From NCBI GenBank assembly GCA_010015585.1, contig ML975152.1: a stretch of 64,000 bases of DNA; one strand, written 5' to 3'. Source of the DNA: Eremomyces bilateralis CBS 781.70 (Eukaryota). Positions 1 through 64,000 of this stretch are shown here, piece by piece (positions within the stretch are counted from its first letter, which is position 1; each line of letters begins with the position of its first letter). The position numbers were made by a program, and so were the translations under genes. The notes under the pieces were generated by a model. That model saw only the letters and a list, made by a program, of their open reading frames with translations, ran no database searches and was not told the origin of the DNA.

Positions 1-241
1 CCTTGGACAGTCGTTGAGATAGGAACTATAGTAACCAAAACGCTGTTTCCTACCTCGGCCCCCCATCTTTGATTATTCATATTCTCTACTTGCATTCTCG
101 CATTGTTTCAAACACGAACGCCAACAAACCCTCTCAGTTCTCACCATTCAATCACTCAATCACACGCCGCTGCCTTAACTCCTACTTCGCCATCAACTAA
201 CACCACCAAAGCGAGTCTATTCCTCTATTTTTTATTGCTAA

Positions 242-1203
242 TTGATCCACCGTTGTCAGTTGTATCCTGAAAAATGCGTCAAACGCGGGCTACTTTGCCT
301 GATATCTCCCTCGCCAAATCAGCTGTTGCCCTCAATGGTCTCCTCCAGCTCTCCAGCTCTCCAGCTCCGCAGCTTTCCGAAAGGCATACCTAAGGTTTCA
401 CGTGCAGGAATATCACGAGTATACACGCTATCCCCCTTACCTAGGTCCTGGACGCACAATATCCCTCAAAAACATCAAGTAGGAGGAAGATATCGATCTC
501 TGTGGTCATGTCAACAAAGCGCGCATCTTGGATAACGAATATCAATGCGTGTACAAAGGCATGAATAGACCGATGTACTTTCTACATGACACCGAGGTTC
601 TCGAGCAAGAGCTGCGAAATTTGGTGGTGTTTCATGGCAGCAAGCGGATCGAGCAGCTATTTGCAGCGGCGGTATCTAGCAGTTCATACCACACCAGGGA
701 ATCCGGCGCCGCACCTATTCTTCGTGGTATCCTTCTCGAATATCATTCAAACGGTACGCTTCATGATATATTGCAATCCCCGGAACCTTGGATCATCGCC
801 AGTCCTGGTGGCTACAATGGGCATGGGACATCTCAACGGCTTTGGCATCCGTGCATCAGTTGGGGGTGACGCATATGGATCTAAAACCAAAGAATGTGCT
901 AATTAGCAAGGAATGGAATGCTCTTGTCATCGAGGTTGGGGGCGTTGGGGGCGTTGGGGGCGTTGGGGGCACCGCTGATGAGTGGTTGCTACCAGAACTA
1001 TTTGAGTCGCCGGACAGGTGTTCAGATACCTGGGAATTGCGAGTGTAGAGCTATACGTGGGCACGCAGAAGAAGAAGAAGAAGAAGAAGAAGATAGGTTA
1101 CTATTACTTCAGATTGCTCAAAAGGCTGAACAAACCCGTGGCCGGGTCTCTCTCGCCGCCATTTCTGATCGATTCTCCCAAGTCATCTTGGAACAGTAGT
1201 TAG
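242..1203 (+). pseudogene. Degenerate Ser/Thr protein kinase-like pseudogene
   Basis: Kinase subdomains are split across frames: CVYK..EVLEQELRNL..ILLEYHSNGTLHDIL (528-790), then after a frameshift WAWDISTALASVHQLGVTHMDLKPKNVLIS (catalytic loop, 788-1048). The DFG region reads EVGG with a 9-bp repeat expansion; there is a stop at ~1046 and a further frame change. Confidence 0.7.
1067..1093 (+). repeat. (GAA)n microsatellite inside the kinase relic
   Basis: About nine consecutive GAA units visible directly. Confidence 0.9.
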
Positions 1204-1344
1204 GTTGACAAATTTTGGGAGGCCGGGGTCAAAGAATCCATGCGTTTTATAAATGCTTTTTTTCGGATTCTTTTGCCCATTCGATCCAACAGAAGATACA
1301 GCAGGAAAGCAGGAAAGCACCCTCACAAATTTCCGAAGCGGGAT

Positions 1345-2088
1345 CTAGGCGTACGTTGCAAGATCGTACGGTCCTCCTTTTTCCAACGCCCGTTTGTATG
1401 CCGGCCGATTTATCACTGTGTCGTGCCATTTGGCTAATTTGGGATATTTCTCCAATTTGATGTAGCCTCCGCCAACCGCCTGGTCCATGGGAAAGATCAT
1501 GTTGAGGTCAGCCAAGCCGAGTTTCTTGCCTGAGAACCACGGTCGCTCCTCGGACAGTGCATCATCTAGGATTTGGTAGGAGATAGTCAGATCGTTCATG
1601 AAGTGAAGGCGGATAGGCAGCACCATTAGCAGGGTAAGCTGTCGTAATGGGAAGAATAGCATGGCTGGAATGACTTCGAACGTGACGATGAAGTTGACTT
1701 TGGCCAGTAGAGAGCCATTCGCGAACTCCTGGAAGAAGGTGTCTCGCGCTTTGTCTTCCTCTGACTCCGGGATCCAGATGCCGTCGGTGTAGTGGTCCGA
1801 GATGAACTGGAGGATGAGTCGCGTTTCGGTCAGGACGTTCGGTATGATCTGATATGTGACTTCCGCTTCCCCGTCGACGTGTTCCAGCGTAACTGTGGGC
1901 GACTTTCCGAGCGGAAAGTGTGATTTGAGTACTTTGGTGGTGTCCGCGCCTCTCCGAGGAAGATTCACGATATTGTACTTGATGCCGGCGTCAGCAATCT
2001 CCTCTAGCGCCCAGAGAACTTCTCGGGCTTTGGAGGAGGACATGTTGTACACCGTCGGGATGGTCTTTTGTTGCGAGTTTCCGTCCAT
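1345..2088 (-). CDS. Glutathione S-transferase (Gtt1-like)
   Basis: Single-exon 247 aa ORF with SSKAREVLWALEE, FPLGKSP, WFSGKKLGLADL and YPKLAKWHD...RPAYKRALEKGG, typical of the GST N- and C-domains. Confidence 0.9.
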   Translation of the reverse strand: MDGNSQQKTIPTVYNMSSSKAREVLWALEEIADAGIKYNIVNLPRRGADTTKVLKSHFPLGKSPTVTLEHVDGEAEVTYQIIPNVLTETRLILQFISDHYTDGIWIPESEEDKARDTFFQEFANGSLLAKVNFIVTFEVIPAMLFFPLRQLTLLMVLPIRLHFMNDLTISYQILDDALSEERPWFSGKKLGLADLNMIFPMDQAVGGGYIKLEKYPKLAKWHDTVINRPAYKRALEKGGPYDLATYA

Positions 2089-2238
2089 TTTGATTGTTTT
2101 TCGGGTGGATTGCAGCCGATGGCGAGCGAGTCTTTCAAGTCAAGGATTAATTTCGAACAGCATACGGAAGGTGGGAGGTTGATGTTTGGTTGATGACGAC
2201 CCAGGCATATATACGTACTCGGTACTACGTACGGAGTA

Positions 2239-2460
2239 TGGTATTTGAAAACCGGGACCCTTGGTCAAGACCACTGCACAGGAGGATTTCGACCAAGTGA
2301 ATATAAGATCATAGACTAATCATCAGATTACTCACTTTTCGTATAGAATACGGAATATACGGTACCAGGGACGTAAGTTTAGTCTGTAATCTTATATTCA
2401 ATTTGTCCGAATCCTCCTGTCCCGCAAGTCTTGGCCAAGGGTCCCGATTCTCAAATACTG
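2239..2460. mobile_element. MITE-like foldback element with ~78 bp imperfect terminal inverted repeats
   Basis: 2241-2319 (gtatttgaaaaccgggacccttggtcaagac...gaatataagatcatagactaa) is the imperfect reverse complement of 2379-2458, with a ~60 bp spacer. The right end reads CAGT on the minus strand and the left end is preceded by TA. Confidence 0.65.
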
Positions 2461-2988
2461 TCAGACTTTGCGGCATACGGATGTGACAGTCTTGGGCTTC
2501 GCCCAGTCTGTGTGTTGTGGCCTAAGGCAGAAGGGATAGGTAGACCGTTTGCCCACAGATGTAAATAGCAGATCGCAGTGAGAGAGATCTTCTCCTTCTC
2601 TCTTTAGCAATTCAACAGCGTTACCAGCTTACCAAATCCTTCGTGGTTTGGGCCCATGACAACGGAGTATATTATACCATACCCTTTTGCTGGTAAACCT
2701 GCAGTACTCGATCTAAACCCTATTCGGTCAGAGAGCTTAGTCCTCGGAGGGGATGGTCACTACGCGAATACTAGCCCAAGCCCCGGTCAGACGAGTAATG
2801 CACTGGGGGGAACATATCATATCACCTAAAATGGTAAAGCGTGTGCCAAGACATGCGGGGGATCACCTCCAGTGACTTCCTTCTTGCCATCTCTTCGGAC
2901 GCCAACCTTTAGGCTTCCGGTTTATGGTATCAACAACGACCTCAGTAACCCTACAGTACTTACTTATGACTACGAGTCGAAGCCGATC

Positions 2989-4578
2989 ATGGGATCCAAG
3001 ACACCAGATGGCCACCGTCGAGGTCCAAATGGTATGGGCAGAGATATTGGGTATGCATTGAGCTATTCTGATATCTTAAGCAGAGTCATCGGCACACGCT
3101 GCAATTGCTGCCGTCAACCCTCCCAAGTCAGCAGCAGCCAGTGGACTCCTTCAGGGTGCACTCGAAGGGGAAGACGAAGACGGGGACGAGGACGACGCCA
3201 AGATTGGAGCCGAGCTGAAGTCCGGCGGCCAGTCCAACGATAGTATGCCAACCTGACGTTAATACACGCTTGAAGCTAACCCTCGAAGACAAGAAGAAGA
3301 AAAGGAAGAGGACCAAGAAGAAGAAGACAAAAGCACTGGATAGACATCAGTCCATTCCTCCCAGGGTTGCACTCGTCAACCTCTTTCACGATCAGCGATA
3401 TCCGGAGGGCGAGATTGTCGAATATGCCACCGACAATGATAATCTCCTACGCACCACGGCCGAAGAACTTCGTCACCTATCCGTCGTGAACAACATGGAT
3501 GATGAGTTCCTGAATGACTATCGCAAAGCGGCCGAAGTCCATCGTCAGGTCCGCCAATATGCGCAGACGATCGCAAAGCCCGGCGTTCCCATGAGCCAGC
3601 TCGCCCAAGAGATCGAGGACGGCGTTCGGGCACTGACCAATCACCAAGGTCTTGATACCGGAGACGCTCTCAAAGCCGGCATGGGATTTCCGACTGGGCT
3701 CTGCTTGAACAACGTAGCGGCGCACTGGACGCCCAATCCTGGTGCCAAGGAGGTTATCCTCCAGTACGACGATGTCCTGAAAGTGGATTTCGGGGTACAT
3801 GTCAGCGGCAGGATTGTTGATAGCGCCTTTACCTTGGCTTTCAATCCTGTCTACGACAATCTGCTCGCGGCCGTCAAGGCAGCCACCAATACGGGGCTCA
3901 AGGTAAGCGAATCTGCTCTGCATGGCGTCTGCAACGTTGAATAATCGCGCAGGAAGCTGGCATCGATGCCCGGATCGATCACATCAGTGGAGAAATCCAA
4001 GAAGTGATGGAGAGCTACGAAGTCGAGATCAACGGAAAGATCATCCCTGTCAAAGCGGTTCGGACCATCACTGGCCATAACATCTTGCGCTACAAGATCC
4101 ATGGGGACAAGCAAGTCCCCTTTGTCAAGACCAAAACCAACCAACGCATGGAAGAAGGTGATGTGTTCGCCATCGAAACCTTCGGTACCACCGGCAAAGG
4201 TCATCTCAGGGATGACGTAGGTGTCTACGGCTACGGGCGCAATGAGCATGTCAGCGCTGCTGGGCTCCATCATGCCTCTGCGAAGTCGCTGCTGAAAACG
4301 ATCGATCAGAACTTCGGAACTCTTGTCTTCTCCCGAAATTACCTTGAGCGCATGGGAGTGAAGCATTACCACCTCGGCATGAAAACGCTCGTCTCGAACG
4401 GCATTGTCGAGTCCTATGGGCCGTTAGTCGACGTTCCTGGCTCGTACGTCGCACAGTTTGAGCATGTGAGTATGGTCCACAGCTGAAGACGCAGAATATG
4501 CTGACGCCATCTTCTCAACAGACCGTTCTGCTCCGGCCCAATTGCAAGGAAGTGATCTCCCGAGGAGACGATTACTAA
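2989..4578 (+). CDS. MAP2: Methionine aminopeptidase 2 (multi-exon)
   Basis: Starts MGSKTPDG, followed by acidic and Lys tracts. Active-site motifs AAHWTPN, KVDFG, DSAF, GHNI, AIETFG and QFEH, ending SRGDDY*. GT-AG introns near 3032, ~3243, 3903-3952 and 4466-4521. Confidence 0.93.
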
Positions 4579-5334
4579 GGGAATGTGGGAATTCGGGGGA
4601 TAAATTGATTCTGGGAATGGTAGCTGCATTTGATTCTCTGTGTACCTGACTTCAACAGTCATGGAAAAAACCACCTTGGTAAGGCATTTCAACACGCCTT
4701 ATTTATAGTATTATCTGGCCGATGACGCTCTTTTCAACCGCAAATATCAAAAATCGATTGCACCGTGTTTCATTGTCTCAAGCTACTGCGGTGTGAAACT
4801 GCGCTTTCGTTCTCTCACAGATTTCTACCACTGACGTGTTTATTCGCGAGAGTTGTTGACACGCTTGAGCGAGCAGCTTGGATTGAGACTCCATTCCAAC
4901 CATTATCAATTGACGCAAACCCCGCTACGCTGCTCGAAATCAGTCATCAGAACCGCAAAGACCCTATCGTCAGCTTACATCCTCTTATTGAGGGGCGCAA
5001 CAGCTCGATTATATTTGATCGACATGTCTTTCTATATTTCGGGTTTCTCGTTCTTTTCATAGGGGCGTCCGAGCTGAGAGGAAATATTGCCACTCCCCAC
5101 TTGCCAGTTGTGGAGTGTGGACTTGATCTTGCGGGGTTTCGCCGTTCCGGGTTCGAGTAAGCTATCCCGGATTGGGAGCGCTATTTACCCATTTTCCTAT
5201 GCAGGAATACGAGGTAGGACGGACTATCAAACACTACCTCTGCTGTTCAGCTGTCGGACACACTGCGACTTGATTCACGATGTGTCGATGTCCCATCACC
5301 AGCTGTTCCTTTCTATGCGAACGCGGCCGCAACC

Positions 5335-6549
5335 ATGGCTACGCAGAGAAGCGAAACTATGACCTCAAGTCCAACTCTGGTCTCCAGGCCAATCACGAAT
5401 ACCAGCTCCACAAACGTTTCGGCCGCGACTGGCGTACCCTTTGAGTGCGAGCTTCAGCTCGCCCATGACCTGGAATACCTTCCCACCGGCGTGGATGAGA
5501 AGCGTCGCGTGTTGCTCCGGCGGGATTCCGACTATCAAACCCTCCCCGGCCAGCCTCGCGTGCGGTTAAACTCCGTCCAGTTGCCGGAATACCTGCTGTA
5601 AGTCGCCGGCAAGCAAACAGCGATGGCCCTCCCGGAAATATAGAGAACGTGGTGGGCTAATGGTCTATAAAGGGAACATTCTATCATTGACTTTTTCGAC
5701 ACCCATCTTATAAGGGTGCGGCAACATGCCCCCTACGATGGCATCTCGTGCTTGCATGAGCAAGGGGTTCTCGGCCTCCGAGTGATCTTGACGGAACGGA
5801 TCCGCCTGCACCTAATACGGACGGACGATCGCATGTTTATCCGACCGCTCCCCTCCTATCTGACGTCCTTTGCATTTTGGGAGTTCCTCCTAGACGAGGA
5901 GAACGAATCATTAAGTCCGGATGATCGAATGCGCATTGTGCACAACACATTTGGCTTTCTCCGGACCTACTACTACCTCATCCGTTATCCGTCCGATTTC
6001 CGGCTGGCGCAGAAGTTGGGTCTACTCCCGGCGGATATCGCATTCGAACCGTTCGCGCATTTCATCGCGGCGTTTTCGGACCTGGCGAATGATGTGTTGC
6101 TGGAAAAGGCGCCCCGATGGACGTTCGGCGAGCTGGACCTGAGCCATCTGAACTCGGCGTCGCTGGTATGGCGGTGGCATAATTACTTCAACCTTTACCC
6201 CTTCCGAAACCATGTGCTCATCAACAAATACTACGGCCCGGTGTTGTTCCTGTTCGCTACCTTTAGCGTTGCATTGTCTGCGATGCAGGTATGGGCACAG
6301 CTCTTGGACCTCCAGGACTATGATTCGGAGAAAGAGGCCTCTGGGGTGGGGTTTATGTGGTGGTTTGCGATGGAAAGCATCGGCTATTCTTTTGCGTTGG
6401 GCGCCTGCTTCCTGTTTGCCTACCTCTGGACTGCCTCCGTTGATGCCAGAAGGGCCAATCGGGCTATGAAGAAATGGAAACGAGAGACAGGGGCCAACCA
6501 CGACCAACCAAGTCTAGCAAGGTCATTTTTGAGCAGATGGCTAAAATAA
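5335..6549 (+). CDS. DUF6601-like fungal membrane protein
   Basis: Two exons (intron ~5598-5672, frame restored). LHEQ..RVILTE...LHL....RMFIRPLPSYL, GFLRTYYYLIRYPSDFRLAQ and a C-terminal hydrophobic LSAMQV segment match the pattern I recall for DUF6601. Confidence 0.65.
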
Positions 6550-6616
6550 CGGACGTGTCTGCTAGGCCCACTGGGGGAGTTTAGGCTACAAACTAATGCC
6601 CTCAAATGCTGAGAGA

Positions 6617-7738
6617 TCACGGAGACTTGGGCAGCAAGTTGCGCAGCGTGAGGTCGTACACCACATCTTCAACCTCCTTCATCTGAGCATATCGTTTAGT
6701 CAACATCGAAGTTTGAAGAATGATGGAAGCGAGACCGACCTTGTACTTGATACCGTCACTTCGCTTCCGCAGCGCATCGTTCTTGAGGTTCAAGAGGAGG
6801 AATGCGCTGTGGAGATCTTTGATAAACCGGCTGATTTGCTGCGGCCGCTCGTAATCCCCGAGCGTGACGGAATTCCGAGCGAGGCGCGACTGCTCACGAT
6901 TAGTGTCAAATACTGCTTTGCGAAACAGAATTGGGACCCACAAGTTCCTCAATAAGAGAGAGCAGGGCATGTAAATACTCCTCGATGGTCAGATGGAATT
7001 CGTCTCGATCTTTCAGGTTCGCCGGCACTGGATGCATCAGAATGGTCAGCGCATTTCTGATATTCCAATTCCGCAACTCTTGCCTTGCATGATGTCCGCA
7101 ACTTCGTCGATGGTCAGGAGCTTCCCAATTTCCTTTCTTCCTTCAGATTGGCCTGGTTGGTTGGCGAACCCTCCTAACCATCCGCAGTAGACAATGTCGA
7201 AAACCTGATTGGCTTAGCATAATGAAGCGTGGAGAATATCTGGCGGTGCTTACCAGGTCCTGAATCTGTCGTGACCAGATCCCGTTCCATCGATAATACG
7301 GATGCTGCGAGGCAACCTGCACCAATTTCGATAGAGCTGGCAGCTGCTGGCGTATTGATGCTTCTGATGCTTGAATTACTGAGGCCACTATATTGGATGT
7401 CAGCGTATTCGGCATGTAATGAAGCTCGTTCGACCCATGGTGACGTACAGGACTTGGAAGGAATGGCATGCGTTTTAGACAATGCAGCTTTGGTAGATTT
7501 GCCTTCAAACTGTTTATCAGCTGCTACTCCAGTGGCTTCTGATGATTTCGTCCACTTGCTTACTTTGTTTTTCTAGACGATCCACGATTTCACGAAGCCC
7601 CTTGAACAAATCAGCCATGTGTGTATTCTGGGTAGAAGCACCTCCTACCTCCTGGACCACCGCGTCTTCATCGATCTTCCGCTGTAGTTGATCGAATATG
7701 GCCGGATCAACCAGCCCTTTGACCGAACTGGAATCCAT
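6617..7738 (-). CDS. TSN1: Translin family protein (multi-exon)
   Basis: VDPAIFDQLQRKIDED..LREIVDRLEKQ, HPYYRWNGIWS, SRLARNSVTLGDYERP, LNLKNDALRKRSDGIKY, VEDVVYDLTLRNL. Confidence 0.88.
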
Positions 7739-8644
7739 GATGGTTGGTATTATGGATGCGATTGGGAGGATGAAATTGAGGAGTGGGAAATGTTCAAGTC
7801 GGTTGGAGACAAAGGTTGGAGACAAAGTGTTGATAGATGATACAGGTAGGTGTATCAACAAACAGCACACAATGAAAAGCACTCCACTTGTAAAAGCTAG
7901 GCAATTGCTTCGGATCCTACGCGACGATGATTGGCAGTTACAAGAAGTCGACTAACTATAATTTCTTAGTTTTATACTACGAATCTAGTAATACTACACC
8001 AAAGTCTAATACTCCTCCCTCGTATATCACCACACTACCAGCTCCGTACCTTAGTAATAATAAGTCAGGTCTGTTTTTCAGTTGCCATTTTCGGTCATGT
8101 CCCCGCTAAAATCCCTGTCGCATATCTGTGGCGTTAATCGCTGAAGTGGCTGAACACATACTGATTTAGATCCGTTCCATCAGATCTACGATTATTAACG
8201 ATATGCTTCCGGAATTCAACATCTTGCACTACATCCATGCCCATTGCCGCCAAATACCCTCAATATTCACACCTTATGATGCTTGGTTGAAGCTGTAGTG
8301 AGTTTGACTAAAAGCATCCCGGCGAGGAAGTCCTTATATACAGTCCGTACATACATCATCGAGACTTCCGCTCCTTCACTGCATCGGAATTTGTTCTTAC
8401 TCTTACTCCTTCCACAGTTTCAACAGACCTCTACCCGATAAATACATGATAATATCACCACTGGCAATGGCTGAACCTTCAATCACGGCACGCACTCCTA
8501 TCTTCTAGGCACAGTTCATCCTCAACCGCCGCAACCCTATCATAGAACAGAGTGCACCCGGATCATTAAAGTCGCTCAATGTCGAATCCACGACTTCATA
8601 CAAGATCCAGTGCCTCAGCATACCATCCGAGCTAGCTCTGCACC

Positions 8645-10763
8645 ATGAACCGCATGGGAGCCCCCGAACGAGACGCTGTCAAGAATCCATACCACTACGA
8701 AGGCGGACAACCCGAATTCACCGGTGTTCTACTGGGAGTTGTTCTTCTGCTCTCTCTCGCATGGCACTTCCTTTGTCAATATAATCTGGCGAACACTATC
8801 CACCAAACAATACGTAGCGTGTCGACCAGGCTTCATTCCGCCCTTCCCCGCTGGCTCATAGGAGATTCAGAACACGCAATGCTACATCATCGGACGGAGT
8901 CGATAAGAAAATTACTGGGCTTCGAAGGAGCGCCATTGGTGAGGTCGCTGGTACAGGGCGACCGCTCTAGATTTGCCAGCTGGGGGCGCAGCCCTCCTGG
9001 GCTCGGCAACTGGGATAATTCCTGTTACCAGAACTGTATAATTCAGGTGAGAATGGGTGTATGTTCCAACGCTTTCATGACACTGACACCGACATCAGGG
9101 CCTTGCCTCCTTGCACTCCCTCAAGGATTTCCTCTCCGCACCATCCATGAACTTCCATCGCCTCGAAGAAAACTCAACAATACATTCCCTACAGGAGACA
9201 TTATTGAAACTGACCGATCCTGCAAACGGTGGACGTCAACTATGGCTCCCAGGAAAACTGAAATCAATGAGTAGCTGGCAACAGCAAGATGCTCAAGAAT
9301 ACTTCTCGAAGATTATGGAGCAAATGGACCAGGAGGCTCGGAAAGCAACCACTATCAATTCTCTGTTATTGGGGTTGAAAGATATACCGGATTCCAATGA
9401 GACCTTGCCAGATGCAGAGACTGCATCGCATCTCCAGTCGCTCAGACTTCACAACCCTCTTGAGGGCATGCTTGCTCAAAGAGTTGGATGTATCAACTGT
9501 GGCTATTCCGAAGGTCTGAGCTTGATCCCGTTCAATTGCTTGACGGTAGCTCTTGGCCGAAGCCACTTATACGACATCCGTGATTGCCTTGATGAATATA
9601 CCAAACTCGAACCCATCGAAGGCGTCCAGTGCGCCAAGTGCTCGGTCCAGCACCATTTGGAAGGCTGTATGAGAATGGCCACCGAGAAGAAAGATGGCTC
9701 ATCTCTCGATACGTTTCATCAGGCCGTCCAAACCAGGGTGAACACGCTGCGGGCCGCACTCAACGACGAAGATTTCTCGGACGATACCCTAACAAAGAAG
9801 TGCAAGATCCCGAAGCGACAATGGGTGTCCAGCACGAAGACCCGACAAGCCGTCATCGCGCGACCTCCGCAGTGCTTAGCCTTTCACGTCAACCGAAGTG
9901 TTTTCGACGAAATGACGGGCACCCAGTGGAAAAATTATGCGGCTGTTCAGTTTCCACTGTTCTTAGATCTAGATGAATGGGGCCTAGGCTCGAAGGTGGT
10001 CTCGAAACCGATGCAAGAGCCCCCGTCCGAAACGCCGAACATCATCCCAGGCGAAGAAGCGTGGATCATGAATCCGAATGTCACGATGCTCCCGAATGGA
10101 GGAGACCAATCGTCATCCGAGCCCCACTGGCGGTACCGGCTACGCGCGGTCATCACTCACTACGGAAGGCATGAGAATGGCCACTATATATGCTTTAGGA
10201 AACATTCCGGCGGACTTGGGTCCGACTCCGATGGAGATACCCCAACGCAAGAGAATGCCGAGGCATCGAAGGATTCCTGGTGGCAGTTGAGCGATGAGGA
10301 TGTCGTCGAAGTGTCGGAGGACAACGTTCTGTCACAAGGAGGCGTCTTCATGCTTTTTTACGAGCAGGTTCCCGTCGACGGGATCTCGGTAAGCCCAGAT
10401 CAGCAGCAGGACCATTCCACCGCGGAAGATGTGCACATCACTCCACCTCTTACGGAGGCCGATTCAACCCTTTCCTTGCCAATTCCATCACACCAAGAAC
10501 CGGATGTGGAGCCAACAGCTGAGGTGCATCGAGTGGAATCCATTCCAGCAATCCCTCCGGAGGAACCGAGTGCCAACCCCATCGAACCCGAATCGACTAC
10601 AAGCGAGGCGGACGATCACGAGAACCACATGTCAATAACCCATTCCAAACTCTCGCCCGAAAAACCTCCCGACCACGAAGATCGCGCACCGGCCCGGATG
10701 CGCACGGCGACGACGCCCACCGCAACCTTCCAGGGTCCGAAAGTGCGGATGGTGTCCATCTAA
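8645..10763 (+). CDS. UBP1: Ubiquitin C-terminal hydrolase (USP/C19, UBP1-like) with an N-terminal hydrophobic anchor
   Basis: Cys box PPGLGNWDNSCYQN, QQQDAQEY, His box THYGRHENGHY and WWQLSD; intron 9047-9098. Confidence 0.88.
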
Positions 10764-11486
10764 TTTTGACGGACTTTTTGGCTTTGCGCTCGTCCGGTCG
10801 CGTGGGAAGCGGGGATTGGCTTCAGGCGTTTGCATCATGATATCCGGGCCTGGGAGGACGGTGGAAATGCGGATTCTTTCGCTTCCGTTGCATGAGAATT
10901 GGCTAAGGCGGCATGGGATGGCGTTCTTGTATGTGTGTTTCCATACAGAACTCGGGTATAGAGTTTTGATGATAACGAGGGGGATTAGGGTGGAATTCAT
11001 GGCGTACTAGAAGGTCGGATGGTTGCGTCTAATTCAACACAACCACTGCCTCGGATGCATGTACCTATGCGATGTGTTACGATGAATCTTATTCATAATT
11101 ATTACGGTATTTTTCCGGAGGTCCACGCTGGTCTGATGAGAGATGAATATAGAATGGGTCTATGGCGTCAACCTCTGGGAGATGCTGCTGGTTCGGATCA
11201 AGGCCTCAAATTTGTGTGAACAAGGTCTTCGTGTGATATCAAAGGGAATTCTAACATCATGATATTCTCGGACAGAGCTGAAGGAGATTAGATAGTCCAT
11301 TGTGCCTAGTAATTAAGCACGAGATTTGTACATTAGATGGTACAGTAGCGGGCATGAGGGTCCTGAGGCCTATCATGGGCAATTGAACCAAATTGAGCCG
11401 CCGTCCTTCCGCTCCAACGCGAGTTCCGCAGAATCACAAACACACCCTCCCATCGAACGAAGCACGCGACACGTCTTTCCGTCGAC

Positions 11487-13275
11487 CTAATGCTGACTCC
11501 ACTCAATGGTATTCAAATCCACCCCCTCCTGCACCAGCTCCCACAACGGGCTCAACTCCCGCAAGAAACTCACCCGCTCCTGCACCGCTTTCAGCACGTA
11601 ATCGATCTCCTCCTCCGTGGTGAACCGGCCGATGCCGAACCGGATGCTGCTGTGCGCGCTCTCGTCACTGTTGCCCAGCGCCCGCAACACGTAGCTCGGC
11701 TCGAGGGAGGCGGAGGTGCACGCACTGCCAGAGGAGAGGGCGATGTCTTTCAGCGCCATCAGGAGGGATTCCCCCTCGACGTAGGCGAAGGAGACGTTCA
11801 CGCAGCCCGGATAATGCTGATTGGGGTCTCCGTTAAGTGACGTATGCTCTAATGAAAGCAGGCCACTGAGTAGGCGGTCGGATAAGTACTTGATGCGCTT
11901 GGTATCATACTGCCAGCAGGTTAGCAGATGCTAAGTATGATGTAAATGACACAAAGCATATTGGAAGCAGAAACAAAAACTCATAAACCCTGCAATACTT
12001 CAACACGGTACGCTATACAAAACAAATAAAGACGTTACTCGCAAGGCACTCAGAGAGCCATGCACGAAAAAGCAAATAATCATTGGAAATACCGCTAGGA
12101 CACGGTCGGGTTAACATACCTCCATTTCCACTTTGGCAATACGAGCCGCTTCACCAAACCCAATCGAGAGAGCCGGAGCCAAGGTCCCGCTTCTGAGTCC
12201 TCGCTCCTGCCCACCTCCGGTAATGATGGGGTCCAATCGGACCCGCGGTCGCCGGCGGACGTAGCACGCACCGACACCCTTCGGACCATAGATCTTGTGG
12301 CCCGATATCGACATCAGATCCACGTTCATCTCGTTCACATTGAGGGGGATTTTCCCGACGGCCTGTGCGCCATCGGTATGGAAGAAGATCTTTTTGCTGC
12401 GGCAGAGGCGGCCGATCTCCGCCATCGGCTGGACGACGCCGATCTCGTTGTTGACCGTCATGATGCTGACCAGACAGGTTTCGGGCCGCATGGCAGCTTC
12501 CAGCTCTTTGAGGTCGATCAGGCCGTTGCTGTCGACGGAGAGGTACGTCACGCTGAACCCTTCATCCTGCAGATGTCGGCAGCTGTCCAGGACGCATTTA
12601 TGCTCAGTCTGGCAGGTGATGATATGGTTTTTCTTGCCGCCCTTTTTGAAGAACCGGGCCACCCCTTTTATGCTCATGTTATTGCTCTCCGTGGCGCCGG
12701 ACGTGAAGATGATCTCCTTCGGGTCCGCACCGATCAGCGCGGCGATGTGCTCGCGCGCCTTCTCGATCGCCTTCTCCGTCTCCCAGCCGTACGCGTGCGT
12801 TCGCGAATGGGGGTTGCCGTATAGTCCTGTCATGAACGGAAGCATAGCGTCCAGCACGCGCGGGTCGGTGGGCGTCGTGGCCTGCATATCGAGGTAGATC
12901 GGCCGCGATCCTTCATCCATGACGGTCGCCTGTTTGAGGATACCTGGGGAATTTTAGCAGATAACCCAAACCAGCTCGAAGAGACATACCAGCACTCGGA
13001 CTGAGCATCGCATCTCCCGGCAACCCGGTCCCAACAGTCACATCTTCGGGCCGTTTCCCTGTCTGTTGCATGAACTTCTTCTGGTCCGATTTGATGGCCG
13101 TCTCGACACTGACGGTCGCCTGCACCGGCTTCGACGCCGACACGTAGGACCGTCGGGCAAAGGAACCATGGTTATTTATGCATAGCGGCGACAGGCACGC
13201 TGCTGGTCTCGAGCCGGCTCGGCGGCTACAAGCCCTTGAGGCCTGTCTGGCGACGGTCGGTACAGTGCTCGCCAT
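11487..13275 (-). CDS. NFS1: Mitochondrial cysteine desulfurase
   Basis: Arg/Ser-rich presequence, [13 protein letters not shown]-lysine motif [18 protein letters not shown] and C-terminal IEWSQH; introns ~12944-12989 and ~11910-12119. Confidence 0.97.
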
Positions 13276-13372
13276 GACGATGATTTTGCACTGCAAGAAG
13301 TGATGGTATCTACAAGAAGGTATCGAGTTATGCAAAACTTAAGACCGAAGCTATGGGTAGTCGAAAATGTAG

Positions 13373-13428
13373 TATTAGTAACATCGAGCTCTCGAGGACG
13401 GGATATCACGTGCATTCAGCTTAGTAAT
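13373..13428. promoter_or_regulatory. Two TTAGTAA (Yap1/AP-1-like) sites flanking a CACGTG E-box in the NFS1/RVS167 divergent promoter
   Basis: tattagtaac at ~13373, atcacgtg at ~13405 and cttagtaatc at ~13420; the function is inferred. Confidence 0.4.
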
Positions 13429-13884
13429 CGACGTTAATATGACGTTCCACGCCTCATCGTCATCTCGTCCGATTTGCTCTGCCAACGAAAGAAGTAAATC
13501 CAGTGCTTATGTACAGGTACTACACCAACTACCGCTGCATGGAGTGCGATCGGACATCTAATATTAATTCTAATAAGACGAGCTGCACACATCAAGTCCA
13601 CTTCCCTTTCTCAATCGGACCGAAGCAGTGGTGATGACAATGGCTCAGCCACATCAACCGTCATCATAATTCTTTGGTCCCGTAGCGCCCTGCTGCTCCC
13701 TGCCAGGCTGAGTGGCACCAAAACGGTAAAAGATATTCGTATCCCACCAGGGCCTCACCGAATCTTCCGGCGCTGCTGACGCGCTTCTGTCTCAATTACC
13801 TTCTTCACTATCATCTACCCTTTCACCACGAAGATACTTTGTTTCCCACCAATTCCGAGCAATCCGCCGAAACCTACAGAAACC

Positions 13885-15455
13885 ATGAGTTGGAAAGGCT
13901 TCCAGAAAGGTGTCACACGGGTATGCGCCTCTTCCGGCTCGCCCGGCATGAAACATAGCGAAGTCTAACCAACATCTAGGCACCTCAAACGTTCAAGCAG
14001 AAGTTCAATATCGTATGTCTCGGAGAATCCATGCCTGCGCACGCCAGGAAGGCTAACGAAGCCCGACGTACAGGGCGAACTCACCAAAGACCCGATCTAT
14101 GTCGATGCCGAGCGCCGTTTCGAAGAATTGGAACAGGAGACGAAAAGGCTAAAAGATAATTCGGAGAGGTAAGGAGGTCTTCGACCGGAACTGGGGAGAA
14201 AGTTAACTAATTGGTGTCTGCCAGGTATACGGGTGCGATCAACTGTTGGTAGCCTACAATGCCCGATCCCCTTCGCCTGCTGACCGCTTGCAGCGATGCT
14301 CAACCATCAAATAGAATTCTCGAAAGCCTGTGCGGAACTCTATAAGCCGATTTCCGGACGCATGTCGGATCCCGACTCGTTTGTCCAGGAAGGCAATCCA
14401 GAAGGGATTCGAGCATGCGAGGAATACGAATCGATCGTCCGGGATCTGCAGGAGACGCTGAAGCCGGAGTTGGAGATGATCGAGGCGCGCGTCATCAAAC
14501 CGGCCGACGAGCTCCTGGAGATTATCAAGCTGGTGCAGAAAACGGCGAACAAACGGGATCATAAGCAGCTCGATTACGACCGCCGCCGCGCTACGCTGAA
14601 GAAATTACAGGAGAAGAAGGACAAGACCCTTAAGGACGAGAAAGCGCTCTACAAAGCCGAGAATGATGTGGAGCAGGCGACGCAGGACTTCAATTACTTC
14701 AACGACCTCCTCAAAACCGAGCTGCCGCAACTTTTCCGATTCGAGCGCGACTTCATCAGCCCCCTCTTTCAATCCTTTTACTACATGCAACTGAACGTTT
14801 TCTACACACTGCACGAGAAGATGCAGTCCATCGACATCGGATACTTCGACCTCGCCCTCGACATCGAAGGCGCATTCGCCAAGAAACGAGGGGACGTCCA
14901 GGAGCAAGCCGAGAAGCTCTCCATCGTCCGCCCCAAGGCCGCGGCCGGCAAACCGAAACCCGGCATATCGAAATACGTGAGCAAATACGCCAAGAACCCC
15001 ACGTCGTCCTCCGCCTCCACCGCCAATCCAGAGGACGGCATCGACAACCCTCCACCACCATACAGTCCCGTCACGCATTCCTCGCTCTCCTCTCCGTCTG
15101 GCCACCTCGCACCCCCCGGCGCAGCCACCGGCTCCACACCATTGTCAACCGCCGCCGCCGGGAAAGCCAAACCGCCGCCGCCGAAACCCAAGCCAAGGCG
15201 ACTGAGCGGCGCGCCACCGCCGGAGACCGTGACGGCGTTGTACGATTACGAAGCGCAGGCGGAAGGCGATCTGAGTTTTTTGACGGGCGATGTCATTGAG
15301 ATCATCCAGCGCAGTGAGAATTCGAATGAGTGGTGGACGGGGAAGCTCAATGGGAAGCAGGGGAAGTTTCCAGGTTCGTTCCATGGCTGTTTCGATTCCT
15401 CGAATTGCTCCGAGCTGACAACCGTGCAGGTAATTATGTGCAACTCAAGTCATGA
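13885..15455 (+). CDS. RVS167: BAR-SH3 amphiphysin-like protein (Rvs167/Hob1)
   Basis: Starts MSWKGFQKGVTR; BAR domain (KRDHKQLDYDR), Pro-rich linker and SH3 (ALYDYEAQAEGDLSF..WWTG..FPG|NYVQ). Several introns, including a 20-nt microexon at 14225-14244. Confidence 0.92.
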
Positions 15456-15796
15456 CACGATGGCGGTACCTCAAGACTCGGACCTGGTGTTTTGGGTTGG
15501 CTTGGTTTTACATTGTGTACGAGAGCAGCATTTTTCAGCGTTTGAATGCGAATTAGATAAGGGATGGTGTTCAGGTAGGATGCCTTACCGCCTACGGGTC
15601 ACATTGGACGCACTCACGATAAGCATTCTGTATTGAACCAAGATTGCTGGAGGCTATAGTCATAAGGAGCAATATAAACAAGAAATGACCATGTTGGCTC
15701 TGGGTTGCTTCGTGTCGGTCCCCATCTTTATGCTAGACACGCAGCAGTGGAGGTGATGCTTCAGAGGAAATAGTTCACAGGGCCGTCCAGGAGACT

Positions 15797-18111
15797 CTAG
15801 ACGTGAAACATCTCCTTTCCAAGGCCGTTCCCTCCTCCGCCCTCCGCAACCTGCTCTGCCGCCTTCAGCAAATCATACTGAATCCCCTCTCCCACCACAC
15901 TATCCATCTGATACTCCGGATGCGTCCTCACGAACTCCCGCATCCACTTCGCGTTGTTCCACAGCCGCCCATCCGCCCGCTTCTGAATCAGCCCCAGGTA
16001 CCGCTCCAGGTTGCACCGCGTCTCGATGTCGATGTTCACGCTATCGAGATAGCTTTCCACCAGCGGAATCAGCCCTGGGAATCGGCACGACGAGGCCGTC
16101 CCGTCCCCTCCGTACTGACCGTTGATCACCTCGTCGATCGACATCAGCTCATACTCGTCCTCCACGGGACCCAGCGGCGTAGCAGGACGACTCGGCGTCG
16201 GACTAGCGGTCCTGCTCGCTCCATTTGTCCCCGGCGCACGCCCGGGTGCGCGATTATGGAACGGGTTCTTCCGGAAATAGAACTTCTGCCCGTTGACAGC
16301 GTCGCGGGCGTGGGCGCGCTCCATGTTCTCGGTGACGCACGGCATGGGGAGGTAGAAGTTCAGGTCGAAGCTGAGGATGGCGCGGGTGATGAGGACGATG
16401 AACACCGAGAAGGCGGCGTTCTCGAAGTCGGTCATCTGGATCTCCATAGAGCGGAACTCGACGCGCCAGCCGGTGCCGTCGCCGGGGGGCGGGGGCTTGA
16501 AGCGCATGTGCTGCCAGTTGGTGGATTGGAGGTTCTCGAAGTGGTCGACTTTGGAGAGGTCGAGGGTCTCGAGGTCTTCGGCAAAGATGACAATGGGGTC
16601 GCGGATGAAGAGATGCGCGAAGTGGGTGGCGAGGATGTCGTCCATGCCGCCATCGATGAGCTTCTTCTTGAGCTCCTCGTCCACGACGAGATCCGGGTCG
16701 AGATACTCCTTCCTTAATCGCGGGTCTTTCGAGATGTAGGTCGAATTGGAGGCATATCGGGACTTCGGTATTCTCCAACGGTCGTTCTTGAGGGGCTAAT
16801 CTCGCGTCAGTACTTGGCAACGCAATTTATCCCAGTGCGGAGCGAACCTCTTCTCCAAGTTCCTCTCTCGTGCGATCATCCACCGCGCGACCGATCTGAT
16901 TCCACCTCACGTCCGTGTCTGCCAAGAAGCCCTTGTATATCGGCGTCGCAGCCGTCAGGGCCATCATGATAGGGCCAATGGGCAAGAGCTGGTCGTACAT
17001 CTTCCGTCCTTCGTCGATGTTCTTGGCTTGGAATGTCATTTGCAAACAACAGCTGCCCATCCCGAAGGCCATCGCATCCATGTAGATGTAGTTCTCCTTG
17101 ACCGCCCCTTTTCGGACATCGTCATCTTCCGGCCATTTGTAGAGGTCGTAGTTGACGGTTGGATCCATCCACGGCCAGGATGTTTTTTCGTCACGGAATA
17201 CGGGCACGTTTACTTCAACCTTGCGACCCCTCCGCGACCGAATGTTGGCCGCGAGCGTTGGAAAACGGACGTGGGGATTTGCTATCTCGTCAGGAACGTA
17301 TTGAGACCGGAGTTTCTCGCCGGACGGCGGATAATACGGCGTGATGTAATCTCCCAGCCCGAGGCGAGGGAATGTAGTCACCGTCATGGGGAATTCAGTG
17401 TCGCTCATGTGCTCTTTGGCAATTTCTCGCCTGCCCGTTCCTTAGCATCTTTGTCGCAACAGAACCGTGTCGAAACCTACCTCAATTTCATGTTCAGTTC
17501 AACGTCTAACAAATCTTTAAACCCGATCCCCCATGGTTTCCCCGGGGTGGCTTCCAGCATGAATCGACCAAACTCTGCATGGAATACGGGGGCACAATAG
17601 CCATTCCTAACTAGATTAGCGAATATTTTTGCAGAATTCGAGGAGCACTTACGTCGGCACCCCTCGTTTAACATCATGGACACCTCCGCCTTCCTTGACG
17701 AGTTTCTCATTCGACGCGAGAGCCTCCAGGATGTCCGATTGCCGGAGCGATAAGCGAACTTTACGGTGTTCGTCATCAAAGCAGACGACGAGGTACTCAA
17801 CCTAAGGAGAGTCAATGTAGCTCACTGCAGTGGAAGTGCTTGTGCCTACCTCGTCACCCCACAATAGTGCATCCCGTTCTTTCCCTTTGGCCCGGTTCCA
17901 TGTTGCGAGTAGTTGCTGCAGTACCCGTGTAAGCAAAGATTGTCTCTCTGGACGATTCTAAATATGCATACCTCAATTCCCCATTCTCGTACTTGCGCGG
18001 CTTTCTTCTTCGCTTCGGGCCACTCGAGCGGCGTCCCAAGGGCTCTATCGCATGAGATATCAGAACGTTGTCGGAGGCGGGATTCGGTAGACCATCTTAC
18101 AGCAATCCCAT
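15797..18111 (-). CDS. GSH1: Glutamate-cysteine ligase catalytic subunit (multi-exon)
   Basis: MGLL|ALGTPLEW, FHAEFGRFMLEATPG, YMDAMAFGMGSCCLQ, DHFENLQSTNWQHMRFKPPP, GWRVEFRSME. Confidence 0.96.
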
Positions 18112-19379
18112 AATTTAACCTTCGAATAGAATAATCGGCAACGGGCCGCACCACATATAGTCTAAAACTTAGGGGAAGAGAAATGGATAGATAGAGATGT
18201 GCGATAATCGAGGAATCTAGGAGGCATTCATAGCGGGTGCAAAGATTGATAGGGTTGCCACTTTGGGATTGAAGCTAATCTGATACCCGCGTGCCGCCTT
18301 ACATGCCCGAATATTTCTAGGATGATGATGACGCATCAACGAGTAACCAAGGCAACCGAGACGGCTAGACGTAATTGCTAATCTGAAGGCGTAGACCCGA
18401 TCCTATCGAGAAAGAGATATGAATGAGAAAGAGGGTAAAGATTGCCTATGACGGTCGAAGGCCTGGAGTCTCGTGAACTTGTCAACCTCTAAAGGGCGCC
18501 TCTGATTCGGCGGGAACCGTCCCACTTCCGTTCCCAGGACCAAATTCTTGGCTAATACGACGTACAAGCGTGGACTCTGGTCGATGGACAACCCCCGGAA
18601 TGAGTTAGGACTTAGGAGTTATGATTAGCAATCCATAGCGGAGATTCAGATGTCCCACGCCAATGTGAACCTCCATGTCTAGTTGTCTACAGGAACCGAA
18701 TTGTTCTCGCGGACTCAGGACGATCCGGGTCAACGCGTATGATTCCCCGGCAAATGGATACCCCCACGGCCCACGCCGTCAGCTGCTTCGTTGTGCTTTT
18801 CAGATTATTGAACGGAAATACGAAATGCATGAAACTCGCCGGCTTCGGTACAACAAGCTTATTGCGGTAAAAGGAGACCGGAGGTAAGAGGTAAGCAGTC
18901 CCTGGTGTTTGGCTCAAGTATCAAAATCATATCGTCAAGTAAGTTGGTGTCAAACAGAACCCAAGTCCTTTTCGAAGCGACGTCCGAGGCCTTCTTTAGT
19001 AAGGCTACACAGATGATCTGAACTTAGGGCGTCTGATAAATCACAAATGACATGTCACATCGGCATATTTTGTTTCCTAGCCTGCATGATCCAAGGGAGT
19101 GTGCCTGAGGGAGATATTTGGGAATTACCCCAGCTACTCGGGCGGTTCTAAAGTTCCCAACATTATCCCGATTTCCACTTCCCAAACCCTAATGTGCGAT
19201 GTTCCCACCACTCACTAGGCAGCGGCCACGTACGACAAATTGACAATCGAAAGGATAGGCACATTGTCAATCCGTCATCTATCTCAACAGCGCCTAACTA
19301 GTCGAGTCGGACTATTGGTGTTAGGTAGCGTGCTTCGCTGAACATCCCAACGCTTTCAAGCAACCATCGATGTTGATAC

Positions 19380-20040
19380 AGGTATCCTCTTGTTGCCTTC
19401 AAGGGTTCGAATGGGGCGGCACTCCAGTTGCGCGTATCGGCAAGCTTTCCAACAACGCCAATGCAGGTGAGCACCTCGTTCACGATCTCGCAAGCTGGTC
19501 TATCACGAACCCTCGGCTTCTAGCGGTCCGCTCCGCCCGCGGATTTATATTTCCGACTGCTTCGATCGGGGAGAGTACTACTTGACCCGATACTGAACGA
19601 CAGGTGTAGTGAGGTCGACGGACCGTTACCTGGGAGATTCGTGAACCTAAAATCTACGACGGCGCGGAAACACGCAAGAGTAGATGCCGTGGGCTTCTGT
19701 TATGGAGGATGGGCAGCCTGTCGTCTTGAGTCAAAGAAGCACTAGCCGCTACTGGTAGTCTGCATCTCGGTGGGACATCCATCGTTGTTGAAAAAGGAGG
19801 ACACCGATGAAATTGCCGTGCCGTATAATTCTGGATTCTGAGGTTGATCCGGTCTACATGGCCGAGCTCAAAGTGGCAAACTTTCGAAACCGTCATGGCT
19901 CTCGGTATCCCATTGTCAATCACCATTTTCCCGGCGTGATACATGGCTGCCTTACGCAAGACGGCATCCGGAAATTTGGACAAAGGGATACGATTAGAGG
20001 GATTAAATGCCGCTGTCCACTGGCTCACGCGGTTTTGTAT
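19380..20040 (+). pseudogene. Dienelactone hydrolase family pseudogene
   Basis: Fragments in different frames: VSSCCLQGFEWGGTP..VHDLASWSITNPRLLA; nucleophile motif AVGFCYGGW (~19686-19712); in-frame TAG at 19743; CISVGHPSLL; HHFPGVIHGC; NAAVHWL. Confidence 0.82.
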
Positions 20041-21100
20041 CGTCCCGAATGTATACCGGTACGAGGTTTTTGACGAAACGGTCTGATTTTGTCGGTGGTC
20101 ACTCAATGTTATCTCCCTGCTGCACCTGTACAGAATAGTGTAAACAACCCCCAGGGTGAAAGCGAGGGAGGTGTCCTCAGCTCCGCTCTCCCCGGCGCCC
20201 AACCCGTTTCCGACGCAACTCGCGTATGCGAGTAACTGCACGTCGGCGCTCCCTCGACCCCGCGAACGCGCATGTACGGGATGCAGAGCCATCTCCACCA
20301 CGCCTGCAGAGGGTCTTCAGCTGTTATGTATACGCGGCAAGATGCATCCCGCGTTGGCACTCCCGCGGTCGCTTGGACGGCGAGTTTACTTGCATTGATT
20401 TCTGAACCTGACAACGCATTAGCAGCCACGGCGGGACGAGGATTGTGGGGTCGTCAGGGATGTTCCCGATGATGACATGTAGCAATTGAGATGGGCCAAC
20501 GATAGGTGGTGTTGGTTGAAAGGACAGTTTGGGAGGGGAGGGAGAGGCCGAAAAGTTGGGGGTACGAGGAATGACTTGATCTCTAAAACGAAAGTATCAT
20601 TGGTGATGAGAGCGAGGAGCTAGACTATTTTTATGAGAACTTGCGCGGACTACAATATATTCTATTGTATTCCACGTGAAGGGGAACTTCAGGTTTCGTC
20701 TCCGCTAAATAGAGAACTATTCCTTGTAGTACACATTGATGTCTATGATCTGACCAGCGCCGAAAGTCAATACCGTAGTACACTTAACAAAGGAGGCTGG
20801 AAGAGCACCATAGAACATGCCACACTGGACGGAGCCACCTGCCCCTGTGGACACCTCTTTACGATGTCCCTTCTAACGCATCATGGTCTTTTGCAAATCC
20901 GCCCGGAAACCACCGTCCCGTCCATACATAAAGTCGATCAAATGGTGTATCTGTTGCATGTCCCTCGTTGCTAAACCCCGAAGTAGAAGTACGACATTAT
21001 CCCCGAAAAACACCCAGGTATGCAAACGCCTTGCCACGTCCACAAATGAAAAATGCACAAACAGGTGGGTATATGAAGTTGAATAGGGGTAGGGGATGAA

Positions 21101-23044
21101 TTAGATCCGCGCAGGATGTAGATCGGGAGATGCCGTATCATGGGATCCGGGCTGCGGAGGTGAACTGGGACCGATGCTCTTAGGTCTTAGATTCGATGAT
21201 CCAATTGCGGTCTTATTATTAGCGCCCATCTTCCTGGTGAGCTTCGCGTAGTCTGTATGAATCGGTAAGCCTCCAATTCAACCAGTGTTGAAACAATTGC
21301 GCCATAAAATGAGGCAAAAGCATATCAATGCTCAATGTGCGAAAAGAAGAGAAACACGTACGTAGTCCGCAAGCATTACACAAAGTCCTTGCTCCATCCG
21401 GACCCCTCCTCCACTCCGGTGTTTCCGCTCGATTACAACTGTGGCATCGACCAGGGGGTGCCGCTCTCTACACGTATATTAGTATCATACTTCAATCCCG
21501 AAGTCCCGTTCTGAGAACTTACCCCTCGCCTCTTCTTCGCATCGGGTGGATACCCGCCTGCCCCACCACCCTTCGTATCCACATCATACTCATACCGATC
21601 CATCGCTCCACCGACCGCACCCCCCGCAAACATCCCGTTGCCTTTGAACCGCGCCTCGTGCTCCTGCTCCGCGATGGCCTGCTGGTTCAGCGCGAACTCT
21701 CGGATGCGCATCAAGGCCTCTTGGACCCGCTGCCCTTTTTGCAGAAGCGTGTCCACATCCGTCGGGGACGGTAGCGCGATGCTGGAGCGGTGGTGGGGTG
21801 GCATCCCATGCGGTGCGGGAGGTGGCGGCCGCTGGCCGAAGTGCTTGGCGAAATCGAGTATCTGCCCGGAACCTTCGGCGATCTGATGACCAAAGAGTTA
21901 GCGGGGGAGAAAGGTTGGAGGAAATGTGGACTCACCTCGTTCAAGGATGACTCGAAGTCGAAACTTTCTAAGTGACGCTTGATGTTCGCACCGTATGTCT
22001 CGGTTCCGGGTCTGGACCTCATCATTAGCAATAGTCACTATAGTGATTGTCGTTCACATACCTTGGCGGCCCCGCAAATGGCATCGGAGGTGCAGGGGGG
22101 AACCCCGAAGCTGTTGCTCCGCCCGGTTGCTGTCCTGGTTGGGAAGAACCTGGTTGCTGGGTTTGATGTGGTTGCTGCGAGTACGGATATGGGGGTGGAA
22201 ACTGTGAATGATATGCAAACGGTGTGGAAGGCTGTGGAGGGGGAGGAGGCACAGTGGAGGCGGACTGTGGCGGGTGCGGAGAGTGATCAAACCCGGGAGA
22301 TGGAAGCTGAGAGTGGGAATGGGTAGCTGGGTACGGCGGGAAGGGCATCGGTCGGGTAGCGTTCGGAGACGACACGGTACTTGTAGTGTTGGGAGGATGG
22401 AGAGAGAATTTTGAGTTATGTGAGCTTGAGGGGATATTGGAAAACGACGGAATCTGGTCAGGAGGATTTGGAGGCGGTTGAGGAGCATGTATTGGCTGCG
22501 GAGGTTTGCTCAAGAATGACGTGGATGACGATGAGGTCTGCGGATGTTGAAGATGCGGGGTTGATGAGGACCCAGGCATGGACTCTGAAGGGTATGACTT
22601 CTTGAACGGATCTGTTGGGCCGGATGCGGTAACAGACTGCGGAGGAACGGGTTGTGGGTAGGCATTGTGACCGCGAGGGGATGCGTTTGATGGTGGTTGA
22701 ACCGCAAAAGGAGAAACCGGATCGGAACGAAGGGCCTCGTGGATGGACGGGAGTGATTGTCGCTGAGGTGCAGTCGCTGGAGCTTTTCGTTGATCCTTAT
22801 CGTCCCCAGACGTTCGGCGTGACCCAGGGGGTGATATCAATCCGTTATGCCCTGTCATAGAGGGATCGTTGGGATAGGTGAATGAAAACGTCGTGGCCGC
22901 AGCAGTGGGCGTGGAAGAAGCAAACGGCGATTGTGATGACGGAGTACCGGCCATGGCATGGTGTCCAACGGGAACGGTCCCGCTGGGTCCGCCAATACTC
23001 CCCATGCGAGCAGCACCGAGAAAAGGAAACGTCGGGCTAACCAT
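21101..23044 (-). CDS. nsdD: GATA zinc-finger sexual development regulator NsdD/SUB-1
   Basis: [72 protein letters not shown]; four GT-AG introns; the start codon is uncertain. Confidence 0.92.
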
Positions 23045-26000
23045 GGCGGTTGATGAGTGTGCCGTTCGGTGCGAATGCTCAGAGATATCGTCCCTTTTGT
23101 TCTCGGAGTTGAGAAAGTTGATCGATGGTAATGGAGGGGCACTTAACGTCGGTTAGCTTGATGTCGAGAGATTGGCAGTTCGGATACAGCCCAATGCGTC
23201 TTTCCAGACATTTATGGGTGCAGAATGATTGAAGAAAGACAAGAGCATTACGTGCTAGCCGTGCATATTCAAGAGGTGGGGAGTCAAAGGGAGATTAAAC
23301 TACTGACCTTGGCCTCATATCCACACTGGCAGCGTCCATCGTTCTCCTGTCATGAGTTCCTAGAAACGGTGACGGTAAGACAATTGGTTTGTCAGTCGAT
23401 CGAGCTACATGAACGGATCAGAATTCGTAACAACGGAAGGCCGCAGATGCGGTTGGCCGAGTCCGACACCGAAAGCGAGATTAAGCGTTGAGGGCGTGCT
23501 GGACGAGGTCCCTCGATCGGGAACTGATGCCAACCGACCTGCTTGCTGCCGTTCCCTGGACAGGGCAGGTCTGTAGACCTGTTTGCTGATGTGCAGATGT
23601 CTCCACAAAGTCCTCGAGGTCACTCAGTCGGTCTTTAGACCGCACTGCGAGCTTCCGCCCCTCTCGAATATGTCCCCTCCGCCAATAGGCATCGACTGGC
23701 TTGCAGGTCTATGAGTGTTTGCAATCGGATGGCCGGATCGTATATTCGGAAAGTGCTCAATGAACCTTATCCGGGATTCAAGAGTTGGTTGGACGGCCGG
23801 ATGATGTACGCAACTAACCCGTAGGGCGAATGGCTAACACAGATAAAATCTGCAACCGGTAATCGGGTCGACGACGAAGGGGGAAGAGCGAGTCCAAAGG
23901 CAGAGATTTAGGGTCGGTTCTCGTTGGCCCCGTGCTGGAATATGCGGTGCGGATAGCAGCAGCGAGGTGCAAGCAAGGAGGACGTTCGTGGACTCGATGA
24001 GCGGCTGAGCGGAACCGAAACCGCGATACAGATAGGGCAGGATTAAGGCGTAAGAAGGAGTTCTATCGCAGTCGGGTCCTGAGTATATCTCCTAGTCCGG
24101 AAGAAGAAAAGGACGATGCTGCAGGACGTGCGATGAATTCTGTCCTCCTGTTGAATCGGGGAAAGAATCCAACTGAACTGCGAGGACTGCGAGGGCTGCG
24201 AGATGGAGGAAGAGTGGAAGATGGCAAAGAACACTCCGTAATACAGGTTGTAATTAGACCCAGTCATGCCAGGGTAACGGTCGATGGTCCGATGGATCGG
24301 CTTGGCCTGGGATGCGTCTAGGACTAACCAGCGGGCTTACCAGCCGCCGTCCAGGCCACTCCAGGACTCGTGCTTGTCAAGGAGGAGGACTAAGAGGTCT
24401 AGGACTCCAGAGTCCAGGGTCTTTCTGAATCTGAGGGCGTTGAGTGAGGAGAAAAGGGTTGGTGCATCCGTTAGGCAAGTTGGGCAACAGGGACAAGGAA
24501 TCCCACTCCACCAGTAAGTCAAGGGCTCACTCGCAAGCTAGTACGGAAATAGGCTCCTTGTAAGTAACAGCAGGGCATGGAGGGGGCGGGAGGGACGCCC
24601 GATTTACGATCTATCGTGGCCTGTCGATGGGACTAAGAACTTTGTTGGGCCAGATCGGAAATAAGCGTGCCGATGGAGGTTAACAACGATGACGAAGAGG
24701 CCGATGATGATGATGATAATGGAAGTAAATATACGATGGGTTGGGCAGGGCAGGAATTCACAACATCCACGATACACAGTAGATGTTTCGGTATACTGTG
24801 AGCATACTTGGGGATGCTCCCAGTGCTTGAGGTGAGTGCAGAACAAGTCGGCTTCGTATCCTCCACTACACATCACCGATACTGTGGAGATGTTTGGATC
24901 TTGGATGGAAAGATGGGTTCAGGGCTCAGGGCCGGATCCAGTAGTAGTAGTCCATCAACCATCATCCTGTCTTCCACGATCCATCATCTATCTTCCACGT
25001 GAATCATCAATGGAACAGATGCGATCTCAGCTGGGCCACCAACTGTCACTTTACCGGACCGACCAAACAGGAACTCCCTAACTGCCGGAACTTAACCTTG
25101 CAAAGATGCCTCAGTGATCACCGTGATGGTCTATCGAGTGCCTATCGCACATTGTATTACGCAGTGACGCTGGATGACCGGCATGCCTGTCTGGCGCATC
25201 TCCTGTCGCTTTCGGTGATTTACAGACTTACCTATGACCTTATCCACTAACTAGGTCAGGCCATCAATCAGGTTGCAGATAATCTGCCTCTGCAGAGGCA
25301 AGATCGGAGACTTTGTCCAGCATTCGGTTCTCAATTCAACCTTGCTCCCTGTCGCTTGAGCGTGAATTGAGCCCTTGATTCTGTCCCCGGCCCTGACCAA
25401 TCTGCCGATGCTGCACGGACGTAGGGGGCAACTGGGATGCTCACTTCCTTTCCAGGATGATCCCGAGTGTGGCCAGAAGAAACAAGATGCGATCGATTTA
25501 GCGCGTGCGTGCCGAGTGTGCAGGGCGCAGGCTGAAGGGCATACGGGGTATCGGACTTATCATTACACAGATGCTCCCAGGCCTCCGTAATTACTAATTA
25601 CCGTGAACCCAGAACACCCCCGTATTCCACACGCGATCCATGGTCCACCAGGTGCCATTCTTGAAACCCTGGAGGAGTGGAGGCGCTTTCTTTCCACTGG
25701 CGCTCTGTTAAATTCTGTTTACAGTTTTCTCCAGTCCACTTGGGCAGAGGCTGGGATCACCCCCTGATACTACCGCAGTTGCTTCGGTAATTCGCAGATT
25801 CGATTCGGTGCATCCCCATTCCCAAATCCCAACGGTGCCCGGTTCACTAATAAATCAGTGCGCATCAATAGAATCTGCAGGTGAAATCTGTTCAACCTTC
25901 AACCGTTCAAGACCACCATGGTCAGGAGCGGTTTCCCACCAATCAGAAACCATCGAAGAAATCAGGATGCGCGGGAGCTCCACAGACGCCTCCAGTATCG

Positions 26001-29000
26001 CCGATCACATTTCCGAAGGGTGTTTGGCGGTTGGCCTAGGAGCCTAAGACGGAGCGGAGGGACTTGACCGAGAGACTGGCACCAGGCACATGCAGTGCCG
26101 ACTGGTGATTCATTATTGCCCGCGCTGTTGTGCAAGAATGCGCCGATTGTGAAAGGGTAAGAAAGTTGAAGTCATGCTAGGTTTCAGACCGGTTCTTAAA
26201 TTTGTATGGCATGTTGGCAAGGCGTTTCTAGGTTGTGATACTATGTACCGTACCGGTACCGATGAATGGCCATGTGCAAGGTACCCGGTATGGTAGTACT
26301 CCATTCCGATAACTTTGTAAGATAATGGTTCCGGTACTCCGTAGGCGGTAACAATTAGCACCGGCATCTGGTATCAGGCTCAGGGCTTACCCGCGCCATT
26401 CCAGATCCAAACGAATAAAAGACAAGTGATTGCGATAGGAGATCGATTTGGCGTTTCATGGATCCATCGAGTTACTCGAGCATCATCCATGGTTTCCCCT
26501 GACTTCGCAATCCAGCACATGAAGTGCTTCATCTGATCATCTCCCAATCTCCCTTGGCCATGTCGTGTCCAGTGGATGTGCGACTGCAATTATTGGCTTT
26601 TGGAGATTGATTGTACCTTGCTCTGTTCCTCTAAGAATAGTAAGCATGTCCAGCGCGGTGCGCACCCGTTCGTCATGCAATTCCTTGGGTCCAGTGCCGC
26701 ACTGCCGCTTGAGATATTCAATGCGACCCATGTCGCATCCATCTCGGTTAAAGGATGGGCTGCAAGATGACAAGATGACAAGACGATCTCCCAACGACGA
26801 TCCTCCATATCCGGTATGAATCCAGATAATTGGTCTCCGAGAGTCCACAGTAGCTCTCCAGGAGTCCAAGGGTCGTGATGTGTGCTTTGCTCCGTGGAGG
26901 TATTGATCGACAATTCATCGTCCCTAAAATTCGCTCCAGAGGGCCAGACCATTCCTCTTGCTGCTGGTGAGGACAGAAAGGAGCATAGCATCGCTTTCAC
27001 TACCCAGGATACCTCCAACGGTATCCTGAATAGGAAGTGTCACCGAGCTTCAACCTCTGCACTCATGAACTTAAGAAAATAGCCCATCCTACGACCTACG
27101 ACCATCAAAAGTCTCCATACCAGAAATGAAGTTGGCCCATATATCTAATCCAACTTTGGCGACCCTTCAGGATACAAGAGATCTACTATGTACCATCTGA
27201 TTGCTTCAACATCTCGTGATAACAAAAGCAAGTACACGATTAGTTGCCCATCACCACTTCGGCAGTGCCGAACCATCGAAGACGGAAAAACACGCCGAAG
27301 CTGAAATTAGGCTCGCGCGTGTTCAGATCACAGATGTGACAAGTGATAAACTTACTGGACTTGGCTGGTGTGTAGCCACAAAGGACAGCCGTTAGACCCA
27401 GCCGCGAGCCGCGCCGCTGGAGGCGGACAACTGTGACTTGTGGGTCCATGCTGAGTCGCGACCAAACTGTGCAAGAAACTCGATAATCATCGCTTGTTTG
27501 AGTGTTGCTTGACGCCGATCCGAAGCGAAGGAATCCAGCTGCAGTTTAATACACCCGGTATCGGTTCCTGATGCCCCCGCGGAATTAATTCGCTGCTTTT
27601 CGGCATGCTTTGACTCGAGGATCGGAGAATGGACGCCGTTCTCCTTGCCCCGCAATATCGAATGGTGTCCCCTTTCCAACCAAGGGGCAAGAAAGACGCG
27701 AGGAGGGGGCTAGGTTTGCCGCAGTCCGCAACGATGGTAAATCTATGTGCCCTAAAAATCTCTGAGCTTCCGATCGAGATGCAAATCTGCAGGCAAAAGT
27801 GTAAATTCTGCAGGGAGGTCCTTGCAAGTTGCATGATGAAATCAGATGCGTCTACGGCGTATTCACCTTGTCCGGTCAGGGTTGACTACCATCCACTGAC
27901 AACAGTGGACGCCCCTCTGCGGACGTCACCGATAGCACCAAGGTTTGCTTGACCAAAGCAAGAAGGGTGAGGACTTGAAGTACTTTGTGAATCTAACCAC
28001 ATGTAAGCTGTAACTAAGACTTAAAAATAATAGTAAAGTAGCGGACTTTGCAGAAGATAAGCTCCATACAAGCCCAGCACCCAGCATGTTGGAGTCTCAA
28101 TGGGAAATCAGTGGAGTACAACTCATACGAGGAGACACGCACCTATCCATGAAATTGCTCGACGCTCACAGCTACCCTTACGCCTGAAGGCTGAAATCCT
28201 GAATGCGCCCAATTGTGATAACCAACCCGGAGATTTGGTCCCTTGGGACAGATCATCATAACATGACTCTGAGGTTCACTTAACTTCTCAGCATGCCGTA
28301 TCGGCTTCGAGTCAGACTTGTGTCACCCAGAACACCCTGGTTGTGTGACCTGTCCGAGTTGAACGAATCACCGCCTTCTCAGAGATTCAGAGTCGAACAC
28401 TGTTCCAATTTCAAGGGGCAAGTTGAACCGTCCAAAAGGGCCCTATCCCTGGATAGTTAAGTGGATATTATGAAGGAATGGAGCACTGAACAGTGGTCTC
28501 ATTCCCGATGCGATCTCAGATTTTGACAAGAAACGGTAGTGGGAAGTGGGAACCACGATGACGGGCCGGAACCTGGTTGATGTAGGCACTTCTCCGGCGG
28601 TCACTATTGTCAAAATTAATATGTTCGCAGCTCAGTGCACGTCAGGTCTCAGAAGGCGACGTTATCCTAGCTCTTTCGCTTGCCGATTTCTTGCTTGAGG
28701 GCGAGGAGACGAGGAGTCGAGGACCCAATCCGGAGGTGGTGTGGGATCTCCCAACTGCAGTATGCGATTGTACACCCCAGCTGCCGCAGTGCGGCGGCTG
28801 AAAGATACATCACTTATTCAATAATGGTGGCGCTTGCATTTGACAAGGCCGGAACCCTCACAGCCTGGCTTGCCAGTTGCCGGTGTGCAGCGAAAATGCG
28901 AAGTTGACTCAAGTCGTACGATGTCGCCGCGTTCGCCCTGGTCGATGTTGTACAAGATGGTGTGGAGCCTGGTTCAATGTGAAATTGGCCTAAATACCCG

Positions 29001-32000
29001 TATCTTGGAGCTTCAACTATTCGTCCCTTGTTGAGTGGGTGACTGAATTCATGGTGCACTTGGGAAATCCTTGGGTGACGAAACAGAACTTATCTCTTCA
29101 TTTTTCCCTGTGGAGGTACAAGACGATGATGCTTCCTCAAATTACACCTGCGATGCCTATCGGTGATCATCTACACTAATAGGTGAGGACTAGTGTCCTT
29201 ATGATACAGTACATCTACTCTTACTACTCGGTATCTGTAAGTACTAATTACCTACTCTATGAAACGGGATGTCAAAGTCTATCAAAGTCAATGCCATGCT
29301 CAACTTCTTCACTGGATGAGCATCTTCCAACACGACCACTTCTCAATGCAAGCACTCAAGAAAGCCCCAAAGCACTATCACGCCATCAGAATCATCTGTC
29401 TAGAATCATGGTCAATTCCCAATTTTGTCTGGAGGATGAGGAGTCTTCCCGATATGCAATCCGTCTCTTATTCGCAGGATGACCTGTCAGCACATGTGGC
29501 CTCAAGATGTGGCCTCAAGCCTTCAATATCTGGGCTTTTGTTTATTCTTCCGCTGCGTGCGGTTCTCCGGCTGAAAGAGCCCTTTCAAGCCATCTACCAC
29601 GTGTTTTCTCTTGTGGCACTCTCTGCATGGTGCACACACTTCTAGTCCACAGTGCTCAGCTGCCTATCAACCTGCTAAATCCATTCAAGCTGTTCCCTTG
29701 ACGGAGCAAGCTATGAAGTCATCGCCTCGGAAGGATGAGCCACCAGAGTACAAGCTAACTATCATTGGCTTCCCGCCTATTTCATGCTGTGCATCCCCCA
29801 AAGCAGTCAGGAATGATTGGGTCAGGTTGAATCATGGTGGTTTCGCCGTGAAGAGATCAAGAGATCAATTGCGGGCTCGCTACGCTCCAGACATCTCCGA
29901 TCAAGCAAAAAGAGGCACTAGCTTATTCGCCTGTTGGGCGATATGATAGTTCAAATCGGTATACTGCAACGTGAGGTAAATCTAAGAGGAAAGTGGTACA
30001 GACGGCCATGGACGATTCCTCTCGGACTTCCGTTTACCTCGCGCGGGCTCAAGTTTCTCTTCCGTAGCGGAATTTTGTGTCCGATATTTTACTCAAGCGA
30101 TCACATATGGTCAAAGAGCTGGGATCTGGGGAAGCACAATCGGATTGCAGTCTCCAAGGCCACCGCGTTTCCCATGGTACGGATCTTTGTGTGACGGTCG
30201 TGCGATGACGGTCCTGATCAGATCGGTTCCGCCGTCAGCCGTCCACCCAGAGGCCACGAACCCGTGATACGGACAGCACATGTGGTTGTACCACATTCCC
30301 GGAGCGCATGCTGCGAATTTCTCTATGTCCTACGCACTGACGGAACGCGGAATGAGATTCGTTCCTCTCGATCGCGGTGCCACCACCTGAAATGGGATAG
30401 GAGGCGCCTGGGACGCCTGTGTTACTCGTTCATGACCGGTTCGAAGTCCAGCTGTTCACGCTGTGGCACGGAATCGGATGCTGTGTTGACGGTACTGATG
30501 CCCATGTGGGTTGCGGACGGATGGATACCGACTGGAGACTATTCATCTTTCCATATATTTTGTTCTTGCCATTGATAAGTCGGACGGAGGATAGATGTGC
30601 GAGCCCAACTGTCTCCAATAGAGCTGGGCAAATGATGGGCTCGTTGAGGCGATTGTTATATCTCTATCGTATGTCTCCCGATCTTTTCCTCCGGTTCCTG
30701 GAAGTTTGTTCTTTGTATGCACTGAACCGCTCTCCCCATATCCGATATACGCATAGAAAGTCCAACTCCAGTACCCTTTCCCGACTGCTACAGATGATCC
30801 ACATCAGATACCGGCTAGTGCCTTTACTCAGCATCACAGGCGTCAACCAAACACTAAATCCTATCCAATTGCCAGACAAGAAAAGTCACGCTTGTAAACT
30901 TTCCTTGACCGTTAATTTCTCCTTGGTGGTATTAGCTGTTCCACATAGATCACCTGCCTTCGAAGTCCAGATCGCCGTGGTGCAGTAGTACGGATGACTG
31001 CCCGGTGACGGGAAAGGTTCACCTTTTAGTAAATTATCACCGATTCGAAGCGGGAAGAACCACCAATGGCGTTTTATGCGCAATCGTACAATTACTTCTT
31101 CTTCTCATAGTTCTTGCTTTCAACCAAGATCTTGTCAGAACACGAAAGGTATAGAACAGTCCCGCTATTGGGAGGAAGGCAACTCGACGGGGTATCTTGC
31201 CTGGGCTCGGCTCCTGATGATTATATACGGTCCGTTGGGCAGCATAAACAGTAAATCGCACTAGATTACCAACATGAAGTCCAGCACGACGTGGAGTTCA
31301 TGGTTTGGGTGGAGGCGACTGGGAATCTTGATCGCTTATTCCCAATTCCCGGACACCATCATCACGACGGACCGAACCTGATCTGATCTAAATTCTTATA
31401 CTCCCTACAAGGTGTTGTATAATAGCTATGGCGTCCAAATGCCCCCCAAACAAAGACTACAGAGTACCCATTGTCCAAGGCAAGAATTGATTATTACTGT
31501 ATCCATAGGGCATTGCGGAGGACTTGACTAGGAATTAGTCTGGCTGTGTAGTCCAACGACCCGGCCGGTCGACCGTCTCCGTGACGCAAGCCGCTGTCGC
31601 AAAACACATCGTCGTCGGGATGGCGTCCAGTGGATTTATTTCGAATTCTCGATACTAGCACCCGACACGGCCCTGGCGCATTGGTCTAGCCTAGCGTCCC
31701 CCGCTTCCCACTCGTCTGATTTTTGCCACTTCTGACAAGTGATGATGTGACGGCGGACGGGTAGAGTCTTCCCTAGTTCCCTTCGAAATTCGACCACACG
31801 TCCCCTTCTCTGAATGCTCTCCAATTACCTAGAAACCTGTTGAAGCAGCCCAGCAGCCTAGTACTACCCAGTACTTCATTAAGTTGGTACAATACTAGCC
31901 TGACGGAGTATTGCTGTGTATTATTCTGTATCCAGTATCCATCCTACGCCCCGCCGCACTCCACGGTAATTAAGACCGGTCCAGGACCCCCAATCGCCCA

Positions 32001-32740
32001 TCGCTCCCGAAGCCCCGAGCCATCCTCCTGCAAGAATCAGCAGAATATCAGGAGATCTCTCTTTCGCCCAGCTCCCCAAAGCCCACCCAAATCCCAATCC
32101 ATCTTTTGAAGTCAAACTGTGTTTGCGCGGATCCAATTACGAGACGAGGGCCTGGACCGCATCCTCATCCCAGCCCACGAGAAACTATCGCCAACGGCGA
32201 ATCGGCCCACGCCCCCTCCCTTTGCGGTCTGACATGACCACGTTTGTTCCGAAATCCCATTGCCCACCTCGCCGCCTCGTGTGCGTGCATACCCAGTAGA
32301 CCAGAGCTCATCTGAGGCTTGGTCCTAATTTGGGCCGTGGGTTGTGTTACACCTGACATCGCTGTCCTTCTGCTGGTATGTCGCCCTCCGCCTTTTCCTT
32401 GACCAGTCTTTGATGGACGATTTCCTCATCGCAGTTACCATTGCGCTCGTGCTCATTCTCATGGATGCGGCTGATAAGTGGTGGACCGCTACCTCCTCAT
32501 CGGAGCAGAATGCTCTTGGGGAGGATGCTTTTGAAATTGAGAATATCGCTGTATGTGGTAGATGCATCACGGTGTTCTGGAGGATGGAGTTATATATATT
32601 TCCGACCACATGTGCTGACCTGCTTGCTCCATTTATAGGTCGGCCCGTACTGTGTCATTGATACGTTCCACCATCCTCACGTAGCCCCGACAGAATCGAC
32701 AGATCCATATCAAGGCCGCCCGAAGAATACAGGGAAGGGG

Positions 32741-35700
32741 ATGGACGAGCCTGTGGTGACCAGCGCCGATCAATATGGATCGACCCAGGCCCCATGGATC
32801 TCCGAGGATATGACCTCGACGGCTTGGGACAGCTGGATGCAATGGGATGGGTCGGATCCATCAGTGCCTATGAAGACCTTCAACCCTCAAGCTTCGTATA
32901 GCGCTCCGCTGGAGCCGACAACGCAACCTCAATCGTCGCAAGGCTTTTCGGGGGACACGCCGAATATGCTCCCAACTACTACGTCAGGATCGATCACTTA
33001 CTTTGGACAGCCTCTGCGCAGTCCTCACCAGTTTGAATTCCAGGCGTCATCGTCGGCTCCGAACGTCTCCGCTGGAGCGACTATAGGGGCTTCACTTCCA
33101 AGGGATCCAACCTGGCCCTCCGATGAGCGTCTCAACGGCTCCGTATCGCCATCCTTAATTACGAAGTTCCTCGAACCCGAAACTCTATCGGCCCCTCAAT
33201 ATCCTCACGTCTCTCCTCCGTCACGGTCATTATCAACGCCCAGCCTTCAACACAGCCCTCAGGACCGCCCCAGCTCATCCCATTCCGAGGCATCATCGCA
33301 AAACTCGACATCGGAGCCTGTGTCGCAGTCAAAGACCCGGAAGCGGAAAATATCAGGCGACCAGGACTCCTCGGACAATAGAACCGACAAGAACCAGCCG
33401 GTCAAGAAAACCGCCCATAACATGATCGAGAAGCGATACCGAAATAACCTCAATGACAAGATCGCGGCCCTTCGAGATAGTGTACCAAGTCTTCGCGTCA
33501 TGAGCCGAACTAATGACAGCAAAGACGAGGATGAGACGGAAGATTTAGAAGGGTTGACTCCGGCTCACAAGCTGAATAAAGCGACCGTCTTGTCCAAAGC
33601 TACCGAGTATATTCGCCATCTTGAAAAGAGCAATAAGCGCCTTTCCGATGAGATGGCGACCCTTCGAGCACGGCTAGATACGTATGATCGGCTTGCGACG
33701 ACCGCACCGTTGACCTTCAACCCCTCAGTTACGGGCACACCGGGATCCCACCAATTTCCCGAAGATGCTTTCTCGCCAAAGTCGAGCGCGCTGTCGACAC
33801 AAGCTCCCCAGCGGCCTCCTCAGGGCATGATTCCTCTGCCAGAAAGCATGATCAACCTGCATCGAGCCGCGATGAGCCAGGCTCATTATGCCCAACAACA
33901 AGCAGGATATCCGCAATATAGTGCTGCACCCGACCATTCGAATGCTCCGCCGCAACCTGGAATGCCGGCTGGCCGTGGATACTCGTTCGGGAATAAACTG
34001 ATTGTAGGATCGCTTGCTGGTATCATGATCCTCGAAGGATTCTCTGAGAGCGAGTCCGAGAGCGAGGGTACAGAAGCACGAGGATTGATGGCGCTGCCGA
34101 TGCAGCTTCTGAACATGCCCGGTATTCCCGCGTCCTTTGGCGGCCCGTCGGCGGTGTACTTCAAGCTTGCGAAGAGCATGTTGGTCTTCTGTGCCGTCGT
34201 TTACCTCTTGTTGCCGTTGTTCGATTTCAAACCGAAACCCAAACGGAAAACCATCGCCCCCATCCGACTGGCACCCGCTCCATCGTCGGCTTCGCCCGTC
34301 GAGGTCCGACAAATGGCCTGGCTGACGGCCATCCAAACGGTCTGGGTCCCACAGCATAGTTTCTTCCTGGAAGTAGCGGCTTTAGGTCTCAAGACGCTGA
34401 AGCTCAGCACACGCAAGCTGATCGGCTGGCATGGCTATGCTTTACTCACCGGCATCACAAAAGAGCAGGAGCTCGCTCGCGTCAAGGCATGGGAAATCGC
34501 ATTGGACTCTCAACTCACCGGGGGGGACGCGGAGATTAGCATGAGCCGCCTGGTGCTCACGCTCGTGGCGTCGGCGACGTTGCCTAGCACGCCAGAGCGC
34601 CTGATGCTCAAGGCCCTGCACATTCGCGTGCTGCTGTGGGAGGTTGCCAACGCCGGCTACGGTGCGTGGTATATGTTCGAAGAGCTTAGTGCGAAGCTGG
34701 CTCGAGGCTATTGGAAGGCCGCGCTTGCCGACATCTCCGTTTCGAACGGGTTGGGGAAAGATGGTCGCGAGGGTGATGCGGCGTTGCCGGATCACCTTAT
34801 CGCGCTTCTCGAGCAACCCTGCGACGATGTCTTGGTCCAGCCGATTGTCCAGCGGGCATATAACCTCGCGTGGAATAAACCTCGTGATGTCTCGAGTCGG
34901 TGTGTCGACGACCTAATGGACAGCGTGATCGAAGATTTCTCCATCTCATCCCCCCTCGACGCCCTAGCAGCATGGTGGTCAAGCCTCGCGCTCAACAAGG
35001 CCCTCTGCATTTTCCTCGACCCTTCTCCCACCCCGACCTTATCCACCTCCCCCACCTCCTCCACCTCACCAAGCTCCACATCCTCGTCCTCCTCCATCAT
35101 CCACCACCTCGACCTCGCCATCCGCACCGCCCCCCCGGGTTCCACCGCACACATCCGCGCCCTCGTCGCCCGCACCATCCTCGACAACCACGATCCCCGC
35201 GCCTCTATCTCCGCCGCCCTCTCCGCCCTTCCGCCCTCCCCATCCCCCTTCCCCCTTTCAACCCTCGTCATCAACGCTATCTCCCCCCGCCCCGTTGCCC
35301 TCGACGTCCGCGTCGCCCTCACCCTCGCCAAGTGCCTTTGCCTCGCTGAAACCCCCCACTCACCAATCCATCACTCCGCCGCCGCCGACGACGCGCGCGC
35401 GCGCGCCGCTGCGGTGGTCAACTCGCCGCTGGTGGCGCGCCCGGACGAGTTCACGCTGCTGTCGTTCGTGGCGGCGTATACGGTGCTGAACGCGTTCGTA
35501 GAGGACGCGGGGATGTTAGGTCGGTGTAGGGCGGGGCTGGAGCGGTGGGCTGGGGCGCTAAGGGTGTGGGTTGGGGGGCCGAGCGGGGCACGGATCGGGC
35601 TGGGGGAGGGAGGGAGGGAGAGGGTAGTGGAGAGGTGTATTGCGGTGAGTCGGGTGTTGGTGGGGGTGGAGGAGGAGAAGGAGGGAGTGGAGGAGGAGAT

Positions 35701-35758
35701 TGATGCGGGGTATGCGAGTCTGGAGGAGGGGGAGGTGCCGGGCGTGGAGGCGCTGTGA
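32741..35758 (+). CDS. srbA: Sterol regulatory element-binding protein (bHLH, TM segment, DUF2014-type C-terminus)
   Basis: KKTAHNMIEKRYRNNLNDKI with the SREBP-specific Tyr, KLNKATVLSKATEYI, hydrophobic GSLAGIMILEG and SPLDALAAWWSS; 1005 aa uninterrupted ORF. Confidence 0.92.
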   Translation: MDEPVVTSADQYGSTQAPWISEDMTSTAWDSWMQWDGSDPSVPMKTFNPQASYSAPLEPTTQPQSSQGFSGDTPNMLPTTTSGSITYFGQPLRSPHQFEFQASSSAPNVSAGATIGASLPRDPTWPSDERLNGSVSPSLITKFLEPETLSAPQYPHVSPPSRSLSTPSLQHSPQDRPSSSHSEASSQNSTSEPVSQSKTRKRKISGDQDSSDNRTDKNQPVKKTAHNMIEKRYRNNLNDKIAALRDSVPSLRVMSRTNDSKDEDETEDLEGLTPAHKLNKATVLSKATEYIRHLEKSNKRLSDEMATLRARLDTYDRLATTAPLTFNPSVTGTPGSHQFPEDAFSPKSSALSTQAPQRPPQGMIPLPESMINLHRAAMSQAHYAQQQAGYPQYSAAPDHSNAPPQPGMPAGRGYSFGNKLIVGSLAGIMILEGFSESESESEGTEARGLMALPMQLLNMPGIPASFGGPSAVYFKLAKSMLVFCAVVYLLLPLFDFKPKPKRKTIAPIRLAPAPSSASPVEVRQMAWLTAIQTVWVPQHSFFLEVAALGLKTLKLSTRKLIGWHGYALLTGITKEQELARVKAWEIALDSQLTGGDAEISMSRLVLTLVASATLPSTPERLMLKALHIRVLLWEVANAGYGAWYMFEELSAKLARGYWKAALADISVSNGLGKDGREGDAALPDHLIALLEQPCDDVLVQPIVQRAYNLAWNKPRDVSSRCVDDLMDSVIEDFSISSPLDALAAWWSSLALNKALCIFLDPSPTPTLSTSPTSSTSPSSTSSSSSIIHHLDLAIRTAPPGSTAHIRALVARTILDNHDPRASISAALSALPPSPSPFPLSTLVINAISPRPVALDVRVALTLAKCLCLAETPHSPIHHSAAADDARARAAAVVNSPLVARPDEFTLLSFVAAYTVLNAFVEDAGMLGRCRAGLERWAGALRVWVGGPSGARIGLGEGGRERVVERCIAVSRVLVGVEEEKEGVEEEIDAGYASLEEGEVPGVEAL

Positions 35759-38700
35759 ATGAGGTAGGGCCATGAAGCCAACGAGTTGACTACTTTGTTT
35801 ATTTGTTTTATGCATGCGGCGGGAAAGCGAATCGTGCGGGTTTCTGCAATTCAGCGGCAACCATCAGGAGGCAGGCTTTCGTCCCAGCGTTTTTCTTTCG
35901 TGCCACGCACGAGCCGGATGGTCGGAGAATATGATATGATGGGTTTTCCTGAGGGACATCCGAGGATCAGGTCACGACATTTCCGAACTGGACGAGAGAG
36001 ACTGAACTATCACAGAGACGTTTTTTTAATCGCAGCAGGGACATACGGGGACCGTTTTGGGGGTCGGCGGTCAACCGGATCTTTTCACTCAATACTTGTA
36101 CATAATACAGACAGACGGAATTTGTGTATACCCATAGATCGGCGAAATTCCAATCTATCAGCGACCGGTGTGCCGTGGAGGTAACGGGACTACTACTATT
36201 ACTGAAGAGATCTCGATTATGACCTGCGTGGATGGTTTCGACTGGACGACATCAAAGTTGTGATATTGAGGTCTCGGGGTTGGGAGCCATCCTGGTCGAT
36301 GGTCCACATCGACGAGTGAAGTTCCCTCTTGGGACTCTACATTATTCCCTGGCTCTGTCCTACTGGACTCGAGTATGTGAGACATTAAGACGGCATATTA
36401 TCGTCAGTATCGACTGGTCGCACGGCCGTCGATTTGTCTCCTCCGTCAGCCCTACGGTACGTTGTCGACGATCGGCATGGCGGGGACCGACGAGACGAGG
36501 GTTTCGAACGCCAACTGAAACGTCCGCCGCTGGACGGTCAAGTCTCGTTCGGTTTTACCGTCTGTGGAAAAGGAGAAGATGTGAATCGGATAATGGATGA
36601 TCGATTTATCTTTTCAAATGAAGACTTCTCCGGAGTGGCAGGCTGCATGGACGCTGGTCACGGATAGGCAGAGCACGGTTATTCGCATCGAGGTGCCAAA
36701 CGTGCCGGACCTGTGTATGAACTATTATGGAGTCCGAAATATATTAATATTTCAGTTCGCACACGGACCTGACGATTGTTCGACGAGTGAGACCAAACCT
36801 AACACGGTTAGGGAACCCAAGTGTCAAGTGGCCAGTGGCCATGGTCGTCTCCGGTTGATGAGGATAGATGCGGAGTAGGCACCGGACCGTTCGGAACTCA
36901 GATATGGTTCCGGTTGATACTCGTGCTTGAGCTTGAGGAATTAGCAGCCCGATGTCCGGAGGGTGTCCTGCGTCCGGTCTCAAGCAATATCCCGTATATT
37001 ATAATTGATTGTCTCACCTCGTATGAATACAGGAGATGAGGAGATGCATTCGCAGAGCATGAAGACGTTCGCCAATGTGTGTTCCGAACCATCTCTCCGC
37101 CGACCGGATCTAAGGTTCTGATAAACCACGTTTCGGAACGTGGCATACCCAGTGTTTGGGACTTGGGGTCTCGGTTGCGGATAGAGAGCAGGGGCGGGAG
37201 CAACGGAATGGAGTTCGAACCTCATGGTGGCGGTAGGACATCGGTCGGGTCTATCTGTCCCGTTCCCTCGTGCACCTCATGCCTGATGCCAGGCAGCAAG
37301 TCGATTTCTCCTTCGTCCTCACTTCGTCCGATGGTCAATATTTGTCTTGATTTGTGAACTACACTAATCCAAGGGCCACGTTGTCGGCGGGGCACCACCC
37401 CTGACCGTTGGAACGATTCAGGGGCTGATGGGGAACGAAAAACGATGGGTAGTACACACCAGTCACGTGACCATCCCTCGATTCCTATGCGGATCGGCAT
37501 GCTGCATCTCCCTTTGTACCCTCGTTGATCAATGACCAATTGACCATTCATTTTGCAGTTTTCGCAGGCTCTAGTACAAATGAAACGAAGCACGAGTTCG
37601 TAATTACCTGAGGCAGTGGAGCATGACTAAATATATCTCCACTAAATATTCCTCCATGCACTGATTGTTCTCCTTGATCTCTTTGTAGTGGTTCGGTCTT
37701 TGTTGTCTTGCTGGATCGTCGAAAGTATCTGGAGGTCACTAGGCAGTAGGCGGTAGGGACTAGGAAGTAGGCTGTATGCCTGTAGCGCATCTGATAGTTT
37801 TAAGCCTGGTGTTTGGTGTTTGCAGAAAGGGCCGCCAATAGATTAATATTGCAGACTGGTGGGGTTTCTAAGAGGGGCTCCAAGAGGGGCACACCAAGGC
37901 CGGCCATCACAGTCTGACAGGCGCTGTTAGGCGCTCTTAGGCAGTCATTGGCAGTCATTCGGCCCTGACAGGACCCCGACCGTGCTCTAAGTAGGCAATA
38001 ATGGGCTCTCATTGGTCCTTGCCCCCGGACTTGCCCGTGAACAACAGAACAAGCAGTCCAGCAACCCCCGGTGCCGTCCCTTGTCAGCCCGTTCTCCCTT
38101 CCAGCGCCTTTTGGACCATTTCGTTGGGGTCTCCCTCTTTTTGGATTTCGTTCGCCAATCAAACCTGGTTGAATCCCTTGATTGATCCCATTCCCACCAA
38201 TCCGTTGTTAATTACAGGTTAGGCTTGGCCCTTAAGTCTTGTCACGCCTGTCACCTTTGTCCTTGGAGTGCCACTCCTCACCCAGTCTCACTCACCTTGT
38301 CAACTTCGTGTGTTCGTCTTCTTTCTTTCCCTTTCACTTTCTTCTTCTTCAGATCTCATCAACTGCCTTTCACTCCCATCTCCCATCTCCATCTCCTCCA
38401 CTCCATCTCCTCCACTCCATCACACGTCCTCTTCCCCCTCTCGCCTTCTTTTCTTCCCTTCAACCAAACGCCCTCCTTCTTCGTTCGTCATCTTTCGCGC
38501 TTTCTTCTGCCCGAATCCCAATCCATATTTGCGCCCGCATCCCGCCTCGTCGCTCTCTTGTGCTTTGCAGAGCAACCAGCACGCTCCAACATCCATCATC
38601 CATCATCGTCCACTTTGCGATCCTCCATCCCACAAGTTGGTCCGGTGCCCGTTCTTGATTGCATTACATCGGGAATATTCACTTCTGAAAATTCGCTTTT

Positions 38701-39214
38701 TTCCATCCGACCAGTCAATATTTTCGACTCGAACTTCACTTCACCGCTGATTCGACCGGCCTACCGACGACCGTACGTCCTCACCAAGCGAGGAACCACC
38801 ACTGTCTCCAACCCGATCGTCGAAATCACCATACCACTCGATTATCCGTTGGACCATTATTGACAGGTCCGAATCTCCTGGAACCAGTCGGCCGCGTTTT
38901 CGCATCATCGACGTTTAGATACAACCATTGTTTGTCGGCGCTACCCGCCCGTAATCTCTTAATCTCGACCTTGTCGTTGCATTCGACTGCTTCATCGACT
39001 TGTTCGATCGTCCCGATTCCCTATATCCACTTCTCGAACGCCGTCGCACTAGAAGCGATCGCCTCGACCCCGCGGTGTTGATTATCACCACACTTGACTT
39101 GACAGCATCAAGCAATAATAAACCTTTCGCTCATTACCAGCAGCGAACCTCGCCGTTCCTTAATCGAGATTCCTTAATCAGTTTCCCGACGCAACGTGTC
39201 CTTCGACCGATATC

Positions 39215-40918
39215 ATGCCGTCGTCGCCGCCCTCAACCTACGGTTCAGACAACGGGATGAGCATGGACGCTGGCGCTCTTGCTCAGATGAATTACGGTCC
39301 GATGAGCCCAGGCGGTGAGATTGGTGCCCCGTCCGCGGGATTCGCCTCTCGCGGAAAGGGAACGGGCCTGAAGCGTCTCAACCTCGCAGCCATCAGTGAG
39401 AATCCTGGCGAGGCGTGTCAGACCCCACGCACTAGCCGATCTCACTTGCTCGCGGGACTTAGGACCGCCCCGAAACCGGGCACTCCCGCCTCGGCGCCTC
39501 TGAACCAACAGCCGCACAACGGGTTCAATATGCGGTCGGACTCTCCGTCTGGGGAGTACCCACGTCACCAGCTTCCGCAGATGCCTCACACTGCCGCTGC
39601 CACACACTTTCCGCAGTCTTCGCAGCACTATGGAGCGCAGAACATGCAGCAGTCGTACCAGCCTGCGAACCATGTGCTTGCACCTCCGTCGATGGCCTTT
39701 TCTCCGGAGGACCAGGAGACAGATCCGAACCTCGTGGCGCAGCTCCTCGCCACCGAGGCGTATCTGAACCAACGCCAACAGCAGCTTCAGCAGCAGCTCC
39801 TCAACCTGACCGGCCAGCAGTTCGGAGGGATGAATTTCAACGGGGGCGCTCGTGGCAACTATGCGGGGAGCCCGCAAACTCCCCCCACCCCCCAGATGGG
39901 TTTCTATGCCCAACAACTGCAGAATGGCGTGTCTCCAATCCCTCAGGAACTGCCTGGGTATCCGGGTGTCTACCGTGTTTTTAATCCGATGACGGGGCAG
40001 TACACGTACGCGGTGGATCCGAGCATGCATCCGCAGCAATCCGTGGCTTCCCCTGTTCCGCAGACCCCGAGCCATCACTTGTACGGTGCTGCCACGGAGC
40101 GCCTTCGCCGTGGAGCATCCCCGATCGATGCGTCCTGCACCAGCCCATTCAGCCCTCGCGGACCTACTCCTCCGAAGCACACGCCGTCGCCCACCCAGCA
40201 GGGCATGGCCCCGCCTCCTGGAAACTCCAACAACTCCGCTCTGCGTCGCAACCACAAGAAGATCTCCTCGCTGAACTTCTCCACCGCCTCCCCGATCTCC
40301 GACGCTGCGCCCCGGTCTGCACGTCCCGCGTTCCCGCCCACCCCCCTCACCGGTACCTTCGGCCCTGGCCAAAACCGCGCCGGCGAGCACCCGACCCGCC
40401 AGCCCCGCGGCCCGCCCCCCATGGAAGAGCTCCTCGCTGCCCCGACCACCAAGCACGAAGGCAGCAAGAATTTCGCCACCCGCCAGCGCCGCAAGGCGGT
40501 CAGCAGCCTGGTCCGCAAAGGCCTCGAGCGCCGCGGCGGCGCCGGCAGCGTGCACGGCAGCATCGGCGGCGCCAGCTCCGGTAGCGTCGGTAGCTCGACG
40601 CCCGTCAGCGAGACGGAGATGACGTTCTCCCTCCCGTCGTCCGACGCGGAGCTCGAGCACCCGTTCGCCGACGGGGACGGGTATGGTGACGATGGGTACT
40701 CCGACGCCGGGACCGGGCGCACATCCGATAAATCGAGCCATGGGAGCCTGCGCGCCGCGGCGATCGGAGCGGAGCGGAAGGAGCGGATGAGCGGGGAGGC
40801 AGAGGCGATAGTTGCGGGTTTGGAGAAGTTGGAGTTGAAGACGCCGCCGGGGGACCGGAGGCAGATGCCGTTCATGTTGTTGGAGCGCGTGGAGAAGCGG
40901 AAGAGCTACTGCGGCTAA
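39215..40918 (+). CDS. Conserved fungal Q/P-rich disordered protein of unknown function
   Basis: 567 aa ORF with coding-like codon usage; blocks TPRTSRSHLLAGLRTAPK and PPTPLTGTFGPGQ.RAGEHP.RQPRGPP.MEEL...KHEGSKNFATRQRR, which I recall from Pezizomycotina hypothetical proteins. Confidence 0.75.
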   Translation: MPSSPPSTYGSDNGMSMDAGALAQMNYGPMSPGGEIGAPSAGFASRGKGTGLKRLNLAAISENPGEACQTPRTSRSHLLAGLRTAPKPGTPASAPLNQQPHNGFNMRSDSPSGEYPRHQLPQMPHTAAATHFPQSSQHYGAQNMQQSYQPANHVLAPPSMAFSPEDQETDPNLVAQLLATEAYLNQRQQQLQQQLLNLTGQQFGGMNFNGGARGNYAGSPQTPPTPQMGFYAQQLQNGVSPIPQELPGYPGVYRVFNPMTGQYTYAVDPSMHPQQSVASPVPQTPSHHLYGAATERLRRGASPIDASCTSPFSPRGPTPPKHTPSPTQQGMAPPPGNSNNSALRRNHKKISSLNFSTASPISDAAPRSARPAFPPTPLTGTFGPGQNRAGEHPTRQPRGPPPMEELLAAPTTKHEGSKNFATRQRRKAVSSLVRKGLERRGGAGSVHGSIGGASSGSVGSSTPVSETEMTFSLPSSDAELEHPFADGDGYGDDGYSDAGTGRTSDKSSHGSLRAAAIGAERKERMSGEAEAIVAGLEKLELKTPPGDRRQMPFMLLERVEKRKSYCG

Positions 40919-42037
40919 TCAGTCCTCCGACGGCGGGGGATAGCAATAGCATGACGGGTTGCCGGCTTACGATCATGGTTCTTACGACTTTCTTCATTTC
41001 TCGTTTCTTGGTGGTTGGTTGGCGTGTGCATCGGCTTCGATCGTCGTTCCGAATTATTCGTTTCCCCATTTCCCCGGACATGGATGGGACCCGCGTCTTG
41101 CTTCCGTACCGTGGCATTTTTTCGATTCTCCGCTTGCATGCTTCCTCGGACGGATCACTCGCTTACCCGTCGCTCGGCCAACTCGGACGTGCATCAACTG
41201 GTTTGATGCACGGTCGTTCGCCGGCGTCGATACACGTACGGGCGGCGGTAGTTTCTCTGTCCAGCGCATCCATCTCCTTTTTTTAATCGCGACCTCGGTC
41301 ACTCGAACGTGGTCCTGGGATTTTCTGGTGCGTTTCCTCGACGTGGAGAATGGATGGAGTGGTTTTTACTTGCGTCGGTTGGGACGGAAGATAGGTTGGG
41401 AAGCTAGAGGGACGGAGGCTTCGAATCGTGGTGGTGGAACGAGTGTCCTCCTCTTTCCTGTTACGTGGGACACGAACGGATATTTGCCGGACGCATGGAC
41501 ACGGGAAGGAAAGTGAAAGGAAGGGGTTATTATTATTATTTAGTTGCGGTGTCCCGTTGGTGGGGTCACGGCCGTTATAACTGAAAGTGCGGTTGATGCA
41601 ATCGACAACGATAGGAATTGAAACGTGGACGTTGAACTATGGTTGGATGCTTTGGTGATGGTGATGGAGTGACTTTGCTTCGGTGTGGATTGGGAAGAAG
41701 TACATGTAACCAAGTGATGGTAGACTGCTGCCCCGTTCGGGTGCTCGTGAAGGGGAAGTTGAAGTTGAAGGAAAGTGACGATGCGGTAGGATGACTAAGC
41801 ATCATCACCTATCCACCTCACCCATCCACCTCGATCAACTGGTTCTAATTATCATTTCTAAGTTCCACCCCCGACTAACATGCACTGAACCGTCCATTCG
41901 CGCGTCTTTACATCCATCCAAACCTTCGACGTCCACTCCCAAGCAAACCGCGGCCTCGAGCACGTCACTCCCTCCGTCAATCCACCGACGCGGCGGTCAA
42001 CCCCGGCGCCCATGGACAATTGATATTGATTCCCACC

Positions 42038-42607
42038 ATGTCCTCGACCAGCAACGCCGTCCCCGGCGCCCTCCGCCTCAAAGGCCGCGGCGTCGACAAG
42101 AAGAAGAAGAAGAAACGCCCGAAGCCCAACGACGCGACCACCCCCGCAACTCACTCGAACCATGCGGCAACCATGAATGAACTCCCAGCGACGGAGACAG
42201 GCGAGGTAATGAAGGGTGAGGAGGGAGGGAAGGGGGAGCGGGAGAAGAAGGAGGTGGAAAGGTTGGAGCGGGAGATTGTGGAGGCGACGCGGGCGGGGAT
42301 GAGCGGGCGGACGGAGGCGGAGAGGCGGTATGAGGAGCGGAGACGGGAGCGGGTATGTTTTCCCTAACTATCCCCCGTGGCTTTTACATCTCGGTTTGGT
42401 GGTTTGAACGAGGAGATGGCGTGCTGACGGTTGTAGATGGCGGAGCGGATGCGGCGCGAGGGAGCGAAGACGCATAAAGAGAAGGTGCAGGAGTTGAATC
42501 GGTATTTGTCGGGGTTGAGTGAGCATCATGATATGTGAGTAGTCGTGGAGGGCTTGTGGTTTGTGATGCGTGCTAATGGAGTTAGGCCGAGAATTGGACC
42601 TGGTTAA
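42038..42607 (+). CDS. FAM32A/DUF1754 family small nuclear protein
   Basis: GALRLKG..KKKKKK, TEAERRYEE, KTHKEKVQELNRYLSGLSEHHDM|PRIGPG*; introns at ~42353-42437 and ~42535-42586. Confidence 0.88.
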
Positions 42608-42734
42608 AGACCGGACGATGGGATCGATGATGCGTGGTATGGCCTAGGGTTCTACTGTATTGATGTGCAACTGGCGTTTGGAAAATCGGTTGGGAGTTAG
42701 GGAGGGTTTATGATCGGTGCCTGACTCGACATCA

Positions 42735-42820
42735 TGAAGGGTTAGGCCGGATGATTCAAGCACTGATATCTGGTGAAGGGTTAGGACGGATGATTCAAGC
42801 ACTGATATCTGGTGAAGGGT
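42735..42820. repeat. 39-bp tandem duplication (about 2.2 copies)
   Basis: tgaagggttagg(c/a)cggatgattcaagcactgatatctgg at 42735-42773 and 42774-42812, plus a partial third copy. Confidence 0.9.
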
Positions 42821-42997
42821 AAAAGTGTGGTATTGCTTTTGTACCTGATGTGTTAGAGTAGATGGTACTCTCCGTACCACGACTAGAAGCGCCTAGAGGG
42901 TCAAAATACAACCACCCTAGTTAACCCGCTCGCGAAAGACTCAGTCCAAACCACTCCTCTCCCCCCGTCCATTATAGCCCCCCTTTCCGTTCAATCA

Positions 42998-43458
42998 TCA
43001 CCCCGCCACATCAGGAAGCTCTCCCTGACCATTCACCGCCATGACGGTCGCCTTCCGCGTCGTCTCGTCGTCCGCATACGAGTTCTTGCCCTTCGAACTC
43101 CCCACGCTGCCGTTCCGGAACACGTTCCACAATATCGGCCGCCGGGGATGGTGGTCGCTCGCGGCGCTCCGCGAATGGTTCTCGACCGCCTGTGCGGCCC
43201 AGAGGGCGGAGAACGGCAGGGAGATGGCCACGGCGGTGTAGATCAGCGCGGCGAGCTGCGGTGCGGTCCCGATGTATTGGCAGACGATGAGCATGATGAA
43301 GGTGGCGCCGATTTACGTGCCGTAGTCGATGCAGGACCTGCCGCCGTGTTGAGGAAGTCGCGGAGGTCGGCGAGGGGGATGATGAGGGTAGTGTTGCCCG
43401 AGAGGAAGGAAAAAGATTGGTTGAAGGAGTCGATGGGGGTGGTGGTGTTGGATGTCAT
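42998..43458 (-). pseudogene. STE2: STE2/PreB alpha-factor pheromone receptor relic (internal deletion, frameshift, stop)
   Basis: N-terminal DSFNQSFSF..IPLADLRDFLN, frameshift, TM1 SCIDYGT*IGATFIMLIV joined directly to QY..PQLAALIYTAVAISLPFSALWAA (Ste2 TM7 signature SLPxSxxWA). Confidence 0.8.
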
Positions 43459-44118
43459 GTTGTTGGTAGTCTGCTTTTTGGGGGTCTTGTTTGCCAGAAA
43501 TCAAGACCGCTTGGATGGTGATGTAGAAGATTGTATTTGCAAGAAGAAGAAGAAGAAGCAGAAGAAAGGAGGAATGAAGTGACTTAAGAAAGATTGACGG
43601 TTGAAGGAAAGGCGGATATTATATCGTTGTAGTAAAGCCAATATGGCGTTGACAATACTATGGGGGACAATATATAGCAGAGCATATGGACAATGCTAAG
43701 CCAGGCGGATGCCTCTGTGACTGAATCCAACTCAGGAGGCGTATCGCGAACCGGATGCATAGAGCAGCTAAGATGAAGGTTTCAGGGACAATGCTAAGAT
43801 TCTGCTATTGTTCATCCTCTTAATATTGATCAAATCTTAATCATGTCTTGTATGCCCCTACCAATATTCCGCGACTGGGGACTGTCGTAAATGGACAGTG
43901 GCTATCACAGTCATTTTCCGTGCTAACCATCTTCTAGTAATGTGATGTGTGTGATCCTGGGTGGGGTCGTTGACAATCCGCTTGAAGCGACGCCACCCAG
44001 GGGAACGATTCGCATTCACCACTGCTGTCGATACCAAATGGCTCTGTGTATAAAACAGAATCTTCAATCTCGGCATGTGTCGGATCGTGGTGGAAATGGC
44101 GGGACTCCATCTCCACCC

Positions 44119-45109
44119 TCAGCTGACGTTGGCGACGGCGAAGTACCCTTTGCTTTCGACGACCCCCCGATCCTTGACCACCGCAGTGTATTTCACCACA
44201 AACTGCGGTTCGACATTGCCAGTCAAGGCGGGATTCACCTGGCTCAGTTGGGACAGTAGATCCACCCCGGCATCCGTCGGACCCAGCAGTTCGGTCAACG
44301 TCCCTCGCGGCAGGACGTCGGTGCAGTCGTTATGCGTGAGCAGCTCGATCGACTCCTTTTTCCCGAACATGATGAGCTGTTTGGGAACGACGCAGCAATC
44401 TCGCACATTGATCTGGTCGACGGCGGGCTTGACCCGCACGTTCGGGAGCAGGCGTTGCAGACGGTTCGTCCCAAACTCGGACAGTCCCAAGCTCTTGATC
44501 GAGCCGTCCTCATACAGCTGTTCCAAAATCCGCCACGTCTGGCTGACCATGTCCACTTCAGCCCGGGTGGCATCGTCGTCGGCCACCCCGTTCTGTAGCG
44601 GCTCCTCCTCGTCCTCGTCGTCCGCGTCGAAGGTGATCCCCGGAAACGACACGATCAGCAAGTCAATGGTGGAGACGCGCAGCTTCTTGAGGACCAAGGC
44701 GATCGCCTCGCGCGTGTGCGCGCATCGTAGTTCCGTGCCTACGCCCGGGAGGTAGAATAGCTTGACGGTGATGTCGTATTGCTCTGGGTCTTCGCTTAGG
44801 CCGGAACAGGGGGATTCGAGCGACGGGACCGATATCTGATCACCGTCGGTCGTCGTCCATGCGCTGAGGGGGAGGTTGGAGACGTCGTCAGGCTTGGTGT
44901 CGCCGTTCTGGTCGGGGTCGACGGCGGCGTCCTTGGCGGCTTGGATGTTAGAGCGGAGGGAGCTGATGAGTTCCAGGTTGGACTTTTCGGCATGGGATTG
45001 GCGGATGAGAGGGGGGCCGCCACTCATAATATTCCTAGATCATGTTAGAAGTCTCTCTCGAGCGGAAAGCAGGTGTGGTGGCTCACGATGTGGACACAAT
45101 GAGTTTCAT
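44119..45109 (-). CDS. Glutamate-cysteine ligase modifier (regulatory) subunit, aldo-keto reductase-like fold
   Basis: MKLIVSTS|NIMSGGP..KSNLELISSLRSN, YDITVKLFYLP, IDLLIVSFPG, LGLSEFG, PAVDQINVRDCCVVP, ELLTHNDC, VVKYTAVVKDRGVVESKGY. Confidence 0.88.
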
Positions 45110-45607
45110 GATGGCAGTTTACAGGAGGTATCCTCTACGCAACCGAAATTGACCGCTCAACTAAGGCAGGTCATGAACCCAGGACATGTAATTACGGTCT
45201 ACCGTAGACAGTAACTGGAGTATTCGCTATTCACAAAGTTTGAATGGAGAAGCCGAGTGCAGTATATAAAGCGTAGGCGTAAACATGCACGATGCCGATG
45301 GCGGGCATATCGGACATGCTGACACAGAAAGCCGACATTATTCCTTCCCCTCTATTGTCCACCAGCACAACAGTGACAGCACAGACTCCCACACGCAGAA
45401 TCTCTCAAGCTCAACGCTGTTAGTTCATCCACCATCACCAAATATTCGCTGCTACCATTTAACAATTAACACCCCATTACCATTCTGCTCGCGCCTCACA
45501 CTCGACCTCCTATTAAACTGCTCCACCACCGGGACCGTCGTTGACCTTCTAGCCTCGAAATTTGGAGCGATCGATATACGTGTTGGATTCTACCAGGCCT
45601 CGACGAG

Positions 45608-46332
45608 ATGGCAATCAAGTAACTGAGCCGGTTTATCGAGACTGCACCCAATGGCTGATCAATGATTTAGATATCTCATTCTCCTTTCGAGACAGGGCAA
45701 AGTGGTATGCTCTCCAGGTTGATTTCTTGCAGCAGACGACAGCTGACCGGCATTAGCGATTAGCTAAATGGTTCACAACCCTTTCCCCCAAAGACAAGGC
45801 GAAGATCGTGAAGGATGTCTCTCAAATTGTTCTTGCACGCCGAACTCGAATGTGCAATTTCCTCGAGTATAAAGGTACGGGATACGACGTGTTTCATGCA
45901 TCCCAGTCTGACCGTCATCAGACACCAAGATCGTCTATCGCCGCTATGCGTCCCTCTTCTTCATCGCCGGGTGCGACTCTACCGACAACGAGCTTATCAC
46001 CCTTGAGATCATCCATCGCTACGTCGAACAAATGGACAAATACTACGGCAACGTCTGTGAGCTGGACATCATCTTCAACTTCCAAAAGGCCTATTTCATC
46101 CTGGATGAGCTGCTGCTTGCCGGTGAGCTGCAGGAAACCAGCAAGAAGAACGTCCTGCGGTGCATCGGCCAGCAAGACAGCCTTGAAGACATGGAGGTGA
46201 GCCCATGACCGTCTCTTTCCCTGGCTTGGAAACTGGGCCGCATTTGTATTCACCTCCGACAAACCCACCGGGTACTAAGATTGCATTACTTCACTGTAGG
46301 CCGAAGAGGACATCGTCACCAAGATCATGTAA
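45608..46332 (+). CDS. APS1: AP-1 adaptor complex sigma subunit (multi-exon)
   Basis: [69 protein letters not shown]. Confidence 0.93.
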
Positions 46333-47250
46333 TTGAGGTGCCCCAAGAGAACGAAGTACGACCTGATCTTGCACGACCATTTCCCCCGACATTTACTGAT
46401 ACATTGGACTTTAGGAGGAACTCGCATTTGAGCAGCAGCTAAAGGACCTTGGGTTCCTCTGAGATGCTGCCATTTCTATCAGGAGTCCTTTATGGACCCT
46501 CCGAACCCAACCATCGACTTTGCTGCGGTCGTAAACTGCGCAACCTCAAGTTCCACCGGAGTGGAACACTACGATCGATCGATGTGGTACTAATCCCGCA
46601 GACTCTGCGACATGAATTATCATACTCCGATCACGGTTTCCTTTATGATACCCAATATACGAAGAAAGACTCACTGTTCACCACGTGTTGGGTTGGTGGT
46701 CATGGCTGGATCCGGCAGCGTACCGGTGCGGCAAGGTGAATGGAACTTGGAGAGCTGCATGACGGACTGATACCTGAGAATGGTGGATGAACAAGAGAAT
46801 GGAGATATGCCTTCCCTTTGTCCAAGACCCCAAGACTCCAAGTACCTACTGTCAAAGTACCTGCTGCTGCACCTCAGTGTCTCATCAACGCATTTGCTTG
46901 TTACACTTGCTTATGTTGCTAGTCCACATGAATGGAGTGCCTGAAGTGAGGCAGGTGCGGCATGGTCGCTGCCTGATTGGCTGCATGATACCTGTCTAAT
47001 TCGCTGCCAATGAATCATCGATTTCGTTGGCTGGATGCGTGGCTGGATCACGTGATGCGCCGTCCATCCGTGGCCGTATCTCCCGTCATGACATCTCCGC
47101 TTCGGCATACAGTCACTCTTCTCAGTCAATTCCCATCATTCAGATCCGACAATACAACACCTTCATTCGAATCACGCCCTATGGCTTTGGTCACTTCTGC
47201 TCAGCTCGTGTAGGCGCAACGCCTGCACTGGGCTTGGTTGACTTCTAACA

Positions 47251-48467
47251 ATGAAGGTATGCGCTGACTCCTGCTGATGCATACCCGACCATATCGGGAA
47301 TTCATTATCACAACACATCGCGGCCGCCGAGTTCGGGGTTGCGTTGGTTGTGGTGAACCCGTTCTACTTGAAATCGCGAATTGTCGGCGTTATCGCCACT
47401 GTTAAACCTGGGCTGACCGAGACTAGTATCTGCCGATTCGCGAGCTGGAAGACGTCACCACCGCCTTGAACTTCGATACAGCGGACTGCCACGTGATCGG
47501 AGGCTGCGACCTGTATACGACCAAGGCTGCTGGCAGTGACAAGAAGCTCTACAAGGAGATCGAAGATTCCCTGGAATCCCAACATGAGACCCTCCTCAAA
47601 CTCTCCGTTTCCCTCTCCCCACCGCAGGCCGAGTCCCTCGGCGCATCGTTGAATCTCTCCCGCTCCAGCGCGTTCGGTCCGCTGAGCCAGGTGTCAAGCC
47701 GTCGCACCTTCGCATACTTGATCGCGACGCTGAATTCCAGCCATCCCGACTATGACTTTTCGAACATCCTTCGACCGTCGGACTTCCGACGGGAGCGGTA
47801 CTTTACCGCCGTCACCAACCGGATCGACTCGACTATCTACAATCTGCGACCGCGGCCGGTGACGGTGCTGCAGGGTGCATCGCAAAGCACCACTGGTAGC
47901 AGCGCATGGGGACCGCGGATGTGGCGGCTCATCGACAATGAGATGGACCTTCGCTCCTGCGACGTGTACACGTATCTGCCGGAAGAAGACCCCTTCCAGG
48001 GCGAGGAAGGCGCGATCTGGAGCATCCATCATTTCTTCTTCAACAAGCAGAAGAAGCGAGTCTGCTATATCCACCTTCGCGGCATGAGCATCATTGGACA
48101 CACCCCCTTGCGCGCGCCTATCGCGCCCACGCCGAAGAAGAAGCGACGTAGCTCTGTCTATGACGACGGCGCGAGGAAGCGCGCGGTGTTCTGGCTGGGC
48201 GAGCGCGCGGGGATCGACTACGCCGACGACGATGACGATGACATGGTCATCGATAACCCGGGCGACGACGAAGTCGACAACGACCTAGACCTCCTAGATC
48301 ACGAACATGCACTAGTCAGCGATTCTTCCAGCTCGTCGCTACAGTCGATGCGGGGTCGGAGGCGAGGGTCGGCGACGGTGAGCGAGACCTCGTCACGGCG
48401 CAAGAACCGGAGCGGCGTTCGTGCGATGAGCGAGTCCATTATGGAGACAATGGAACTTGATTCTTAG
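47251..48467 (+). CDS. MAF1: RNA polymerase III repressor Maf1
   Basis: MK|YL start (intron 47257-47426), YTTKAAGSDKKLYK, FGPLSQVSSRRTFAYLIATLNSSHPDYDFS, WSIHHFFFNK..KRV. Confidence 0.95.
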
Positions 48468-48672
48468 GATGGGACGGATGGGGGTTGATGAGTATCCGAT
48501 TAATGACGGTTCGGGGTTCACGGGATCGGCGTCCGGTGGCATAGGTTTCGCGGGCGAGAAAGGCGGCATCGGAGAAGGTCAAATTGCCTCGTTCATCCAT
48601 GGTTCGCTGGTGCCGCAGTTTGGGTCTGTATATTTCTGTGCGTCGATGCCTACGTAGCTTGCGTTATTAATG

Positions 48673-49814
48673 CTATGGTATTCTTCTCGACGATCGGGAG
48701 CTCGGTAGTCCGATATCCTCCATATCTACCAGTTTGGTCTCCTCCTTAATTTCCTTCTTGATCGCCTGACCCGCGTCTCCGTTCGTCGTGATCGTCTCCT
48801 TCTTTACCACGCTGCTCTTCCCCTTCACCACCTTCGCACTCGGGCAAAGCCCCTTCTCCGCCAACCCACACTCTCCGCACCGCGGCCGCACCGGCGCGCA
48901 GATGGTCTGCCCAAACCCCACCAACAAATGATTGATCTCATTCCACTTATCCCTCGGCAACCACCCCTCCAACGCCTTCCGCGTCTCCTCCGGCCCCTTC
49001 GTCCTATTCCACCCCCACCGATTCGTGATCCGATGCACGTGCACGTCGACGCCAATCCCCTCGTCGCGACCCCACGCCGCCGACAGGCAGAGGTAGGCCA
49101 TCTTGGGGCCGACTCCGGGGAGGGACGTGAGGCCGACAATGGTAGCGGGAATGTCGGAATCGTGCTCGTCGCGGAGGATGGCGGCGGTGCGGAGGATGTA
49201 CGCCGTTTTGACGTTGTGGAAGCCGACTTTTGCGATGAGCTCGTTTAGCCGCGGTGCGGGGAGGGCGAGGATCGATTCAAGGTTGAAGCCCTATTCCACC
49301 ACCGTCAGCTCCACACACTATCCACCCTATCTTCTTCACATACCCCTGGCACCTCCTCCCGCAACCGCCCCATCGCCGCCGCCGTCACCACGTCCTTCGT
49401 CTGCGACGACAGCATCAGCGCCACCAGCGTCTGGAACCGCTGGTCGCGCGCCGAGGCCGTCGGATCCGCCAGCGTCGCACATCCCATCGTGTCGACTGGC
49501 GCGACTATGTCCGCCCGCATCGCTTGCGTCACGGCGTATACCTCTTCCCAGCGCGCTGGAGCGGCATGTGGCTCGGTTTTGAGCGCTTTGGTAGGGCGGG
49601 GTGTCGGTTTTGGTTGAGCTTTGGGCGCCTTGGTGGGGCGGGGGATAGGTTCTGCTTTGGGGAGGGGGGAGGAGGAGCGTTTGCGTTTGAGGTATGGAGA
49701 AGAGGTGGTGGTGTCGGGGGTGAGAGGTGTGGAACGCGTGGTTCGACGGGTGGTGCGGGGGGTTAGGGCGGCGTTGAGCTGGGCGGCTTCGCGGGAGAGG
49801 CGGGAGGTTCGCAT
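48673..49814 (-). CDS. NTG1: Endonuclease III-like DNA N-glycosylase/AP lyase (Nth1/Ntg1)
   Basis: [17 protein letters not shown], Hh[21 protein letters not shown] and 4Fe-4S motif C-x6-C-x2-C-x7-C; intron ~49290-49343. Confidence 0.93.
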
Positions 49815-50109
49815 GATTGAGGATGGGGATGTTGTTGTAGTGTTGATGGGGTGGTTAAGAGGCTATAGAATTGGAAAAGGGGTGTTACGGGGAGTTGGAT
49901 GAACTGTGTTGATGTCGCATCATAAAGTTCATCAGACCCCTGTTCATCCCCGGATTTGCATTTTCACCCCCACGGTGAATGGTTCAGGTCAGAGTCACTC
50001 GGTTCAGACAACACTCAGCAGAGACAGATTAGAATCTCCCTTAAGTCACTTTAACATCAAATCAAATCAACGACCATATCCATGTCGAATTGAAGAACTA
50101 CCAGCAATC

Positions 50110-51018
50110 ATGACCTTAACCACGGCCGCCGTCACCACCGCACACACCCTCCCTCCCCCCTTCACCTCCCCCACCTCTCCTCCCCTCGACCTCCGCGTCC
50201 AAGGCGCTGAATCCCTCCTCTACAAAACCACCCTCCTCACCCCCTCCCTCCCCTGCGCCCTCAAATACCGCCCCCCCAAAGCCTACCGCCACGCGACCCT
50301 CGACCGCCGGCTCACGAAAGCGCGCCTACTCGCGGAAGCGCGGGTGCTGGTGCGGTGTCGCCGCGACGGGGTGACGGTACCGGGTGTTCTGGGGGCGGAT
50401 TGGGAGACGGGGTGGATCGCGTTGGAGTGGGTGGAGGGGAGAACGGTGAGGGAGGTGTTGGATGGGGTGTATCATGTGCGGGAGCATCGGGATGCGCAGA
50501 GTGCGGAAGAGAAGGAAGGGAAGGAAGGGATTGAGGGGATAGAAAAGCAGCTGTTGGGGCTAATGAGGAAGGTTGGCGTCGCCGTGGGGAAATTGCATTC
50601 GGTGGGAGTGTGTCATGGGGATCTTACTACCAGCAATTTGATGCTGCGGCCACGGAAGAAGAAGAGGACGACACACCCAGGTCATGATGCAGCCGAAGCG
50701 GCAGAAGCAGCCGAAGCAGATATCGCGATGGAGGCCCTCCGAGATGCCCAAGCGCAAGAACCAGAACCAGAGCAAGAGCTAGACGGCGACGTGGTGCTCA
50801 TCGACTTCGGCCTTGCCAACCAAACCGTCCAAGACGAAGACAAGGCCGTCGACCTGTACGTGCTGGAGAGGGCGTTTGGGAGCACCCATCCCCAGGCCGA
50901 ACATCTCTTCCAGGAAGTGTTGAATGCGTATGGAGAGAACTACAAGGCCGGGCAGACCGTGCTACGAAAGTTAGATCAGGTGCGGATGCGAGGGCGGAAG
51001 AAGAGCATGCTCGGATAG
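50110..51018 (+). CDS. BUD32: EKC/KEOPS complex atypical kinase
   Basis: QGAES, KYRPPKAYRH..LD, HGDLTTSNLML, LIDFGL, EDKAVDLYVLERAF, VRMRGRKKSMLG. Confidence 0.96.
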   Translation: MTLTTAAVTTAHTLPPPFTSPTSPPLDLRVQGAESLLYKTTLLTPSLPCALKYRPPKAYRHATLDRRLTKARLLAEARVLVRCRRDGVTVPGVLGADWETGWIALEWVEGRTVREVLDGVYHVREHRDAQSAEEKEGKEGIEGIEKQLLGLMRKVGVAVGKLHSVGVCHGDLTTSNLMLRPRKKKRTTHPGHDAAEAAEAAEADIAMEALRDAQAQEPEPEQELDGDVVLIDFGLANQTVQDEDKAVDLYVLERAFGSTHPQAEHLFQEVLNAYGENYKAGQTVLRKLDQVRMRGRKKSMLG

Positions 51019-51091
51019 AAGCCTGTGTCTATGATATGCGAGGATCAGGTCTATATATCCATGAAGTCATCCTAATCATCCAACGACAAGT

Positions 51092-52011
51092 CTACAACTT
51101 CGACCTCCCATCATCCAACAAACTCAATCCCGTCAACTTCTCCAGTTCCTTCACCGCCTCCCGATTCTTCCCCAACGTTACCTTCACCGTCTGCATCCCC
51201 AGCTCTCTCGCCCCCTTCAGGTTCTGCCCTATGTCATCAATAAATACCACCTCCTCCATCCTCACCTCCCCCTTCCCCTCCCCCCTCCGCACCCGATTCA
51301 TCTCCCCCACCGCATACTCATAAATCCGCGGATCCGGTTTCCGCATCCCAACATGCGCGCTCGACACGAACACCTCGAAGTTCTGCTTCATCTCTCGGAC
51401 TTTCTCCTCCGGCGACCCCGCCGGATGCGCCAGCTCCGCGCTGAACGGCACCCCGTCCGCGTCCACCACCCCCGGCGGATACGCCACCGTGTTGCTCAGC
51501 GCCGCCAGCGTGAACCGCCCGGACGCCCGCAGCTTCAGCAGCGCCGGATACATATCGCGGTCCGGGGCGCGGCTCATCTTCATCATGGTCCAGAAGAGAC
51601 GCTTCGCGTCGATGTCAGGGACGGGAGGGACGTTGGAGCGCGATGGGGCAGCGCTCTTCTCCTTTGTCGTGTGCCGGATCCAGTATTCGGCCCATAGCGC
51701 GGGGTTGGTGAGGTCGGTTTTGAAGGTCGCGAAGAAGGCGTCGTCGAGGGGGATTTGGCCGGTTTCGATAAGCGACCAGGCGCCGGTGGGGCCGGAGCGG
51801 GAGATGGCGAAGTTGACGAAGCCGGGGGGGATACTGTTGGCGAGTTCGTAGTCGAGGATAGCTTGCATTGGGGAGACGACCTGCGGATCGTCAGTTGCAA
51901 GTCTCATGGGTTTGGGGAATGCTGGGGGAGAGGGGAAGGAGGAGGAGGTCATACCAGAACTCCGCCGACGTCGAAGAGGATGCATTTCACGGGGGGCGGT
52001 TGGGGAGACAT
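51092..52011 (-). CDS. HAD-superfamily hydrolase (soluble epoxide hydrolase N-terminal / ACAD10-like)
   Basis: Motif I ILFDVGGVL|VVSP (intron ~51882-51954), ALSNT, GMRKPDPRIY, FIDDIGQNLKGA. Confidence 0.88.
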
Positions 52012-52591
52012 GGCGGCGTTTGAGGCTCGCGGTTGGAAGGAGCAGGAACCATCATGGCGGTGTTTATATCTTGTGTAGCGCCTGGTTGCGGAGGGTGGTG
52101 ATGATCGATACAGCATTAGCCGGGCTTGATTATACCGAGGAACCTTGACGACTCGACGAATAATACAGCTATGTGGCCTGAGGCAGTAAGGCGAATATCA
52201 ACCTTTGGTGCTGCTCAATCTAAGGACATGATCTCTGACCTATGTACTACCATTAGTGACTAGACTTGTGAACGGTCACACTGGATCAAACGATGAGGAT
52301 TATCCTATATAACTCCTATGCTCCTCTAGCTGCACAGGAGCACGTATTAGTAGTAGTGTGATGCTGGCCGATATACAAATGAATCATCTCCTAGAAAGCC
52401 CCGTTCGACCGCTGTCTCTCCCGTCCAACAAAAGAAATCGTCGGTCTCCTGTCCCGACGTGAACAATGATCGCAAAAACCTCGTCTCATCCAAAATCAAT
52501 ACAGTGCGGACGAGGCGGGCATCGTCACCACCCAGCTCTCCCCATCTCGCGACTTTGACCGCCCCCGTCGACCGACGTCTTCCCCATCGCT

Positions 52592-53726
52592 CTATTGGTT
52601 ATTATTTTTCGACGACCCCTTCCCCACCCCAAAATACAACCCCAGCACCAACGCCAAGATAACCACAATCAGCACGCAGATGCCCAAGCACCACCACTTC
52701 ATCTTCCGCGCCCGCCGCGCCGACCTGATTCCGGAGTCTAGCTGCTTGTTGCCGCCCTCCACGTCCGTGCGCACCTTGTCCGTCTGCTCCTCCACCTGCG
52801 CCACCGCCTGGTCCTGCACCACCACCGCCTCTGCCAGGTCTTGGAAGAGTTGGGCGAGCTCGCCGAGTGTGCGCTCGATGCGTTGGATGTCGTTGTGGCG
52901 GGCGCGGACGGCGCCCAGGACGGAGGAGGCGTGTGCTTGGCGGTTGGAGCGGAGCTAAGGGATGTTAGTATGAGCGTGAGGAAAGTGAATATATTGCAGA
53001 GGGGCTTACCGCGGTCTGGAACACGCCCTCATTCCCCCAATCCGCATCGGCGGCCTCCTGCACCTCGTCTTCCGTCGCGGTAGGGTTAACGATCCGATAC
53101 TGCCGCGCGATGGCATCCTTGTACCGCTGCCGATACGTGCTCTCCTCGCGCTGAAACTCCTCCAGCTGCTGCTTGAACTGCTGCTTCAGGTTGCGCACCT
53201 GCGAGTGCTTCGTCTTGTTGTCCCCGGACCGCACGGCGTCGGTCTCCAAGAACTTGATCTGGTCCTTGATCTGGCTGTTGAGGACCTGCGTGTTCTCGAC
53301 GACGGTGTCGATCTGCTGGCTCATGGTGCTGTCGGTGGAGGAGAGCGCGCGCTGGTGCATGGTGGCAATGTTGGAGATCTGTGTGGACAGCGTGTTGATG
53401 TCGCCTTTCGTGGCTTGTATGCGCTCGAGGAAGTCGGCGTCGCTAAGGATGTTGGGGCGCGTGGAGCCCGTCTGCCCGGGGTTGACGTCGTAGGCGGCGA
53501 GATCTGGCTGGCGTCCGGGAGCGGCAGCTTGGTTGTTACCGCTTGGGTTTGGCTGCAATCGATTAGCATGTTGATTGCGTGGTGTTTCTAATCCCGTGTC
53601 CATGTCACCCACCGAATCGCCATATGGATTTGACCCGCCGTAGCCACCGCCATAGCCTTCATTTTCTGAGCCGTACGGGTTCCCGCCGTACTGACCGTAC
53701 GACTGCTGCTGCCCTCCGTAAGACAT
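52592..53726 (-). CDS. SSO1: Plasma-membrane syntaxin t-SNARE
   Basis: Habc region (IARQYRIVNPTATEDEV..EGVFQTA), SNARE motif (ARHNDIQRIERTL..LFQDL) and C-terminal TM KWWCLGICVLIVVIL. Confidence 0.92.
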
Positions 53727-54550
53727 GGCCGCGGAAGAATGCGGTGGGAAGTTCGTGGAAAGTGTCGAGGTTGACGCAAGGACGACTCGGGACGGGGGCG
53801 CGGACGGTCAGCGACGGAAAAGGGATGGGGAGACGGGGGTGGGAACGATGCTCTGCAACCAGGTGTAATGGTGTCAATTCCTTTCTCCTATTGCCTGCTT
53901 GTTGGATGATGTTCGCGTAAATATGGTGTGGTTGGAATGGTGCGGGTGTTATGGGATGATGGCGATGGGATGTAATCTTAACCGTCAGTCAGCTCCAGCA
54001 GCAGTAAGAGTTTAAGTGGTGACTTGGGGGTTGACGAGAGATTGGAGTGTCAGCCACAGCTCCACAGCTAAACACGCATCAGCCACAGAAAAACATAGCA
54101 CCAGTGTGGCGTAATCTCGGAATTAATTCTGCAAGGCAATGAGGCAATAATCGCACTTGGGCCTCGACCCCATCGCTTGAGCTTCGCCATCCAACAACAC
54201 GTACGTATACCTACGCGTGTACCTAATTATAGGTAACTATTACGTGCATATCACAAAGGTATTGAGTCTTCATGCGTGGATTGGTATCTGTCTATGAACA
54301 CCTGCTTTTGTATCATCCGCTAGTTCCCGTGTCTGTGTTCATTTTTTTGGCCCAATCGATCCTACGTACCACACCCATTAGCATGCATGATCCAACGCTC
54401 ACCTCACCAACCGAGCATGCACAGTAGTCAGTAAGCAAAGAAGCCGACGGAGTGGCAAGGATCAAAGGCTCCTTTCGCATAAAATACCGCTTCATCCCGC
54501 ATCCGTGATATTCCTAACCCTTTTTGGGACCAAACGCCAATGCCCCCCGT

Positions 54551-57500
54551 TCATCCTCCCCCGTTCGCACTCTCCGCCAACAACACCATCGCCTGCTGCA
54601 GCTCCTGCACTACCCGCTCCTCCAACCGATTCTCACTCCCATTCTCCCCCTTTATTGCCGCCATCTTCGCCAGCCCCACGTCCCCCTCGCTCGCCGGCAC
54701 GATTCGCTGCCGCAAATACGCCCGGCTCGCCAGCCACGACTCCACGTCGTCGCGCACCGTCGCCCGGTCCCAGTCCAGCGCAGGGATGTCCGCCGCCACG
54801 ACGCCCTGCACGAGGCCGGCGGAGCGGCAGCGGTCGAGGAGCGCGGCGAGGAGTGCGAGCGAGTGCGTTTCCGAGGCTAGGTTGAGGGTCATGGTCCCGG
54901 GTCGCGTCTTGAGGATGCGGGATTGCTTGCTGTCGATGGTGGTGACGTTGCGGGCGAGTTGCCCGCGGAACTGGTTGAGGAAGGTGGCGAGCTCGGCGGC
55001 GATGGGGGGGCCGACGGAGTCCAGCAGGTTGAGACACAGCGGGAGGATGCCGCGGGTCCAGATCGAGTGGAGGCGGACTGGTTCGTCGAAGGGGCCCATG
55101 CCGTGCTCTAGGCGGAAGTACTTGGCCAGGTTAGAGTTGCTGATATTGGCGAGCACGCCTTCCACGGCCATGGACTCGGCGACCAGCGGCACGCTGGAGA
55201 GCTCCAGGAGGAAGAGCACGCTGAGCTCTCCGTAGATCGGGTCGCCGTTGATGACCAGCTTGTCAGACCAGGAGAAGAGCGTCGTGGCGCACCGGATCGC
55301 GCTCGCCGTGCTCACGAGGAGGGAGATCTGCGAATGCGATCGGCCCATCCCCGGCACGCGGAGCGAGAATTGGAAGATGGCGGTGAGGAGCACGAGGTCG
55401 CTCGGGTCGCATGATTGCGCGTCGTTGTGGACTTGTTTGACGAACGACTTCACCCCTCGGAGGACCACCTTGTCCATGATCTCAAGGGCCGTCGGGATCT
55501 GCGCTGTCCGCCTCTGGACTACTTGATTCCAGTCACCATCCGACATCCCGTCAGGCCGTGGCTGGGTAAGTAGCCGGAAGTTGGCTTGGATGGCAAGGAA
55601 CAGGATCTTCAACGTCATCCGGACTTCGTCGACGTTGGAACCGGAGAAAGCGTTATCGAAGTCGTTGCAGGTATCTCGGAACGCGTTCCATGCCGCATCG
55701 AACAGCTCTTGCGTTTCCTGGTCCGACAACCCCGCGGCGACTAATCGTTGAACCACGATGAAGGACAGCTCCAAACGACTTTGAATGACCCGACCGGCGA
55801 GCTCAGGGGGTGAATTGTCGGATTTGTTCGCCTCCAAGCTCGACACCACCGCCGTCGTCAGTTGCCTAGCGGCACGCTCGTTCGGGGTAATGCTGCGACT
55901 CAGCTCGATTGCCAGCAGCTTCCACGCGCGAAGGAGCTGGACCTGGGACTCCACCAACGACAAATTCGCGTTGGCGCGCAACACCTCCGCTTTCAACCCA
56001 TTCCCATTGCGGCCCTCCCACGCCTTCTCGTACCGGAGCAATTTCGCCGCGAACGGGATGTCGTAGAAATAGTTCCATCCCAGCTCCGCCCGGTACAGCA
56101 AGGTGCGTTTGAAATTCTGCAGGCTAGCGGGTCGGAAGACCATGTTGAAGTTGCGGTTCAGATTGGCGTGCAGCGATCGATTATACGCGATCGGCGACGC
56201 GCCGGCGCCCACCTGCGCGCGGACAACCTCGGACATGCCGGGGACCGGTCCAGTTAAGTACTCGACAACGCTGGGACGATCCGCGGAGGGCTGCGTCAGG
56301 CGGGCGACCAAATCGGCGCGTTTTTGCCGCGGTTCGCTGTGCAGATGCAACGCCAGGATCTCCACCGCCACCGAGATGAAACTCCACTGTTGCGCGGTGG
56401 TGACCACGACTTCGGGGGTGTTTAGCGACGAGGGTCGCGGCATGGGCTGGAGATGACGAATCAGCGCGTTGACGCAGTCTCGGTGGGCTGTGAAGGTGTC
56501 CATGGTCCACGCGTAGTGGGAGAACGCATCGCGGAGAAACGTAAGCATAGGAAAACCCCGGTGAATCGGCATCTCGTCGGCTTTCAACGCCTCCGCGGCG
56601 TGGCGGAGGACGTTGTTCCCTAGCGAGGCCTGCTGCCCTCCGCGAGACGCGTTCGCGCGCATATCGCGCGGTGACTTGCCCGTCAGGATCGCGATCGCGA
56701 ACCACTGTTGCCGGGAGCTGACGACGGCCGAGAGGAGTTGCCATATGGCCTCTTCGATCGCAGGGTCCTCAAGTGGTCGGTTGAGCTGGAGCAGGGCCGC
56801 CAAGAACGACGTTGCGGTTTCCGAGCCCATTTGGCCTAAGAGGGACGCCGGTTCCTCGCTCGACTTGTCACTGCTGCGGATCATGGCTTCCAGAAGACAC
56901 GCGGTGGAGTACTTGTGGGCGTCGCCGCCGGCAAAGAGACGCGCCAGAACGGGCGCCACTTTGAAGAGCTGCTGTTCCAGGAGGCTGGTCGGCATGTTCA
57001 GCAGGATTCCAGCTCGTAGCAAAATGGTGGAAAACTTGATCGCCGATTCCGTTTGTTTCGTCCATGGCTTCAAGGCCGTGACATCGGGGGTTTGCGACGG
57101 GACCATGCAGCCGTATGTCAGTGATTCCAACAACGGTCTCGTGAATCCACTGCTGTCGGAAGGGGCTAGGAAGATTTCAAGTAGATACTCGGCACTCCCC
57201 GCTAATGTTCCCGCTAACCGTTCTTTCGGGGCGGTTGCCTCATCGCAGTCATAGACATAGACCACGATGCGCTCGAACAGGGAAGTCAGCCGAGAGCCGA
57301 TCTCCAACCTCTCATTCACATCTTGAAAGTTCCAGCTCCCAAAGGCCGAATAAACGCCAGCCAGCAACTTCACAGCCAGGGCGATCAAGTCTGAGATCAT
57401 CTTTTGCGTGCTCATGGACGTCGTCACGTTGGGTGTACCGAACCGGACCACCGCCTTCGACGCCGCGTTTCGACTGACGGATCGGATCACCGCATCCTCC

Positions 57501-60234
57501 ACGAGCTCCTCAAACAACCGAATGCACGCAAGGAGGAAGCCAAACTGTCCCGTGACCAGTTCCGTGGAGGTGACGATGGCGATGATGGCCCCGCCGCTGC
57601 CATCCGACCGGACGAAGCGGCTGCGCGAAAGCGGACCCCACACCCGTTCCGGAGAAACCGCCGTCACGATCGTGATGAACCGCAGACAGCTGATCAGAAG
57701 GTCGAGGGACCCGTCGAGGCCAGGTTGCTCGCACTCGCGTTGAAGTTGTTGCTCGAAGATGGCGAAAACGACAGAAATCAAGTCCCGCTGGTCGGAGAGG
57801 AGTGAGCGGCACTCGCCAAGAATGAGAAGCGCCTCCGTTTTCGGATCCACGTCTTCTTGGTTGTGGATATGCGGCATACGGAAACAGGCGTCCAAGAGGA
57901 TAGTGATTGTCGATATTATGTCGGCAGCGGTGTCGAGCTGTAATTCGTGGTCGGCAAATGTCGGTCGTTCGTTGCAGTTTCCGAGCAACGTGCTGAGGTA
58001 GCTGGTGAGCAACTCGAAAGCCGAGCATGAGTACTCCCAGCTCGTGATATGAGGCGGCTTGCTCGTGAGAAGCGCGCCAACGGTTCCAGCATTCATGATG
58101 AAAGGCGTGCCACTTGCCCCGTTTTGGTTCGAATGTAGAAGAGTGCGTCTGACTTCCGTGAAAAGAGGTAGGTCGTAGAGAAGTCTCATGCCGTTCACTC
58201 CGTCTCGTAATGGGATGATTTCGTATCCAGCAAAGTTGGCTGGCAATCGGCAGGTGAAAGAATGGAGCTGTGAGAGGATCCCCCGAACCCAGAGTGCGCC
58301 TGGTGGATCGTTGTCCGGACACGGAGTTACAGCCAGAGCTTGGCAGAGCTTCAGAAGCGGAGAAACTTCCAGGGGAAATCGCAGGACGGCTTGGTCGAAA
58401 ATCGCACGCATGAAGCCTCGTTGATCTTCTAAGAACTCGGTGATGATCTTGAAATCCGAGGCGTCCTTGACCCGATTGGCTTCACGGGCGTCGAGCGGAA
58501 TCTCTCTAGTGAGTAAGCTGACCAAACTGTGGACTGGCTTATCAGAGGAAAGGATCGATAAAGTTGCTCCCAGTAAATCGGCCGAGTACTGTACGTAGGT
58601 AAGGCTATCTCTCACGAGAGATAGAAGACTCCTGCGAAGGGCAAGTCGGGTTGCCGTACCGCTACTCTGGGGGACCATGACATCTAAGCCATCCGCGATA
58701 CCGGAAATGACATTCAGTATTTGGAACTGGTCGATGGAGGCGACGAGCAAGAGCGCAATTTGATCATCCTCTTCCGCATCGTCCCTCGGGTTTTGCACTG
58801 TGGAGAGCAGTTCGGCGACGGTCTCGTAGAATCCTTGGCCTGGGTCGGCGGTATCTAACGGCTGACTGGGACTCTGCTGTAGTCCTTGCTCTTGTGCTTC
58901 GGCGGCGGCGTCCTTGACTAAGAGCCCAATGAGGCTCCAGGCATAGATTGCCGGTATCGCAGGCTGCAAACCCGCATTCGAAGCGTTTACAATGACTCGA
59001 TGGACGCTCTCCATGCATGTCGCGCTGGCAATGAAGCGTGTCTGGTCCTTATTGATGATTTCCGAGGACCGATCTCTCGCATGCTCCACCAAATATGGTC
59101 GGATGCCCTCCCCCCAAATCATTAGCACCGATGTACTTGACACCAGCAATTGAAGTTGATAGACAAGGCTGGCTGTCGACTCGAAAGGACCGCGGAAATG
59201 TGCGCCATCGAAGAAAGATGCCGATCCGAGGAAATCAAACCACGTCTCCACCATGGTGATGGAGCAAATGTCCCGCCAGGCAATAAGATGGACTAAGAGG
59301 ATTTGCATAATGGCAACCATCTCGGAAAGTTGAAGCCAGGCCCAGGTTTCCGCAAGTTCGACCGCGCCGTTCTCAACCCAACGTTTCAACCACCCTTGCC
59401 CAGCATCCAAATTATGGTGTCGAACTTCGAGCCATGTCTTGCAAGTAGCAGTGAACCGCGACATCCTGACATGCGTGAATCCTTCTTCGTGTAAATTTCC
59501 CAAAAGTCGTTGGCCCAGGGTGGCAATCCACTCGTCGGTGCCAGTCGCGGATTTTGGGTCTCTGTAACCGAAAAAGTCCCGTTGTAATGGAATCGTTGAG
59601 ACTCCATAGTGGAGGAGGAACTCCGTCACCTTGGTCAGATGGGCTCGCTCGGTCATATACAGCCGTAGAAGGTTGACTTTCCGCCGCTCCTTGGATATGG
59701 ACTCGTTGTTCTGCTCTTCTTGAGAAATCAACGAGGAAGCCGAATTGATCGCGCCGATCGCATTCTGTATTCCCAGCACCTCCTCTTCGGTGAATCCGCA
59801 GAGAAGTTTTGATTGTGGACGACCCTGCCATTCCAGGATAACTAGGCGCAGAGCAGCGAGTTCGTCTATCTTGAGTTCTTCCGATAGCCAGATGGCATCC
59901 TCTTTGATCTCTTCAATGTTGTAGAGAGCGTTATCTCCCGGGGTGACGTTAACCGCGGAGGTTTTGGTGTCGAAAGGTCCTCTCTCCATGCGCATCGTCG
60001 GTTCGAAGGCATGACGGAGGAGACCATATGTGACGGGATCATTGAGGAAGCTCTGTACCGGAGTATCCTCAAGGGGGTTGCCCGAGCAAGTCAACGCCCA
60101 GTAGACGGATTTCCATGACCTGAACTCGTTAACAATGTTCTGCGACCCTCCCAGAGCACTTACAAAAGTTGAGCTCCTCCAGTAAGACATTTGTTCAGCG
60201 GAGGGAAATACACCTCCACATTTTCAGGTTCCAT
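54551..60234 (-). CDS. NUP188: Nucleoporin Nup188/Nup184
   Basis: Likely start MEPENVEVYFPPLNKCLTG..LL|SWK (intron ~60120-60163); ~1890 aa helical protein with FDTKTSAVNV, EIKEDAIWLS, RLVILEWQ.RP, RANANLSLVESQ, GDPIYGELS. Confidence 0.9.
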
Positions 60235-60293
60235 AGCGCAAGGAAAGGCGCTTGAGGATTGTGATTACCGTTCCATGAATTTTGTTCGTGGAA

Positions 60294-60320
60294 TGAATAA
60301 TCTGGGAGAATAATCTGGGA
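60294..60320. repeat. 13-bp direct duplication in the NUP188/trpC divergent promoter
   Basis: gaataatctggga occurs twice in tandem. Confidence 0.8.
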
Positions 60321-60626
60321 GGGCTTTATGGCAATATAGTTGCTTGTTCTGTATCAACTATCATTCAAGCTTGACGCGACTCCAGATTGATCGCTGCTTT
60401 CACTTCGCGACTGCGGTCCGGCCGACGACGCGAGCCAGAATCGCTGTTTCATCTTTGGCCGCTGCGGCGCGCTGGGAAATATTGCCGCTCAGTCAGCATG
60501 ACTGATCATCGTCCTTTGATGATTCCGGATGGAAGAGTTCGCTTTAACTTCCTTCAATTAAGAAACTTCTCCAATTTGACCCCTTTTATTTGATTGAATT
60601 TTGGCATTGTACAGATACTCGTCAAT

Positions 60627-62962
60627 ATGGCTGAGGCTAAACTCGTGGACTTCTCTCCTCATCAACCAGATGCTGTCTCCCCACTGCCGACTGCGAGCAA
60701 CCTCGTGCTTATTGACAACTACGATTCATTCACCTGGAACGTGTACCAATACCTTATCCTCGAAGGTGCCACGGTTACGGTGTTCAGAAATGATCAAATC
60801 ACGTTGCAGCAGTTGATAGAGAAGAAGCCGACGCAACTCGTCATCAGTCCAGGTCCTGGCCACCCGGATCACGATGCCGGAATCAGCAAAGAGGCGATAT
60901 TACATTTCAGCGGCAAAATCCCCGTCCTGGGCGTCTGTATGGGAGAGTAAGTCAACTTTAAACTGTACGGCTATCTGTGGTGTTAATGCTAGGTAGACAA
61001 TGCATGTACTCGGCTTTTGGTGGGACGGTGGACGTAACAGGGGAGATATTGCACGGCAAAACATCTCAACTATTTCACGATGGCAAAGGAGTATACGCCA
61101 ATGTCCCTCAGGATATCCCTGTAACCCGATACCATTCGCTTGCTGGAACTCATCCGACTCTTCCATCCTGTTTGGAGGTCACCTCGTGGACGGCTCTTCC
61201 AGATGGCAACAAGCATGTCATCATGGGCATTCGACACAAAGAATATGTTGTCGAAGGAGTCCAGTTTCATCCCGAAAGTATTCTGACCGCCGAAGGTCGA
61301 ACGATGCTGAAGAACTTTCTGAAAATGCAAGGAGGAACTTGGGCGGAGAATGAAGCGTTCATCAAGACCACCACGCCAGTCAAGGCGAATGAGATCTCGC
61401 GTGATAAAACCACTTCGATCCTCGAAAAAATCTACGCCCGTCGAAAAGAGCTGGTCGCGGCGCAGAAGCTAGTCCCTACGCTAAGCCCGGAGAACTTACA
61501 GGCGGCGTATGAACTTGGACTGGCTCCTCCCCTGATGCCGTTCCGGGAACGACTCAGCCGCACGCCGTTCCAGTTGTCATTGATGGCCGAGATCAAGCGC
61601 GCATCGCCTTCGAAAGGCATCATCGCCGCAGCTGCGTGCGCTCCTGCGCAAGCCAGGCAATATGCACAGTCCGGAGCAAGCGTCATCTCCGTCCTCACCG
61701 AGCCTGACTGGTTTAAGGGCACGATCGACGATCTCAAAGCTGTCCGGCAAGCTGTGGACGGTATGGCGGACCGGCCGGCCATCCTACGCAAAGAGTTTAT
61801 CTTCGAGGAGTATCAGATTTTGGAGGCGAGGCTCGCTGGTGCGGACACTGTCCTCCTCATCGTAAAAATGCTCGACGAAGAGACGTTGACGCGATTGTAT
61901 CGATATTCGCAGTCTCTAGGCATGGAGCCATTGGTGGAAGTCCAGAATGTGGATGAGACCCGCATCGCTGTGGATTTGGGCGCCCAGGTTATTGGCGTCA
62001 ACAACCGGAACCTTACCAACTTTGAGGTCGATCTAGAAACCACCAGTAGACTCATGGATATGGTCCCCAAAGAGACTATTGTGTGTGCCCTGAGCGGCAT
62101 TTCTGGTCCCCAAGATGTCGAGCCCTATCAAAAGAGCGGTGTCGGCGCGGTACTTGTGGGCGAAGCCTTGATGCGGGCGACGGACCTCCCGAAATTTGTT
62201 TCCACCCTTCTCGGGGGTGGACAGAGCGTGAGCAAGACACCAGTCAAGAATGCGCCACTTGTGAAGATATGCGGCACACGGACTCCGGAGGCTGCAAAAG
62301 CCGCTATTGAAGCAGGGGCCGACTTGATTGGAATGATCCTTGTCTCAGGAAGAAGTCGGTGCGTCTCTCGAGACACTGCGTTGGCGATCTCAAAAGTGGT
62401 GCATTCAACACCAAAAAGAAATGGACCGACAAGGAAATCCAGTTCATTGGCAGGTCCATCTGATTTCTTCGAGCTCACTTCCTCATACCACCTGTCGTCC
62501 ACCACACGCAGCCTTCTTGTCGGAGTCTTCCAGAACCAACCGCTCGAGTACATCCTGCAACAACAAACAGAACTTGGCCTGGATATTGTCCAGCTTCATG
62601 GCGCCGAGCCGGTCGAGTGGGCGCGATTGATCCCCGTTCCCGTCATCCGCAGCTTTAAGCCGGAGGAGATCGAAGCTGGCGTGCGAGGATATCACTCCAT
62701 TGCCTTGTTTGACGCCGGGGCCGGCGGCTCGGGCAAATCAGTGGACCTGTCATCGGTTGTCAGCAGACTCAAGGCCGACCCGAACTTGAAGGTCCTCTTG
62801 GCGGGTGGACTGAATCCGGCATCGGTACAAGATGTTCTTCGGCAACTTTCCAGCGTTCGGAGCCAGGTTGTTGGGGTTGATGTTAGTAGCGGTGTCGAAG
62901 AAGATGGGGTTCAGAGCATAGAAAAGATCCAGGCTTTTGTGAAGGCAGCTAAAAGTGATTAG
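60627..62962 (+). CDS. trpC: Trifunctional tryptophan biosynthesis protein (GATase, IGPS, PRAI)
   Basis: [73 protein letters not shown]; intron 60947-60996. Confidence 0.97.
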
Positions 62963-63639
62963 ACCTTTCTCTAGAATCTTATACAGTACACCCAATGGCA
63001 GGCGGCATGCTGCTGATATTTATCCTTGGGGCCATCCATAATGGCACATGCAACAGTGAAGACATACCTGCGTCTCCTGTCATCACTGATACACTGAATG
63101 GTTGCCTCATTCTCATCGTAACGAATTCACGCTGGTCAGTGTTGTCCTGCGTAATTGTCAAGCCTCGCTTGTACACTGATTGACCACTGGAGCCTCTTAT
63201 TCAACTGATTCGACTCCTAATATCCTTCCTAATATCATGTCACTTCAACAACAGGACTCTATGGGTGATCTGACTCATTCTGCGTTCAGATCTTGACCTC
63301 TAAATCAGTTCGCTCCCATATGCACTGCAGGATTCCATATGTGTCTTCTACTTCTCTGCGAATTTTACAATACCAGCCCCAACTCAGTACCTAGTCAATT
63401 AGTCGACGATATATCACCTTTTTTGCCGATTTCTATTCACTCTGATTTATGAATGATGGCTACCAACTCTTTTTCCTTTCATTACCTTCATCCCGTTACT
63501 GTATCCAGTGCAGCCAGTGGTCATCGTGCCTTGAACACGCACTTGATCTATCGAGCATCATCCCTCAGCCGATGACATGTCTGGTCACTAATCTGAGCAA
63601 TCAGTCTAGAATACGCAGCTGTGGTACATTTCTGGGTCA

Positions 63640-64000
63640 CCGTAGGAAAAAAGTACGGCGCCTTGACGAACTGCGTTATCGCTGCGACGGGGGGACTTCG
63701 GCGACAGTCACAGCCATGAGAATCTGAAGCGGTGGGCCACAGATAATGGAGGCCGAGGGAGACCATGTGACGGATGGCCTGACCCATCTGATTTGCTCCA
63801 AGTACCACTTTAAAAGAAAGACCGTTTTAGGTGGGTTACACTATGCGGCCGTGAATAATGCAACACTGACTTATGCCCGTCAGTTGCTTCCGCCTTGAAA
63901 TGGAAGAAGAAGATCGTCTCCTACGACTGGCTTGAGGATTCATTGCTGCGTCACAGCAAGCAGAGAGAGGGCACGTACCAGCGCACGAATAACAGGATTG
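63640..64000 (+). pseudogene. BRCT-domain gene 5' part, apparently frameshifted (runs off the window)
   Basis: CVIAATG/DFGDSHSHENLKRWATDNGG/VTDGLTHLICSK..|..KIVSYDWLEDSL needs two frame changes (G run at ~63689-63694 and ~63760) plus an intron at 63831-63883. Confidence 0.6.

Follow-up and report, generated by a model that had tools for sequence, protein, structure and literature searches.

The window, by which we mean the whole 64,000-nucleotide stretch of Eremomyces bilateralis CBS 781.70 DNA analysed here, holds on its minus strand, between positions 43458 and 42998, the remnant of a gene for a STE2/PreB alpha-pheromone receptor, measuring 461 bp from ATG to stop. The remnant retains 153 of ~370 codons, spread over two frames with a stop, and these represent the N-terminus and most of the first transmembrane helix (TM1), fused to the end of TM6, TM7, and the C-terminal tail. 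Its upstream neighbour on the same strand is a gene of the aldo/keto-reductase family (44119–45153, minus strand; PF00248, E 2.3e-11), having a 52-nt intron at 45034–45085 that appears as a spliced joint in the contigs of the sequencing run X3, and beyond this reductase gene are found those of AP-1 sigma and then Maf1, the Maf1 frame being 93% identical to the Maf1 recorded for CBS 781.70. On the downstream side, in convergent orientation, there is a FAM32A-family gene (41879–42816, plus strand; PF08555, E 1.9e-09), with introns at ~42352–42435 and 42535–42585 placed by X3 joints and contigs. A preliminary description of this DNA had proposed the flanks FAM32A-STE2-GCLM, and both flanking genes were indeed found, its candidate GCLM being the aldo/keto-reductase-family gene. 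The 3' end of the FAM32A gene carries a tandem repeat of a 39-bp unit (2.2 copies, 97% identity; 42735–42820), which is covered by X3 contigs, and the Logan contigs of both runs break there.

Farther along the window, a GATA zinc-finger exon (PF00320, E 7.4e-13) is located at 21219–23152 on the minus strand, downstream of long Pro/Ser-rich frames and ~21.5 kb from the relic; the gene is a candidate NsdD, matching what the preliminary description had named nsdD, 20 kb away. A frame of 1039 codons (32639–35758, plus strand) contains a bHLH domain together with DUF2014, which is presumably the make-up of SREBP-type sterol regulators. At 39164–40918, two open frames of 584 and 557 codons occupy opposite strands of the same 1.7 kb, at a GC content of up to 0.75, and neither has a Pfam match. 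The element TGAAACA, which we take to be the yeast Ste12-type pheromone response element, occurs 8 times in the window, where 7.6 occurrences would be expected, and none of these falls between the relic and the reductase gene.

The anatomy of the relic is described here with reference to our own STE2 profile of 370 positions, made from 118 of 120 listed PreB relatives, all of them intact, whose source is the Aspergillaceae and not close relatives, while the helix limits follow our own reading of the hydrophobic runs of A. terreus PreB. Starting at the ATG at 43458, the exon 1 remnant in its original frame (frame A, MTSN...DLRDF, which reads MTSNTTTPIDSFNQSF...IIPLADLRDF) extends over 43354–43458 on the minus strand according to the ORF listing, and corresponds to the extracellular N-terminus, Met1–Phe35, at profile positions 3–35, with a third-position GC content (GC3) of 0.86, a D-x-F-x-Q motif, and three N-x-T sites. 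In the codon after Asp-Phe (43351–43353, minus strand), one base has been lost, as judged from motif spacing and GC3 phase, and the second frame, QHGGRSCIDYGT, carries on from there with the juxtamembrane stretch and the start of TM1 (43316–43351, minus strand; profile positions 36–45), where BLASTP aligns residues 34–50 of A. terreus PreB at E 0.002. This second frame reads ...SCIDYGT up to the nonsense codon TAA at 43313–43315 (minus strand), which stands at a TM1 glutamine and has the same letters in X1 and X3 contigs; after the TAA, it continues as IGATFIMLIVCQYIGTAPQLAALIYTAVAISLPFSALWAAQ..., running through IGATFIMLIVCQY...ISLPFSALWAAQ... down to a TGA at 42998–43000. The part behind the TAA consists of the rest of TM1 (IGATFIMLIV, 43283–43312, minus strand), with which the first profile domain ends at position 56, followed by the exon-2-derived part (42998–43282, minus strand), that is, the end of TM6 (CQY), the third outer loop, TM7 (ISLPFSALWA), the C-terminal tail, and the TGA, with a GC3 of 0.84. 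The peptides quoted in the preliminary description are all present on the minus strand where it had placed them.

Over the last ~15 codons of the tail (43014–43060), the GC3 phase returns to that of the first frame, possibly because of another small frameshift near 43055; little would be changed by it, given that the two frames end only 13 nt apart (43011 and 42998). In addition, a (CTT)n run of ~8.7 copies lies at 43541–43566, 83 nt upstream of the relic ATG, and the X1 contigs end and restart there.

The homology to STE2/PreB was followed with several searches. Among the 2727 stop-to-stop frames of the window, the sole match to our own profile was the frame at 43001–43312 on the minus strand (E 3.1e-12, positions 250–331), with the runner-up at E 3.2, and the full read-through with X at the two breaks reached 64.6 bits (E 1.1e-18) in the collinear domains 4–56 and 251–330. 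The N part, read through in the same way with X at the breaks, scored 28.1 bits, a value attained by 0/2000 shuffles (maximum 4.7), it being understood that the read-through frames were picked with the hypothesis already known and that the support for the N piece depends on that read-through. The Pfam family PF02116 (STE2) matched the 104-aa C piece at positions 246–279/280 (E 9.8e-05; 22.2 bits, under the curated cutoff of 27.2), and with the read-through, having X at the stop, it gave 24.8 bits in two stretches, again without reaching the gathering threshold of 27.2. With phmmer, two proteins were found among 1.84 billion representatives, namely the 92-aa gene model of the locus itself (99% identical) and A. 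terreus PreB (E 4.9e-04, in two stretches); the latter, the best named match of the relic, was also aligned by BLASTP over TM7 and the tail (residues 253–333) at E 6e-09, besides the TM1 motif already mentioned. Descent from the PF02116 family therefore has in its favour a significant and collinear profile match, accompanied by shuffle and frame controls, and the preliminary description, which had called the locus a STE2/PreB fossil, is borne out by the Pfam STE2 match to the C half (below cutoff) and by the match of our own profile to both halves. The N-terminal piece by itself matched no Pfam family, gave a BLASTP E of 6.5 with PreB, and had no tblastn match in 80 related loci; the search for longer homologous proteins with the C piece returned 104 candidates, none at E ≤ 0.01. 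The profile detected no other STE2 pieces in the window, and the 449 tblastn pieces outside the locus (118 queries, cutoff 10), the best of them at E 0.018, were taken as noise.

GC3 provides a separate signal: it amounts to 0.86, 0.94, and 0.84 in the three inferred frames, compared with ~0.5 in the flanking intergenic DNA and 0.76–0.80 in the intact neighbours, and it thus agrees independently with the frames chosen by homology. The relic covers 15 columns with at least 90% conservation in a set of 129 representatives, and it keeps 11 of them, the departures being P7S, Q46stop, L53M, and L277F, while intact members show a mean of 0.43 such departures and only 2/129 of them reach four. Since the codon-position GC bias is intact, most of the conserved positions are kept, and there are only three disabling events, the decay is probably recent. 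What the locus lacks is equally clear, given that profile positions 57–250 have no counterpart anywhere in the window, leaving no set of seven helices, and that the frame is interrupted by both the frameshift and the TAA, each present in the contigs of two runs.

The three lesions counted are the 1-nt loss at ~43351–43353, the TAA at 43313–43315, and a deletion of ~640 bp. For the first of these, the relatives read D-x-x-x-[FY]-x-Q-Y-G-I-R-I-C-I-N-Y and the relic D-L-R-D-F-(CT)-Q-H-G-G-R-S-C-I-D-Y, so that one codon at 43351–43353 exactly restores the spacing to the C-I-N/D-Y-G motif of the relatives; the GC3 phase switch falls between 43362 and 43350, and the profile score of the N part is 27.9 bits with the break at 43351–43353 vs. 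18.8 bits otherwise. Motif spacing, phase switch, and better score together place the frameshift at ~43351–43353, and therefore the frameshift of the preliminary description stands, but not its position near 43340, which is ~10 nt off, the break being located upstream. The column of the TAA is Gln in 118/118 intact receptors, in agreement with the earlier reading of a CAA-to-TAA stop, and the TAA would have come from CAA by a single C-to-T change, CAG being the other Gln codon. Two further ideas about this stop were set aside: repeat-induced point mutation (RIP) behind the CAA-to-TAA change, as the locus has 56–66% GC and no duplicate in view, and rescue of the stop by A-to-I RNA editing, as the X3 contig has the same letters and the frameshift and the deletion are beyond editing.

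As for the deletion, profile positions ~57–250 are missing, which takes away the last part of TM1 and everything that follows up to nearly the end of TM6. Profile domain 1 ends with position 56 on a V (43283–43285) and domain 2 starts with position 251 on an L (43289–43291), the two domains overlapping, and the residues LIV are compatible both with TM1, at its end, and with exon 2, at its start, so the deletion junction lies somewhere within 43283–43297. The preliminary description had claimed that TM2–TM6 were deleted with TM1 fused to TM7; the deletion is upheld, but not the direct fusion to TM7, since the last TM6 residues (CQY) are kept. Taken together, the loss of one nucleotide after codon 35 shifts the frame; even with the frame restored, the TAA at the invariant TM1 glutamine would still block it; and the ~640 bp gone would comprise the rest of exon 1, from the end of TM1 to most of TM6 (~192–196 codons), plus a single intron of ~54 nt.

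This intron is found at profile position 248/249 of STE2 in 66/80 related loci (39/46 clusters), with lengths of 48–92 nt and a median of 54; in the locus L040, it is a phase 1 intron that interrupts an Ala codon directly ahead of (L/I)FxxLQY. The 3' half of the relic starts at profile position ~249–251, which corresponds to the first codons of the last exon, and no trace of the intron is left. What is new here, therefore, is that the relic combines the front of exon 1 with exon 2, the latter complete or complete but for up to five codons, with the 3' breakpoint located 0–14 nt into exon 2. In four near-identical loci of the sample (L058–L061), STE2 exon 1 also changes frame, at profile position ~134, where the pieces overlap and an intron would not fit; this may reflect damage to a further receptor gene or an error of sequencing.

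A longer form of the same locus probably exists in a relative. A contig of 81,286 nt from X4, a run coded as a different organism, is collinear with the window, with pieces of 80–88% identity in FAM32A, the receptor tail (43040–43089), TM7 (43178–43227), and the reductase gene, and since its coding DNA is only 80–88% identical, it belongs to a different, related genome. From the TM7 piece to the reductase gene, there are 1527 letters in X4 vs. 889 in the window, a difference of +638 that falls within the 630–642 predicted for 192–196 missing codons plus the median 54-nt intron; this is a fit of length alone, and the extra bases could be other than STE2 sequence. With these 638 more bases at that place in X4, the large deletion probably postdates the split from this relative.

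The surroundings of intact STE2 relatives were studied in 80 metagenome loci, forming 46 clusters (≥ 97% nucleotide identity), with 6-kb flanks, a flank of 3 kb or more being available on one side in 56/80 loci. Near the intact STE2, the reductase gene is present in 8/80 loci (4/46 clusters), AP-1 sigma in 4/80 (3/46), Maf1 in 3/80 (2/46), and FAM32A in 3/80 (3/46). The loci L040, L009, and L024 have the order STE2, reductase, AP-1 sigma, and Maf1 as in the window (42998–48467), with STE2 on the other strand, which implies what may be a small STE2 inversion in one lineage, the arrangement of the window apparently being common to the X4 relative. The linkage of these neighbours to intact STE2 elsewhere, together with the collinearity of X4, indicates that the relic lies in the ancestral locus of the receptor. 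We are thus highly confident that the locus is a decayed STE2/PreB ortholog in its ancestral neighbourhood, unable to make a receptor.

Several other explanations of the locus have to be weighed against this one. An artefact of assembly or sequencing, by which TM2–TM6 would have been collapsed or the frameshift would be an error of base calling, has a negligible probability, even considering that the check was made with Logan contigs. In X1, a DNA run that is possibly the source sample of the assembly, a 746-nt contig spans 42791–43530 with 0 differences, and in X3, which comes from another study, a 2101-nt contig runs over 43004–45033, spliced to 45086–45153, without a single difference or gap; neither run has a joint or loose end inside the relic. 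X3 shows three GT..AG joints in two neighbouring genes and thus holds spliced RNA, so we call it RNA-type by its joints, although it may contain some DNA and gives no cover at 42864–42987. No contig of a further run, X5, matched here, and neither this nor the gap in X3 counts as evidence. Frameshift, stop, and junction are accordingly present in two libraries assembled separately from each other and independently of the genome record, covering the whole locus between them, and are not assembly artefacts, which disposes of the assembly collapse at the junction that the preliminary description had wanted checked; X1 and X3 are probably the same strain, and the lesions are therefore seen in one strain. 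It is also quite improbable that the relic represents a dead additional copy, or a locus that has been superseded, with an intact STE2 elsewhere still sensing the alpha-factor and no function lost. Duplicates do occur, given that two different STE2 proteins (P0055 and P0081) go under one Penicillium species name, and the inversion of STE2 relative to L040, L009, and L024 means that the region has been rearranged, but STE2 is usually single-copy in Pezizomycotina, the relic sits among the very genes that are linked to a single intact STE2 elsewhere, and the diverged relative X4 is longer at the same place.

The remnant could also be thought to encode a working small membrane protein, consisting of TM7 and the cytoplasmic tail in a new role, since the public annotation lists a 92-aa “hypothetical protein P152DRAFT_471863” of Eremomyces bilateralis CBS 781.70 at 43031–43294 on the minus strand (residues 1–88 100% identical), starting with a Met inside the TM1 remnant, and a frame of 98 codons is available from the same Met at 43294. 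Behind the TAA, the frame stays open over 104 codons with its high GC3, the tail motif RRxxLW is kept, and the stretch is present in the contigs of X3, a run with spliced transcripts of the neighbours, where the relic letters are contiguous with the upstream reductase gene in a contig that cannot tell one transcript from two. Against this, DNA of 66% GC often contains long open frames, the 3' splice predicted by the model is absent from the X3 joints, the phmmer search of 1.84 billion representatives found no other protein of such a short form, and we know of no activity for a receptor tail without its G-protein-coupling core. All this makes a working small protein very improbable, and the public annotation can be corrected, with the 92-aa “hypothetical protein” being the tail of a dead receptor.

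Within our preferred reading of a decayed ortholog, the origin of the large deletion also has two possible routes. Most likely, it was an ordinary genomic deletion between the similar runs of Ile/Leu/Val codons with which TM1 ends and exon 2 starts. Rather unlikely is an RNA-mediated route, in which the splicing of a STE2 transcript would have joined a cryptic donor in the last part of TM1 to the native acceptor, the product being reverse-transcribed and the copy then replacing the genomic sequence, so that the intron and the exon sequence 5' of it would be removed in one step, as in the reverse-transcriptase model of intron loss applied to a mis-spliced message. That model is presented as an established proposal for intron loss in the available portion of its source (PMC3652778). 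The retained 3' half does begin at the start of the last exon, with the intron of 66/80 loci gone without a trace, and by our own after-the-fact estimate, a random 3' breakpoint over the ~1 kb downstream would land within those 15 nt with a chance of ~1.5%. On the other hand, this coincidence was spotted post hoc, the junction is ambiguous within 43283–43297, and an origin of LIV in TM1 would mean that exon 2 has also lost its first five codons, in which case the model fails; the junction bases do not fit the split Ala codon expected from L040, and the similar Ile/Leu/Val runs in TM1 and at the exon-2 start favour slippage or microhomology joining. It is likewise unlikely, as a combined proposition, that the 640-bp loss is the imprint of a mis-spliced STE2 transcript copied back, with the fungus then completing its sexual cycle without an alpha-pheromone receptor. 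If true, the RNA route would provide a natural example of a reverse transcript removing coding sequence together with an intron, and a deletion edge matching the single conserved intron makes the relic a small test case for the origin of exon-plus-intron deletions.

Compared with known receptors, the relic resembles Aspergillus PreB/GprA and other Pezizomycotina Ste2-type receptors (PF02116) in its D-x-F-x-Q motif, in C-I-N/D-Y-G-x-Q-x-G-A of TM1, in S-L-P-x-S-x-x-W-A of TM7, and in the RRxLW of the tail, but in contrast to Aspergillus PreB/GprA, it lacks TM2 to most of TM6, is divided between two frames with a stop, and cannot work. Its intact relatives match Saccharomyces cerevisiae Ste2 (7AD3, 7QA8, and 9SH6) at E 1e-33 over the whole seven-helix core, and the relic therefore descends from the same class D receptor family, although its own read-through matched no chain when compared with solved structures (0 matches).

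Decay of the alpha-receptor gene is already known from Colletotrichum and Ambrosiella, and the relic is one more case. In Colletotrichum, the accessible text describes preB genes with lost start codons, premature stops, frameshifting indels, and larger deletions, the gene being left in place and sex retained (PMC8661429), and the relic is similar in being an alpha-receptor gene disabled in place. The differences are that Colletotrichum belongs to the Sordariomycetes and has an irregular, MAT1-2-only mating, and that the same accessible text describes no deletion at an exon boundary (PMC8661429). In homothallic, cleistothecium-forming Ambrosiella, the alpha-receptors have lost transmembrane domains by deletion, which its authors, in the part of the article at hand, read as relaxed selection once the system became dispensable (PMC13037118); the Ambrosiella genes are, according to the same part, still predicted open frames with several helices (PMC13037118), whereas the relic retains only TM1 and TM7 and its frame is broken twice.

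The strain CBS 781.70 originated from pack-rat dung, and E. bilateralis is characterized, in the available portions of its descriptions, by cleistothecia and no asexual morph (PMC4150071, PMC7082219). The preliminary description had offered an asexual life style as one option, and this is unfitting for a species so described in the available portion of PMC4150071. From its description, E. bilateralis is probably self-fertile, which the cited descriptions, as far as available, do not state. In the literature mentioning Eremomyces, judged mostly by title, no link to mating genes was found. If there is no other copy, the death of the alpha-receptor gene in a fungus whose sexual state is the only one known would point to selfing without alpha-factor/Ste2 signalling.

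In summary, the locus offers a natural knock-out of the alpha-pheromone receptor, clean and datable, in a member of the Dothideomycetes of which only the sexual state has been described. In other respects, the relic is an ordinary pseudogene; if there is no second copy in the genome, fruiting and meiosis in this lineage would need no alpha-factor/Ste2 signalling, and the relic would extend the Colletotrichum and Ambrosiella reports, both from Sordariomycetes, to a distant class.
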